Positions 1-64,000 of a stretch of DNA of 64,000 nucleotides are shown here, piece after piece. Position 1 is the stretch's first letter; each line of letters starts with the position of its first letter. Source of the DNA: Isurus oxyrinchus (lineage: Eukaryota); contig JANJGN010000009.1 of NCBI GenBank assembly GCA_026770705.1, positions 27,032,001 through 27,096,000 on the forward strand, read 5' to 3'. The translations under genes were made by a program, and so were the position numbers. Below the pieces are notes generated by a model. The model saw only the letters and a list, made by a program, of their open reading frames with translations. It was not told the origin of the DNA and made no database searches.

Positions 1-204
1 CCCAACCAAAGTACTGATGCCATTCTGGTGAAAGTTGGCAATTGCACCCTTTATGATTATGACCACACTGCATTATCCCTGCTTGACCACTTCAGCCTTT
101 ATTGTTGTTGGCCATTCCACTGTCGCTGTACCATGGGCTCTTGTCCGTATACAAGGCTAACCAGTGATTTTATAAGGGTTTATTACAACTTCCCTCCTGT
201 TGTT

Positions 205-232
205 CTCTCTTTCTCTCTCTCTCTCTCTCTCT
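205..232. repeat. (CT)n microsatellite
   Basis: Directly visible ctctct run. Confidence 0.9.
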
Positions 233-322
233 TTTTCTCATTCTTTATAAATGTACTGGAAATTTTATTACAGGCAGGGTTTGACTACTTGCATTGGAAT
301 ATTAAACAAGATTATAGATAAT

Positions 323-610
323 TAAGAAACATAGAAAATAGAAGCAGGAGTAGGTCATTTGGCCCTTCAAACCAGCTGTACCATTCAATATGATCATGGC
401 TGATCCTCTATCTCAATGCCATCCTCCCACTCTCTCCCCATACCCTTTGAAGACTTTAGAGCCTCGAAGTTTATCTATTTCCTCCTTTAAGTATATTGTG
501 ACTTGGCCTCCACAGCTTCACCACCCTGAGTGAAGAAGTTTCTCCTCATCTCAGTCCTAAATGGCCTACCCCATATCCTGAGACTGTAAACCCCTTGCCC
601 TGAACACCGC
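323..610 (-). mobile_element. CR1/HER1-like LINE 3' end fragment
   Basis: Reverse complement of the CR1 3' UTR (gcaggagtaggtcatt...gatcatggctgatc...ctcagtcctaaatgg) also seen at 37790, 54255 and 61838. Confidence 0.8.
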
Positions 611-974
611 CAATGGGAAGGCTGCACTCTGCCCCCATCCACTTCATTCTCTGACTCCTTGCAGCTGACGGTAAAGGCGTAAGGGCCAAAAGAGAAGTCT
701 TGCTTTTTGCAGACAGGAGCAAGAAACCAGCCAATCTCATGAAGCAGGTTGGCTGACGGTACCAAAAGTAGTGAGCAGCAGAAATATGATCCCTCTCAGT
801 TAGATACAGTGCTGATAGAGGTCTAATGGCCTAATAAGGGCAGGAAAGATGAGTGGCATAACACTTTCAGGTACCAACCTTGACAGTCACTTCCCCAGCA
901 TTTCAGCAGTACAGCAAGTGTGCCTGCTCCAGGATTTGGTGGGAAACTGTAAGCACTGGGGTAACTGTGTTAGT

Positions 975-1145
975 TTGTATGTATGTTAGTATGCAGGTAC
1001 AGCAAGTGATTAGGAAGGTAAATGGAATGTTGGCATTTATTGCAAGGGGAATGGAATATAAAAGTAGGGAAGTTTTACTGCAGCTATATAGGGCTTTGAT
1101 AAGACCACCACTTGAATACTCTGCACTGTTTTAGTCTACTTATTT
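975..1145 (+). mobile_element. CR1 LINE ORF2 C-terminal fragment
   Basis: QVQQVIRKVNGMLAFIARGMEYKSREVLLQLYRALIRPPLEY, typical CR1 post-RT region. Confidence 0.85.
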
Positions 1146-1189
1146 GAAAAATGCTATTAGTCATTTGGTAGCGCAGAACTTTGAGTATT

Positions 1190-2050
1190 ACTGAAAAAAG
1201 AGAAGTTTTCGTCGAAGCTTTTTGTCTTGCATTCATCAGGACAATTTGCAAGAAAATGTCAGGAGAAACAACAAAATTATACTGTATGTGAAAAGAGTGC
1301 TTTTCTTGGCGAGTGGACTCCTGATTGGTAGAGGTGTTGCCATGGAGAATGCACCAGTTGATGGTGACTGACATTTAACTGCTAAGCATTTTGAAACTTG
1401 AGCCAGGCAACTTGACTCTAGTCAAGACTTTGCCCTGGGGAATTAACCAGCCAATGGTTGTCACTTATTTGTTTAGCTGAAATGAGCACAATGTGAGTAC
1501 ATGTTCTTTCTATCTGCGAAGAACAGGATCCTGTGTATTAATATGTTGCTTCCAGTACACACCTATATCATACTGTGAGCCCGACTGACAATCTTCAATT
1601 GGTTGTCAGTGTAATTCTTAGCACATTGAGGATTATTTAGCTAATGTTGTCCAATTACAGAATCACATCTAATGTTGGACACTGTTTTGAGTTTTGCAAG
1701 CATGGATTGGTTGGGTGTAGCCCGTACGTTTGCCCTTTCCAAACTGGAAGGGACAAGTTGTTTGATACATTCCACCAATCTTTGGGACGTACGGCCTATA
1801 TGCCTAGCATCTCACTGGCACAGAAGTTCATATGCCACATTAATCATCTGTGTGATAGGCAGAATGTCTCTTGGCTTGACAGCAGCATCCTATTAGTGGC
1901 AAATACCACTCATGTTGCTACTGCATAGCAGCATGAAACAGCTAGCTTCACCTGTTGCTCAAATTTTTGAGAGCTTTCCCTTCTGGGGGGTAATCTGGGC
2001 ACTGGGCGCTTTTCAGGGCTGAAAGTGACAGCCTTGGGGAGCTTTATGTA
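1190..2050 (-). mobile_element. Penelope-like element, lineage B, decayed 3' part (GIY-YIG plus terminal repeat)
   Basis: Reverse-complement similarity to 18985-19812, including the GIY-YIG-like region (gggacgtacggcctata) and terminal hammerhead motif. Confidence 0.7.
1211..1244 (-). ncRNA. Minimal hammerhead ribozyme motif, degenerate (lineage B)
   Basis: Minus strand reads ttgtc-CTGATGA-atgcaagac-AAAA-agct-TC-gac; stem I gtc/gac; GAAA appears mutated to AAAA, consistent with CpG decay. Confidence 0.55.
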
Positions 2051-3814
2051 TTAATACAAGTGGAGGGTGGGGGGGGGGAGGGGAGGGCTGCTGCTGGTGT
2101 GCAGCTGCAGACAGTAAAGTAGAATTGAGGCCACAACCAGGCTAGCTAAGGCCTTATGGTAGAGCAGACTGTAAGGGCCAAATGGCCTACTGTTCCTAAT
2201 TTGTGTGTTCCTAATTGGGAGGGAGGTGAAAGTTGGAGATGAGTTGGGGAGGGAATTTGACAGGTGAACACGTCAGGAAAAAGGTCAGGAGTTTAGCAGA
2301 GTGCTTGCTGAGTGGAATTTATAACCAACTTGACATTAATTTAAAAAACTGCCAGGTACTGAATGCCAGAACTAAGTGGGAAACCTGATAGACAAGCTAG
2401 ATCAACATTTTGAGCAGAGGCTCTTTTGTCTGAACTGAATGTTTTTAGCCAAAGCAGTAGCCTTTGTTTTCAGATGCTGGAGGAATTGCTGTACATTTCC
2501 AGTATCTTCGGTTTTTATTCCATTTTCACATTCAAGGCGTGTGTCATGCTCTGTTTTCTTATAACATGTTTTTACTGGCTGCCATCTCAGTAGAAGCATG
2601 AGTGATTTTTAAAAAATAATTCATTGCTTTTAATCATCTTGGTTGCAGCAAACAAAACATTTAGTGGGATATTTATTGTTGGAGGGATGCCTGACCTGTC
2701 CCAGTGCAATGGTTAACCTGTTAAAGTGTTACCTTCAAATGTGGGCAAGGCAATTCAGTTATAAAAGATAAAACCTAACATCTCCAGGAATCCTATACCA
2801 ATTAGTCTTTGATCATTGAGTTGAGAGGTGACTGAATTTATTATATACTCAGGGTTATTGTGTTCAGACATTTCAACAGCCTGATATCCACTTATTATCC
2901 ATTTAGCAGTTAAGTTGGCCAGTTCTTAGTGGGGCTTTCAAGGCCTCAACTATAAGCTGTCACTAAGGCAGGTAACAGTTGGAATATGTCACCTATAAGT
3001 GAAATTTGATGAACTCCAGTCTGTCTCAGAGCTTAACTCCAGATTGAATTTCAGGCCACTTCAGTGCAGTATTAGCTCTTCTAGCATCTGAACATATTAA
3101 CTTCAATTAGAATTTATCAAATCCGCCCTCATTCCTTTAACAGTAGCCAAGTGTAAGAGATTTTTGCAAGCATGCACAGTTAAACACCCAGGCAAATCTC
3201 CACACCAGCTTGAGCTACAGCAAGTGGGTTTACTTCCCCTGGGGCATGGGGCTAAATTATTTACTAAGTTCCATTCGCTGACATTCAGTCTGGCTGCAGC
3301 TTGTTCCTGATGCCGTTGCTTTGTTCTCTAACATTATTGTACTGAATTTGGGAATTCCTGGCCTTGTGATAAATCGGGACTGTCTTCCTGCAGTGCAAAA
3401 ACAAAGCATTGACATCTATGAACTGCAGTCGGTGCTTGTGATAAGGAGCATTAAAGGGAGTGAAATGCTTTGGTGAACTAGGGGAAGGATGAAGGGGAGT
3501 ATCGTGGGATTTGCTGGGCAGGGGGCATGCCTCAATGATGTGTGTGTGTGGGAATTGAAAGGGGAATGTGCCTCCGTACTGGAAGGTCAGTTTGGGAAAG
3601 GAGAGAGAATCTGTAGAGAAGAGCTCCAATGGACTTTGGGGCATTTGGAGGGGCAGGGTATCTGTGAACAAAGTAGCTAGAGAACATGTCTCCTACAGTT
3701 CAGAAAGAATGGGGGTAGGGGAGTGCTACACCAAGAGCAGCACTCCTGAGGCCAATAAGTCCTGGAGTGGGACTTGAACCCAGAGCCTCTGGTTTGAATC
3801 ACTGAATTGTTACG

Positions 3815-4285
3815 GTGGCCATTCAGCCCATCTTGCCTGCACTAGTTCTCTGAGCATTTTAATTTAGTGCCAATCTCTTACTTTTTCCCTATAACCCTAC
3901 ACGTTTTTTCTATATAAATAATCATCCAGTGCCCACGTGAATGCCTCGGTTGAATCTGCCTCCACCACACTTCCAGGCAGTGCATTCCAAGCCCTAACTA
4001 CTCGTTGTGTGAAAGTTTTTTCTCATTTCATTTGCTTTTTTTGCAAAACACTTTAAAAACTGTGCCCTCTGGTTCTCGATCCATTTACGAGCAGGAACAG
4101 TTTCTCCCTGTCCAGACCCCTCTTGATTTTGAGAACTTCTATCATATCTGCCCCCTCCTCCTCTTCAAGGAAAATAGTCCCAACTTCTCCAATCTTTCCT
4201 CATAACTGAAGTGTCTCATCCCTGGAACCATTCTTGTAAACCTCTTCTACACTCTCTTCAATGTATTCATATCCTTCCGATAGTA
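3815..4285 (-). mobile_element. CR1 LINE 3' fragment
   Basis: ggcccattcagcccatc...ggcagtgcattcca...ccctggaaccattcttgtaaacctc are CR1 3' motifs. Confidence 0.75.
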
Positions 4286-4959
4286 CTACCTACTGACCTC
4301 CCTGTCTCATAATGGTCCTGTTGAGTATGGTTAATGCCTGGTATTGCCTATTTTCCAAGCATGTGTGTTTACATTAAAATCCATCAATTGTTAAATTTTA
4401 GAATGAACTAAAATGCATCAATTCCATGTAACAATTCCAAAGTGTTTAGCAGAAACCAAGCTATAGAAGGTGACTGAACTCGAAGCATTTTTCTTATTTT
4501 AATATTGTGGCTGAATGCAGATTGAGTTAGTCTCTTCATGTGTGTGCCTCTGTTTTTAGATCTCCTTTTTCATTTATTACCAGTGGCATTTCTGTGTCTC
4601 CCTTCATGAATAACTCCTAAATCCATCCTGTTTGGATTTCTCTTCCATATTTTCCAATGCAATGATATCAAATATTTGTGTCTGAGGTTGAAGGATTCAT
4701 TTCTTGGTGTATCCATATTGCCCACTCAGCTGTCATCTTACAGCATGAGAAGTCCTTCTTCCGATTGTTGGTTTTGAAGGTAAAATTGTCACAAATGCAA
4801 AACTCGCTTCCCCTCTTCGCATCTTGTCTTGGCCTGAAGTATAAATATCTTGTTGCAGCTATGACTGGAGGAAATTCATTCCAGTGTATCTCATAATACC
4901 AAATTAATTTGTGTAGTAGTGGAGATACAGGAATAATGTCCTCTTCCCCACCTCATTTT

Positions 4960-5400
4960 CCCCCTGGTGACTGTCTGTTTGAAATCATATAATCCTGAAA
5001 TCATATAACCCTGAGACATTGTTAGATTGCCTACTACCACCTGTGGGTGATCATTCTTCATGTGACTCTAGATGGTGTGTATTAGCAGGCTCTTTGATTG
5101 TAGTGGAGAAACATCACAGCAAAGCTGTCCTTACTTGACGACATCTAGATTTGTACTTTCTACCAGTAGTTACTGGATTACATTCAGTGATAGGAATCCT
5201 GGTTCTGTCGAAGGGTCATGAAGACTCGAAACGTCAACTCTTTTCTTCTCCGCCGATGCTGCCAGACCTGCTGAGTTTTTCCAGGTAATTCTGTTTTTGT
5301 TTTAAATATTTTTAAACCCTGTCTCTGCATGAAGGACACCAGTACCCATCTGTGGTCCCAAAACCTTTGTGCAACTGACATCAGCTCTGTGCTTAACTAA
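4960..5400 (-). mobile_element. Ancient tRNA-type SINE (AmnSINE2-like), interrupted by a Penelope terminal insert
   Basis: Similar to 47020-47340 (+), 51140-51365 (-) and 61065-61325 (+); family name from recalled consensus only. Confidence 0.4.
5202..5303 (+). mobile_element. Young solo Penelope terminal fragment with hammerhead motif (tailless)
   Basis: 101/102 identical to 62562-62663; homologous to the element 3' end at 29189-29286. Confidence 0.85.
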
Positions 5401-5459
5401 TAGTAGTCAACCTTTTAATATAGCAAGCCTTTTTTCCTTTTCAAATTCAACTCGTCTTA

Positions 5460-5560
5460 TAAAAGAAAAAAACTTGCATTTATCGATTATTGGACATCTC
5501 GAAACACTTTACAGCCAATGAATACTCTTTGAAATGTAGTGACTGTTGTTGGAAACATGT
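5460..5560 (-). mobile_element. Deu-domain SINE (SacSINE1/AmnSINE1-like) 3' fragment
   Basis: aacttgcattta...cactttacagccaatgaa...tgtagtgactgttg; recurs at 51806 and degenerately at 23945. Confidence 0.55.
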
Positions 5561-5919
5561 GTTATGTAACTTGCACTGTTTGGAAGTTCCAGGTGGATCG
5601 TAAAGATGTAATGTGCTGTTTGAACAGCATCCTACCTGAGTTCCTGTCTGGATAACTGCAGGTTACGTTTATAATTGGTCTGGTCAGGAGGCAGAGTAAA
5701 GAAGTACTAGTTAGGCAATGCACTCTTGTCAACAGCTTAAAACCAAGTGCATGTTGATTAAAATTTGAAGGCTGGGCATCTTCCAGGTCTTTCAGACCAA
5801 ACAATCAAATGTAGGTGGTGATTTAAATACGATAATGATGCAATGCATCATCTCGGTAGTTCAACAGGAGCTATCTGAAACCAAATCAAGATATTGTACA
5901 GCATTATCCAAGCATTATT

Positions 5920-6855
5920 GATTTTAGATGAGGTAAGTGAATGTACTATTGCCAAGTTTGCAGATAACAAAAATAACAAAGGTGGGAAGGCAAGTGTTGA
6001 GGATGACCATCTACAGGTTGTGAGTGGGAGATCACGTATCTTGGCAGATGGAATATAATGTGGGAAGATGAGGTTATGCATTCTGGCAGGAAGAATAGAG
6101 CAGCTGAATATAATTTAAATGGAGAAATACTGCAGAAAGCTACAGCACAGAGGGATTTGGGTGTCCTCGTGCATGAATCCCAAAAAGCTAGCATACAAGT
6201 TCAGGTAATAGGGAAGGCAAATGAAATGTTGGCCTTTATTTCAAAGGGAATGGAGTATAAAAATAGGGAAGTCTTGCTAATACTCTACAAGGCACTAGCT
6301 CAACCACACCTGGAGTACTGTGAACAGTTTTGGTCCCCTTATCTAAGGAAAAATATGCTGGCATTGGAGGCAGTCCAGAGAAGGTTCGTTAGGTTGATAC
6401 TGGGTATGGAGGAATTTTCTGATGAGAGGTTGAGTAGGTTGGGCCTGTACTCTTTGGAGTTTAGAAGAATGAGAGGTGACCTTATTGAAACATAAGATTC
6501 TAAGGGGGCTTGACAGAGGGGATGTTGAGAGGTTCTTTCACCTTGTGGGAGAGTCCAGGACCAGAGGATATAATCAGAGTAAGGGGTCGCCCATTTAAAA
6601 CTGAAATGAGGAGGAATTTCTTCTGAGGGTAGTGAATCTGTGAAATTCTTTACCACAGGGCTGTAGAGACTCGGTCGTTAAGTATATTCAAGGTTGAGAT
6701 AGACACTGATTTTTAATCAGTAAGAGAATTGAGGGCTATGGGGCAAAGGCAGAAAGTGGAGTGAGGATTATCAGATCAGCCATGATTTCATTGAATGGCA
6801 GAGCAGACTTATTGGGCCGAATGGCCTACTTGTGCTCCTACATTTTATGGTCTTA
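5920..6855 (+). mobile_element. CR1 LINE 3' part, 5'-truncated
   Basis: ORF 6058-6495 RDLGVLVH...[12 protein letters not shown]...RLGLYSLEFRRMRGDLIE; tail gggccgaatggcctacttgtgctccta. Confidence 0.92.
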
Positions 6856-9164
6856 GTTTATTCAGTTGATAGCCTGCATTAATGGTAGTGAGGTTTCCAA
6901 CTGGTATGTACTATAAAAGGATGCATGATCAGATCCTCAAACTAGGTGAGACTACAATTCCCTAATGGAATGGTAGATGCCTGTTTAATCAGCTAGTATT
7001 TTGATAAAAGCATCAAATGTTTTTGTTTTGATTAGAGTCTTTACTAATTACAACATCTGGGTACTCTGGCTGCCATATTTGGTCAGCTGTAACCAAGTAT
7101 GCACTTGAGAGCAGTTACGCTTGTGTGCACAAAAAGCACTTTGTCTATAATTAGAGCGGTGCCTTAGAGATGGTCTCCCCTGGCCTTTGAGTTTGTTTTC
7201 AACTCCAAGAAATTATAGCAATTTTATCTTGTCCTCAATTCCAGCATTGCACATGATCGCCCCTCCTCTCAGTGACTGATGAATTAATGCTGCTACCTTC
7301 AATTATGCATACATGAAACTAATACGATATAAAAAGCAGTGGAAGGAAAATAATTAATTAAATGTTAATTGACCAAAGGAGCTAGAGGGGTCAGGCCACA
7401 TCATCGGCGGAGTTATTTTTGGCAAGCAGCATTGCAGGTTCTTTGCACGACAGGAGAGAGCACCCAGGGTTTCAGATTGCAATGGAAATGCAGTTGGCCC
7501 AGGTAAGGGAGCAGAGAATGGGTGTTGTTATAGTGGCACCCATCTGCTGTTCTTGGGAAGCACATGGACGTCATTAGCTATGCTGCGGAGGGTAGTACAG
7601 ACCTCTCAGAATCCACCCAAATTCTTATGTTTCTGGGTGAGTGTGTAGAAATGATGGCATGCCTTACAATGATGGTGTTTTGGCACCTCCCCAGAAAATG
7701 AACATTTGCTTATGTGATAGTGTCAGGGGACCCACTGAGCAAGTGGAATTCTTTCTGATGTGGGAGAGGGAACTGAGCAATATACAGAAATAATTTTTTT
7801 TTCAACTTGAAAGCAAATGTCATAGAAAGATTGAATCCAGTGTACTCTTTTATGCATGTCTGAGAACTAGGTGGAGCAATAGGCAGATGAAGCAAATGTT
7901 TTTAGCTTAATAGAAAAAGTACAAAATCTGAGATTAACCGAATGGTCCCAATATTTGGGGGTAGGGGGACAGTGCAGGAGACTGGATTGGGTAGGAAAGA
8001 AGTCATGATGGGTTGGTAGGGAGGAGCAGGCCATGATTTTTTTGCAGTGTGGGAGGAGGGGGGAGGTTGGGCATGGGGTGGGGGTGAGATATATTACAAT
8101 GGGGGGGAGGTGGGGGAAAGCATGAGGAGATGGATGGAAGATTGGAGAGACCTTGATGGGTTGGGGAGAGGGGTCAAAGAGACCTCCATCTGATGAGGGG
8201 GAGCGATAGGAGACTAACAGGGCAAGGGGAAGCAGGAGGTACCTTTGTGGGACCTGGGGAGAATACCAGCTCAGAGACCCAGAATGTGCTTTTTAAAAAA
8301 AAAAATACTCTACTTACCTTGTGGAGCCAGTGGCTCCCATCTCTCTTTCACTGCCAACTCTGGGAAACTCGTTCAGAGAGGCAGTCAACTTGGAACTGGA
8401 GTCCCAAACACATTATGGACATGTGTGTGTTAAATATGTTAGTGTCCTGCCTCTCCTGTCAGATATCCTGATACCTGCTGGCATGAAAAAGGCACTGGGT
8501 ACATGTGGCAAGTTCCCCATATTTATCTCTTTAATCTCAACACATCACCCACACCTACTCCCGTGACCTTCCCCCATCCATTACATAGTGGTGGAAAGAG
8601 ATAAATATAGAGATCAATGATTCAGACTGCAAGAGAAACTTCATTATGGCCCCACCCAATGACATTTTATCTAATCAATTGTAATGAAACTCCATTCATT
8701 AAACACAAAATATTAAATATTTCACAGAATTTGTGTCTGATCCGTGACCGATCAGTGCATCAGTTCATCCTTTTCAAGTGATTTGTTTGCCAATTGCAAG
8801 TATTTTAATCTGTGGGAAAAGTACGAAGAGGTTGAGCTCCCAAGAACATTGCTTACAACTCAAACTTGTGCTAATGTTGTGGTAGCAGGATTGTAACCAT
8901 CAGGATTTGAAACGAGTGGTCATTGGTTCTTTGCCAGTGTGTTAAATACGTAACTGCCCCAGAGGATGTGAACTCGAGCCCTGTTTTTGACAGCTTTCTT
9001 TGTTGTCCAAAGCTTGATGTTTGAACACTGGCTAGAACTGAGCTTTAAGCCCAATAGTGTATCTAATCCTTTCATAGATTATTTTACTTGGATTTCTTGT
9101 AAACTAGGTTTGAGAAATTGAGACAACAGGATATTGTATCTGATTATTCATTGGGCAAGACACA

Positions 9165-9495
9165 AAGTCACCTGGTCTAGCAATCCAGAGGCCCAGACTA
9201 AGGCTCCGGGGATATGGGTTCAAATCCTACCACAGCAGCTGGTGGAATTTAAATTTAATTAGTTTAAAAAAAATCTGGAATTAAAAGTCAGTCTCTGTAA
9301 CAATGGCCATGAAACTGGTTCACAAATATCCTTCAGGGAAGGAAATTGCCATCCTTGCCTGGTCTGGCCTACATGTGACTCCAGATCCATAGCAATGTGG
9401 CTAACTCTTAACTGCCCTCTGCAATGGCCTAGCAAGCCTCAGTTCAGGGGGAATTAGGGATGGGCAACAAATGCTGGCCTTGCCACCTCCTATGA
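9165..9495 (+). mobile_element. tRNA-derived SINE sharing its 3' tail with LINE family 2
   Basis: B-box-like gggttcaaatcc; central ccttcagggaaggaaat...ggcctacatgtgactccag; tail ggatgggcaacaaatgctggcc. Confidence 0.8.
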
Positions 9496-9732
9496 ATTTG
9501 TCATCACTTTTTTTCATTTGCAGGACATTTCTTGAAGACTTTGTTTTGCCTTTAGGAAAGTTGTGCCTTTCTAATGTGTGGCACAGGTTGGGAATAAGTA
9601 CCTGTCAAGGCCACACTCTATCCAGTTTTTTTATGCCAAATCATTGGGTAGCAGGCAAGGCCAGATAGAGGCCTGCAGCAGGAAAGAACCTTGAGCTTCA
9701 AGCTAAAAGTTGCTCTGGAGCTTTGCTGATTA

Positions 9733-9886
9733 AGATGACCCCTCTGAGATGACCCCTCTGAGATGACCCCTCTGAGATGACCCCTCTGAGATGACCCCTC
9801 TGAGATGACCCCTCTGAGATGACCCCTCTGAGATGACCCCTCTGAGATGACCCCTCTGAGATGACCCCTCTGAGATGACCCCTCTG
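9733..9886. repeat. Perfect minisatellite (AGATGACCCCTCTG) x11
   Basis: Eleven identical 14-bp units with no spacers. Confidence 0.97.
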
Positions 9887-10945
9887 ATCTTTGGCTATGT
9901 GAGAAATTGTGAAAACACATATATTTTGGCACTCTAGAGCAAGCATGTCACTAATGCACAAAAGGTTAATTTTTGTTTTGAGGGTTGAAGGTCAATAAAT
10001 ACATCACTCTTATCTATCCATAATGGTATTGGTGAGCCTGCCAAGCTAACTACAGCTATAATTTCAATTTCTTTGTGCACCAAACTTGTTATCAGTAATC
10101 TTAAGCTGGGACTCTGTCCAATTCCCATGGTGGAACAGAAATTCAATTTATAAGTAATTCAGTATACAATTATTAATATATAATTTGCTGCATAATTTGT
10201 GGAGGCTAGAGCACTTCAATGCCTTGGATCTGAATGAACTATAGATCTTGTTTAAAAGGGGCAAAAATCCCTTATTCACTGGTTTACTGTTGAGTATTAT
10301 GCCACGAGTAATGTACAATGTAATTAAACTCATTTGTATTCTGTACTATTGCTACATCAATTATATTTTAATCTGGATTATTTTAAAGTGCAAGGTGTTT
10401 TAAACCCTAATGGATCCAGGGAATTTAAGGACCATCTTCAGATTTCAGCTTATACCATGACCTTAAACCAAGCCTTTAATATCATGGTATTAAAGATGAG
10501 AAAAATAGATATGTTACATATCCTTCATGCAACAGACATTTTCCCTTTATTTCTGCCACTTCCCCTTTATTTAATGTTATTAATCCTGAACTGTGAGCAA
10601 TATTGTTCACAATTAGCCTGTAATTACTTGTAGCTTTTCCAATTACTTGAAGGAGTATGTTAAATTTACCAGACCAATCTTTTGAGTGCACCCCTGTTGG
10701 ATGATGTAACTTTATTTTGCTGTTGTCTGTGTCGTTTGGGTTGCTGGCAAGTTGTCTTTGTAACATTCAATGTCCTGCTCATGCATTGCAGGCAAAATGC
10801 ATTTGATTTCTCGCCAGAATCTTTGTCTGCCATCTTCAAAATCTCACTGCAGTGGACGATAGTTGGAAATCATGTGCACTAACAGTTCCAGCATCCATAC
10901 CTTTTTAATCATTTGTTATGTCAGAACTTCAAGTTTCTGGTTTTA

Positions 10946-11800
10946 ATTTATTCATTCATGGGATGTGGGTATTGCAGACCAGTCCAGCATTTATTTCCCA
11001 TCCTTAATTGCCCTTGAGAAGGTAGTGATGAGCCACTGCTTTGAACTGCTGCAGTTCATTTGGTGTAGGTACACCCACAGTACTATTAGGCAGGGAGTTC
11101 CAGGATTTTGACCCAGCGACAGTGAAGGAATGGCAATATAGTTCCAAGTCAGGATGGTGAGTGACTTGGAGGGGAACTTCCAGGTGCTAGTGCATCTGCT
11201 GCACTTGTCCTTCTGGATGGCAGGTTTGGAAAGTGCTGTCGAAGGAGCCTTGGTGACTTGCTGCGGTGCATTTTGTAGACGGTGTACCACTGTGCGTCAG
11301 TGGTGGTGGAAATTAATGTTGAAGGTTGCAGATGGGGTGTCAGTTAAGTGACCTGGTTTATCCTGGATGGTGTCGAGCTTCTTATGTGTTGTGGGAGCTG
11401 CTTTCATCCAGGCAAGTGGAGAATATCCCATCACACTCCTGACTTGTACCTTTTAGATGGTGGACAGGCTTTGGGGAGTCAGGAAGTGAGTTACTCACTG
11501 CAGAATTCCCAGCCTCTGACCTGTTTTTGTAGCCACAGCATTTCTCTGGCTAGTCCAGTTTCTGGTCAATGGAGAAGCTCTCAGGATGTTGATAGTGGGG
11601 GATTCAGTGATGGTAATGCTATTGAATGTCAAAGGAAAGATGGTTAGATTCTCATTTGTTGCAAATGGTCATTGCCTAGAACTTGTGGCATGCATGTTAC
11701 TTGCCACTTACCAGCCCAAGCTTGAACGTTGTCCAGGTCTTGCTACATATGTACATGGGCTGCTTCAGAGTTGCGAATGAGTACTGAACATTGTGCAATC
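10946..11800 (-). mobile_element. LINE family 2 (CR1/L2-group) 3' part
   Basis: Reverse complement of 36050-36862; tail ttattcattcatgggatgtggg. Confidence 0.85.
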
Positions 11801-12449
11801 TTTCTTCCTCCCAGGGCTGGAATTATATTTAGTTACAGTATTAATGAGTCACCAACCAAAGCATTTAGTCTAGTGCTACAATAAATGAGAAATTATTTTT
11901 TACTACTCTAAGCATTCACTGAGGCAATTCTGGCGAATTAATGGAGTAGAAAAAATAGGTCTATGACCATCTGAACAAACTGTTAAACATAATCATTAAC
12001 TTTCAATGATTTTGTTCATAACCCACTTCCTCCTCCACTGATTTCACTTCCTCCTCCATCACCTCCACAACTGATCTATTTTAACTTCTCTTTCTGTGGA
12101 GCTGAGAGGTAATTAAAGGCCATCAAATAGTGGGAAAACTGAAATCCGCAGCCTTTGCTGTCAGCTGCACCTATTTCTGACCATTGTCTCAGACTGACCC
12201 AGATTATTCAAATCTCTGTATACTGTTTGACCATAGGTTAAGGTTCCTGAATGATTGTGATGGACAGAGTTTTGCTTTAGAAAAACCACAGACTTAAGGG
12301 AGGCTTGATTGTGGCCATTAAAATGAAAAATTAGACATTTTTCCCCCCAAGCTGAAAGGCTAATAAAGTTGGAAAAGCTAGGGAAGATGAGAAGGCACAA
12401 GGTGATGTTACAAAAGCAAAGAGCATGGTTACATGCTACTAGTTAGTTT

Positions 12450-12722
12450 TATTTTATTCTTTCCTGGGATGTGGGTGTCACTGGCGAAGCCAGCAATCAT
12501 TGCCTATTCCTAATTGCCCTTGTGCAGGGAGCATTTAAGACCCAACTACATTGCTGTGGGCCTGGAGTCACATGTAGGCCAGACCAAGTAAGGACAGCAG
12601 ATTTCCTTCCCTGAAGGACATTAGTGAACCAGATGGGTTCTACGACAGTCAACAATGGTTTTGTGGCCGTCAATGGACTTTTAATTCTGGATTTTTAGCG
12701 AATTCAATTTTCACCATCTTGC
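12450..12722 (-). mobile_element. tRNA-derived SINE, same family as 9165
   Basis: ctggagtcacatgtaggccagacc...ttccttccctgaaggacattagtgaacc. Confidence 0.8.
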
Positions 12723-13544
12723 AGAGAGTTGTCAATGTCTGCAGTGGATTAATAACACGTGCAGTGATTGATTCATTGGAAGCATTCGGAAGGAAGCTGG
12801 CCAAGTTTCCAAAAGTAGCTGAGATATCTATGCATAGGTTGCAGTTGGATCATTGGGGTTATTCACCCAGTCGCAGTGACCTCCAGGAGTGAGCTTGATT
12901 AGCTTCAGGGGTTAGGGAGGAACTTCTCAAGTCATTCATATTTATTCCTCTCTTTCAGATGATTGCATGGATCATGGGTTGGTGGACATGCTGAGAAGGG
13001 ATGTGGTGCTGTGCAAATTTACACCATGGAATGGTCTTGTTGAACCAACTGATCTTTATACCTCCTTTTTGATGTGTTCATAATCCTTCTGCCTCTCTAC
13101 CACCTTCTCTACGTGAGATCTTCCTTTCAAACCCTCTCCTTGTTGTCCCTCCTAACATCTCCCTCTCTGGTACAGTGTTCATCTTCTCCACCTCTAAAGC
13201 ATTGTGGAATGTTTTTCTTACTAAAAATGCTGTATAAAAGCTTCTTATCTTTCTCCTACTCATAGTATCAATGTACAAATTTTAATTAGAAAATCTGAAG
13301 TAGAATGTTTAGAAATGGGGAGGGAGTGTGGAGACATAGAGAGGATCTCTTCAAGGGCGTCATCCCCTTTCAGTGTATTGCTGATGTTCAGACTGTTCTT
13401 ACATATCAGGGTTTTGAAGTATGGAGGATCTTTGCCGAATCTCTCATTGCTGCTCTTCACAGAAGTCAATATTTGATGTTGTGGTTTTACATTTAAGTGT
13501 AGCTATTTATATTGTGTATTAGGATCTTACTGTAATAAAGTAAA

Positions 13545-13830
13545 AGGTTCTTTACCCTAACAGTGTCTCAAAGTACACCATAAGCTGGATTACCTTCAAT
13601 ATATGTAGGCAATGCAGTAAGCATGCTTTTGGAATGTTCCATAAGGAGGAATGAGATGAATGACCAGTTAACCTGATCTTTGATGTTATTGTTGAAGGAG
13701 CAATGTTGGCCTGGACAGTAGGAGAGTTCCCTGCACTTTGAATAATGCCATAAGATCATTAGTGTTCGGTTGATTATTTGGAACATGTTGGCACTTCCAA
13801 ATCAACAGCACTCTGTTGATGCTACACAGA
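13545..13830 (-). mobile_element. Deu-domain SINE fragment
   Basis: gaccagttaacctg...tgttgaaggagcaatgttggcctggaca...gaataatgccataagatc. Confidence 0.5.
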
Positions 13831-15004
13831 ACCCTCTGGCTAGTTTGATTTCAAACTCTTTTCAGAGTGCCTTCAATGGAAGTGACAATACTGTAAAACT
13901 GTTCCCAGCAAGAAAGCTTTCCCTTTTAACCTATAACTCGACAAACGCCAGGGATACTGTATTAATGATGACTCCATTACCAAATCTAAAATAAACAGAA
14001 GAATCTTACCCCAAACATAAAAATGTGCTTCAGGAATGTGAAAAAGTCAGTTTTGATTTTTATACAATGGTGTTATTTTATGTCAAATCTCACTTGTGTA
14101 CCATGCTCCTCATGCCTCTCCTCCGAATCTGGTTGAGAACCACTTAAGTGTAGTCAGTAGCGCAAATGGAGACTGGCCCAGGATGTGAGTTATTGACGTC
14201 CTCTGAGTGGTCTGAGCTACTGAGCTTTGGTCTTGTTTGTGTTGCAACACTGTTGATGATGAACAGTTTTTAACGTTGACCATTTAACTCTTCTTCAGCA
14301 TTTTTGATAGAATCTATAAAACTTTCCACGTGACAGTCTGTGAATAGTGCATGTCTCACAAATGCAATAATGTATTTAAGCAGTGAAATGTAGAAAGTAA
14401 ATATTTAATGTTCTCTATAGGGGTGTTTCAGAAAACTTCCAACATTTCTGCAGCAGTTTGTTCAATAGTTTATTCCTTATGTTGACCTTCTGTGCAGCTG
14501 TGGGGGCCAGTGTGTGACCTGCTCCCAGGCCACCGCTTAAAACCACCTTGCAGCTCAGGGTCACCCCACTATAATGCCACAAGGCTCTTTTACCGACAAT
14601 ATAATGGAAAGCCTGAGTGGAACCAACCCACCAGAGAAAGCTGGGCTTGGGGGTTGGTGGCAGCAGAGTGGTCAGAAGAGGTAAAGTTCATTGTTTTAAT
14701 AGTTGGGAGTGTTCCCACCCCAATTTACCTTGTTTCCTGCTGGCCTTAACATCATTCTTACCAGCTTTGGGCAAGAGATGGATATGGCTCAACTGTTAAA
14801 CTCAGCTGGGCAGCACTCTCTCCTGGTGGTCCGCCTGCTACAGGATTCCCTCACAACTGCTCCTACCCAAGTTAAAGCCAACTTCCTGGAATCTGCTTCC
14901 AGTACTTCCTCTGTGCATGTACATTTAAAAATGCATTGTTATAAAAATGTGCAGAAGTTTTAAAGAATTAAAAGAATATTAATTTTTTTGGCTTTTAATT
15001 ACAG

Positions 15005-15054
15005 ATCTTTCTCCTTGCATGTCCTCCCTGTAGAATTGCCCTGATTGTTTTCAG
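15005..15054 (+). other. Candidate host exon (50 nt; alternative 21-nt form 15034-15054)
   Basis: Acceptor ttttaattacag at 15004, second acceptor tcctccctgtag at 15033, strong donor CAG|gtaaga; non-repetitive context. Confidence 0.5.
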
Positions 15055-15844
15055 GTAAGAATTGTTCTATTTGTGTATCTATTTCTACCTTTTGTATCCA
15101 TGAATAAAATCATAGGCATGAAACATGAGTGCCTGTAGTCAACCAAGTAATTGCAGATATGATTCAGAAGGTCTACAAAGGAAAAGTTAACTCTACTTGG
15201 AGACTTAATATCATTGCTGGTGATAGCCTATACTAATTAGTCTCCAGACTCTCCCTAACTCCTGCTGCTACTCTGCTGGACTATTTTACTCTTGCAGTTA
15301 CCAGACTGGTCATTGTAGAATCTGAATGAAAAATTTGATTTTTTTTTCAAAAATAGTAACATATAACTGTTGCATTAACCAATTCAGTTCATCTTCTTTC
15401 TCACAAATAGTTAGGCTCAACATGACTTTTTAAATGAGATTTTGTTTACTTTGATTCCACAAAGTGCATTTTTTTTATTGGGGGTGGTGTGCGGGGTGAA
15501 GACAATTATCTGATTCATTAATAATTCATTCATTCTCTGTCTCTACCGGCTCCAATCCCCACTCTGTCCTGCCTTTTTCTATGGTGAAGTCTCAGATATA
15601 CTTCTATTTATATATTTAAAAAAAACTGTGCCAATCAAAACATTGCCCCTGCAAAAAATGAAGGATTTGTAACATGAGCTGTATTCACCATCACTGTCTG
15701 GTATTGAGTAACTCCAGTTTGTGGTGGTTGTTGAAGTCTCCCATATAGGTAGCTGGACGGGGCATTATTGACTGGGCTTGCTGTTCCTAGCTGGCACTTG
15801 GAACCTTGTGTAAGTTCATGTTATGAAAATCGCTGACCAGAACA

Positions 15845-16290
15845 TGGTTAATGATGCTGCACTGGCAGTGTTGAATCAGACATGGGTGGCATAGTCATGT
15901 TTAGCATGAGGAGAGTAGCACAGTAGATTAAAGCCTTTGACGTGACCTCCTTCAGTTCCAGTATGAGTCTCTTGTAAGCAAATGATGTCTTATCCAATGA
16001 GGTTTTGTTTGGCAGCTGATAGTCCCTCAACATTACGTTGTAAGATTTGGAGAACATGCCCTGTTGCCATGAAGCCAGAGGGCTGCTCAACGTTCAGACT
16101 GATGGTTCCGGAGTATATCTGGGGTTCCACAAGGGGATGCTTTGAGTTCTTTAATTTTCTCTTAGAATTGAGTCTGCTGATAGGATTGTTGATTTCCCCA
16201 GATGCACTGGTTACTGACTGGGTTGCAACTGAACATTGGCCTGACAAAGCATCAATGTATATATACAAATGTCAAGCAAGTTCATCTGTG
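15845..16290 (-). mobile_element. Vingi/Ingi-like LINE 5' part (AP-endonuclease N-terminus), decayed
   Basis: ILQRNVEGLSAAKQNLIG*DIICLQETH...KGFNLLCYSPHAKHDYATHV contains APE motifs NVEG and LQETH. Confidence 0.7.
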
Positions 16291-16299
16291 TTGATGAGA

Positions 16300-16670
16300 T
16301 CTATTGTGCCACACAAGCTCCATCCTTCTGATGTTACAAAGCTGATAGACTACTGCAGCACATGGCACCCCTTATTGAATCCACATAAAACTATATTGGT
16401 GTATTCCACCTCCACAATGCCAGTGCCAAAAAAGAATTGCATGTCTACATGGGATGGCCAGATACCTAAAGCATGACCACCATACTTGGGAGTGATTCTA
16501 GGGCTCTGTCCTTCCAGGAAACGGCAACAAAGCTCAAGAGCAGAAACGACCTATTACCCAAATTTGCTGGATCAATGTGGGGTCCTGTTGCCACAACGCT
16601 CCTATGCCTAGCACTTGCACTTGCCCTTGCCCTATCATAGTCCACAGTAGTCCTCTTTGGCAAAGGTTGT
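16300..16670 (+). mobile_element. Vingi/Ingi-like LINE RT C-terminal fragment, frameshifted
   Basis: DVTKLIDYCSTW...FHLHNASAKKEL...PYLGV...KLKSRNDLLPKFAGSMWG across frames. Confidence 0.7.
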
Positions 16671-16675
16671 CATAT

Positions 16676-16722
16676 GCGCACGCACACACATACACTCTCT
16701 CTCTCTCTCTCTCGCTCTCTGT
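16676..16722. repeat. Compound (CA)n/(CT)n microsatellite
   Basis: Directly visible. Confidence 0.85.
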
Positions 16723-17194
16723 CTGTTGAATGTAATGATGTGCATCATAACTAGAACTCTCCTGTCAACACACCCTTTCCCTGGCTTCTTGCCCTTGCAA
16801 ATGTCACTCTGCTACACACCCACTAACTAACAAAAAACCCATTTGCTAACCCTCAGCTACTCACCCATTGCATTGGACACTTAAACTTACCTTAGGGCAG
16901 CTAGTGCAGTAAAATGGGGGCGGGTCCAGCCTTCACTCTGACATTACTCCACTGTGATAGAGGATAGATATTATGCTGTGAATTTTCTGGAGAAGCAAGG
17001 CTCTGGAGATCTGGCCAGCAATGTGGGGAGCAGGAAAGTACAGTCCGATGGTGATTGCTACTTCGTGGAAGATCTAGGTCAATATCTCATCCAATAATCC
17101 TGACAGAATTGTAGGTCTTTGCCTTGCATTCATTTTTGAAATTTGTCTCGATGGAAAAATTTGTTTTAGAATTTCAGTGAAACTAAATATCATT

Positions 17195-17333
17195 TAGGTG
17201 GAGGCAAAGGAGAGATTGCCAAAGATGTCATGTCATGGATAAAGGATTGTTAATATAGTAATACTGGCTAAAGTGGGTACTGATGGTGGCATCAAGGTCA
17301 GAATGTGATAATGGCAGGACAAGAGTAAGCACT
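17195..17333 (-). mobile_element. Inverted Penelope terminal-repeat fragment abutting the 5' end of the next element
   Basis: Reverse complement agtgcttactcttgtcctgccattatcacattct... matches 18481-18555. Confidence 0.7.
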
Positions 17334-17334
17334 T

Positions 17335-18706
17335 AATTCCTGGTGATAGACTGTCCACCACTATTTACTACAAGCTGACCAATTCCCACAGTTCCCTAGA
17401 CTACACTCCTCACACCCTGCCTCCTGTAAGGACTCCATTCCATTCTTGGTTCCTTTGCCTCTGTCGCATCTATTCCAATGTTACCACTTTCCAAAATGGT
17501 GCTTCTGACATGTCTTCCTCCTTCAATCGAGGTTTCCCACCCACTGTGGTTGACGGGGCCCTCAACTGTATCTGACGCATCTACTGTGCCTCTGCCCTCA
17601 CACTTTCCTATCCCTCCTAGAACCATGATAGGGTCCCCCTTGTCCTCACTTTTCACCCCACCAGCCTCCGCATTCAAAGGATCATCCTTCACCATTTCTG
17701 CCAACTCCAGCATAATGCCACCACCAAACACATCTTCCCCTCACTGCACCCCCCTACCCCCGTCAGCATTTCATAGGGACCATTCCCTCTGGGACACCCT
17801 GGTCCACTCCTCCATCGCCCCCAACACCTCATCTCCCTCCCATGGCACCTTCCCATGCAATTGCAGAAGGTGCAGCACCTGTCGCTTTACCACCTCCCCT
17901 CCTCACCATCCAATGGCCCAAACACCCCTTTCTGGTGAAATAGTGCTTCACTTGCACCTCCTTAAATTTGATCTACTGCATTTCCTGCTCCCAATGCAGT
18001 CTTCTCTACATTGGAGAGACAAAACGCAGACTGGGTGATCAATTTGCGGAACATCTTTGGTCTGTCTGCAAGCATGACCCGGACCTTCCGGTGGCTTGCC
18101 ATTTCAACACTCCACCCTGCTCTCATGCCCACATGTCTGTCCTTGGCCTGCTGCAATGTTGCAGTGAAGCTCAACACAAACTGGAGAAACAGCACCTCAT
18201 CTTCCGACTAGGCACTTTACAGCCTTCCGGACTTAACATTGAGTTCAACAACTTCAGATCATGAATTCTCTCCTCCACCCTTACCCCTTCTTGTTTTTAC
18301 CCCCTTTTTTAATATTCTTTCTCATTTCTTAATTTTTTATTCACTTATTTTTATTTTCATTTTTATTCATTGTTTTATCCCCACCTTTTATCCTATTTTC
18401 AATCTTTTTTTCCCCCACCACTGTCCCCTTCCCCCACCCCACAAGGACCATCTGTCATTTGTTCATGTTGCTCTTTCCAGAGTGCTTACCTTTGTCCTGC
18501 TATTATCACATTCTACTTTCTGATCTTAATACCACCATCAGCACCTCCTTCACCTGTTCCACCCCCTTAGACAGTATAAACTTCATTACATTTTTACTTC
18601 TCTCTAGCTCTGAAGAAGAGTCTTAAGGACTCGAAACAACTCCTGTTTTTTTTCTCTCCATAGATGCAGCTAGGCCTGAGTTTTTCCAGCATTTTCTATT
18701 TTTGTT
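17335..18706 (+). mobile_element. Penelope-like element, lineage A (Neptune-type), 5'-truncated and frameshifted
   Basis: Cys linker TFPCNCRRCSTC; GIY-YIG IYCISCSQCSLLYIGETKRRLGDQFAEH...LGTLQPSGLNIEF; terminal hammerhead motif. Confidence 0.9.
18606..18642 (+). ncRNA. Hammerhead motif lacking its cleavage triplet
   Basis: CTGAAGA-A-gagtc-ttaag-gactc-GAAAC-aactc; 3 nt missing relative to gaaacgtcaactc in other copies. Confidence 0.6.
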
Positions 18707-18984
18707 GCGGAATTATTTGTTCACTTGGGCAGGTGGACCATATACTCTGAAGCTTGTTCTGTCTACAAGGATGGGAGGTGAAATGAGGCAAATGTAGTTT
18801 AGAATTCTTGGCTCAATGCACAAAATGGTTGGTTCTTTTACTGCACACTTTGATTCCATAGAGGAGTGGGACTAGTTGAGTAGCTCTTGGAGAGAGCTGG
18901 CACAGATTTGATTGGTTACAGCACAGAAGAAGGAGGTTATTCAACCTTTCAATTATCATTGCCAATGTCATAGTTGGGGTCCGA

Positions 18985-19812
18985 GCCATTTGCTCACTGT
19001 GCAGGGCGCATCAAAGCTATCCTGTGGGATAATGGCTACCCTGATCAGATCATTGTTCGCTGCATATCATGCATACTCATGAGTCTAAGGCTGCCACTTT
19101 GGGCTCAAAGTGCCATATTACCCTGAAAGGGTAAGGTGTATCAAAAATGTGAACAACAGGTGAAGCCAGCCGTTTTATGCTGTTGCTGTGCTTAACAACC
19201 CTAGTTGCATTTTCCACAAACAGGATACTGCTGTCAAGCCAAAAAGGCATTCCATCTATATCTCTCAAGCCTAATGTGGTATTTGAATTTCAGTGCTGGT
19301 GTGATGTCAGGTATGTAGGTTGTACGTCCCAACAATTGGCAACTCCTATCAAACAGCACTCCCCTTCGGCTGATTGCAATAGGCAGAGTACCAGCTGTAC
19401 TCAACCAGCCCTTGCTTGTGCAACTTGGAAGATTTTGTCTAACATTTTAGATGTGATTCTGCGATTGGACAATCCTGAATTTACAAAGGATCACACTAAC
19501 AACCAATTTAAGAAGTTACATGCGTTCATATGCAGGGACATTTCCTCTGCACAGAAAAGGAACATGTCTAGGTAGTGCATCTTGTTGTTTGAATAAAACA
19601 AAAGCATTGGGCGGTGGGGAGGGGTGCGGTGGTGGGACTGTGGGGGATTAGTTCCCTGATGTATTCTCCATGGCAATGCCTCAACTAATCAGGGTCAACT
19701 TGTCAACCTATCAACACCTCTTTTCTCATGCAATATAAATTGTAACTCCCTTTGACATTTGGCATTCTTGCATCTCTTCCTGATGAGTGGAAGATAAAAG
19801 CTTTGACACATT
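18985..19812 (+). mobile_element. Penelope-like element, lineage B, 3' part
   Basis: ORF 19177-19575 NVVFEFQCWCDVRYVGCTSQQLATPIKQH is GIY-YIG-like; degenerate ctgatga hammerhead core at 19780-19786. Confidence 0.75.
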
Positions 19813-19936
19813 TTGAGCCAAACTTCAGTTGTATACTAGCACGTGACCCATTCTATAATTCTGTGACTTGCATAAAATTCATCAATTTATTTTCCATATG
19901 CTAAGAAATTGAGTGCATTCCAAATTCAGAAACCAG

Positions 19937-20624
19937 GGGCTGCATTTTACATACCCTCAATGTTTTTGGTGTGGTAGGGACCATGTAAAATAGGGTAGGT
20001 CCCCACCCCATCACCTTCCCACCACACTGGGTGGCTGGGTGCTGAAATCAGCAGCTTGTCTGCCATATTTAAATAGATAATAAAGGGTCAGCTAGGCTCA
20101 ATTGACCCTGATGATAATACACCGCCCGTGCCATAAAATGTTTGGTGCCACCAGAGTGGGCAGCCTATGCTTTTTTAAAAAATAATCACTTTGAAGGACC
20201 AGGCAGGGGGATGTTTCTAACTTCGGGTGAAAGCCCTTAGCTGATCCAGGTTCCGCACCCCTAACCCAAGATAAAATCTTCCCTTTCTTCCTACCCACCT
20301 GCAGCCTTAAGCCCATACACCCCTCCCTACCCAAAGCACCCTGAACTTGGCTGTTTCTGGGGATCCTCTTTTCCCCCTCCTCCTTGCAGTCCCAGGAACA
20401 CCCACTAATCAGTTATTGACATTACAGGGAGAGATTGGCTGGCAGCTCCCAAGGGAGGGGCGCAAGTCCCACTTGATCCTTGTTTAGCTTGCCTACTGTG
20501 CATTTATGGCTGCAGGGCAGGCTGGCATGGAGCGGGTCAGTTCCACACTGACTCTGCTTCTGGGGAGTGGGTGAGTTGACTACCCACACCCCCTTCAACC
20601 CACTCACCAAGTAATATTCAGCCC
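19937..20624. mobile_element. Non-autonomous TIR element (PIF/Harbinger-like MITE)
   Basis: TIR gggctgcattttac / gtaatattcagccc; GC-rich interior; flanks cag/aag. Confidence 0.6.
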
Positions 20625-20626
20625 AA

Positions 20627-21432
20627 GGTCAGAATTTTACCTGTGGGAAATGGGAGTTAGGACCAAACCCAAGCTGAGTTTCTGCCTCTATTTCCAGGGA
20701 GTGCAATCTTGTAGTCCCCAGGGCCTTATTTGGCCTGGGAATGGGTCTGCCACCCACATTAGGCACATCTGGAGTGGGGTGGGCAGTGGACATGGGGTGA
20801 TTCCATCCCCTAATACATCGGCTTAGATCTTTGGATAGATATGCGGTGACTGTTGAGCTGCATCGGGAAGACCTCAACGTTTTTAAATCTATTTCCCCCC
20901 CCACCCTTCATCCACCTTCCACTCCCCATCCCCATCCTCCTCACTCACCCAACCACATCCCCACCCTCACTTGGTCCTTATCTCACAAGTGCTATTATAA
21001 AAAGTGGATTGCATCCAATAGCCCATAATCTCTCCCCCCACAAACAAAAGAAATTTTACCTTGGGGGATCTAATAATCCCAGCAGATGTCTAAACCGAAA
21101 ACCTAAAAGCGATTGAAAGTGTTTTTAAACAAAAGCATTTAACCTTTTAAAACCCTTCCCCATCACCTCCATGCAGATCGTGTAAAACCCAACAGCTGCA
21201 GCACCTTAGCCACCTCGCAGAAAATGAGAGCTTTCTGGGAATGAGCCTCCCACAATTAAATGAATTTGTTAATAAACTGTCTGCCTCCACCACCCCCCCC
21301 CCCCCCCCCCCCCCCCTTCAAAAAGGTGGAGGGTGGAAATGGAGGCGGATTTCTGGCCATGTCGCTCTGTGGCCATTTTGTTTCCTGACCTTCCTCCATT
21401 CCTGTCTGATTCTGGATGATAAATTCTGGTCC
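20627..21432. mobile_element. Second adjacent MITE-like element
   Basis: ggtcagaatttta ... taaattctggtcc termini; internal poly-C run near 21294-21316. Confidence 0.45.
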
Positions 21433-22609
21433 TAGTGTTAGCATCGAGCACATCCAGTCCAGGTATACATTTATTTTGCAGGTTAGGTCAAATTAAGTGT
21501 CATTTGTTCGTGTTTTAAAGTTTCCTGCAAAATCCAAATGTGACTCGCTGAAGCGAATATGGATAACAAATTTCTTTGCTGAATAAAACAAAAGCAACTA
21601 GTTCAAGCTAAGGGAGCAGAATTTAATTTCTGCTGGCTAAGCAATTAAAAATGGAGTGTTTAAGATGGGCTAATGTAATTTCTTCCACAGCCCAGAGCAT
21701 CTTTAGTCCTTGCTACTGGCACAAGCACTAGGATTAAATGGATTGGTACAAGGTGAATGAACATAAATTGACACTGTAATTAAATAGACACAAACCTTCT
21801 AATTACTTTCAGGTTAATGTGTCTCTGTCCCAGAAGATAAGTTCTTTTAAGACAAAATATCACTTTTTAATAGTCTGTGACCAAGTGCGTTTTTAATGTT
21901 CTAAATAACAAAATAAATGCAACAACAGTAATCTGTGGCAAGGATGAGAGACATTGTCCTAAAGTGTTTGATTATCCCCTCCCCCAACTCCATAAATAAA
22001 CATTGGCCTGAATTTTTCGGGCACTGTAGCACCGATAATGAGCATTAATGTTCAAACCTCAAGAATAGCTTTTCTATTGTAACACCATAAAGACCTAACA
22101 CAAACTTGTATGTGTTCTGCCTGTCAACTCTGCTGCTGCTGCTTGTATTCTCTACAGCTTTTTACTTTGGCTTCAGTTTATACTTTAGGTATCTAATGAG
22201 ATTCTACGTTCTATTCTAGCTTTTGATTCTCTCATCTCCTACTGTGTATTTTGAAGGGGAGAGCAATATTCTTAAATTGTGGCTGGACAATGTTGTTGCT
22301 GTCAGAGATGGTTGAAAATTTGTCTGCATTGTCTGTTTTAGGACTTTCTTTAAGTATAGAAATGAACTGAAGGTAAGAGTCATGAGGTAAGTGCCTAAGT
22401 TTGCAAACAATGCAATGATGATGAAGTTGGTAGGCTCCATAAGCTGAACAGGACCAACATGTCAGGATTTGAATATTCTTGGGAATTGGTCAGGCAGGTG
22501 ACGGATGTAATTCAACGCAGAGAAATGCAAGGCACTTGACATGGGGACAAAAAATGTGCAGGTAGAGATCATTGCATCAATAGAAAGAAATTGTGTATTG
22601 AAAATGAAA

Positions 22610-23420
22610 GAAGGTGGCAGATGCAGTATAATGTGAACTTGTCCAATTTGGCAGAAAGAATAGAAAAGCAGCCTATTATTTAAATAGGGAGAGATTGCAG
22701 AACTTGGTGGTACAGCAGGATCTGGGTACCCTTGTACATGAATCAGGGAAAGTTAGTATGCAGGTCAAGCAAATGATTAGGAAGGTACATGGAATGTCAT
22801 CATTTATTGCAAAGGGGATGGAATATAAACATGAGGATGTTTTGCTACAGCTTAACAGGGTGTTGGTGAGACCACATCTGGAACACTGTACAGTTTTGGT
22901 TTCCTTATTTAAGAAAGGATATAAATGTTTTAGCAGTTCAGAAAAGGTTCACTTGACTGTTTACCTGGATGGGGCAGGGTGGGGGAGGTGCTTATCTGTG
23001 AGGATAGGCTGGGCCTGTATCCATTGGAGTTTAGAAGAAAGACGTGTGATCATATTGAAATATATAAGATCCTGGGAGATTTGACAGAGTGAATGCTGAA
23101 AGGATGTTTCCCCTTGTGGGAGAGACTGGAACTACGGGTCACAGTTTAAAAATAAGGGGTGTCCTCTTTAAGATGGAGGTTAGGAGAATTTTTTTCTTTT
23201 CAGGGATGTGTCTTTGGAACACACTCTCCCAGGTAGTGGTGGAGGCAGGGCCATGAATATTTTTAAGGCAGAGGTCAATAGAGTCTTGACTGACGAGGGA
23301 GAAAAGGTTAACGGTGTAGGTGGAATGTGGAGTTGAGGCCACAATCATATCAGCCATTATCTTATCAAATGAAGAAGCAGGCTTAGGAGGCTGAATGGCA
23401 GCCTCCTGCTTATTCATATA
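22610..23420 (+). mobile_element. CR1 LINE 3' part
   Basis: QQDLGTLVHES...LVRPHLEH; tail ggctgaatggcagcctcctgct. Confidence 0.88.
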
Positions 23421-24149
23421 TTTACATTTTTTGGGTCCTGGTTGTGTAATGTCACGTGAATGGTGAGGATGAGGATTCTGGCCTGTGCTCTCCTATGGCC
23501 TCCGTTGCAGGTCAGTAACTTACATTTGAAGGACCCTGAGAACCACTGGTCTAGACAGTGAATAGTGGAGGACTGTGTAACCATAGAAGACATTGGCTGC
23601 AGACAAGATGGAATTGAACTAATGTCAAATTTCCAGCAAGAATTTTGATAGCAATTGGAAGTGATCCTCTCTAGCTGACTTTATTTTGCTTCTCCCTCAC
23701 CCAACATTGCCCACCTGAAATCATTTGGTTCTCAATAGAGATTAAACCTGGTAACTCCCTTGGCTGCGTGGCTCACCACCATACCAGGAGGTGCAATTAC
23801 TCATTGAATTATTGGGACAGCTAGTAATTAAAATCTTAATTATAAAGCTGCTGTACTGTTTAGATATAAATGGAAAGAGGAACTATGAATACTGGAGATG
23901 CAAAGGAAAGGAAAATGCTAGCATTTAAAAGATAAAAATAAAAGAAGGGACTTGCATTTCCTTGTAACTTTTTTAAAATTGAATTTTCAAGTTACCTCAT
24001 GGCTTCATAAAACATTACACATGTGCATTACACACACAGGTGTGTTCTGACATATTTTATGAAGCCATTATGCAATGAAGAGTACGCTCGTAGAACTTGG
24101 ATTTAGGTGTACTCATCATTTTGAGTACCTCCTGTCACAGAGCTTGTAT

Positions 24150-24470
24150 TTGAGACATCAAAAAGTACTCGAATTCCAAAAGAGTTACTTTTAGGTGTGG
24201 TCCTGCACTACAGCAAATGAGACAAACTGACCAGTTAAATTGGTTTTGGTGTTTTTAGATGGCTGATGAAGTTGGGCAGGACATTGCGAAAACTGTGCTT
24301 CTGTGTGAGTTGTTGGCATCACAAACTAATGTCCATGTGTTTGCTTACATTCACCTGAAAAGTTAGGTGCACCCTTGTTTAATATCTCCTCTTAAAAAGA
24401 CAGTTTTTCCAACAATGCAACACTTACTCCATTGGAAAAGGCTACCATAGATAATTGGCCTAAAATCCTT
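24150..24470 (-). mobile_element. Deu-domain SINE fragment
   Basis: cagcaaatgagacaaactgaccag...gtttaatatctcctcttaaaaagacag...aatgcaacact. Confidence 0.45.
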
Positions 24471-25166
24471 GGGCCCACTGCACTTGTGTAAATGGGACAA
24501 ATCTGCGCTGCTGCTGATATTAGTTTCTGATCCCACTGGCTTGTCTGGGGGTGGGGAGCTGGGAAAGGGAAGCAGATTTGCTTCAGTATGGGTACATCTT
24601 GAACAGGTGGCTAGGAGAAGCAGAGGGCTGCAGTTTTAGATGGGTGTCAGACCCAAGGTTCCTGAGAGTTACGTAACTCTCTTTGTAAGATAGCTTATGT
24701 TAACAAATTGTAAAACTCACTTCCAGTATTTACTTGCCCTGCTATGGAAATTCAGTCAGTCCAGTTCCAATGTGAACAATTGTCTTGATGCTGCTTTTTT
24801 AAAAAAATCCCTAGTATCCAGATTACTGGTTGGAAGGAAAACAGTACCACAGGAATTCAGCAGGGCCAAGGCATCCCATAGGCCTTTGACATCAGGGCCC
24901 ATCTTTAGGCCAGGTGATGCTACTTTCCATCCCAGGCCCCATTTTAAACTGGCCACTGATGTTCTGGTGGAGAGCTGGTATTTTAGGAACCTTCTTTTCT
25001 CACTTTCCCCCAGGTACTTCAAGTCTCAAGGAAAATAATGCCCAGATTTTTTGCTAGGTAAGGGTACGGAGAAAAGGTGGGTAAATAGAAGAGGTTCAGA
25101 ACAACCATGCAGGCTTTTTTTTAATTCATTCACTGGATGGGCTGAATGGCCTACTCTTGTGTCTAT

Positions 25167-25838
25167 GGGCAGAATTTTCTATTTGGTGTGCGGGGGTGGG
25201 CCCTGCACACCAACACATAAGATGACGTGCGGTGATGTCAGGTGTGTGTCCCGACGTCACGCGTGTCATTCTGGCCTTCCATTAGGCGGGCACACACCAG
25301 AGTCAGCTATGTGCCCACCAAACTGTCAAAGGCCTGTTAAGGCCATTAATAAACTAATTAAAGTAATTGTCAGGGCTGCCCATCCAACCTTAAGGTTGTT
25401 GGGCAGGCGACGAGCCCAGGCGGCCTTTGCATTTTTCAGGAAACCTCATCCACAGGCGGGATGAGGTTTCATGAAGGGTTTGTCAATTAAATAAAATTTT
25501 TCATGAAAATTCATAAACTTGTCCCAGCTCATGACAAGACATGATGGAATAATTTTTAATTTTTTTTCCATCTTTATAACTGAAATTAATCTCCCCTGAG
25601 GCAGCTCTGTACCTTGGAGATATCTGCGCTCTTTCGCGTGCATGCGCAAAAGAACACAGGCCCTGAATCTCTCCACCCCCCCATACCCACACAGGTGATG
25701 CTGAGCGCTTCCAGGCATGTCATGCTGGGCGGGCCTTAATTGGCCTGTCCACACAAAATGGTGGCACACAGCCGATTGTGGGCAGCAATTGGCTCCATGC
25801 CCACTGCCAGCCTGCCCAACGAGGAGGAAATTCTCCCC
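25167..25838. mobile_element. PIF/Harbinger-like MITE inserted in a CR1 3' tail
   Basis: TIR gggcagaattt / aaattctcccc; flanks tat/tgt; CpG-rich interior; interrupts gggctgaatggcctactcttgtgtctat|gtgttcta. Confidence 0.7.
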
Positions 25839-26798
25839 TGTGTTCTAGGTGTAAGCAAAAGTTATAACAACTAATCTGAATGGTCTTGTGTGCCAGGATG
25901 AACCAGTAGTTAACACTACCTGAAGGTTATATCATGTCTTAACCTTGGTGCTTCTGTGCGCTCAATACTTCATATGCAAAGAGCGCATGAGCTGAAATAA
26001 TAAAATGAAATAAAAAGGTTCATGGCAGCAGACATTGAGCTCTGATCAAAATACCAAAAGCCATTAATGGCCTTGATACTTCTATCAATCAGATAATCAT
26101 TTCAATTTTTATTATCTAATGTGTGACAGGCTGAAGACAAATAAATTGAACTTTTTGCATGACCAGATCAGTGGTTACAGATTGCTAAATAAATAGGAAA
26201 ACAGGGCCCTCTGGAGAAACGGACTATTGACTTAGGGGTTCTGTAGACAATGAATACTTTGGCCTATAGTACAGACTTTTGTCTCCCTGTATGTATTCAA
26301 TAATGGATGTGCATGTGTTATCCATCCTGGGCTGTAAATAATAGCTAAATTGATCCCTTTTAATTTGTTTTAAAGAAATGATAGACTCAAGTCTCTTGCT
26401 AAATTGATGAGCATTAGATTAGCTTATGGGGAGAATGACCAATTGTCTAACCCACAGGCAAGTCCCAACATCCCACTCCCCACTATCCTCAAGCTCTCAC
26501 CAGGACTGCATGTTGCTCAATAATTCACCATCTCCATTGAACATAAGGAAAAGGAAGCTTTTGTTGTTGAAGTGCCAATCATTTCTCTCTCAACAACTCA
26601 AAGCACAAAATGTACAGCAAATTATTTGTAATGCACCAACTGTTATGGTAGGCAATTGGATTAGCCATTTCACACTCAGTGAGACCTCTCAAATCTGGTT
26701 TTGTTGACACTGGTTGAGGAAGGTTTTAGGCTGCGTGTTTGGAGCTCTTGATATAAACATTCCCTCTTAGGTTGCTGCAAAACAGCATAGCTAAAAGT

Positions 26799-28424
26799 AA
26801 AAATAAAAATACCTGGAAAATCTCAGTAAGTCTGACAGCATCTGCGGGGAAGAACACAATTAACGTTTCAAGTCCGTATGACTCTTCAACAGAACTAAGG
26901 AAAATGAGAAGAGAAGTGAAATATAAGCTGGTTTAAGGGGGGGGGGTGGGCCAAGTAGAGCTGGATAATGGATCAGTGATAGGTGGAGATAGCCAAAAGA
27001 TGTCTTGGACAAAAAAGGACAAAGAGGTGTTGACGGTGGTGAGATTATCTAAGGAATGTGCTAATTGGTGACATTAAGGATAGAAAGCAGGACGAGCAAG
27101 GTACAGACAGCCCTAGTGGGGTGGGAGGAAGGGATCGAAATAGGCTAAAAGGTAGAGATAAAACAATGGATGGAAATACATTTAAAAATTATGGAAATTG
27201 ATAGGAAAATAAAAATCTATATAAATTATTGGAAAAAATGGGGTGGGGATGGAGGATAGAGTTCATGATCTAAAATTGTTGAACTCAATATTCAGTTCAT
27301 AAGGCTGTAAAGTGCCTAGTCGGAAGATGAGGTGCTGTTCCTCCAGTTTGTGTTGAGCTTCACTGGAACATTGCAGCAGGCCACAGGCCAAGGACAGACA
27401 TTTGGGCATGAGAGCAGGGTGGAGTGTTGAAATGGCAAGCAACAGGGAGGTCTGGGTCATGCTTGCAGACAAACCGAAGGTGTTCCGCAAAGCGGTCATT
27501 CAGTCTGCATTTGGTCTCTCCAATGTAGAGGAAACCGCATTGGGAGCAGTGAATGCATTAGACTAAATTGAGGGAAATGCCAGTGAAATGCTGCTTCACT
27601 TGAAAGGAGTGTTTGGGCCCTTGGACGGTGAGGAGAGGGGAAGTAAAGGGGCAGGTGTTGCATCTTCTGCAGTTGCATGAGAATGTGCCATGGGAGGGGG
27701 TTGAGGTGTAGGGGGTGATGGAGGAGTGGACCAGTGTGTCCCAGAGGGAATGATCCCTGCGTAATGCCACCAGGGGATGAAGGGCAGATGTGTTTGGTGG
27801 TGGCATCATGCTGGAGTTGGCGGAAATGGTGGAGGATGATCCTTTGAATGTGGAGGCTGTTGGGTTGATAAGTGAGGACAAGGGGGACAACGTCATGGTT
27901 CTGGGAGGGAGAGGAAGGTGTGAGGGCAGATGCGTGAGAGATGGGCCGGACGCGGTTGAGGGCCCTGTCAACCACCATGAGTGGAAAAGCTCGGTTAAGG
28001 AAGAAGGAATACATGTCAGAGAAACTGTTTTTGCAAGTGGTATCATCAGAACAGATGTGACAGAGGTGAAGGAACTGAGAGAATAGGATGGAGTCCTTAC
28101 AGGAAGCGGGGTGTGAGGAGTTGTAGTCGAGTGGGAGTCGGTAGGCTTGTAATGAATATTGCTGGACAGTCTATCACCAGAAATTGAGACAGAGGTCAAG
28201 GAAGGGATGGGAAATGTCAGAGATGGACCATGTGAAAATGATGGAAGGGTGGAAATTGGAAGCAAAATTAATAAATTTTTCCAAGTCCAGACGAGAGCAT
28301 GAAGCAGCACCGAAGCAATCATCGATGTACTGGAGAAAGAGTTGTGGGAAGAGGCTGGAGTAGAACTGGAACAAGGAATGTTCCACGTACCCCATAAAGA
28401 GACAGGCATAACTGGGGCCCATGC
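26799..28424 (-). mobile_element. Penelope-like element lineage A, left arm (RT core, GIY-YIG and terminus)
   Basis: MGPSYACLFMGYVE...LQYIDDCFG (RT YIDD motif); CNCRRCNTC linker; LEEQHLIFRLGTLQP. Confidence 0.93.
26859..26895 (-). ncRNA. Minimal hammerhead motif, variant core
   Basis: Minus strand: gtt-CTGTTGA-A-gagtc-atacg-gactt-GAAA-cg-TT-aat. Confidence 0.55.
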
Positions 28425-29327
28425 CGCTTTACTTCCCCTCTCCTCACCGTCCAAGGGCCCAAACACTCCTTTCAAGTGAAGCAGCATTTCACTTGCACTT
28501 CCCTCAATTTAGTCTAATGCATTTGCTCCTAATGCGGTTTCCTCTACATTGGAGAGACCAAATGCAGATTGGGTTACCACTTTGCGGAACACCTTCGGTC
28601 TGTTCGCAAGCATGACCCAGACCTCCCTGTCCCTTGCCATTTCAACACTCCACCCTGCACTCATGCCCACATGTCTGTCCTTGGCTTGCTGCATTGTTCC
28701 AGTGAAGCTCAACACAAACTGGAGGAACAGCACCTCATCTTCTGACTAGGCACTTTACAGCCTTATGAACTGAATATTGAGTTCAACAATTTTAGATTAC
28801 GAACTCTCTCCTCCATCCCCACCCCCTTTCCAATCTCCCTTTTTTCCAATAATTTATATAGATTTTTCTTTTCCCACCTATTTCCATTATTTTTAAATAT
28901 ATTTCCATCCATTGTTTTATCTCTACCTTTTAGCCTATTTCAATCTCTTCCCCCCAACCCATCCCCACTAGGGCTGTCTGTACCTTGCTCGTCCTGCTTT
29001 CTACCCTTAATGTCACCAATTAGCACATTCCTTAGATAATCTCACCACCGTCAACACCTTTGTCCTTTTTGTCTATGACATCTTTTGGCTATCTCCACCT
29101 ATCACTGGCCCTCTATCCAGCTCTACTTGGTCTCCCCACCCCCACCCCCAAACCAGTTTATATTTCATCTCTCTTCTATTTTTCCTTAGTTCTGTTGAAG
29201 AGTCATACGGACTCGAAACGTTAACGGTGTTCCTCTCAGCAGAATGCTGTCAGACCTGCTGAGATTTTCCAGGTATTTTCATTTTTGTTTTCGATTTCCA
29301 GCATCCGCAGTTTTTTGCTTTTATTTT
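28422..29327 (+). mobile_element. Penelope-like element lineage A, right arm (GIY-YIG, terminus and 41-nt tail)
   Basis: Inverted copy of 26799-27653; ends at the TSD agcatagctaaaagt. Confidence 0.92.
29189..29225 (+). ncRNA. Minimal hammerhead motif, variant core
   Basis: gtt-CTGTTGA-A-gagtc-atacg-gactc-GAAA-cg-TT-aac; stems I and II pair. Confidence 0.65.
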
Positions 29328-29544
29328 AGCATAGCTAAAAGTCCTGTACAGGCAGTGCACGAGCCGCCCCCTTTTTAAGTTACTGACCCTGCACATTCGT
29401 GCAAAAAAAAAAAATTCAAGGCCTAATGTCAATGGCCCCTTCAGACAAACTAGTGCAAAACCATTCCTAGTCGCGAAGGACCTTGCAGGCTCTCTTTTTT
29501 TCCTACTTTCCTCTAAATTTACAGTTCATGAATATAAGCTGTTT

Positions 29545-29895
29545 TATGCACAGAAAGGTTGGTCCTTCAATCCATTGAGTCTGTTGCATCTCTTTCAAAG
29601 AAAAATCCAGTTAGCCTCACTTTGCAGCTCTTTCCCCCTATCCACACTGTTTAATTCCACTTCAAGTGTGTATTCAACTCCTTTTGAAAGCTACTACTGA
29701 ACCAGTTTCCATTATCCTTTCGGGCAAAAAAAAAAACTCATTTCGCATCTGCTGCTTTTGCCAGTCACCTTTTAAGTCTGTGTACTCTGGCTATAGATCC
29801 TTCAACCATTCGAAAAACAGTTTCTTTTAATTACACGCTGTTTAGATAGGGTAAATTAAACACCTCTGTCAAATCCTTCTGCTCTAAGGAGCACA
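29545..29895 (-). mobile_element. Old CR1 3' fragment
   Basis: cacagaaaggttggtccttcaatccattgag...ttcaactccttttgaaag...ccttctgctctaagg. Confidence 0.55.
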
Positions 29896-29924
29896 GATTT
29901 AAGGCATAAGCACATCTCTGATTT

Positions 29925-30152
29925 TGAAATGCCCCACCATTGGTAGCTATGCTGTCAGTTGGTGAGACCCTAAACTCTGGAATCCCCTTTGTAAAACACT
30001 GCCTCTACTCCTCTTTTTTTTAAAGACGTTCTTTGACCAAGCTTTTGGCCATCTTGTGACTTGTTGTCGAGTTTTGATTTGATAACATTTGTGTAAAACA
30101 CCTTTTAAGCTGTTTTACTAAGTTAAAGATGTTATGTAACTTTATTTGTTGT
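29925..30152 (+). mobile_element. L2-type LINE 3' end
   Basis: ccctaaactctggaatcccc...ctttgaccaagcttttgg...gttaaagatgttatgtaac..ttgttgt. Confidence 0.55.
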
Positions 30153-30304
30153 AATTTCTAATGACTTGTGGGGGCAGTGTCTCTCCTTATTAATTAACTT
30201 TTCATTCTTTTTCCTAACCCATCATCCTGAGACCCCTTTCCTTGTGAACTTTTCTCTTGTTTCCAACACTGCCTCCCTGCCAAGCCCACGGACAATGAGG
30301 CCAA

Positions 30305-30891
30305 GGGCAGGATTTTTTTTTTTGGTGGAGGGGGGGCGCTTGGTGTTAGGATCCCAACGTTGGGATCATTAAGTACGGCTCTTGAAGCTGGAAGGCCAGT
30401 AAGAGGCCTCCAGCAGTGAGGAAGCATCTTGAGGTGGAGGTGCCTTCTCAGCACTTAAAAAGCTTTTGAGGACAACAACAGTACAGCTACCAGACTGCTT
30501 TTATGGAGATAACCCCCCTCCATGGGGCAGCCTATGGCCACAGTTGTGGCCATGTACTTCCCACTGTTGCTAAAGGAGTCTTAAAGTGCCTCAGGAACAC
30601 TAGCCCACTGGTGTGCTGCCATGAGCCTCATCCTCTCACTGGTCATGGTTTGGCCATTGCAGGGAGTCTACAGGCTGACGGGAAAAGTCTCGTTGGGCCA
30701 AGAGCCTTAATTGTCCCTTTAAATGGCAGCATTTGGCTACCCACTGCTTGTGGCGGGTACCTAGTCTCGCTTCTGACCCAGCCATCCTTTACTTCTCCTT
30801 GAAGTGGCACTGTGCTGGTAAACTGGCATGCCAACTGGTGGCAGATATTTTCAGGCCCATCAGCCTCCAGGGGGCTTCCAAACTTCTGCCC
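30305..30891. mobile_element. PIF/Harbinger-like MITE with 3-bp TSD
   Basis: caa|gggcagga...ttctgccc|caa. Confidence 0.7.
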
Positions 30892-31943
30892 CAAGTTTAG
30901 TTCTAATAATTGTGTCAGCTGACATCAGTTTGCTATAGTATAATGGCTGACTATATATTCCAGTGATTTGTCTTGCTAAGCCACAAGGAGAGCTGCACTT
31001 GCAGTTCTAACTGGGGGTTTGCTGTTGCAACTGTTTGAATTCAGGTTTGTGAATTGAATTTCTTTGATAGAGGCTGTGTTTGCTTCAACTCCAATCACCA
31101 TTGTTACTGCCCTCTGTCATGGCCATGAAGCTGCACCACGAGACAGAGCTGATGTATTTCAGAGGTTTTACAAGTCAGTGCAATGCATTGGATTTGTTCC
31201 TCCTTCTCAGACAGGCAGATACGGAGAGAAATGCTGTGATGGATTGATCTCCCTGAAGCTATGAGCTTGACTCCTTGAATCTGCCACATTTTTTTTAGAA
31301 ATTCCTGAAGTTAGTTAGTGTGAGAAGAATTACAATGCCAGTACTAAATGTGATTTTTTTTAATCAGTGATTTTTAAAAAGCACAGCTGTTTTGTATTAG
31401 ACTGTTACGTCAATGATGAAGGGTCTGAAATCTCTCTGCAAAAGTAATCGTGATTGAAAGAAAGCTGTGGGGAAGGAGCAGGGGAGTGTGGGACTATTTA
31501 GATCGCTCTGCAAAAGAGTCGGCAAGGGCAGAGTTTTCAGAATGACATCCTTCTGTGCTGAATTATTAAATGGAGGGGTGAAACTTATCTTGGGCAGTAA
31601 CGAAAAATGGGTGATAGAGAATTGGCACTTTTCTTCAGTTGGGTGGATGTATAACAATGGTTAGTTATCAGGTCAAGTGTAAAATGGACTGCTGATTCTC
31701 TCGTCCGCTATGCACTAATGCCCAAGACAGATTTCGTCCCCATAGCGTTTGTGTCCCCACTCTGTTCCTCAATTATGCTGCCAACTCTCTGCTACTGTAA
31801 TTTGAGTGTAACTGGCCTATTACTATATGTGCATTGTTATGTTGCTGGCCTTGTACCAGACCAGTCTGGAACTGATTATTAGCTGTGCTTTGGTTCAAAA
31901 TTTCTTCAATTAATGGTTGAGTGTTTATTGAACAAAACGAACC

Positions 31944-32133
31944 TAAAATAAAATCAAAATTCTGCAGATGCTGGAAAACTGAAATAAAAGCTGGGAAAAC
32001 TCAGCTGGGAAAACTCTGGCAGATCTCTGCAGAGAGTAACACAGTTAATGTTTAGAATCTAATATGGCTCCTCTTTGAACAGATACTGCCAGATCTAAGT
32101 TTTCTTTCCCAGCAATTTGTTTTTATTTATTTT
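31944..32133. mobile_element. Miniature tail-out pair of Penelope termini with 9-bp TSD
   Basis: AAACGAACC at 31935-31943 and 32134-32142; left arm is a minus-strand terminus with tail and decayed hammerhead, right arm a plus-strand tailless terminus. Confidence 0.7.
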
Positions 32134-35100
32134 AAACGAACCCTAAACCCTTATGTTGAAAAACTGTAAAAGAGAGTTTTCCAGGCTCAACTTCTGCACG
32201 ATGAAGCAGTTCCATTTCTTTAACTCACCATTGGCCTTTTTATGTAGAACTGAAGTTGACGCGTTATTCATGGAATGGGTTTGGGAAGAAATCTTGTACT
32301 TCAGGAGGAGTTTGCCCCCCCTTTTTTTTGCATGAGGAAGCTAATCATTTGAATTGAGGGATTGCAGTTGTCCGGTGTCTCACCATATTTGCTCAGTAGA
32401 GCTTGAGTCTAACCCAGCACAGAGTTAGATAAACATCTTGTCTTCTTGCCTGGAAACATTCTATGAACGGTGAATTTGAAGCAGCCTGAACCCAATTCCC
32501 AATGGGTGCTAATCCTAATGCATTGCCTGCAAAAGGGTACTGGAAACAGATTCAATAATTCCCTTTCCAAAGGGAGTTAGATTATTGCCTGAAGGGAATT
32601 TTGCAGTGTGATAGAAAGAGATCTAATTGGATAGTTCTGTCAAGACCTGGCAAAGGTGTGTTGGGCTCAATGGTCACTTTCTATGCTATATCATTCCATG
32701 ATTCTAGTCCCAATCACATAACTGCCTATAATTTGGTGTAAATTGGGAATAAATTTGCACATTCAGGCCCTTTTTGGGATGGCTGGTGGTAGAAAATGGA
32801 AGTCATTATTGTACAGTACAGGGTACTCCTTGGATATGAGGCCTAAAGTCAATATCTGAGACAATCAAAGCCTCATTCTGCATCATACTAGTATGTAGTG
32901 CATGAATAGCCAAACTGAGCTATGGGCCTTTTAATAAGCAAGGCAATATCACAAATCTGTTGACCAATATTTGTCCTCCCTCAAATTTTTCTTTTGTAAT
33001 GACTGATCTGATTTGTCATTTACTGTTCATTTTCGTCTAAGCCTCTGCAGGAGTGGGATGTGCCAGTTGAGTGTGTCTCTTTTATTGCGCCTAAATGGAT
33101 ATTCTAGTAGGGAAAGGGGCATTTGGAGTTCTAGGTCTGATAAAGTAGAAGGGGTTTCCTTGCTCTTCCTTGCTATGACTATCAGTAAGAACCATGGATT
33201 ACCTGGTTAATTGACCTCAGTTGCCTAATGAGGTTTCACTAGTCATCTCCATTTAAAAAAATCAATGATCACATGGAAGACTTTCCTGACTTACAGCTAG
33301 CTGGTCTGTATTACTACATTCGGAAAGGTTGGGTCATTTAGCAGCTGCTTATTATAGTGCTGATTTTTGTAAAAGTGAGCCAGCAGGGTTGACTTTTGCA
33401 ATCATAAAGTCAAATGTGACCTTCCACCAGCAACATTTTACCCATGTATTGACGACAAAGTAGCCCTAAATAGAAAACCAATACACAACAGAAAAAGCAA
33501 TTTGTGCAGTCAAAATTGTGTTATGCCTGAGAGTATTCTCCTACTCTTAGCAAGAAATCATGTTGATTGCAAATGGGTCAGTGAGAGTGCACACTTAGAA
33601 AGTTTAAGAGCCCCTGCCCTGGCTGACTGAGAGCAGCACCATTAAGTGTGGTTACTTAACAATTTAAAATAACTGCAGTTACTGAGATCTGGTACCATTG
33701 AACAAAACTTCACTTAAGTCCTTTGGGAAAATGGGGTCATGTTTATGATGCAGTAATTTTTACAGGGAAAGCGAATCGAGTACATGGAAGTTTGTGTAAA
33801 TACACACTGGGTTGTAATTTACTGTAGCAGGGTATCTAACAGTGTCCGCCGTTAACTTGCCCTGCATGTTTGATTGCAATTATGTTTTATGTGGCCAGTT
33901 GCTGGAAGTGTGAGCTGATAACGTGTGCAGTGACATGAGTGAACGGCACAAGCACAACTGTGCATCTTACTGAAGAATCAGATTGACAAGTTGTTAAGTC
34001 CTGAAGCTCAAGGACTGATGAGTGTAAGGTTGGGGTGAATTAAATGCTAAATCAGCTACAGAAAGAGAAGACTAAGAAAGAAAAAACAAGCAGCAAGATG
34101 ACATTTAAAATGAAATTTAGTTTTTTTTTTACAAACGACAAGCAATTTAAATTTGTAATTAATTTTTTGTACCAGATAAGTTCATTGACTGTAAGTTCAT
34201 TCACTTAGCATATTAATAAAAGCATCTCTAGCTAATTTAAATAAATATACATGTACATTAACAGACAGGCGACTTATCACTTCATACCAGCTCTAACTTT
34301 GAGTTTAGTTTGCATCTACCACACAAATACATCCACTTTACGATTTTCAGTGGCAGATACCGTTTTCTTGAAGCTTAATGGCAGAGCACTGCATCTTGAA
34401 CAGCAACTTTGGGATTTCTGTGTATAACCGTGTGCCTGCTCTCGCCTGAACTTGCTTGTAGCAATTCTGCATAATAAGTGAGTGCCATTAGCCTCACTGT
34501 TATTTTGAAGGCATCAATGGGCCAGAATTTTCTTTCCCACCCCACGTCAAAGTGCCTTTCTGTTAAATGTTTTAATGGCCTAGACTGGTCAGAATGAAGT
34601 GGAAATGCATCACTGACATGAATGTAAAGAATTAGTTGACTGTTTTCTTGCCTTGCCTCCTTTCTCACATTCGTTCACTTTTTTGTTTTTTGCATTTTCA
34701 GTCAACCAGAAAGTGACACTGCACTTCACCAAATCATGTGACAATTGATAACCTGCAGTCAGTCGGACTTTTGTTTAAGGTTTAATTCTAGACTTCAAAA
34801 TGCAGCTCGTTTCCTTGGCCAACTAACCAGTTGATCAGTTCAGAATTTTTAGTAGGACCCTGGTTTTGAAAAGTAGGCAGTGTGGTGCAGATATTACTGG
34901 GAGAGAGACTTCCTGTTACAGTACCTTGGGCATCAATGCACAAGAGGGTCTGTGTGTCATAACAAATCAACACACAATCCTTTCACCTCTGGGACTTGGA
35001 TTTAGCATCCACCCTGATTGAGGTCTTTCCTTTTGTTTTCCACCTGTAGGTTGCTCAAGAGAATTTATTTTGAATAGCCTTAACCTTGTAATTAACGCTC

Positions 35101-35639
35101 GTTAGATCACAGGGACAAAAATCTGCTTTGTGCTATGCTAAAGAGTAGAAAAACATCCAAAGGTGCTTCACTGATGCATAATTCCAATAATAAATGTGCA
35201 TTGAGCCAAAGGAGGAGGCATTATAAAGAAAGACAGAAAACCTGGTCAAATGGATTTTAAGAAGGGCCTTCAGAAGAGAAAATGGAGGTATATAAGGGCT
35301 TGAGCAGAGCTGCTTAGAGCATGGGGCCGATTTGCATCCAGTTGATGAACTTCAACCTGGGCCTAAATTAAGCATTAAGGCACTAATTTCCATATTTGAG
35401 GCTCCCAAATAACTTTTATTTCAAGTGGGCACCTTTAATAGTTAGAAGCAGTTGGCTTACAGATTTGACACTTCCAGGACAGATTGGTTCACAATCGTTC
35501 CTGCCCAACCAGTCAAAGTTTTGCCCAAAAGATGAGGATGACCAGGTCCAGTTCTTTCTCTTCTCCTGCACCCCCACCGGTTATATCCCCAATCAATTTC
35601 TTAAAAAGTTCTGTCTTTATAGAAAAGACTTGCCTTCAA

Positions 35640-36862
35640 TAACCTGCTCATGGCTCAGTTTGGGTTCTATCAGGGTCACTCGGCTCCTGACTTCATTTCA
35701 GCCTTGGCTCAAACATGGACAAAAGGGCTGAACTCCAGAGGTGAGGTGAGGATTAATCAAGTGTGGCATCAAGGAACCCTAGCAAAACTGGTGTCAATAG
35801 GAATCAGTGTGCAGGGGTGGGGAGGAGACGACGACTCACTGCTGGTTATAGTCATATCTACCACAAAGGAAGGTGATAGTGGTTGTTGGAGGTCAATCAT
35901 CTCAGTTCCAGGACATGACTGCAGGAGTTCCTCAGGGTAGTGTCATAGGCCCAACCATCAGTGACCTTGTTTCCAAGATTAGGTCTGAAGTGGGGATGTT
36001 TGCTGCTGATTGCACCATTCATGACTCCTCATACTGAAGTGGTTCATGTCCAAATGCATCAAGATCTGGACATTATCCAGGCTTGGGCTGATAAGTGGCA
36101 AGTAACATTCATGCTATACAAATGCCAAGCAATGACCATCTCCCAACAAGAGAATCTAACCATTGCCCCTTGACATTCAAAGGCGTTACCATCGATGAAT
36201 CCCCCACTATCAACATCCTGGGGGTTACCATGGACCAGAAACTGAACTGGACTAACCATATAAATACTGTGGCTACAAGAGTAGGTCAGAGGCTAGGAAT
36301 CCTGTGGAGAGTAACTCACCTCTTGACTCCCCAAAGCCTGAACACCATTTCCAAGGCACAAGCCAGGAGTGTGATAGACTACTTTCCACTTGTCTGGATG
36401 AGTGCAGCTCCCACAACACTCGAAGCTTGATGCCATCCAGGACAAAGCAGCCCTCTTGATTGGCACCACATCCAAAAACGTTCACTTCCTCCATCACTAA
36501 CAGTGGCAACATTGTGTACCATCTATAAGGCAGGAACTCACCAAGACTCCTTTGACAGCACTTTCCAAACCCATGACTGCTACCATCTAGAAGGAAAAGG
36601 GCAACATGGGAGCATCACCATTTACAAGCTCCCCCCCAGGCTGCTCACCAAGCTGACTTGGAAATATTATGCTGTTTTGTCACTGACACTGGGTCAAGAT
36701 CCTGGAACTCCCTCCCTAACAGCACTGTGGGTGTACCTACACCACATGGACTGCAGCAGCTGAAGAAGGCAGCTCATTACCACCTTCTCAAGGGCAATTG
36801 GGGATGGACAATAAACATTGGCCTAGCCAGTGCTGCCCAGATCCCATGAATGAATTTAAAAA
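35640..36862 (+). mobile_element. LINE family 2 (CR1/L2-group) RT and 3' end
   Basis: QFGF...; DLDIIQAWADKWQVTF; INILGVTMDQKLNW...KAQARSVIDY; tail cccatgaatgaatttaaaaaaaa. Confidence 0.88.
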
Positions 36863-37173
36863 AAACTCTGTTCCTTTTTAGGTGCTTCCAATTTTGGTGC
36901 AGCTTTGTCCAAATCAAAGTAACGCCTGAGGTCTGAACATTGTTTGTTTGCTTGAGAACTGATCTTTCCAAATAAGCAAGAGAATTGTAACAGGAAATAG
37001 GTGGGTTGGGGGCATCTAACCAAGACTAATGCTTATTTGATTACAACTACAATACTGAGGGCAATTAAAATATTATAGGAGCAAACTTTGTACATGGCCA
37101 ACTCTGCCTATAGCAGTACCAAAACTCGTCACTTCTGATTTATCTGAATAGTTACTGTAACCCGGTTTTGTGA

Positions 37174-37329
<156 letters not shown>

Positions 37330-37789
37330 TGAACCAGTTGGTCCTGATCCTCCTTGTGACTGTAAATTTACTTTGGTAAAATTACAATTCTGTAGTTCAG
37401 TTACAGTTTTACCAGTTCCAAACATTTCTGCTTTTAATATTAAGAGCTTCCTTTTTATTGAAATATAATTGCCTACAAAACATTCTTCACCAGCAGTATC
37501 CAGTTGATCCCGATTATTAGATGTTCAATTTTTTTCCCGATTTTGATTTGAAGACAGAACATTTGACATGACACTGGAGAATTTCCTGCTCTTTTTCAAA
37601 AATGCCATCTTTGTAGCATTCATTTTAACTATCAGAAGAGGTAGGCTGGGCCTAAGGGAAGGCAACTATAGTGATGCCAGTTTTAGATTGTGAACTTGGA
37701 TTTTTGTCATGGGTCTTGAGCCTGCTACTTAGTGCTATCAATGAAGAAAACTTACAAAACTTTTAAATACCAGACAAATGAAAACGTTC

Positions 37790-39225
37790 AAATTAGGAGC
37801 AGGAGTAGGCCACTCGGCCCCTCGAGCCTGCTCCACCATTCAATAGATCATGGCTGATCTGATTGTGGGCCTCAACTCCACATTCCTGCCTACTTCTGAT
37901 AACCTTTCAACCCCTTGTAAGTCAAGAATCTATCTAGCTCTGCCTTAAAAAGTATTCCAAGACCTTGCTTCCACTGCCTTTTTGAGGAAGAGTTCCAAAG
38001 ACTCATAACCCTTTGAGAAGTTCTCATTGCTCTTAAAATGAGCGACCCCTTAATTTTAAACATTGACCCCAAGTTCTACATCCTCCCACAAGAGGAAACA
38101 TCCTCTCCACATCCACTTTGTCAAGACCCCTCTGGATCTCATATGTTTCAATCAAGTCACTTCTTGCTCTTCTAAACTCCAGTGAATACAAGCGTAGCCT
38201 GTCCAACATTTCCTCATAAGACAACTTGCCCATTCTTGGTATTAGCCTAGTAAACCTTCTCTGAACTGCTAACACGTTTGCATCCTTCCTTAAATAAGGA
38301 GACCAGCACTGTATACAGTACACCAGATGTGGTCTCACTAGTGCCCTGGACAACTGAAATATAACCCCTCTACTTTAGTATTCAATTCCCCTCTCAATAA
38401 AATTCTATTTCCCTTTCCTAATTACTTGCTATACCTGCAAACTAACCTTTTGTGATATAGTTACTGGGGCTCTCGGATTCCTCTGAATTTGAGCTCTGCA
38501 ATCTCTCTCCATTTAGATGTCCTTTTTATTCTTCCTGCCAAAACAGGCAATTTCACATTCACCCACACTATAAGCCATTTGCCAGGTCTTTGCCAACTCA
38601 CTTAACCTATTCACTTAACCTATGTAACTTTGTAACCTCTTTGCATCCTCTCTGCAACTTACTTTCCTACTTATCTGTGTCATCAGCAAATTTAGCAATC
38701 ATACCTTGTGGTCCCTTCATCCGAGTCATTTTATATAAATTGTAAAAAGCTGAAGCCCCAGCACTAATCCCTGTGGCACACCACACACTATGTCCTGCCA
38801 ATCAGAATAAGACCCATTTATGGTTGCCCTTTTGTTTTCTGTTAGCTAACCAATCTCCTATCCATGCCAATATGTTATCCCCTAACTCATGAGCTTTTAT
38901 TTTCCGCAATAACCTTTGATGTGGCACCTTTATCAAATGCCTTCTGGAAATCCAAGTACAGTACATCCACTGGTTCTCCTTTATCCACAGCATGTGACTC
39001 TTTCAAAGAATTCCAATAAATTGGTTCAACATGATTTTCCTTTCACAAAACTGTGTTGACTCTGCCTGATTGCCTTAAACTTTTCTTAGTGTCCTGCTAT
39101 AACTATTAGCTTCTAACATTTTCCTATTGACTGATGTTAAGCTAACTGGCTTGTAGCTTTCTGACTCCTTCCCTTTTTGCATAAAGGAGTTACATTTGCT
39201 ATTTTCCAGTCTAATGGAATTTTCA
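37790..39225 (-). mobile_element. CR1 LINE RT and 3' end
   Basis: LVRPHLVYCIQCWSP...LYSLEFRRARSDLIE; KVPHQRLLRKIKAH...WIGDWLANRKQ. Confidence 0.92.
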
Positions 39226-39369
39226 ATCCTTACAATTAAGTGTGTAGTAGCTGGATGGATCTTATTTAAATGTAATGTTTAGCAGGATCTGTGCTGTGTT
39301 CTATTTATGCTTTGTGTTCACTTTGTTACCATCCTGTTAACACTAAACTCAGCCATTTAAAATCAAGAG

Positions 39370-42230
39370 AGTAAATCTGGAGAGATGGTGCAGGAGGGAG
39401 GGTGTTAGATTCCTGGGACATTGGGACTATTTCTGGGGGAGGCGCGACCTGTGCAAGTTGGATGGGTTATATCTGAACAGGACCAACATCCTTGTGAGGA
39501 GGCTTGCTGATGCTTTTGGGGTGGATTTAAACTAAATTAGCAGGGGGATGGAATCCTGAAAAGTAGCTCAGGAGAAGAGAAGCCAAGATGGAATTAGAAG
39601 TTAAAACACTAAGTGAGTCTGGAAGGCAGAGAAAACAGGCTAGGTAAGAAAGAAGTGAGTTTAGCAAAGCTAAATAAAATATATTTTAATGCAAGGGGCC
39701 TGAGGAATAAGACAGGCTAGCTGAGGGCACAGACAGGCGTGTGGGAGTATGATATCATAGCTGAGACTCAGGCTGGCTAAAAGAAGGGCAGTATTGGCAA
39801 TTCAGCGTTCCTGATTATAGGGTATTCAGACGAGATAGGAAGGGGGATAGAAGAGGAGGGGGTTTGCAATATTAATCAAGTCAAGGAATCAATTATAGCA
39901 GTGCAGAGGAATGATATCTTGGAAGGATCATCAATGAGGCCATATGGGTAGAAGTAAAAACACAAAGGGAAAACATGCCGTTGGGTGTGTACTATAGGCC
40001 CCCAAACAGGTAGAGATGGAGGATCAAATATGTAACCAAATTTCAGAGAAGTGTAAGAATAATGCAGTAATAGGGGATTTTAACTACCCAAATATTAACT
40101 GGGAAAGTTTTAGTGTGCAAGGTAAGGAGGGAGCAAAATTCTTAAGCTGCATCCAGGAGAACTTTTTTAACCAGTATGGAGACAGTCCAACAAGGGAGGG
40201 GGCAGGTCTGGACCTAATATTTAGAAATGAACCCGGGCAAGTGGAAGGCGTATCAGTAGGGGAGCATTTTGGAGATGGTGACCATAACTCAGTTAGATTT
40301 AGGATAGTTGTGGAAAAGGATAAAGTTGGGCTGGGAGTAAAAGTTCTAAACTGGGGAAAGGCTAATTTTACTAAAATGAGATACGATTTGGCCCAAGTGG
40401 ACTGGGAGCAGCTATTTGCAGATGAAACTGTCAGAGCAGTGGGAGGCATTCCAGGAGGAAATAACGAGAGTACAGGGCAATTATGTTCTCATAAAGACAA
40501 AAAGGGGGACCAAGTCCGGAGAACCCTTGATGTCAAAAGACATAAAGGTTAGGATTAAGAAAAAAGAGAAGCTTATGGTAGATACCAAGGGCTCAATATA
40601 GGAGAGTCCCTAGAGGAGTATAAAAAGTGCAGGGGGAACTTAAAAGGAAATTAGAAAAGCTAAGAGTGCATGAGACAGCATTGGTGGGTAGAATAAAGGA
40701 AAACCCAAAGGGGTTTCTTTAAATATAAGGAGCAAGAGAATAACTGGGGAAAGAGTAGGGCCAATTAGGGACCATAGAGGTAATCTGTGCATGGACCCAG
40801 AAGACATGGGTACGGTCCTCAATGAACATCAGTCCTCACAATGGATAAGGACGATGCAGGTATAGACATCAGGGTGGAGGACTGTGAAATATTAGAGCAA
40901 ATTAACATAGAGGAGGCACTAACAGGTTTAGCGTCCTCTAAAAGTAGATAAATCCGCTGGCTCGGGTGTGATGTATCCCAGGTTGTTAAGGGAGGCAAGA
41001 GAAGAGGTATCGGGCCTTGTCAGTAATTTTCAAATCCCCTCTGGCCACAGGTGAGCTGCCAAAGGACTTGAGGGCTGCCAATGTCCTTCCATTATTAAAA
41101 ACGGGAGGAAGGGATAGACCAGAAAATCACAGGCCAGTCAGTTTAACCTCAGTGTTGGGGAAGTTACTGGAAAGAATTCTGAGGGACAGAATGTATCTGC
41201 ACCTGAAGAAACAGTAATTAATCAGCTAGCCAGCATAGATATATTAAGGGAAGGTCGTGTTTGACAAATTTGATCAATTTTTTTGAGGAGGTAACTCAGT
41301 GTTGATGAGGGCATATGGGATACTTGTTTTCTATGCGTCAGCTAATAAAGGCATGAGTAGGAGATTATGCTGGAACTGTATAAAACACTGGTTAGGCCAC
41401 AACTAGAGTACTGCATGCAGTTCTGGTCACCACATTATAGGAAGGATGCGATTGCACTGGAGAGGGTGCGGAGGAGATTTACCAGGGAGTGAAAACTGGT
41501 TTTATTAAAATGTTAAATAACCGACATTGCAGTCAATGCATTTGATGTGGTATACATGGACTTAAGCAAGGCTTTTGATAGGGTCCCTCATGGCAGACTG
41601 GTCAAAAAAAGAAAGCCCATGGGATCCAAGGCAAAGTGGCACATAGGATCCAAAATTAGCTGAGGGGCAGGAAGCAGAGGGTGATGGTAGAGGGATGTTT
41701 TTGTGACTGGGAGTCTGTTTCCAGTGGGGTTCTGTAGGCTTGTTGCTGGGTCCCTTGTTTGTGGTGTACACAAACAATTTGGACTTAATGTAGGGGGTAC
41801 GATCAAGAAATTGTGGATGACACGAAAATTGCTAGGATGGTAAATAGTGAGGAGGATATCGATGGACTGGTCAGGTGGGCAGAGCAGTGACAAATGGAAT
41901 TCAACCTAGAAAAGTGTAGAGGTAGTGCACTTGGGGAGGGTTAACAAGGCAAGGAATTACACTATGAATGGTAGGACCCTGGAAAGTACTAAAGATCAGA
42001 GGGACCTTGGTGTACATATCCACAAATCCCTGAAGGTAGCAGGCAGTGAAGAAGGCATATGGGATACTTGTTTTCTATGCGTCAGCTAATAAAGGCATGA
42101 GTAGGAGATTATGCTGGAACTGTATAAAACACTGGTTAGGCCACAACTAGAGTACTGCATGCAGTTCTGGTCACCACATTATAGGAAGGATGCGATTGCA
42201 CTGGAGAGGGTGCGGAGGAGATTTACCAGG
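39370..42230 (+). mobile_element. CR1 LINE (ORF1 end, endonuclease, RT), decayed, 3'-truncated at the rearrangement junction
   Basis: VIGDFNYPNINW...PTREGAGLDLI...GDGDHN; ANVLPLLK...RPVSLTS; ends at gatttaccagg. Confidence 0.92.
41310..41536 (+). repeat. 227-bp direct duplicate of 42054-42280 inserted into the CR1 RT
   Basis: Apparently identical, offset 744 bp; interrupts gatgagggc|aatgcatttgat. Confidence 0.93.
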
Positions 42231-43215
42231 GAGTGAAAACTGGTTTTATTAAAATGTTAAATAACCGACATTGCAGTCAAGAAGTTAATCTGAAGCAGAA
42301 TGTCGGTTTGCAGTCAAGAAGTTAATCTGAAGCAGAAACAACTGCGACCACTAGCATTTTAACAGTTATCATTGTTGAAAATATGCACCATTAGAAAAAA
42401 GATAACCTAAATGAAGATGTAACCCTTTGGAAATATTACCATTTAGTTCATAGTTTTTTTCCTGCCAAGTGGGACATGGTTAAAAACTAAGTTAGGAAGT
42501 TAGAAATTTAAACAAGATGGAATTTTACTTCCCACCCAAAAGACAAGGAGGAATGGGTTACCAGGCATGGCTGTTGAAGCGGACAGGCTGCATGGCTCCA
42601 AACAGAGGTTGTTAGAACACTTTGAAAAGAAAACTGGATCTTCAAAAGAGAGCCAGTTGGCTTGTTCAGAATAGTGTTGTGCGGCAATTACACATGGTGG
42701 GTTATTCAGTACACACGATTTAATGATAAATATATACAAGTACACAGTGTGTACCCATCATGTCACTGGGATCATTGCATTCATTTGCTTTGAAGCTCCT
42801 TCTAGAGACCGGGTCAGCACAGTTGGTTTTTTGTAACAGCATCGAAAGATACTAACAAAATTGCTAAAGAGTGCAATAAACCAAGTGCTCAAACTGAATT
42901 GATGGAGGTGGCGTAATAAGGGTAAGGGAAAAAGGAAATGACTTGCAATTTTAACTTTTAAATCTACCAAGTTTTGGATAAGGGATGTACTGTGACCTGT
43001 TGGCCCTTTTAAAAAGATGCATTTATTGGTATTTGAATTTCCTCATGTGGCACCAAAACATTTGGCATATCTTGCTACCTTGCCAATAAAGCAACCGTTG
43101 CTTTCATGCTTTTCAATAGAAGGTTGAGAGGAAATTGCAATGTCCCAAGTAGTCTAAGCCCCAGCACAAAACACCACAAATCTACCACTCACTCAACCTT
43201 CATTTCTCCTTCATC
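42229..43215 (-). repeat. Left arm of 987-bp inverted duplication
   Basis: Reverse complement of 45830-46816; paired coordinates sum to 89045; about 9 mismatches seen. Confidence 0.97.
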
Positions 43216-44244
43216 CTCCCAGTTAGCCATTTTCTGCAGTTGCCTCAAGTCCACTTGTACCACACAACATTTCCTTGCATGTTCCCAAAGTGGTGCCACC
43301 CTGAACTGGCTGACAGGAGGAGATGCAGTTTAACAGCACTGGGATTAGGCATCCTTCAAACTTTCCTGCCTGTTATGAAAGGATAAACACCCAATCTGCC
43401 CATGCCCACAGTCCCAAACAGAGTGACTGACAGAGGGAGCTCAGCATTTCAGTGAAAAGAGAAATTACACCCTCTTACATGGGCGCAAGGTGCTAACCCA
43501 ACTAGCTGAGGAAGCCAGGATGTACGGCATTAATAAATTATTCCTCTGTGGATTTTAAAGGAGAGTTATCTTTCTAAATTATGAATTGAGATTTATTTCA
43601 AGAAAACATTAACTACTATCTGAAGCAATCAACGAACACTCCATATTCATCAACAACACTGCTAAATATAATCAACTTATCATATGGATAGTGTTACCAA
43701 TGGGGGAGGTGGGGGAGAAACACAAAATCCCGCCCATCATTTTTGTTCTATAATGACAACTAAGTACACATGTAGATAGATGTTAAAAATTGAGTCCCAG
43801 ATTTCTCTCATAGAAAATTTATTTATTTTTAATCTTTAGCAATATGGTTCATATAGGTTAATACTGGCCACCGGGTGAAAACAACCACAGACTTACAGCA
43901 TTTATGTGGGGTGGTTTCAGCTCTTGACTCAAAAAGAACATTAATAAAGATCTGCAGCATTTCAACAACAGCAACCCTTTTAATGAATAATCAAAAGCCA
44001 CCATAGTGAGTTTTCTGTGCTCATTCCACTAATTGTCAAGTGCCACAAGCTTTCATTGTGAATAAGATGAAATCATTTTCACTAAATGAAGCAACAATGA
44101 CAGCAATCTGAAATACAACTGGAGACTTCACTTAGCCATCACTGTGTTTAAATATTTTGGAAAAGACTCTATTCAATTGTGAATGATCATACTTGGGAAT
44201 ACTTTGAATTCAAAGAGACAATAGCCTCATTGGTGTTAGACTCA

Positions 44245-44470
44245 GATGTTTACAGCACAGGCCGAGGAGACCATTCAGCCCATCATGTCCATGCCAGTCA
44301 AAGATCTGACAACACTAATCCCATTTTCCAGTGCCTGGCCCATAGCCCTGGAAGCTATGGCAATGCAAGTGAATATCTAAATCTCTCTTAATGTTAAGAG
44401 TTTCTGACTCAACCACCTTTTCAGGCAGTGAATTCCAGACTATCCTCTGGGTGAAAAAATTTCTCCTCAA
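44245..44470 (-). mobile_element. CR1 3' fragment
   Basis: ggagaccattcagcccatc...caggcagtgaattccaga...gtgaaaaaatttctcctc. Confidence 0.7.
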
Positions 44471-44477
44471 ACACTCC

Positions 44478-45830
44478 ATATTCCATGCCACGTGCTAGTG
44501 AGGCTAGAAATAGGAGGATAATGCAACTAAATATGTGGCTAAAGAGATGGTGCAGGAGTGAGGGCTTCACGTTTCTGGACAATTGGGCTCTGTTCCACGG
44601 AAGATGGGACTTGTTCCGAAGGGACGGTTTGCTAGTGCTGCTCCGGGGGGTTTAAACTAGATTTGCAGGGGGGAGGGGAACCAGAGTGTTAGAGCAGATA
44701 GTGAGGTGGAGGAGGATAAAGGTCAAGCAACATGTATAGACAGAAATCAAGGGTTTCTACGGGATTGAAATGTTCTCAGGTGCATCTATTTTAATGCAAG
44801 GTGTATTGTCGGAAAGGCAGATGAGCTTTGGGCACGTGGGATTACGACATTATTGCTATTAGTGAGACTTGGTTGCAGGAGGGGCAGGACTGGCAGCTCA
44901 ATGTTGCAAGGTTCCATTGTTTCAGACGTGACAGAGGGGGAGGGATGAAAGGGGGAGGAGTGGCATTACTAGTCAGGGAAAATATCATAGCTGTGCATAA
45001 GCAGGACAGCCCGGAGGGCTGTTCCGCAGAGGCCATATGGGTGGAGCTGAGGAACGGGAAAGGTGTGTCCACACTAATAGGGTTGTATTATAGACCGCCC
45101 GATAGTCAGAGAGAATTGGAGGAGCAAATCTGTAGAGAGATAGCAGACCGATGTAAGAAACAGAAAGTTGTGATAGTAGAAGATTTTAACTTTCCACATA
45201 TTGACTGGGACTCCCATATTGTAAAAGGGCTGGATGGCTTGGAGTTTGTCAAATGTGTTCAGGATAGTTTTCTAAATCAATATATAGAGAGGATGCAATA
45301 CTTGATCTCCTATTAGGGAACCAGACAGGTCAAGTGACAGAAGTATGTGTAGGCGAACATTTTGGGTCCAGTGACTACAATGTCATTAGTTTTAAATTAA
45401 TTATGGATAAGGATAGGTTTGGTCCTCGAGTTGAGATTCTAAATTGGAGAAAGGCCAATTTTGTGGAAATGAGAAGGGATCTAGGAAGAGTGGATTGGGA
45501 TAAGTTGTTTTCTGGCAAGGATGTGTTCAGTAAGTGGAAGGCATTCAAAGGCGAAATTTTGAGAGTGCAGAGTTACATGTTCCTTAAAGATTAAAGACAA
45601 AGTTCAGGCATAGGGAATCTTGGTTTTCAAGGGATATTGGCGATCTGGTTAAGAAGAAGAGAGAGGTGTATAGCAGGTATAGGCAACAAGGAGCAAATGA
45701 GGTACTTGTAGAGTATAGAAAATGTAAGAAAATACTAAAGAAGGAAATCAGGAAGGCAAAAAGACGACATGAGGTTGCTTTGGCAGATAATGTGAAGGTA
45801 AACCCAAAGGGTTTCTACAAATATATTAAG
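44478..45830 (+). mobile_element. CR1 LINE (ORF1 end, endonuclease, linker), truncated at the right inverted-repeat arm
   Basis: YDIIAISETW...RRDR..GGGVALLV...GLYYRPP...DFNFPHIDW. Confidence 0.92.
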
Positions 45831-46816
45831 ATGAAGGAGAAATGAAGGTTGAGTGAGTGGTAGATTTGTGATGTTTTGTGCTGGGGCTTAAACTACTTGG
45901 GACGTTGCAATTTCCTCTCAACCTTCTATTGAAAAGCATGAAAGCAACGGTTGCTTTATTGGCAAGGTAGCAAGATATGCCAAATGTTTTGGTGCCACAT
46001 GAGGAAATTCAAATACCAATAAATGCATCTTTTTAAAAGGGCCAACAGGCCACAGTACATCCCTTATCTAAAACTTGGTAGATTTAAAAGTTAAAATTGC
46101 AAGTCATTTCCTTTTTCCCTTACCCTTATCACGCCACCTCCATCAATTCAGTTTGAGCACTTGGTTTATTGCACTCTTTAGCAATTTTGTTAGTATCTTT
46201 CGATGCTGTTACAAAAAACCAACTGTGCTGACCCGGTCTCTAGAAGGAGCTTCAAAGCGAATGAATGCAATGATCCCAGTGACATGATGGGTACACACTG
46301 TGTACTTGTATATATTTATCATTAAATCGTGTGTACTGAATAACCCACCATGTGTAATTGCCGCACAACACTATTCTGAACAAGCCAACTGGCTCTCTTT
46401 TGAAGATCCAGTTTTCTTTTCAAAGTGTTCTAACAACCTCTGTTTGGAGCCATGCAGCCTGTCCGCTTCAACAGCCATGCCTGGTAACCCATTCCTCCTT
46501 GTCTTTTGGGTGGGAAGTAAAATTCCATCTTGTTTAAATTTCTAACTTCCTAACTTAGTTTTTAACCATGTCCCACTTGGCAGGAAAAAAACTATGAACT
46601 AAATGGTAATATTTCCAAAGGGTTACATCTTCATTTAGGTTACTTTTTTTCTAATGGTGCATATTTTCAACAATGATAACTGTTAAAATGCTAGTGGTCG
46701 CAGTTGTTTCTGCTTCAGATTAACTTCTTGACTGCAAACCGACATTCTGCTTCAGATTAACTTCTTGACTGCAATGTCGGTTATTTAACATTTTAATAAA
46801 ACCAGTTTTCACTCCC
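45830..46816 (+). repeat. Right arm of 987-bp inverted duplication
   Basis: Reverse complement of 42229-43215. Confidence 0.97.
46426..46483 (+). other. Candidate host exon (58 nt)
   Basis: Acceptor gttttcttttcaaag, donor CTG|gtaacc; two gccATG contexts (46452, 46477); open in two frames. Confidence 0.45.
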
Positions 46817-47606
46817 CTTTTAATTAAATGTGACTATGTTCAGTAGTTTGTACCTTTTCTGGAGTGAGCCACTTGATACAGCTATTTATGTTTTTGTCAT
46901 CATGAACTCTGTTACAGTAGATCTTGGCTGGGCCAGAAAGATTCTAAATCATTTACTTATGGATGGTACACACTGCCTAATGCTGAATCATGCAGGAAAG
47001 GACATCCACAGGGGCTAGTATTTATTTGTGCTGAGTTTGATTTCTCAGATGGTGCAATAGGAAGTGTCCTAATTGTATTCTGTTCCTGATCACTATTCCG
47101 CAAATAGGCTCAAGAGACAAAATGGCCTATTGTTGCTATACCCGATCGAATATGGCATGTGTGGGGATTTCGGGTGAGGATGGAATCTGGCACAGTTTGA
47201 CACCCTTCATTCCTCCCCATAGTAAGGAACCCATCAAGTGGACTGTTTGAAAGAAATGCCTGAATTATGAGCACTGAATAAGGTACTGGAGGGTGTGTTG
47301 TATAAACACAGCTGTGTTCCTTGTGTCCCCTCAGCAGAGGTTATAGTACCTTCACAAAATGAGGATTTGGAATAAACATTTACTTTGTCAGCAAATACAG
47401 TACCCTGGAATCCAAGACACCAGAGAGCAGAAATTCAGCTTCATTGTGCCTGTTTTAAGGGACTGATTATTCTGTGCCCAAAATGTGCCGGAAAGACATC
47501 TGGCATTGGGCCTTTTCTTTGGTATTTCTGGTAGTTACCTGAGACAGATATTGGAACTTGTACATGTTTGATTGAGGGTATAATGCCTATTTTTAGACCC
47601 TCTGTG

Positions 47607-47714
47607 GGAAATTGGATGGAGGTCTATGGAGCTGGAAATTGGATGGAGGTCTGTGGAGCTGGAAATTGGATGGAGGTCTGTGGAGCTGGAAATTGGATGG
47701 AGGTCTATGGAGCT
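47607..47714. repeat. Minisatellite, 27-bp unit x4
   Basis: ggaaattggatggaggtct(a/g)tggagct, variant order a,g,g,a. Confidence 0.95.
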
Positions 47715-48539
47715 GGAGCCTGAACAACTGTTCAAATTCCTCAGCTGCTGCAAGTTTACATTTTTAAAAAATTGTTGAAAAGTAGGTGTTCTCCGAACTC
47801 CATAGAACTTGTGCCATCCAGCCAACACTGCCGTTCCTTCTTTCCTCCTGGGTGTTGTATTCAGATCTCCATCGGCAAGGCAAGTGGACTGATGACCTTT
47901 TTAAAATGGCAAGCTGCTTATGGAGGTGTGACGAGCATTAACAATGTGTCCAAATAAAATTTATGACCAAGGAGTTTGACTGGGACTGAAGACTGGCTTC
48001 AGACTTCCCACTATTTAATTGGAGGCAATTTATGCCCGTTCCGTTGATAATGGGCAAGCAGTCTGACAATTTAGAGGCAGTGGAGGGATTGAGAGGTGGT
48101 GGTGAGGTAAAGTTGTGTTGTCAGCATCTGGAATCTGACATTGTTGTTGGATGACTGTCTAGGAACAGAATGGAGATGAAAAGTGGCAAGGGGCCAAGAA
48201 TGAATCCTTGGTAATGCCACAGGTAATAGTGCAGGGGCAGGAAGAGAAGACATTGTAGGTGATTCTCTGTTAGTTGTTATTATTGGCTCCCTCTCCTTTG
48301 GTTACTGTTCTTCCTCCTCTTCAAATCTGCTGTCACCAACCCTGGCCTCAAAAGAGAGCCCATGCAATCCCTCTATCCCTGAAAATTAATTCCAGAGAAG
48401 ACTTTTCACCCATATGTTTAAAAGAAAACCCTGAATGTGGGAATAAATGAAAGGATATCTAAATTTGAAGGTGACACTATTTGGCAAGAGAGCAGAAAAT
48501 TGCAAGAAGTTCAGAATTCTGAGTAGCAGTGGAACAATG

Positions 48540-49540
48540 GCAGAGGAAGTCAAATAGAACCAAGCATGATGCAAAATGTGTCAACAGGAAAACGGCAGAT
48601 GGGATGCAATCTAAATGGCACTCCTGCCTGCAGCAGTAGTTCACAGCATCAGTAACAGCATCACTTACTTGCTCTGTTCTGGACACCAATGTGAATACCT
48701 GGATCCTGGGGGTGTGTAGAAGGTGCACTGAGCAGTTTCAAGTAGTGTGGACATCAAAAGGTACCTGAAGTCCAAAGCTGGACTGCACCTCATCTGGTGA
48801 GCTGGGGATTGGAACTCATGGATTTTTTTTTCCAAAAGGATGTTTTTATTGACATCAGGCCCAAGCTTTACACTCTGTTCCAAACAGATGATGGCTTGGA
48901 TGGAGGAGGTCATTACCCACATGTGCAGTACCATATTGGACAGCTTTGTCATACTGTAAGTTAACAGGTTGCTCCCAGTGATGCTTAGGCTGCTTCCACT
49001 GAGGCTCAACTAGAATGAAACAGGGCCTTTTGGCTTTAAACAGGTTTGGGGGTTGATTGCAGAACGCCTTGTGGCAGGGCTTCACTAAATCAGTTGAATC
49101 TTCTGCCGTTGGTCACAGCGAGGGAGTACCTAAAGACAGGAACGTGGCTGATGAAGGTATGGATAATAGTATTGTTCGTTCAGATCTTCCTGGTCAATTG
49201 CCTCCCATGTTTGTCCACGTTCTGGAAAACATGCAGGCTTAGGCTGTCCACTGAAGCATGAGTACCACAGCCCTCTGCAGTGGGTCACCTCAATCCCACA
49301 GAGGTCTTATTGGTGTACAACAGTCATGCTGCCCAAACACGGCTACCATTTGAGCTGGCATCTAGATGAAGCCTTGAACTAGGGTTGAGAGGTCATACAA
49401 AGCATTTCAGCAAGATGAAGCATCACAACAGAAACAGTCATTTGCACAATATTTGGAGATCGAAGCTTTGACAGGTTGTTCAGAATAACCTTGGCAAGGT
49501 TTCTGAGAAGGCTTCAATGCATGGCATATCAGCATTGAAA
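48540..49540 (-). mobile_element. Decayed coding-like fossil, possibly CRE-clade non-LTR retrotransposon pre-RT region
   Basis: Frameshifted motifs in CRE-like order: VMTSS..., KHP, PPGSRYSH, AVTDAVN/LLQAGVP; recalled similarity only. Confidence 0.3.
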
Positions 49541-50087
49541 GCTGTGTGAAGGGAAAGGTATACATGTAGAGGAAATAGAGAAGTGCACAGAATATTCACC
49601 TAAGTTGCATACTTGCAAGTTATTATGGGGCTGCAGTGGAAAAGCTACACCAATTTCACATTGTGTCTCTCTTTTTGCTTTAGCTACTCTTCCTAGTTCC
49701 TTTACAGCACCCTTTCCCCCTTCTCCATGGTGATGCCTATTTTCAGGGCAAACATCAGCAATGCTGGAATCTTTCATGGCACTGTACTGGAGGGTGCCAT
49801 GTGATTGAAGCTGGTGACACTAAGGCAACTGCCAAAAGACTCTGGAAACAGGAATTAAACAGCAAGCTTCAGCAATTAGCTGACAACTTTCATTTTTACT
49901 GTTGGTTTTGCTAAACTCCTTTTCCATTTGCAGCATGGTGCACTCATATCTGGATGACCAGTTCATGTAGTCTAGACAAATGAAAGTGTTAATTGAAAGG
50001 GTATGTCGAAAAATCTCATGTATCCATTAGTTCATGTACAGCTTCCCACAAACTATTGGGTGCTCCCTGAATAGTTGAAAATATGAG

Positions 50088-50412
50088 GGGAAGGTGGTGG
50101 CATAGTGGTATTGTCACTGGATTAGTAACCCACGGACCCAGGATATTGCTCTGGGGACCAGGGTTCAAATCCTACCATACCAAATAGTGAAATTTGAATT
50201 CAGTAAAAATTACCTGGAATGACTATGAAACCATTGTTTGTTTTTTTAAAAAAAAAATCTGGTTCATTTCAGGGCCCTTCAGGGAAAGGAAATCTGTGAA
50301 TCCAGACTCTCAGCAATGACCCTTAAATGCCCTCTGCACTCGTTTCTCAAGGGCAATTGGGGATGGGCAATAAATGCTGACCTAGCCAGTGATGTCCCAT
50401 CCCATGAAAAAA
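50088..50412 (+). mobile_element. tRNA-derived SINE, same family as 9165
   Basis: A-box-like ggtggcatagtggta, B-box-like gggttcaaatcc, tail gggcaataaatgctg...cccatgaaaaaa. Confidence 0.85.
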
Positions 50413-51034
50413 TATATTTATTAAAAAATCAGAATTGGAACAAAAGTAAATTAATTTCAACCCAATTTTCCAATTGTCAGCAACTACTGTTACTCCTGGA
50501 GCCTTCCTGATTAGAAAGTTGAGATTAAAATTTCCACTTAAGCAGGGTGTTTCTTCCAGCCAGTGGTGTACAGTGCAGCTCATTCCGTTTGAAGTGTTCA
50601 CACCCTGTTGATTTAGCATTGTCATCTTTTTGTAAGAGATGAAAAATGACAACGTTGATGTCAGTTGTTTTCATGTTGTATAAAACCATTGGCCATAAAA
50701 AGAAGAAAATATATTTTAATCACGTTGCAGAAAAAACCTCAAAAAGGAACTCTAATAACTTCTTCTGTTAAGAAAGATGTTAAACTTGTTTATTTTGGCA
50801 TAGGTTTTTTTGTTGGTCAGTGTGGTTGTTTCCCTTGCACTTTAAAATCGGAGTGTTAGTTGACAAATGACTTTATGCCTCAGTAATTGCACTTGTGGTA
50901 GGGGCCAGGATTTAATGTCCCACTGGTGCGGAATTGCCAACGTTATGATTGCTTTAGCTTGTTTTCCCTCTTCATCTTTTAAGTGCCATTAATCCCTTCA
51001 CTGGGTATAGTTCCAATGGCACAAAGTTGAACCG

Positions 51035-51134
51035 CTGCAGAAGGCAGCTCACCACCACCTTCTCAAGGGCAACTAGGGAGAGACAATAAATGCTCGTCCA
51101 GCCAGCGAAGCCCACATCCTGTGAATGAATGAAG
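51035..51134 (+). mobile_element. LINE family 2 short 3' tail insertion
   Basis: gcagctcaccaccaccttctcaagggc...cacatcctgtgaatgaatg; near-identical tail at 52016-52077. Confidence 0.8.
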
Positions 51135-51689
51135 AACAACCTTGCTTGCATCACAGCTGAGACTGACCTGCTCTTGCCTGATGGCTACACTTCCAGCTGC
51201 TAGCATTGCATAGAATTGAGTGAGGACAGTGGCTAATTTTGCAACCCTACCCCAAAGTTGCTCTGCCCAATTGTAGCTTCCTTGCTGATATTGGCTAACT
51301 CAGTACAAGTAGGGATTGAATGTGAGATGTTCCTGTTTTTATGAATGGTTGAACCTTCAGTGAGCCCAAACATTAGTTTTGAAATTGTTATCTTCATTTT
51401 GTGATTTTTTTTTAAAGAAGCTTTTTCCATAAGGATGAGGCTCAATGCTTTTTCTCCAGTTTTTTTACCTCTTGTACTTTCCTGAAAATGATGCTAATGT
51501 TGGCCTATGATTTTGTTGGTGTTAAAAGCCATCGCAGAAAGACCAAATGGAGGAATTTTGATATTTGAGGGGTGAAGTGAGTGCTGAAAACATGGAGCCA
51601 GACCTTGACCACTACAGGAATTGGCAACATAGATAATCGATCTTCATATGGTAGAAGTTTTTATTTATTACAAATCTTTCTCACCGCAG

Positions 51690-52185
51690 CACTTGAGCAT
51701 ATAATCTTGGCTGACAGTTCAGGACTGTTGAAGGAGTGCTACATTGTCAGTGGTGCTGTCCCTTAGATAAATTGAGGTCCCATCAGTCCATCCAAGTATA
51801 AAGTAACAAAAGACTTGCATTTATATAGTGCCCTTCATAACTTTGGGATGTCCAAAAGCACTTTCCAGCCAATGAAATGCTTTTCAAGTGTTGTCACTGT
51901 AGGGACCACAGCAGAGAATTTACTGCAGCTGATGCAATGATATCTCATGGCACAATTTGAAGAATAGTGTTGTTTTGACCAAATTTTTTCTATCAACAAA
52001 TTATCCAGTTAATCATAGGGGTAGACAATAAATGCTGGTCCAGCCAGTGAAGCCCACATCCTGTGAATGAATGAAGCTATTTGAAGAACCTTGCTGTACA
52101 AATTGGCTTCTTTGCCTATTCAGTAGTATACACTTCATAAATGAATTCACTGACAATGAAATGCTTTTGGGATGCCTTGTTTCTT
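51690..52185 (+). mobile_element. Deu-domain SINE with two nested inserts
   Basis: cttgagcatataatc..ggctgaca...ggagtgctacattgtc; inverted SINE 3' end near 51805-51935; LINE tail 52016-52077. Confidence 0.55.
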
Positions 52186-52635
52186 TCCTATCTTTGCTTT
52201 CCCCAAACCCTAGTTCGCATTAATTGAACTAAATGTACCAAAATGCTCAAGGAAAGATGGAACCAATGGAAATGGTTGCCGTTCTAAATACCACACTTCA
52301 AAAAAAAAATCCGAATCACTCAAAGGTGCAGATGCACTGTGGCAATGTAGTATAACATTGAACCTGGACTTTTATGAGCAAGTATTGGACTTGTGAAGGT
52401 ATTTAATGTGGATGTGTTACGTCAAAATAATTAATGCTATTGATTAAAAGGTTCAATTTCCTATCCACTTTAATTCATATTATTACACTCCTGTTCATCC
52501 TTCATTCTTACTGTCCTTTTTCTATAGTCATTTATTATCTTTTGTGTGAATTAAAGGTTAATGTTCAATACAAGTGAAACTAGAATCAGGAACTCATGAG
52601 TAGACCCTTCCTGCCACCATCCGCTCTCCTTGACC

Positions 52636-53330
52636 TGTCTGAAATTTTACAGGGGGCTGGGGGAAGACATTGGGCCTATTGAACTATTGAAGCCCTCAAG
52701 TGCTGTGCGGGTGGTGGTGGTGGAAGCCTGAGCCATGTGGGAAGCCCAGCAGCTTGAGCTGCACAGGCTGGGGTCTGGCAAGAGGGAGGATGTTTTTTCA
52801 GTCCGCCTGGCCTGTTGGAGGCAGCTGTCCCTGGACTCTTGAATGTGGCCTGCCAACCCTGCTGAGACCCCTAACTGCCCTGGGCCTCTTCGTGTGGTGG
52901 GAGCAGTCCCAGTCACGGCCACTACTCCTGACAGGTGCTGCTGGGACAACAGAGCTGTCGGCCATCCAATTGGGCAGCAGCAATAAAGATTTCCACGTGA
53001 GAAATGGGTGGGAATCTCTCCTTAAAGCAACTAGTTCCCAGTGTTCAGTTGCTGTGGGGCAGCTGTTGGGGTNNNNNNNNNNNNNNNNNNNNNNNNNNNN
53101 NNNNNNNNNNNNNNNNNNNNNNNNNNNNNNNNNNNNNNNNNNNNNNNNNNNNNNNNNNNNNNNNNNNNNNNNNNNNNNNNNNNNNNNNNNNNNNNNNNNN
53201 NNNNNNNNNNNNNNNNNNNNNNNNNNNNNNNNNNNNNNNNNNNNNNNNNNNNNNNNNNNNNNNNNNNNNNNNNNNNNNNNCTCTTTTTAGTAAGGGGCTG
53301 GGGACTGAGGTGCCCCATAAAATCCAGCCT
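52636..53330. mobile_element. GC-rich MITE-like element spanning the assembly gap
   Basis: tctgaaattttac ... ataaaatccagcc termini resemble the other TIR elements. Confidence 0.45.
53073..53280. other. Assembly gap (208 N)
   Basis: Run of n. Confidence 1.
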
Positions 53331-53509
53331 AATGACACTAAAGATGCTGCAGGAGTGTTAATCTCCTCCGAATAAGCTGGACGTCTGGACAAGGAGATTC
53401 CTTGGACAAGCACAATGTTTAGCTCAAAGAGCTCCACCCCATGAGCAGTGCAGCTTGGATGTGATTTGCTTTTTGTATCAGAATGCCTAGAGTAGATAGC
53501 AAACAGTGC

Positions 53510-53863
53510 AGTCTTTCCCCTGTACTGTTTTGAAATGTCACCATAGATTTACTTGTTCAGGTTTCTGGAGTAGAACTTAAACTATTGACCTTCTGACTCT
53601 TGAGGTGAGAGCGCTACCACTAAGCCTCGGCTAATGAAACAGTTCAGTGATTTATAAAAAAGAAAATCATAAGACATAGGCATTGGTGGCAAGGCCAGCA
53701 TTTGTTGCCCATCCCTAAATGCCCTTGAAGGTGGTGATGAGTCATGAGTGATGCAGTAATAGCAATGTGATAGGAGTCTTTCCCCTGTACTGTTTTGAAA
53801 TGTCATCATAGATTTACTTGTTCAGGTTTCTGGAGTAGAACTTAAACTATTGACCTTCTGACT
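53510..53863 (+). repeat. 89-bp direct duplication (53510-53598 and 53775-53863)
   Basis: One mismatch (cacc/catc); offset 265. Confidence 0.92.
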
Positions 53864-54254
53864 ACTGACCTTCTAGTGACCAAGGTGGGGGACTGGAAAC
53901 CGGAGATATGAGAGAGAGATGAACTAACAAGATTTTTCTTGTATCCTATCTAGGAGTTTGATAAGTACTGGATATATAATGGTCGGTTCTATTCCTAACC
54001 AGATACTCATTAACTGTTTGCTTTGTGGGCTCAACTCAGATTCACATTTAAGTGAGTTTGTTTTTACTCATCCCTACTGTATTCAGGATATATGTCACCA
54101 TATGCACAGTTAAACTCAATCACCTAGCATCGTATTATGGTGCATCTGTTATGATGACATCATAACATTAGATTTGGTCTCAAATCGTAACCAATACATG
54201 TAAAACATCATGCTCGAACTGGACAATCTAAACCCTTGACATTAAACCTGACAA

Positions 54255-55790
54255 CACAAGAACACAGGAGGAGGGGTAGATCATACAATCATGGCTGATG
54301 TTGGGTTTCTACTCCACTTTCCTGCTTGCATCCCTGAAATGCCAAAGTCTCTCTATCCCAGCCTTGAATGTATTCAATGATTGAGCATCCACAACCCTCT
54401 CGGGTAGAGAATTCCAAAGATTCACAGCTGAGTGAAGAAGTTTCTCCCCATCTCAGTCCTAAATGGCCGGCTCCTTTTTTTTATCCTGAGTCTGTGCCCC
54501 CATGTTTTGGATTCCCCAATCAGGTGGAAACAATTGCTCAGTGTCTACTCTACCAAGCTGCTTCAGAATCTGTTTCAATGAGGTTGTCTCTCATTCTTCA
54601 ACTCCAGAGCGCATAGGCCTAATTTACTCAGCCCCTCATCGTAAGACAGCTCCCTCATCCCAGGGACCCATTTAGTGAACCTTCACTACCACATCCAATG
54701 CAAGTATATCCTTTCTTAAATGTGGAGACCAAAACTCCACACTACTCCAGATGTGGGCTCGCTAAAATCCTGTACAATTGTAGCAGGATTTCTTTATCCC
54801 TGTACTCTAATCCTCTTGTAATAATGGGCAGCATGCCATTTGCCTTGCTAATTCTTGCTGTATTTGCATACTAACTTCCTGCTTTGCTTGTATGAGCACA
54901 CCAACCTTCTTTGAACATCAACATTTACAAGTTTCTCACCTTTTTAAAAGAAGCATCGTTCTTAATCTTATGACCGAAGTGAATAACTTTACATTTCCCT
55001 ACATGATACTCCACCTGCCATCTTGTTGCTCACTCACTCAACCTGTCTATATCTCTTCACAGCCTGCCTCTGTCCTCCCCACATCTTAACCTTTCCACAT
55101 AGCTTTGTATCATCAGCAAGCTTAGAAAACGTTCTGTCTCCTCTTAGTCAGTAATACAGATTGTATATAGCTGAGGCCCAGCACTGATCCTTGTGGGACT
55201 CCACTATTCACTGCCTGCCAACTTAATGCTCTGTTTATGCTCACCCCCTGCTTCCTGTTAACCAATCCTCTATCCATGTTTATATATTACACTCAAGTCA
55301 ATGAGCCTTTATCTTGCCTATTAACCTTTTTTGTGCTTTTTGGAAGCCTAGGAAAACTACATCTACTGGTGTCCCTTTATCTACCCTAGTAGTTACATCC
55401 CCAAAAAACTAAATTTGTCAAACAGGGTTTCCCTTAGTAAAACCATGTTGACTTGTTCTAATTGTACAAAGCTTTCCTAAGCGCAGTAAGACTTCCTTAA
55501 TAGATTCCAGCATTTTTCCAATGACTGATGTTAGATTAATGGGCCTCTAGATTGCTTTTTCTTGAAATGGTGTAACAATTGCCAACTTCCAATCTGATGC
55601 GACTGTTCCCGAATCTAAAGTTTTGGAAATCATAGCGCATTCACCATCTCTGCAGCTATCTCTTTTAGAAGGTCTCAGATTTGTCAGATTTTATTCCCTT
55701 AAATTTCTCTAATATTAATTTCTTTAACTTCCTCACTCTTTTTAGCCCCTAGGTTACTCTCAGTTTCTGATCTGAAACTTATGTCGTCGT
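54255..55790 (-). mobile_element. CR1 LINE RT and 3' end
   Basis: CR1 3' UTR at 54255; tggagaccaaaactccacactactccag; ggccccagcactgatccttgtgg-like RT motif. Confidence 0.85.
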
Positions 55791-55791
55791 T

Positions 55792-57192
55792 TTTATTCAG
55801 GGGATGTGGGTGTGGCTGGCTAGGTCAGCATTTATTGTCCATCCCTAATGGCCCTTGAAGGTGGTGGTGAGCTGCTGCCTTGAACTGCTGCAGTCCATGT
55901 GGTGTGGGTACATACACCATACACAGTGCTGTCAGGGGGGAAGCTCCAGGATTTTGACGCTGTGTCAGTAAAGGAATGGCAATATATTTCCAAGTCAGGA
56001 TAGTGTGGCTTGGAGGGCAACTTGCAGGCAGTCATGTTCCCTTTGTTTTGATATGGTAGGTGGTATTTGCCAGGCTGACCAACTCTCAAAGGGAAACTTG
56101 GTCACACTATCAACAATTTTGCAATTTGTATCTATTACGGGAAGGTTTGTGCACTGAAGTCAGAAGTACTGCATCAACTACCACCTTTAGAGATTCTAAA
56201 GATTAAATTAAAACATTTGTTAACAAAAGAGAGCTTAAGCCACAAGCTACAGTTACAGTTGATTTTAAATTCTAAAGATTTCTATTTGACTAAACTCCCA
56301 ACTACACAACACTCCAGATAGATTCTTAATCTATAAAGCATCCACACAATATTACAAGCACCCACTGTTGCTGTAAGGGAGGTATTTCATAGCTTCTCTC
56401 CCCCTCTCTCTCTTGACAATGGAACTCGGAAGGGTTTTAACAAAACCTTGGTTAGTGGAACAGCGAACTTCTCCAGCGTAGCTAGAGACTTTTCCATGGG
56501 TCTGTTTCACACAGTCCACTTTCTAAGATCTCGCACCGCCACTTCCACGCTGCTTTCCTTCCTTCTTTAAATATATTTCCATCCTTTTTTGATCTGTATA
56601 TCCCATTGTTTCAACCTGTCTTTGGAAGTTGCTTTTCCTAGAATATAAAAATCTTTCATGATGTCATTATGGCCAGCACGTTTGGGGAGAAAAAATAAAC
56701 TTAATAACTTTGCCTTATTTATCTTGCCAATTGTAAACATCTTATGTCCCTTTGAAAATCAAACCTCTCAACTTATCTAAAAATGCAAATTGTATTTACA
56801 CTGCATCTGCTGAGATGTTATCCTAGCTTACCCATCTCCATTTCAAATGCCTGTTTTACACCAAATCCCTTTTTTTGATTCAAACCTTGCAGTCTGATTG
56901 TCTGCAGTTTAATTTAAAGTAGGGAGCCACACACGCAACACAGCCCCCATGGGCCTACTTTAAGCATCCCACAGTAATATTAGGAAAAAAGTTATCTTTC
57001 CTTTACATCATGCATCTGCTGCCCTTGTCTGTCTAGATGGTAGAAGTTGTAGGTTTAAGGTGCTATCTAAGGAGGCTTGGTGAGTTCCTGCAATGCGTCT
57101 TGTAGATGGTACACACTGCTGTGCATTGGTGGAGGGAGTGAATGTCTTGGATGGGCTGACAGTCAAGTAGGCTGCTTTGTCCTGGATGGTGA
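55792..57192 (-). mobile_element. LINE family 2 3' fragment split by an LTR-like insert
   Basis: 55792-56043 and 57008-57192 are contiguous relative to the 10946-11800 copy. Confidence 0.8.
56044..57007. mobile_element. Probable solo LTR (964 bp)
   Basis: TG...CA ends; flanks cctt/tcat, each one mismatch from the inferred target ccat; non-coding. Confidence 0.55.
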
Positions 57193-57194
57193 CT

Positions 57195-58030
57195 CATGCT
57201 ATTCCTAATTTTTCACCCTTACTGATTCGACTTCATGATATTCTGAGGCCACATTCTTTCCCACTAATGTCCTAATATCATCCTTTACTATTAGGGCAAC
57301 CCCTCCTTTTATTTCAGAAAGACAGACAGAACAATGTGTATCCTGGAATATTTATCTCCCAACCTTGAATTCCTTGGAACCTTGTTTCTGTAATGGTGAT
57401 TAGACCTAAATCACTTACCTCTTTTTGTGTCATTAGATCCTCTATCTTATTGGAGATGATTTGTACATTCAGATTAAGAATCTTTAATTTCATTTTTTTA
57501 CTTCTACACCCTGCAATGACCTTACTTGCTGATGTACAATTTTTGTTAAACTCTGTCCCTTATTGTCCCATTTTGCTTGCCTTTACCCATATTGCTATAC
57601 TGTTCTGATGCCTCGACCTTCTCTCTTTGGGTTTCAAAATCCCCTTTCACCTGAATCCTCTCCTCTACACCCCACACCCATGCCTCTGTTAGTTTAAAGC
57701 CTTGCCCACACTTATGGTAAATGAACAGTGGGAGATATTTAAATTAACAATTCAAAATGTTCAATGAAACTACATTCTATTGACATCCAAAAGCTCAGCA
57801 AGAAAGACCCATCTGTGGCTCACTCAGTATGTTAAGGATACTTTTAGATTGAAAGAGGATGCTTGCAATCTTGCAAAATCAATAAATAGGAAGTTGGAGG
57901 ATGCAGAGTGTTTTAGAAACCAACAAAAGACCACCAAAAGATAAGGATGATAAGGAGAAAAAAAATAGAATGAGAGTAAACTAGCCGGAAATATAATAAA
58001 AAAAAATAACCTTTTATAAGTATCTAAATC
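57195..58030. mobile_element. Old CR1 fragments (endonuclease N-terminus on minus to ~57710, linker on plus after it)
   Basis: tatcctggaatatt...gtttctgtaatggtg...tacattcaga; agtgggagatatttaaa...gagtaaactagcc. Confidence 0.55.
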
Positions 58031-61000
58031 TAATTATGATTGGCAATGACACTAGTCCCAGTCTGGCTTGTGAAGCCCATCTCAACAGAATAGCTCACTC
58101 TTTGAGTACTGATGCCAGTTGAACAAATCATTTGGACGATGTTGATGAAGGTAATAAGGAACTCAGCTCCAGTATTGAAAAATTCCAAAGCCGTCCAATC
58201 TCTGGGCAATAAAAAGGTGGGAATGTGGGAGAGTAAAAAGATTGGGGGAATAAAATGGGTTATAATAGGCCTGGTGGTAATGTACACAGATCAATACAAG
58301 CTCTGCTTTTAATATGAAAAATTGATAAACATGTCAGTCTCTCATTTTATACAATTTCATTTTACTGGTTTTTACTGGTCTATTCTTGATTTGAAGTTGG
58401 GTCTTTCAAATTTCTGAATTTTTTTTCTGGACATTTGAAAACCCAGGTATTTACCAAAAGAATGAAGCCACAAGGTTCACTGTTTAAAACCAAAGAATTT
58501 TACTGGACAAAAATCAAAGAGCATGAATACTAATAAGTACACTCTGCCTTAAATTGTCAGGTACATTTTAAAGATATTAAAAGTACGATGAATGCAGTCA
58601 CTTTTAGAAGTTCTAAACCGAACTTCTTCATTACTCAATTTTCTTCTACGCCCATTTGACTGACACCCCCACCGCACTTAAAAAAAAACAAGCCTGATTC
58701 TTATCAGAAATTGGAAGATTAACCATATGGTCTAAGTAAATTTTCAAAGATTCATATACGGGTTGATATTTCCTGGGCATTCTACATACATTTGGTAATG
58801 TTGTCCCTTCAAATGTCTCTAACTGTCCCAAGGTTGTAGACTCCCTGTTTAACACAGGTCTGGCTAACGTCTGAAGCGTAGCCACCATGGGTCAGAACTC
58901 TCCTCTCCTGTTCTAATGGGCTAACTCTGAAACCTTGCATCTAGTCTCTCTCTCTACTTTCTTTTAAAATTGCTTGGTCACATGATCAGTTACTGGCCCC
59001 GAGTTACTTTTTTTTTACAGGAAATCCATCTTATCGAGAAACCTAGTTCTGAAAAGGACCATCATCCAACATAAAACATAGGCTTTCCACCAAAAGCACA
59101 TGGACCATCACCACTTTTTAAAGAATGCTACTTTAATTACATTGGTTAATTTCTGTCACTGCATGAGTTTTTTTGGACCAAAATAACAACAATGAATTGT
59201 CAAAAGTAGACTGCACTTGGTGAGTTCAGTGAATCTATTTAGATAAATTGGAACTCCACAGGATTTGGTATTTAGTGCTTTGCTACCAGTACACTTTTGG
59301 GAACATCGCCCTTAGTGTCAATATGCTGCATCTCATGTGATATTCTTAATTCATCTTCACAAATTACCCTGGCCAATTGCCCTCCATGATGTTGGATTTC
59401 ACTCTATCATTCTTATTCCAAATGCTCTCTGCAGATGTAAACATACTGCTGGGTGTTTTTTTTATCCACAATTTTAGTGGATGATTGCACAACTATGTAC
59501 CCACAAGTACGCTGTACTAAAATGATAATGCTAGTGTTTAAACGTAGTCCTCAGTTCTACACTCAAATGTTTTTTTTTGCACAATTAAGTGTGTGTAAAG
59601 AGCTACAGTAGGGTTATAGGCAAAATAAGGCCGTGTAGTTTGATTTAAAAGGCCTCTATAGTTTAAGGAACATAGGCCAGGAGTAGCCCATTAAGCCCCT
59701 TGATGAGATCATGGCTGATTTTGAAGCTAGAGCCCATATTGTGGAGTAAAAAGTTTTTAAATTGGACTCCATAATCGTCAACATAGTGTAAGATAGATGG
59801 CACAGGTGGCTTGTGCATAAAGGTGGCTTCCCTCTCCCGGTTGTGGCCCATGTACATGTAAAGGCCTGTACTGGAAACTCCTGACTTTTCCCTTTAATGA
59901 AAATCTGTTTCTGAGGCAGAGCTATTCCAACATCTATAGCTGTAATTAAAAGGCCTCTATTGTAATCATTTTAATAAAGATGATAATTAAAGTGGTTTCT
60001 AAAATAGTCCTGCTTTCATTGCTGCAAGAGGAGGCAAAGCTCATTGCTAGCTGGACTTCAAAGAAAAAAAAGTGCTGAAAATATACCTGGAAAGCAGGAT
60101 GACTTGAAGGAGTGTGCAAATAATGTAGCCCTGTAACAGACCCAGATTGCTGCTATAACCCTGTTTATGTTTTGGACACAAGAATTTGAATTTAAACCAT
60201 GTTGATAGCATCATAGTGTAGCTTCTTCACTTTGGAATCGTATGGCACAAAAATTCCTCTGTGTAACAGTGATTCCTTGAAGCCTTTAGGGTCAAGAACA
60301 TATGAAATTTTGAAGGGTGTTGAGCTGATTTTTTTTCAGAATCAAGCAATGGTTCCTAAAATTGAACTCTAACAAAAATATCTGTCTGTCGATCTACATT
60401 TTCTACAGTATAATGTTAGAGTAAAATTAAGAAATCGGCTTATGTACAGAAACTTACAGACATTTGTTGTGCTAATTCTATGGGCTCACTGATGCAAACC
60501 CTCAAACGTTTTCCTCCCTCCCTGCCCACCACGATATAAATCTTGTCCTCTGAGAGACAGCCCCTACAAAATGAAAGGGTCTGGTTAACTATTTGGTAAC
60601 GGCGCAATGATAAAACTTGATCCAAATACAGGCAAGTTATAATTTTTAAAATGGCCAGCCTTACTAAAACTATTTTTAACAAAGCCACTTCAGTCAAATA
60701 CATGACGTGGCAAAAACAAGTGGTCTGTAAAGCTCTTAATGCACCTTTTTATCATTAGTCAATTGATGAGGTTAAATGATTGGGTTAGATAAAGAAAACA
60801 TGTTTACTTGACAAGTTATTTTTTGTTTCCTGCCCAGCTCCCCTTTGAGATGGAGGTCTACTATATCCAACACATCACGCTATATATTGTTCCAATCTAC
60901 CTGATGCAGAAAGGGGGTAAGCTTTTTAGATTTTTTAAATGTTCCAAATGACAAAATGGAATGCCAGTTTTAAATATTTGATTAATTACACATTTTGCGA

Positions 61001-61837
61001 TATTTGTTCAGTCGCAGCTTGGTGTGGGAATGCAACATACACATCAGAAAAATAACGTTTGATAACCTGGTTTGTGCTGTTTAGTTAATCCCAAAAAAAG
61101 TGACAGTAGGAATAATGCACTCTGCCTCAGTGTTCCCATGCAAGGGAGGGAAAATCATAGGGAATTCTAATCCTGATCATGAGCCCATAATTCCTTCTGG
61201 TAAGGCGTACCTGGTGTCAGCTGAGAGCAGAGTCTGGTGGTACTTTCAGCTAAGAGCTAGTTGATAGTGTCCACTTAGTGTAAATAATTAAACTTTGGGC
61301 AAGGTACTGGAAATATTGGTATAAACAGCAAAAATTTGGTAGTTTAAGAAGAGGAAGGATTCACTCTCGGTATTTTGTTTTTTTTAAATTAAATGGCAAT
61401 AGGTAATATATTGTTTGAAACCTGGGTTTTCCACCTGTGGATTTACCACAGGTTCAGATACAGACCAGACCAGGTGGAAGTGTAAACTATCTGTTGGCAT
61501 TAAATTCGTCATCTACCTCCACAGGATAGTAGTTAAAGAACAGGAACATGTCGTGCTGATGCATTAGGGGGCGGGCTTCTGAGATTGTAGCTGAGGTGTA
61601 TTTTTGGAGCAGAGCGGGGAGGGAAGCATTCACTCTGTTTAACCAAGTAGGAGACTGGAATCCAAATGAGATATTTCATACATATTTTAACAGATGCAAC
61701 TGTAGCTTGCTTGAGCAATTATTGAGCAAAAGCAATCATTTCCTTGCCCAGTTCCATATTCCAAGCTATTCTAGGCTTACCAGTGTTACACTCCTCTCTC
61801 TGACTTCTAACAACATCAGTGACAATGAATAAGACAA

Positions 61838-64000
61838 TAAGACATAGGAGCAGAAGTAGGCCATTCAGCCCATTGAGTCTGCTCTGGCATTCAGTGAGAT
61901 CATGGCTGATCTGATAATCCTCAACTCCACTTTCCTGCCTTTTCTCCAAAACCCTTGATTCCCTTACTGATTTAAAAATGTCCGTCTCCACCTTGAATAT
62001 GCTCAATGACCAGCCCTCTGCAGTAAAGAATTCCACAGATTCACTACCCTCAGAAGAAATTCCTCCACATCTCGGTCTTAAATGGGTCAATCCTTACTCT
62101 GTGATTATGCCTTCTGGTCCTAGACTCTCCTAGTAAGGGAAACAACCTCTCAACATCTATCCTGCTAAGCTCCCCTAAGAATCTTATGTTTCAATAAGGT
62201 TGCCTCTCATTCTTCAAAACTCCAATGAGTACAAGCCCAACCTCTCCTCATAAGAAAATCCCTCCATACCTGGGATCAACCTAGTGAACCTTCTCTGGCT
62301 TGCCTCCAATGCCAGAAATCTTTCCTTAGATAAGAGGTCCAAAACTGTTCACAGTATTCTAGGTGTGGTCTAACTAATGCCTTGTATAGTTTTAGCAAGA
62401 CTTCTGTTTGAAATAAAGGCCAACATTCCTTTTGTCTTTTCTATTACCTGCTTGTATGTTAGCTTTTGCGGATTCATGCATGGGGATTCTCAAATCCTCT
62501 GTGCATCAGCTTTCTGCAGTCTTTATCCATTTAAATAATATTCAGCTGGACTCGAACTCAAGTTCTGTCGAAGGGTCATGAGGACTCGAAACGTCAACTC
62601 TTTTCTTCTCCGCCGATGCTGCCAGACCTGCTGAGTTTTTCCAGGTAATTCTGTTTTTGTTTTGGATTTCCAGCATCCGCAGTTTTTTTGTTTTATCCTC
62701 TATTCTTCCTGCCAAAATGCATAACCTCACATTTCCCACATTCCATCTGCCAAGTTTATGACTACTCACTCAACATGTCTATATCCCTCTGTAGACTGTC
62801 ATTCCCACCACTTGCCTTCCTGGCTATTTACGTCATCTGAAAACTTGGTGATAGTACATTCACTTCCCTCATCTAAGTATTAATATATATTATAAATAAT
62901 TGTGGCCCCAGCACTGATCCCTGTGGCACTCCACTAGTTACATGTTGCCATCCTGAAAATTGCCCCCTAATCCCAACCCTGTCTTCTATTAGTTAACCAA
63001 TTCTCTCTCCATGCTAATATACTATCCCCAACACCACGGGCTCTTAGCTTATCAAATAGCCTTATGTGCAGTACCTTATTAAATGCCTTTTGGAAATCTA
63101 AATATATTACATCTACTGGTTCACATTTTATCTATCCTGCTTGTTACCACTTCAAAGAGTTCTAATAAATTTGTCAGGCATGATTTCCCCTTCATGAAGC
63201 CATGCTGACTCTACTTGATTAGATTATGCACTTCTAAATGCTCTGCTAATACATCCTTTAAAATAGACTCTAACATTTTCCCAATGATGAATGTTAAGCC
63301 AACTGGCCTGTAGTTCTGTTTTTCTCTCTCCCTTTTTGAATAAGGGTGTTACATTGGCAGTTTTCCAATCTTGGACTTTTCCAGAATCTAAGGATACTTG
63401 GAAGATTACCAGATTATCCATTATTTGTGCAGCTATTTCCTTTAATATCCTAGGATGCAACCCATTAGGTCCAAGGAACTTATCAGCCTTTAGCCCCATT
63501 AGTTTCCCTAGTACCTTTTTTCTCTGGTGATTGTTATTGTATTTATTCCCCCCCCCCCCCACCCCCCAACCTGTTCTCTTTCCCCTTTGATTATTTAGTG
63601 TTTTTGGAATGCTATTAGTGTCTTCGACTGTGAAGACTGATGCAAAGTATTTATTCAACTCCTCTACCATTTCCTGGTTCCCCATTATTATTTCCCCAGC
63701 TTTATTCCCTAAGGAGCCTATGTTCCTTTTTATATATTTAAAAAAGCTCTTACTGTCCATTTTTATATTACCTGCTGGTTTATCCTCCAAGATTATTTTC
63801 TCCCTCTTAATTATTTTTTGATCATCTTTTGTTGGTTCTTAAAACTTTCCCAATCATCTGGCTTACCACTAATCTTTGCGACACTGTATGATTTTTGCTT
63901 TCAATTTGATACTATCCTTAACTTGATTAACCATGGTTGGTTTACCCTCCTTTTCACAGGGATATATCTTCGTTGTGAGTCATGAACTATTTTCAACGTC
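61838..64000 (-). mobile_element. CR1 LINE (linker, RT, 3' end), runs off the window
   Basis: ELNKYFASVFT...GPNGLHPRILKE...DWKTANVTPLFKKG; 3' UTR at 61838. Confidence 0.93.
62548..62696 (+). mobile_element. Young solo Penelope terminal fragment with hammerhead motif and tail, inserted in CR1
   Basis: agtt-CTGTCGA-A-gggtc-atgag-gactc-GAAA-cg-TC-aact; interrupts ttcagct|cctctattcttcc with no clear TSD. Confidence 0.88.

Follow-up and report, generated by a model that had tools for sequence, protein, structure and literature searches.

The DNA analysed here (the window) is a 64,000-nucleotide stretch of contig JANJGN010000009.1 of Isurus oxyrinchus. It contains two short inserts on the plus strand, copy 1 (5202–5303) and copy 2 (62549–62697), both of which are almost certainly 5'-truncated ends of a young and very abundant Penelope-like element (PLE). 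Positions within the element are counted from +1, the first G of the 5' strand of the hammerhead stem after a conserved A (window position 5202 or 62562), with 0 as the preceding base. Copy 1 is a solo arm without a tail and covers +1 to +102 of the pLTR end. Copy 2 is a 149-bp solo arm, and its optional 3' tail of about 33 nt (62664–62696, plus strand) is bounded by the family's two common 3' ends, at +101/102 and +134/135. An earlier note on this DNA had described 5202–5303 and 62562–62663 as near-identical at a distance of 57 kb, and indeed 101 of 102 nt match, the only mismatch being A versus G at 5222 in loop II. Five CpGs are intact in each copy, only copy 2 carries the tail and inspection of the flanks revealed no TSD at either copy, all as previously stated.

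Two further statements of the earlier note hold for one copy each. A start at stem I applies to copy 1, whereas copy 2 starts 13–14 nt earlier in the family sequence, at −12/−13 (base 62548 is assignable to either side). Because these 13 nt (62549–62561, plus strand), which are found in copy 2 only, match the long copies upstream, the shared start is simply that of the shorter copy. The insertion into an older repeat applies to copy 2, which lies within a repeat at 61830–62876 with a paralogue on the opposite strand (5924–6855); the empty site at 6100/6101 matches both flanks without a duplication. For copy 1, a genome search returned only the left flank itself, and the right flank has a repeat match only from approximately 175 nt away.

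The hammerhead-like motif of copy 1 (5202–5239, plus strand) is of the minimal type I and was read by hand and checked by pair counts. It comprises the core CUGUCGA (5205–5211) with U at position 6, a 5-bp stem II, GAAA and the palindromic ACGU, and the predicted cut is located after 5235. The motif of copy 2 (62561–62599, plus strand) has its core at 62565–62571 and its predicted cut after 62595. In element numbering, stem I pairs 0..+3 with +35..+38, the core spans +4..+10, the cut is predicted after +34 and the tail ends at +135. The spacer of copy 2 additionally harbours a 9–10-nt repeat (62548–62557) of the stem II 3' strand plus GAA (= +21..+30), a feature of the young family that is absent from the older subfamilies. 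A scan of the 64-kb window with Rfam gave no hammerhead hit at E ≤ 1, and predicted folding of the monomer and the dimer did not give the hammerhead fold.

The coding Penelope copies of the window are older relatives of the young family; they are frameshifted and 73–81% identical to the young unit, in line with their earlier description as decayed. One of them (17332–18714, plus strand) consists of the endonuclease end and a pLTR and has the canonical core CUGAAGA. A decayed head-to-head pair of the intermediate subfamily (26799–29324, core CUGUUGA) is composed of a minus arm (26799–28424) and a plus arm with tail (28422–29324). Several other features were recorded in the window, namely recent repeats at 41303–41536 and 42047–42280 (99% identical), a 987-bp inverted pair at 42229–43215 and 45830–46816 (99% identical), a perfect tandem repeat with a 56-bp period (9733–9887) and an 89-bp direct repeat of 99% identity (53510–53863) beside a 208-base run of N (53073–53280). 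A weak U7 snRNA match on the minus strand (58473–58532, 31 bits against a gathering threshold of 34) is probably due to chance.

The young family is represented by 64,476 exact matches to +3..+37 (the hammerhead 35-mer) in the 5.0-Gb genome, 94,983 to +73..+101, 33,630 to −16..+18 and 911 to one length variant of the tail, totals that count arms and not insertions. The first two correspond to 0.83 and 1.22 expected matches per 64 kb, so that two near-identical copies 57 kb apart are unsurprising. Of 67 sampled arms reaching +1, 21 show no difference from copy 2 across 101 nt, and the mean is 1.55 differences. Full units of about 3.3 kb lie between direct pLTRs. The intact autonomous partner with an identical terminus that the earlier note had proposed to look for was found in locus L234, a tandem of three pLTRs with an open frame of 926 codons (stop to stop), and in L236, with an intact ORF of 925 codons. 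In Pfam searches the ORF matched RVT_1 above the cut-off (E 7e-8) and GIY-YIG below it (E 9e-4), and a C-x4-C-x2-C motif was read directly before the endonuclease in L234. An ORF with RVT_1, a weak GIY-YIG match and CxxC between them is the composition of an EN+ PLE, and the layout with partial tandems of the pLTR, inverted arms, an optional tail and a variable TSD is likewise that of EN+ PLEs. A zinc-finger-like CX2-5CxxC motif in the RT–EN linker is reported to be present in Neptune and Nematis and absent from Penelope and Poseidon (PMC8557442). By the definition of this linker motif alone, the young family is classified as a Neptune/Nematis-type PLE; a Poseidon label was dropped because L234 has the motif.

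Stems and core have had different fates within the family. In the young copies, stem II pairs in 69–70 of 70 cases, stem I in 63–68 of 70, GUC is present in 63/70 and ACGU in 60/70. Stems I and II, GAAA, the palindromic loop 3 and the NUH triplet of a minimal type-I hammerhead are all there; the core C3 U4 G5 A6 N7 G8 A9 is departed from by U at position 6. This position is A in all 26 of the oldest copies, U in 39 of 56 intermediate copies and U in 69 of 70 young copies, that is, A6U became fixed in the young family while the stems were kept. Changes of A6 are reported to lower cleavage (PMC3088659), and A6C to be very slow in Mg2+ and active in Mn2+ (PMC7151607). The A6U motif is predicted to cut weakly. 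A cleavage assay of A6U was not found in a literature search. Luense et al. (2017) reportedly dealt with PLE hammerhead variants and may already list A6U.

The 5' ends of the young family were determined in two samples, the first 100 exact matches listed to +73..+101, from the first 3.4 Mb of contig C1 (sample B, 99 recovered), and the first 100 exact tail matches listed, from C1 and C2 (sample A, 95 scored). Both samples were drawn from the beginning of the two largest contigs and represent a small part of the roughly 10^5 arms; in sample A, at least two arms that begin 3' of +73 were omitted, as was a locus that did not belong to the scored set. Six natural copies served as references for extending each arm upstream. 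Since the subfamilies differ upstream of stem I, which would otherwise inflate a peak, two subfamily references and a rule rescuing the divergent subfamilies were included. In sample B, 16 arms end at +14..+73, 8 at +5..+13, 22 at −4..+4, 6 at −36..−5 and 47 beyond; the numbers for sample A are 10, 5, 13, 10 and 57, respectively. The per-base rate at −4..+4 thus exceeds that of the remainder 9.6-fold (22/99) in sample B and 6.4-fold (13/95) in sample A. Since this 9-nt window was picked post hoc, the simulations allowed any 9-nt window, and the observed peak was reached in none of 20,000 simulations for sample B and in 19 of 20,000 for sample A. The ends are therefore not those of plain random truncation. 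The plot of 5' breakpoints proposed in the earlier note, on which a sharp peak at stem I would support a defined unit and a broad spread would refute it, gave an intermediate result: the peak is sharp, but about half of the arms (47/99 and 57/95) extend far upstream. The peak is seen in tailed (12/61) and tail-less arms (9/34), is about 9–17 nt wide and has a shoulder to +13. A minor second cluster near +9, the end of the core, is visible in both samples at +8..+10. Among 19 arms that continue into the ORF, four start in the peak zone (−1, +2, +3 and +8) and 11 pass −36, i.e., have long 5' pLTRs.

The 3' ends fall at up to +107 in 34 arms of the 99-arm sample and at +108..+150 in 60, and five arms continue into the ORF. 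Clear TSDs of 8–15 bp flank 21 of 33 solo arms, two are complex and ten arms have none; among the tail-less solos that resemble copy 1 are L128, L133, L197, L212 and L122, each with a TSD. A further tail-less stub (−1..+102) was observed in the 3' UTR of a same-family copy, with a 10-bp TSD (L092, G000:C1:260126280-260128820, minus strand). At L065 (G000:C2:41382500-41384300) and L122, short units of 208 and 225 bp are repeated in tandem; every unit includes a single hammerhead and the 70 nt that follow the tail. The units of both loci break near +202/204, where a third initiation site may lie.

A separate non-autonomous, retrozyme-like element of 100–150 nt that is transcribed and spreads by itself, one of the two explanations put forward earlier, could account for the many solos with TSDs of their own and for the short one-hammerhead tandem units in L065 and L122. 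Non-LTR retrozymes (Cervera and de la Peña 2020, PMC7229834; Li et al. 2026, bioRxiv 10.64898/2026.07.22.740005) are, as reported, also short, non-coding, hammerhead-bearing and derived from PLEs. They are described as tandem repeats with one hammerhead per unit and circular RNAs, whereas the stubs found here occur singly and dispersed, have ragged 5' ends that lie away from the cut site, and carry a non-canonical core. Both window copies are single, and a genome count of the tandem junction of L065 gave six matches at two loci. No fixed 5' end or private variant was seen; 30 short arms of sample B end at positions other than the peak, against 22 at it, the stubs match the pLTR of intact copies and lack the TATA-like block described below, and the 33,630 exact copies of −16..+18 extend upstream of the motif. 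With about half of the arms far upstream, autonomous copies sharing the terminus and a rare tandem junction, a separate retrozyme is unsupported and we regard it as very improbable; a reading as a SINE was rejected on the same grounds, together with the upstream-spanning copies. The pile-up at stem I is a hotspot of 5' ends and does not delimit a retrozyme, and copies 1 and 2 are ordinary members of a large class of truncated PLE ends.

Ribozyme cleavage as the source of the 5' ends predicts starts at +35. None of the arms of either young sample starts at +33..+36, and cleavage-made ends were rejected for the young family. For two older subfamilies, with 7,010 and 20,145 exact anchor matches, the arms scored (51 and 75) were those at the top of the match list. 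By eye, one of 51 and two of 75 (3/126) start at +35/+36, which leaves room for slight cleavage in these. The peak at stem I recurs in both, ends at −1..+4 being counted in 9/51 arms by script (14/51 by hand) and in 10/75; script and hand counts are given because the profile method over-extends five inverted junctions, where it is disturbed by palindromes.

Splicing at the AG just inside stem I would be another way to generate such ends, and a stretch resembling a splice acceptor, a pyrimidine tract with AG, precedes +2 in all subfamilies. In D. virilis, an intron is reported to end at helix I (Cervera and de la Peña, PMC4209133). Assembled contigs from five sequencing runs (four probable RNA, one of unknown kind) of 24 listed were inspected, a type of data blind to starts, strand and circles. 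An 82-nt contig with the exact ends +2..+83 occurs in two of the probable RNA runs, and in one run five contigs depart at +83 into unlike sequence. This segment corresponds to 62563–62644 in the window and to 1404–1485 in locus L032; an AG directly precedes +2, and what looks like a strong GT donor follows +83. It may be a small exon in host transcripts; alternatively, the ends could be contig breaks at subfamily variants. One solo arm (L154, G000:C1:1317166-1320200, minus strand) has 71 nt of CpG-rich foreign sequence between its 14-bp TSD and +1, which may be a captured fragment or a spliced upstream exon. Against splicing as the general cause, an upstream exon would not fit into most of the arms bounded by TSDs, and many retain the AG and the bases before it. 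Splicing or cleavage as the origin of the peak is accordingly given very little credence.

Joining of cDNA ends during repair deserves more consideration but is still unlikely. Palindromes at the front edge of the hammerhead would let cDNA ends fold back or anneal and thereby favour joins at this site. Palindrome self-priming has been proposed for a rotifer Penelope (PMC3846280), 33 of 54 short arms in the 99-arm sample adjoin an inverted arm (a count made before subfamily correction) and junctions lie on palindromes at L095, L114, L214, L261 and L274. The peak is, however, equally strong in host-flanked solos with TSDs (13 of 31 hand-picked arms, P 4e-7), so it is not solely an effect of fold-back, and it persists across subfamilies with differing local palindromes.

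A TATA-like block is located 30–33 nt upstream of +1 in 167 of 174 scored motifs, while the intervening sequence varies. From the TTTCA at the end of the block to +1 the main young subfamily has 29 nt, three more than either older subfamily (26 nt). The ratio of ends at −8..−2 to ends at −1..+4 is 18:24 in the young family and 3:19 in the older ones (Fisher P 0.025; rank test P 0.059), which is suggestive of an upstream shift of the young ends along with the three extra spacer nucleotides. No stable fold is predicted upstream of stem I (−45..+10, −5.6 kcal/mol).

A pause or drop-off of the reverse transcriptase at stem I on longer RNAs, caused by the folded hammerhead or by a protein bound there and involving no transcription start, was the other explanation of the earlier note. 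The location of the peak on the 5' strand of stem I, shared by three subfamilies, the retention of the stems despite the changed core and the similar behaviour of ORF-continuing and other arms, of which about 20–35% of those arriving stop at −4..+13, are all compatible with it. Copying proceeds from 3' to 5', though, and a stop is expected near +38 or +26, whereas the rate at +14..+73 is at background (16/99). The ends of the young family lie as far out as −3 to −6, beyond the fold, and their position follows the upstream spacer; moreover, predicted folding does not favour the hammerhead. Because the ends pile up past the whole copied fold, with no pile-up at the 3' foot or the cut site, a stop by the fold, possible as it is, fits less well than run-off from the RNA 5' end, and we consider it rather unlikely.

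We favour, with modest confidence, an origin of the stubs by reverse transcription initiated within the first pLTR and terminated by run-off at the RNA 5' end. The hotspot then likely marks the RNA start of the element, as inferred from the positions of the ends. On this model the RT–endonuclease of the element would nick the DNA and copying would begin inside the RNA at +101 or +135. Priming in the first pLTR would lead to run-off after 100–150 nt and hence to a stub, often of two head-to-head arms, and priming in a later pLTR of a tandem transcript to long or complete copies. The TATA-like block, about 30 nt upstream, would determine where transcription begins, and uncut RNA would be the template, in keeping with the weak cutting predicted for the A6U motif. 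Copy 1 would have arisen by run-off after initiation at the inner site; the end of copy 2 lies in the shoulder just upstream of the peak. Run-off would account for the collection of ends past the copied fold, for the drop in rate just upstream and for the way in which the edge follows the spacer. In vitro, the protein of an Anolis PLE is reported to cut and extend both DNA strands, to initiate within the RNA at two sites bounding the tail and to function with hammerhead cleavage being dispensable (PMC11167929). PLE promoters are reported to sit in the pLTR and to drive the downstream unit (PMC2377424, PMC6765202).

Some observations count against run-off. The G before peak ends is not in excess (8/44), so a cap signature is lacking. 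The long 5' pLTRs of the 11 ORF-continuing arms imply that read-through or tandem transcripts are necessarily common. The width of the peak and its shoulder could equally be produced by a pause. The Penelope promoter of D. virilis is described as internal and TATA-less (PMC2377424), which speaks against a start set by a TATA-like block.

Much of what surrounds the hotspot is familiar. Truncated and solo pLTRs, inverted arms, tails and single minimal hammerheads have already been described (PMC8557442, PMC3846280, PMC4209133). The pLTR insertions of EN+ PLEs of the Neptune/Nematis type (Craig et al. 2021, PMC8557442; Arkhipova et al. 2013, PMC3846280) are reported to share the heavy 5' truncation, the partial tandems, the adjacent inverted arm, the optional one-sided tail of 30–40 bp, the variable TSD and the C-terminal GIY-YIG with the CX2-5CxxC linker motif. 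The available portions of these reports mention no fixed 5'-end hotspot, whereas 14–22% of the arms start within 4 nt of stem I here. PAc (Poseidon of Anolis carolinensis; Frangieh et al. 2024, PMC11167929) shares two tail-separated 3' ends with a hammerhead upstream of both, and as far as that account extends, neither PAc nor the young family shows signs of a cleaved-RNA template. By the linker motif PAc belongs to a different clade, and its ORF is reported to start in stem II, whereas the long ORF starts past the tail here; an A6U core and a genomic 5'-end peak are not described for PAc in the available text. With the minimal PLE hammerheads described so far, the motif shares a short stem I, an unpaired base before stem II, the G10.1–C11.1 pair and the palindromic loop 3, as well as the occurrence as mostly single motifs from truncated copies with some opposite-strand pairs. 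The core variant named in the accessible descriptions is U3-A8, as opposed to the change of A6 to U found here. A literature search, covering listings and the text of the papers cited here, turned up neither a pile-up of 5' ends at stem I nor a core in which A6U is fixed; supplements may contain A6U motifs or 5'-end maps. The stubs are thus an ordinary, known class, the hotspot is real and measurable, and the core is unusual.

We tentatively suggest, with more doubt than conviction, that this lineage silenced its hammerhead by A6U and then burst to about 10^5 copies with the fold kept at the exact 5' end of the RNA, the stubs being a record, in the manner of retroviral strong-stop products, of internal initiation in the first pLTR. 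If run-off is correct, the stubs would map the transcription start to the base. Uncut RNA would then be the template, and the PLE hammerhead fold would be a 5'-end or protein-binding structure and not a cutter. The role of the hammerhead in PLEs and the RNA that is copied are standing questions (PMC4209133, PMC11167929). A single genome offers tens of thousands of copies in three successive subfamilies, two of which have U6 and the other a canonical core, as well as a natural A6/U6 pair of ribozyme variants for assay. All three subfamilies leave ends at the motif's front edge and hardly any where the cut is predicted, from which a sharp prediction of the RNA start follows.

Follow-up and report, generated by a model that had tools for sequence, protein, structure and literature searches.

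How do two copies of a Penelope-like element (PLE) come to lie with their termini pointing outwards within a single target-site duplication (TSD), and why does only one of them carry a tail? The question is raised by an insertion at 26784–29342 of a 64,000-nt stretch of DNA from Isurus oxyrinchus, the whole of which is referred to here as the window. Its features (RT, reverse transcriptase; EN, endonuclease) are as follows:

26784–26798, plus strand: left copy of the TSD, AGCATAGCTAAAAGT, 15 bp, an exact repeat
26799–28424, minus strand: left (short-end) arm, 1626 nt, 5′-truncated and without a tail, running from the RT core through a linker and a GIY-YIG-type EN to the internal terminus, with a broken ORF
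26857–26897, minus strand: minimal hammerhead-shaped motif with core CUGUUGA (U at position 6) and a G-U pair closing stem II, its layout compared with PMC4209133
27651–27677, minus strand: C-X4-C-X2-C linker motif upstream of the EN, of the Neptune/Nematis type as defined in PMC8557442
27654–28421, minus strand: 768-nt part exclusive to the left arm (C-terminal part of the RT), forming the loop between the arms
28318–28329, left arm, minus strand: YIDD motif
28422–28424, either strand: TGC junction microhomology common to both arms, from family copies crossing both breakpoints
28422–29327, plus strand: right (tailed) arm, 906 nt including the tail, running from the EN to the terminus
28765–28768, plus strand: three-change variant common to both arms and private in the genome, with its partner within 27284–27313 on the minus strand
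29187–29227, plus strand: minimal hammerhead-shaped motif with core CUGUUGA and one broken stem I pair
29287–29327, plus strand: tail, 41 nt, right arm only, from the arm alignment and family termini
29328–29342, plus strand: right copy of the TSD, AGCATAGCTAAAAGT, 15 bp, an exact repeat whose first 2 nt continue the family template

The preliminary description had proposed a minus arm running from RT to terminus and a plus arm running from GIY-YIG to terminus, and the arm alignment and motifs agree with it at every coordinate. The 15-bp TSD that it had placed around them is exact and scores 15, and none of 150 mismatched flank pairings reached 9. Comparison with family copies spanning both breakpoints gave a junction overlap of exactly 3 nt, so that the TGC indeed belongs to both arms, and the extra 41 nt on the right arm proved to be the family tail, missing from the left arm. 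The right arm begins at the last cysteine of the linker motif. Aligned with each other, 26799–27653 (minus) and 28422–29286 (plus) have 789 matches and 51 mismatches in 840 ungapped columns (6.1%), with 12 gaps, and stops and frameshifts are present in both arms. The locus is a dead, decayed copy that arose in a single event, in a layout that has already been published.

By the motif definitions of PMC8557442, the element is classified as a putative Neptune/Nematis-type Penelope-like retrotransposon, not as Penelope or Poseidon proper. That account describes a CX2-5CxxC linker upstream of the EN in Neptune and Nematis that is missing in Penelope and Poseidon, and the C-X4-C-X2-C at 27651–27677 has this form. 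As in other EN-containing PLEs, YIDD is followed by the EN region in the left arm, and the DKG motif is present in a full-length copy (L020), which gave a weak match to RVT_1 (E 3e-4, below the curated cut-off). Pfam searches with the decayed arms returned nothing relevant and the EN was not recognised, so the EN assignment rests on motifs, namely a CSQC before YIG, which places two cysteines between GIY and YIG as in the CCHH type, and histidines further on. A PDB sequence search with the RT gave no significant match. The family has the architecture expected of PLEs (pLTR tandems, an inverted truncated copy, an optional tail and a TSD of variable length): L020 is arranged as pLTR-ORF-pLTR with a unit of ~3270 nt, partial tandems are found at L020, L034, L115, L132 and L135, and there are 46 inverted units. 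Five loci (L037, L062, L021, L002 and L072) represent a much younger subfamily, with copies 1–3% apart, the core CTGTCGA and a GUC cleavage triplet. Within the window, further fragments of the same PLE group lie at 5202–5303, 17332–18714, 31945–32059 and 62561–62697, and a LINE-type apurinic endonuclease fragment lies at 44825–45313 (Exo_endo_phos, E 1e-10). This LINE endonuclease was all that a search for a host gene found among the 120 of 245 non-repeat open frames that were scanned.

To place the locus within its family, we sampled 39 best matches, 60 arbitrarily placed 10-kb stretches and 20 further matches (119 loci), together with the window; a second set consisted of 18 stretches chosen on an internal motif. 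TSDs were accepted at a score of at least 9, the 150 mismatched pairings serving as the null. In the first set, the ends of the family terminus fall into two clusters, at ~106–118 and 142–148 of the terminal 148 nt. Among 58 candidate tail-out pairs, 46 were at least 75% covered by the family (three of them overlapping in L115), and these comprised 45 pairs of a tailed with a short end and one short+short pair, which lacks a TSD. A TSD score of at least 9 was obtained for 31 pairs (33 if two units split by later insertions are included), and all 31 join a tailed to a short end. The second set added 13 TSD-flanked units, 12 of them tail+short and one with a short end and a partial tail; its three tail+tail pairings had no TSD above the null and crossed unit borders. 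Over both sets, every TSD-flanked tail-out unit (46/46, one with the partial tail) thus has one short and one tailed end. The TSDs of these units range from 10 to 18 bp, with 14 bp in 20 and 13–15 bp in 35 of the 46. This strict rule, as a count, is what is added here to the published layout. A literature search of accessible main texts did not find the pairing stated as a strict rule, although subscription papers and supplements may hold such models.

Single-arm copies end at either site, several of them with a TSD (called, for single arms, without the null), which indicates that both sites are real start points. The overlap between target end and template averages 1.1–1.2 nt at both ends (41 and 42 usable ends of 46), versus 0.35–0.37 nt by chance under a null that takes no account of target preference; an overlap of 1–5 nt is seen at ~55% of ends and none at ~45%. 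At the window locus, the tail end has an overlap of 2 nt and the short end has none. Short arms at many loci start at the 5′ edge of the hammerhead motif, ~129–138 nt upstream of the tail end. The unit at 1159–8646 of L137 has a tailed arm that begins partway through the tail, where 4 nt match the target. At L100 (G000:C1865, 5567–9600), inside the plus arm of another inverted unit, a ~32-nt piece of the element's 3′ region has become a tandem array of ~4 kb.

How might such a unit arise? The preliminary description had proposed a single event, which is upheld by the exact TSD, by arms of the same subfamily and by the recurrence of the one-tail, one-short pattern throughout the TSD-flanked units. 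It had further proposed that both ends of a staggered cut primed reverse transcription about 40 nt apart; with the 46 units, the two terminus clusters and the start sites described in PMC11167929, this would be the likeliest reading of the copies. We consider it likely that target-primed reverse transcription, started at each 3′ end of a cut staggered by 15 nt, produced the insertion. Such a cut would leave two target 3′ ends, each priming cDNA synthesis from the 3′ region of the RNA, one starting at the end of the tail and the other at an internal site 41 nt upstream; the outward termini, each adjoining a copy of the TSD, fit this arrangement. The two truncated cDNAs could then anneal through TGC/GCA and each prime the second strand of the other, and partial gene conversion between the arms may have followed. 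The protein–RNA complex would be dimeric and asymmetric: it must be asymmetric or hold only one RNA, since two equal primers choosing their start sites freely should give like ends in 50% of units, and none of the 46 has them. The strict rule and the narrow stagger of 13–15 bp thus exclude a symmetric complex with free start-site choice. All of these steps are read from fossil copies, with no intermediate observed. A more specific form of dual priming, put forward tentatively, is that a dimeric protein holds one RNA while the target ends prime at the internal site and at the tail end; that the second RT displaces the first cDNA, both arms being copied from the same molecule, is proposed with similar reserve. 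If true, this would explain the asymmetry of all 46 units, the ~14-bp stagger, the near-symmetric 5′ ends and the private variants shared between arms.

We considered the possibility that one cDNA, primed at the tail end, had snapped back and copied itself; the EN would then have resolved the intermediate ~40 nt short of the tail, and part of the palindrome's centre would have been lost later through an asymmetric deletion at TGC. Fold-back of this kind would leave each unit with a single tail and with arms that were identical when formed. Four of the 13 long pairs are near-perfect palindromes (p=0.0013), an excess compatible with fold-back and also with two primers that each run to the end of a single RNA. 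Self-priming is argued for by Arkhipova et al. (2013; PMC3846280), and Craig et al. (2021; PMC8557442) attribute the tail to EN-mediated resolution. However, neither arm of the window locus contains the other, the left arm having 768 nt that are missing from the tailed arm and the right arm having the tail, and the short-end arm extends further 5′ in 20 of 38 pairs, as against eight in which the tailed arm does; plain fold-back is disfavoured on these grounds. The 20 pairs include tailed arms of 63–240 nt beside partners of 1.2 kb, for each of which an extensive deletion after insertion would have to be assumed. There are also single short-end copies flanked by TSDs, and the length of the tail matches the two RT start sites seen in vitro (PMC11167929). 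Fold-back is therefore judged unlikely as the origin of these units. Independent insertion of two copies, one landing at the 5′ end of the copy already present, would be easier to envisage in so dense a family (one 20-nt motif has 39,990 exact matches in the genome of 4.98 billion bases), and a near-identical junction did arise independently at L100. Yet both arms lie within one exact TSD, with no further TSD between them; separate insertions should pair two tailed or two short ends about half the time, against 0/46 seen; and in the 60 arbitrary 10-kb loci tail-out pairs account for 22 of 45 termini. We give this explanation almost no credence. Propagation of the whole dimer was also rejected: the sole similar junction, at L100, is displaced by 6 nt and differently flanked, and its unit has the short end on the plus arm.

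The ~860 bp common to the arms had been suggested as a clock for the insertion, a use that is weakened by the variants that the arms share. Within 13 long units, rare non-CpG variants are shared between arms at 5.35/kb, versus 0.56/kb in 2495 between-locus pairs; five are shared at the window locus and none in 4 of the 13 units. The window motif that carries three shared changes has just two matches in the genome, one per arm, and in all five units tested genome-wide (the window and four others, with motifs chosen for carrying several shared changes) no source or sibling locus with the motif was found. Because such variants are common to both arms and private to them, divergence between arms is an unreliable clock. 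It may reflect the time of the last homogenisation and not that of the insertion, and 6.1% is at best a lower bound on the age.

Later conversion from arm to arm is probably the main cause of this sharing, although our preference for it is not a strong one. Shared variants are clustered (21 within 50 nt versus 12.1 expected), and differences between arms are scarcer within 20 nt of them (0.050 versus 0.064, p=0.007); the same depletion gave p=0.029 in 17 other units and p=0.22 in the 12 independently chosen ones alone. Separate older, similar neighbours share variants in excess as well, with eight in 3170 nt; all 15 rows labelled independent share nine in 10,210 nt, many of them across subfamilies. 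These three patterns, clustering, depletion and sharing between neighbours, speak against the alternative that a single RNA from a slightly diverged source copy served as template for both arms, with two primers of which the second displaced the first cDNA, and with little later conversion. So does the want of a source or sibling copy in five of five genome-wide tests, since a fixed source would survive each about half the time by a rough estimate. A shared template would nevertheless account for the contrast between 5.35/kb and 0.56/kb, for the strict asymmetry with near-symmetric 5′ ends, for the uneven spread of shared variants among units (p=0.003), and for the failure to see any long converted or identical tract, here (p=0.30) or in 12 other units (p=0.25–0.98). 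We regard it as a serious but less probable explanation. Shared variants per difference (25/261 in young and 46/592 in old pairs, leaving out L123, whose partner arm was not recovered) do not separate conversion from a shared source. RT errors are disfavoured as the origin of the shared variants by an excess of shared CpG changes (7.2% versus 4.4%). The arms of the L137 unit have 21 rare variants in common over 1.8 kb despite a 3.2-kb insert between them. At L133, arms of two separate units 4 kb apart (2326–3419 and 6603–7755) have four rare variants in common, which suggests conversion between neighbours or a common source. Dating by LTRs is reported to be biased by gene conversion (PMC7251063), which is also described between Alus that lie near each other (PMC8230782). 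The likeness to those accounts is that nearby repeats homogenise and skew divergence dating; here the conversion would be between inverted PLE arms and is deduced from private shared variants, not from cross-species tracts.

Contigs of a sister species were searched for an empty orthologous site, and none was seen in them. They cover 29303–29709, comprising 25 nt of the tail, the TSD and flank, with the tailed end at the same site. On the left they stop 43 letters past 26784, exactly as the own-species contig does; these letters are repeat-skipped, so that the left junction is supported indirectly. The insertion seems to be present in the sister species too. Flank divergence between the species is 20/1056 positions and, if equal rates are assumed, the 6.1% between arms makes the insertion likely to be about three times older than the split. 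The sister-species contigs also leave the window sequence at 26345, with other letters beyond, pointing to a lineage-specific insertion or deletion 440 nt to the left of the element.

Ribozymes had been placed at both outer ends. The shape is indeed present in both arms, on opposite strands: alignment gives stems I and II, an extra base after A9, GAAA, a palindromic helix III and a UH site. The motifs are set back from the ends, by 59 nt from the short-end position and by 100 nt from the tail end, and nothing in the window reached the gathering scores of Rfam. Moreover, the core C3 U4 G5 A6 N7 G8 A9 is altered, both arms reading CUGUUGA, not CUGANGA. Cores in 166 rows, some of them misparsed, include CTGTTGA (73), CTGTCGA (16) and CTGATGA or CTGAAGA (14). 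Since U6 is found in most family copies, the change is inherited, and it is also present in the youngest subfamily, whose arms differ by 0.5–2.4%. In another hammerhead, A6C sharply lowers the Mg2+ cleavage rate (PMC7151607); a test of A6U was not found in a search of accessible main texts. Self-cleavage of these putative U6 hammerheads is doubtful. Because the motifs lie on opposite strands, a single transcript could not bring them together as a cis dimer; in RNA reading through both, they would be expected to pair with each other. Cervera and de la Pena (2014; PMC4209133) noted paired minimal hammerheads on opposite strands, and their metazoan PLE type I hammerheads are alike in the short stem I, the extra base between 9 and 10.1 and the palindromic minimal helix III; the difference is U at position 6 here, in both arms and most copies.

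Inverted PLE units have been described before. Pen2a_Av has an inverted pLTR, a one-sided tail and a 9-bp TSD (PMC3846280), and the Figure 2 legend of PMC8557442 notes that the tail is often at one end only. The units described here resemble these in having head-to-head arms within one TSD, a 30–40-nt tail at one end and a hammerhead motif near the termini. They differ in the TSD mode of 14 bp, compared to 8–10 bp in the rotifer examples, in long arms (860 nt in common) in place of a pLTR-sized inverted piece, and in that the one-tail asymmetry is counted rather than described as frequent.

The closest biochemical parallel is the anole Poseidon element PAc (Frangieh et al. 2024; PMC11167929), whose purified protein, a predicted dimer, cuts and extends both strands, uses two RT start sites spaced by the length of the tail, and supports insertion without need of hammerhead cleavage. 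Dual priming, as the likeliest reading, follows closely from these results. This support comes from another clade, however: PAc is a Poseidon element without the linker Zn motif, and the element here would be of Neptune/Nematis type. PMC11167929 reports no homology at the start site, whereas short overlaps are present at more than half of the ends here, and its main account treats neither inverted units nor the pairing rule. PLE integration is still called undefined in PMC8557442, and PMC11167929 leaves its later steps unvalidated, which makes the census useful. The locus alone is an ordinary fossil; its worth lies in the counted rule, the narrow stagger and the caution over arm dating. The pairing rule and stagger also make clear predictions for an existing in vitro system.

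A literature search of accessible main texts returned nothing relevant on twin priming with PLEs or on shark Neptune elements. In the twin priming of L1, both target ends prime reverse transcription and the inverted junction shows microhomology, as at the window locus. The arms of L1 inversions copy different parts of one RNA, whereas both arms here carry the same 860 nt, each starting from one of two fixed 3′ sites.

Follow-up and report, generated by a model that had tools for sequence, protein, structure and literature searches.

The closest described relatives of the motif analysed here are the minimal type-I hammerhead ribozymes (min-HHRs) of metazoan Penelope-like elements, which have the consensus core CUGANGAH, palindromic positions 15.2-16.2 and low activity as dimers (Cervera and de la Pena 2014, PMC4209133). 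All 56 of the 56 aligned representatives in Fig. S3 of that paper have A at position 6, the descriptor described there held the catalytic boxes fixed, and the core covariation it reports for min-HHRs is U3-A8. A hammerhead descriptor fixed on CUGANGA is also in use (PMC8557442). A pyrimidine at position 6 is known from the natural A6C hammerhead of Bcep176, which is slow yet detectably active, with a kobs of <0.1/min (Perreault 2011, PMC3088659), and is reported as slow but active in Mg2+ and good in Mn2+ (Naghdi 2020, PMC7151607). Mutants of the CUGA turn have low activity (PMC9901934). Among Penelope-like elements (PLEs), the hammerhead of PAc (Anolis Poseidon) cleaves only with protein (Frangieh 2024, PMC11167929); the same source describes this cleavage as dispensable for TPRT and insertion in vitro, and in its RNA-seq data no ends fall at the cleavage site. 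Naiad PLEs proliferate without canonical hammerheads (PMC8557442), and whether PLE hammerheads need to cut is an open question (PMC8557442, PMC11167929). Further context is given by PMC6765202 and bioRxiv 10.64898/2026.07.22.740005.

Within the window (the whole stretch of 64,000 nt that was analysed), several copies of one PLE family carry a hammerhead motif with U at position 6 (A6U, here U6). The features are as follows, with subfamilies as defined below.

28422..29324, forward strand: forward arm of a 5'-truncated PLE insertion, comprising a decayed C-terminus of the endonuclease, the 3' UTR, the hammerhead and a tail of ~100 nt
29188..29226, forward strand: minimal type-I hammerhead of subfamily F3 (U6U7, GUU site), read from the sequence
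29188-29191: stem I arm of the F3 hammerhead, followed by C3 at 29192, U6 at 29195 and the extra A at 29199
29200-29204/29210-29214: its stem II, followed by GAAA at 29215-29218 and the palindromic ACGU at 29218-29221
29222: its H17, with the predicted scissile bond at 29222/29223
26799..28424, reverse strand: inverted arm of the same insertion as 28422..29324, its hammerhead with C3 at 26892, U6 at 26889 and G.U at 10.1-11.1
26784..26798, forward strand: left 15-bp direct repeat around the inverted pair, a probable target-site duplication
29328..29342, forward strand: right 15-bp direct repeat around the inverted pair
5202..5303, forward strand: short F6 copy (the youngest subfamily; U6C7, GUC site), 99% identical to an intact unit, with C3 at 5205 and U6 at 5208
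62547..62694, forward strand: short copy of subfamily F6 (CTGTCGA, GUC site), 99% identical to an intact unit, with C3 at 62565 and U6 at 62568
17332..18714, forward strand: old copy, A6A7 with the extra A and without a GUH triplet, C3 at 18610
31943..32059, reverse strand: decayed tail of the same PLE family, its hammerhead core past recognition

The letters of 29188-29226 are AGTT CTGT T GA A GAGTC ATACG GACTC GAAA CGTT AAC, with U at position 6. The core reads CTGTYGA at 5205, 29192 and 62565 on the forward strand and at 26892 on the reverse strand; the U at position 6 that a preliminary description had reported for four copies (5202, 26859, 29189 and 62561) is thus present in all of them, as are the GAAAC-GT-H strand and the variable loop II. 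Since a single insertion accounts for both 26859 (its inverted arm) and 29189 (its forward arm), which share 89% identity, the four U6 copies represent three insertion events. The stems were described somewhat too uniformly: stem I gtt/aac is found in three of the four copies, 26859 reading AAT, and stem II is not gagtc or gggtc with gactc in 26859, where the CTGTTGA core is accompanied by GACTT (G.U at 10.1-11.1). The extra A before stem II is present but not special to young copies, since 18606 has it too and it is a published min-HHR trait. Copy 18606 has, as claimed, the canonical core CTGAAGA (at 18610; CTGAAGA-A-GAGTC, then GAAAC-AACTCC), but it has lost the GUH triplet and is not a complete hammerhead. 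All four U6 copies had been called the youngest, which suits 5202 and 62561, members of the youngest subfamily with 98-99% identity to an intact unit, but not 29189 and 26859, which fall in a middle-aged one.

The palindromic stem III and the GUU sites, although present, are published min-HHR features (PMC4209133). Of the features listed earlier, A6U alone is unusual; the extra A and the palindrome were already known. As in the min-HHRs of PMC4209133, the motif is located in pseudo-LTRs and has three stems in type-I order, a short stem I, an extra nucleotide between A9 and 10.1, G10.1-C11.1, palindromic 15.2-16.2 and an NUH site (GUC or GUU), but unlike those A6 ribozymes it has U6 as the majority state. 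Stem II is predicted to be stable in isolated motifs (P 0.87-1.0). Core position 6 is naturally a pyrimidine in the Bcep176 hammerhead too, whose activity is low yet can still be detected and which prefers Mn2+. Whereas Bcep176 is a single phage example with C6, here U (with a C side branch) is fixed in an animal retroelement lineage, and, unlike in Bcep176, stem III is of the dimer type.

An Rfam covariance-model scan of the 64-kb window gave no hammerhead match, and none was found in scans of six A6 loci (0/6) and four U6 loci (0/4). Since Rfam misses A6 and U6 alike, its miss is not attributable to U6. The suggestion that standard searches would overlook the variant is correct for the CUGANGA descriptor, which cannot match U6, but does not explain the Rfam result.

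The host unit is ~3.33 kb long, with a 926-codon ORF of RT + GIY-YIG type, and in tandem units L125 and L127 such ORFs are found intact with a U6 motif on either side. The motif stands ~400 nt past the ORF stop codon, and ~100 nt separate it from the 3' end of insertions. In a Pfam search, the ORF matched RVT_1 (E=3.4e-6, just below the curated cut-off) and the GIY-YIG domain was not found; DKG, YIG and CxxC/His motifs are present in the ORF when read by eye. As in EN+ PLEs, a single ORF combines RT with a C-terminal GIY-YIG-type endonuclease, and the further EN+ traits of pseudo-LTRs, partial tandems, inverted 5'-truncated arms and a tail were all found. The linker that joins RT to EN, CPRKRCNTC, is of the form CX4CXXC and falls within the CX2-5CxxC pattern that defines the Neptune/Nematis clades (PMC8557442). 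By these characters the host would fit the description of an EN+ PLE of Neptune/Nematis type in that paper.

As in PAc, the hammerhead lies upstream of a 'tail', genomic copies read through the cut site, and there are two 3' end positions ~35-60 nt apart. The inverted arms (L009-L060, L061-L074) mostly stop ~35-60 nt short of the 3' end of the forward arm, an offset that matches the two RT start sites ('tail') of PMC11167929. However, the PAc ORF starts within stem II, whereas here it starts ~140 nt downstream of the hammerhead, and the Neptune/Nematis-type linker (CX4CXXC) and the U at position 6 are further differences. In a tandem array of 110-nt units (L160-L174, G000:C2:5400186-5403183; 28 units listed), each unit combines the tail of the PLE with the start of its ORF and lacks the hammerhead. 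The tail also contains a GT..AG stretch of 29 nt, which was rejected as an intron, being too short and missing from the F1 majority. The ATG seen in loop II opens a frame of only 18 codons and is found in F4-F6 only.

Counted as motif matches and not as insertion events, the pattern CTGNNGAAN{8,22}CGAAACGT gave 121,984 matches in the 4.98-Gb genome, against 404 for the reversed control. A6 accounts for 11,178 of these, a figure that undercounts old A6 copies because the pattern requires an intact CpG, C/G6 for 3,611, and T6, by subtraction, for 107,195 (87.9%). T6 is found in 94/95 motif-spanning young copies (selected by their tail, among the matches listed). In contigs of organisms A, B, C and D, compared through sequences at least 80% alike (D with 11 records only), no other letter reaches the 10% level at position 6, and this uniformity makes U6 probably common to relatives. 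The 23 runs considered for RNA evidence consisted of contigs throughout, most of them merely presumed to be RNA. U6 motifs occur on both flanks of intact-ORF units. U6 is inherited from master elements, which bears out the earlier proposal of a natural core variant of recently transposing subfamilies.

Of 172 motifs, 162 were classed into subfamilies and 10 were left as 'other'. The subfamilies form a ladder: A6A7 (F1), A6U7 (F2), U6U7 (F3), C6U7 (F4) and U6U7 with GGGUC (F5), and U6C7 (F6, the youngest). Mean non-CpG divergence from the subfamily majority is 7.2, 4.8, 3.3, 3.2, 2.9 and 1.4% for F1-F6 (n = 9, 10, 32, 15, 16 and 80), in a locus sample that is not random (F3 and F6 were taken partly by query similarity, the others mostly from the start of contig C1). 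A midpoint-rooted tree built from the final 450 nt of the ORF (74 rows, 57 different) reproduces the ladder, with the A6 copies on the longest terminal branches; 9 of its 54 inner branches are strongly supported, and the bootstrap is not fully settled. Position 6 is the sole difference between the F2 and F3 motifs, thus U6 is derived. Ten of the 11 core positions are kept in all six subfamily majorities, the exception being A6, which becomes U or C in F3-F6. An older sister hammerhead has A6 and a covaried stem II, AGGTC/GACCT (e.g. G000:C1:93622655).

Among the first 100 C/G6 rows listed, C6U7 with the younger loop is found in 60 and C6C7 in 9, with G6 rows 2 and 3, and C6 is present in both arms of five inverted pairs (among the C/G6 rows listed, by eye). 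As C6U7 dominates these rows and C6 occurs in paired arms, a C6 side master is likely, with a side branch of roughly 2,000 copies. The change of position 6 to C in this branch as well suggests relaxed rather than tuned selection. The motif is genuine: a variant of the PLE minimal hammerhead already known, with A6U fixed in the lineage. PLE hammerhead variants, which may include position-6 variants, are reportedly described by Lunse et al. in 2017; titles, abstracts and term counts searched for an earlier report of U6 listed none.

The reading favoured here, which is put at about an even chance, is that the ribozyme has been slowed. Core A6 changed to U in a master element, and this U was passed to the later, most abundant subfamilies; the U6 motif likely still folds as a hammerhead and is predicted to cut slowly, as a dimer or helped by the protein of the element. 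Slow cutting is probably tolerated, since uncut RNA is what gets copied. Support comes from the slow yet detectable A6C variants, from the protein dependence of PAc cleavage and its dispensability in vitro (PMC11167929), and from the lack of ends at the cut site. It may be inferred that cleavage is reduced but non-zero, that it is assisted by dimer formation or protein, and that selection acts on the fold.

A substantial but lesser possibility is that the ribozyme has had no catalytic activity since A6U, the motif being kept as a structural, protein-binding or promoter DNA part of the pseudo-LTR, or being not yet decayed. The presence of A, U and C at position 6, the spread of Naiad PLEs without canonical hammerheads (PMC8557442) and the poor activity of CUGA-turn mutants (PMC9901934) are in keeping with such a loss, whereas the A6C variants described are still detectably active (PMC3088659, PMC7151607). 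The substitutions that accumulated after U6 bear on the same question. Between F3 and F6, both U6 (pS 0.138, pN 0.025, UTR difference 0.147), the motif changed at N7, at H17 (U to C), at two loop II bases and at 10.2, where A-U became G.U. Changes thus affect 4/7 free positions against 1/30 core or paired positions, with pairing kept (Fisher p=0.0025, a test weakened because the two loop II changes may be one event); for at most one change in the 30 constrained positions, p=0.067. Since the changes sit on positions where hammerheads tolerate them (N7, H17, loop II, a wobble) and not on the core or stems, the fold appears to be still constrained, which argues against a dead motif. However, the core alone, with 0/10 changed, is not significant (p=0.23), and the tail next to the hammerhead is similarly conserved (7/88 changed from F3 to F6), therefore the constraint may not be catalytic. 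The substitution pattern supports a retained fold rather than catalysis as such. Within the U6 subfamilies, stem covariation amounts to a single change on one side (A-U to G.U); changes on both sides, at 10.1-11.1 and 10.2-11.2, are seen only in the older A6 sister motif (few rows, by eye).

Cleaved RNA, if copied, starts at the cut site, so insertions would begin there. A junction search enriched for breakpoints within 23 nt upstream of the site gave 4,064 matches, of which the first 100 rows comprise 73 truncations, 7 internal deletions and 20 point changes. U6 junctions at 0/-1 of the cut site make up 4 of the 73 listed truncations, where ~6 are expected if uniform (by eye), and 0/15 ORF-start copies begin at the site. 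In a near-unbiased sample of young copies, 5 of the 100 listed rows are truncated inside the motif, one of them near the cut site. This lack of cleavage-defined ends in genomic copies is as expected of a dead ribozyme, but the old A6 family equally has no excess, with cut-site ends in 3-4 of 100 rows listed (by eye). The templates are continuous through the site (uncut, or re-ligated circles), before and after U6. As the A6 ancestors show no cut-site ends either, the end test cannot separate slowed from dead. A slowed ribozyme is the more likely of the two.

Among the rows listed, 5' junctions cluster at -12 and at -19 to -22 from the cut site, which are the edges of stem II, and many of those at -12 rely on microhomology to the inverted stem I arm. 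At G000:C1:34324436-34324487, a young PLE copy is truncated at its 5' side 3 nt upstream of where the cut is predicted, and (TTAGGG)n repeats are joined directly to that point. In at least 4 of 100 rows listed (e.g. G000:C1:237422247, 255968462), old A6 copies have the end of a different repeat right beside their GTTAAC palindrome, possibly a DNA element inserting there.

It is quite improbable that U6 is fully functional, that is, cleaving at least as well as the A6 form, either because protein or Mn2+ rescues it or because U6 breaks an inhibitory core helix. An A6C hammerhead does retain good activity in Mn2+ (PMC7151607), and PLE protein turns on cleavage by a canonical PLE hammerhead (PMC11167929). 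As for the helix, F6 with A restored at position 6, alongside C7 and C17, is predicted to pair its core with the cleavage strand in a 5-bp helix (-11.3 vs -7.3 kcal/mol); this predicted misfold confounds the simple U6A revertant that had been suggested as a control and makes it a poor one in F6. However, U6 arose in F3, where it gives no reduction in predicted mispairing (-9.0 vs -8.2), and canonical min-HHRs, those of Acropora and Ixodes among them, can be read with this core helix too (PMC4209133). Since C7 and C17 came later, U6 is at most permissive for them. Weighing against the favoured, slowed reading, the GAAACG strand is a predicted pairing partner of U6U7 (F3, F5; P 0.87-0.97), far less so of U6C7. 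In dimers, too, the double-hammerhead fold is 8-17 kcal/mol (family medians) less favourable than the minimum, and this holds for every subfamily, A6 included; as it is the minimum in none of them, folding energy does not discriminate.

A shifted reading of the core (UUGAAGA, which keeps A6 and has a U3.G8 wobble) is scarcely credible: UUGAAGA is present in F3 copies and UUGA cores occur in published min-HHRs (PMC4209133), but this register requires a 2-nt insertion before G12 with loss of stem I, and it was rejected because F4-F6 break it (UCGAAGG). That U6 is a post-insertion mutation or chance, for which nothing speaks beyond ordinary single-copy decay, is refuted by the 107,195 matches, by T6 in 94/95 of the young copies listed and by its being diagnostic of subfamilies.

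The recent subfamilies that have done best are altered at a core position known to matter, and a single genome holds both ancestral and derived forms as a dated series, which bears on whether cleavage was kept, reduced or lost while transposition flourished. Censuses based on CUGANGA can overlook most motifs in such a genome. A bolder case, which is rather doubtful, is that a vertebrate retroelement has rewired the core to a position-6 pyrimidine and still cleaves conditionally, switched by protein or Mn2+. If so, a variant invisible to CUGANGA would be the commonest ribozyme in this genome, with ~100,000 copies, and the dated subfamily series would record the change step by step. Should the motif be dead, the outcome is modest, namely more evidence that the ribozyme is dispensable.

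The window also contains features apart from the PLE copies. A 987-nt inverted repeat at 42229-43215 / 45830-46816, with arms 99% complementary and 2.6 kb apart, is a young element of another kind. There are tandem repeats at 9733-9887 (perfect, 14-nt) and 47607-47714 (near-perfect, 27-nt), and 58473-58532 on the reverse strand gives a weak U7 snRNA-like Rfam match (31 bits, under the gathering score of 34).
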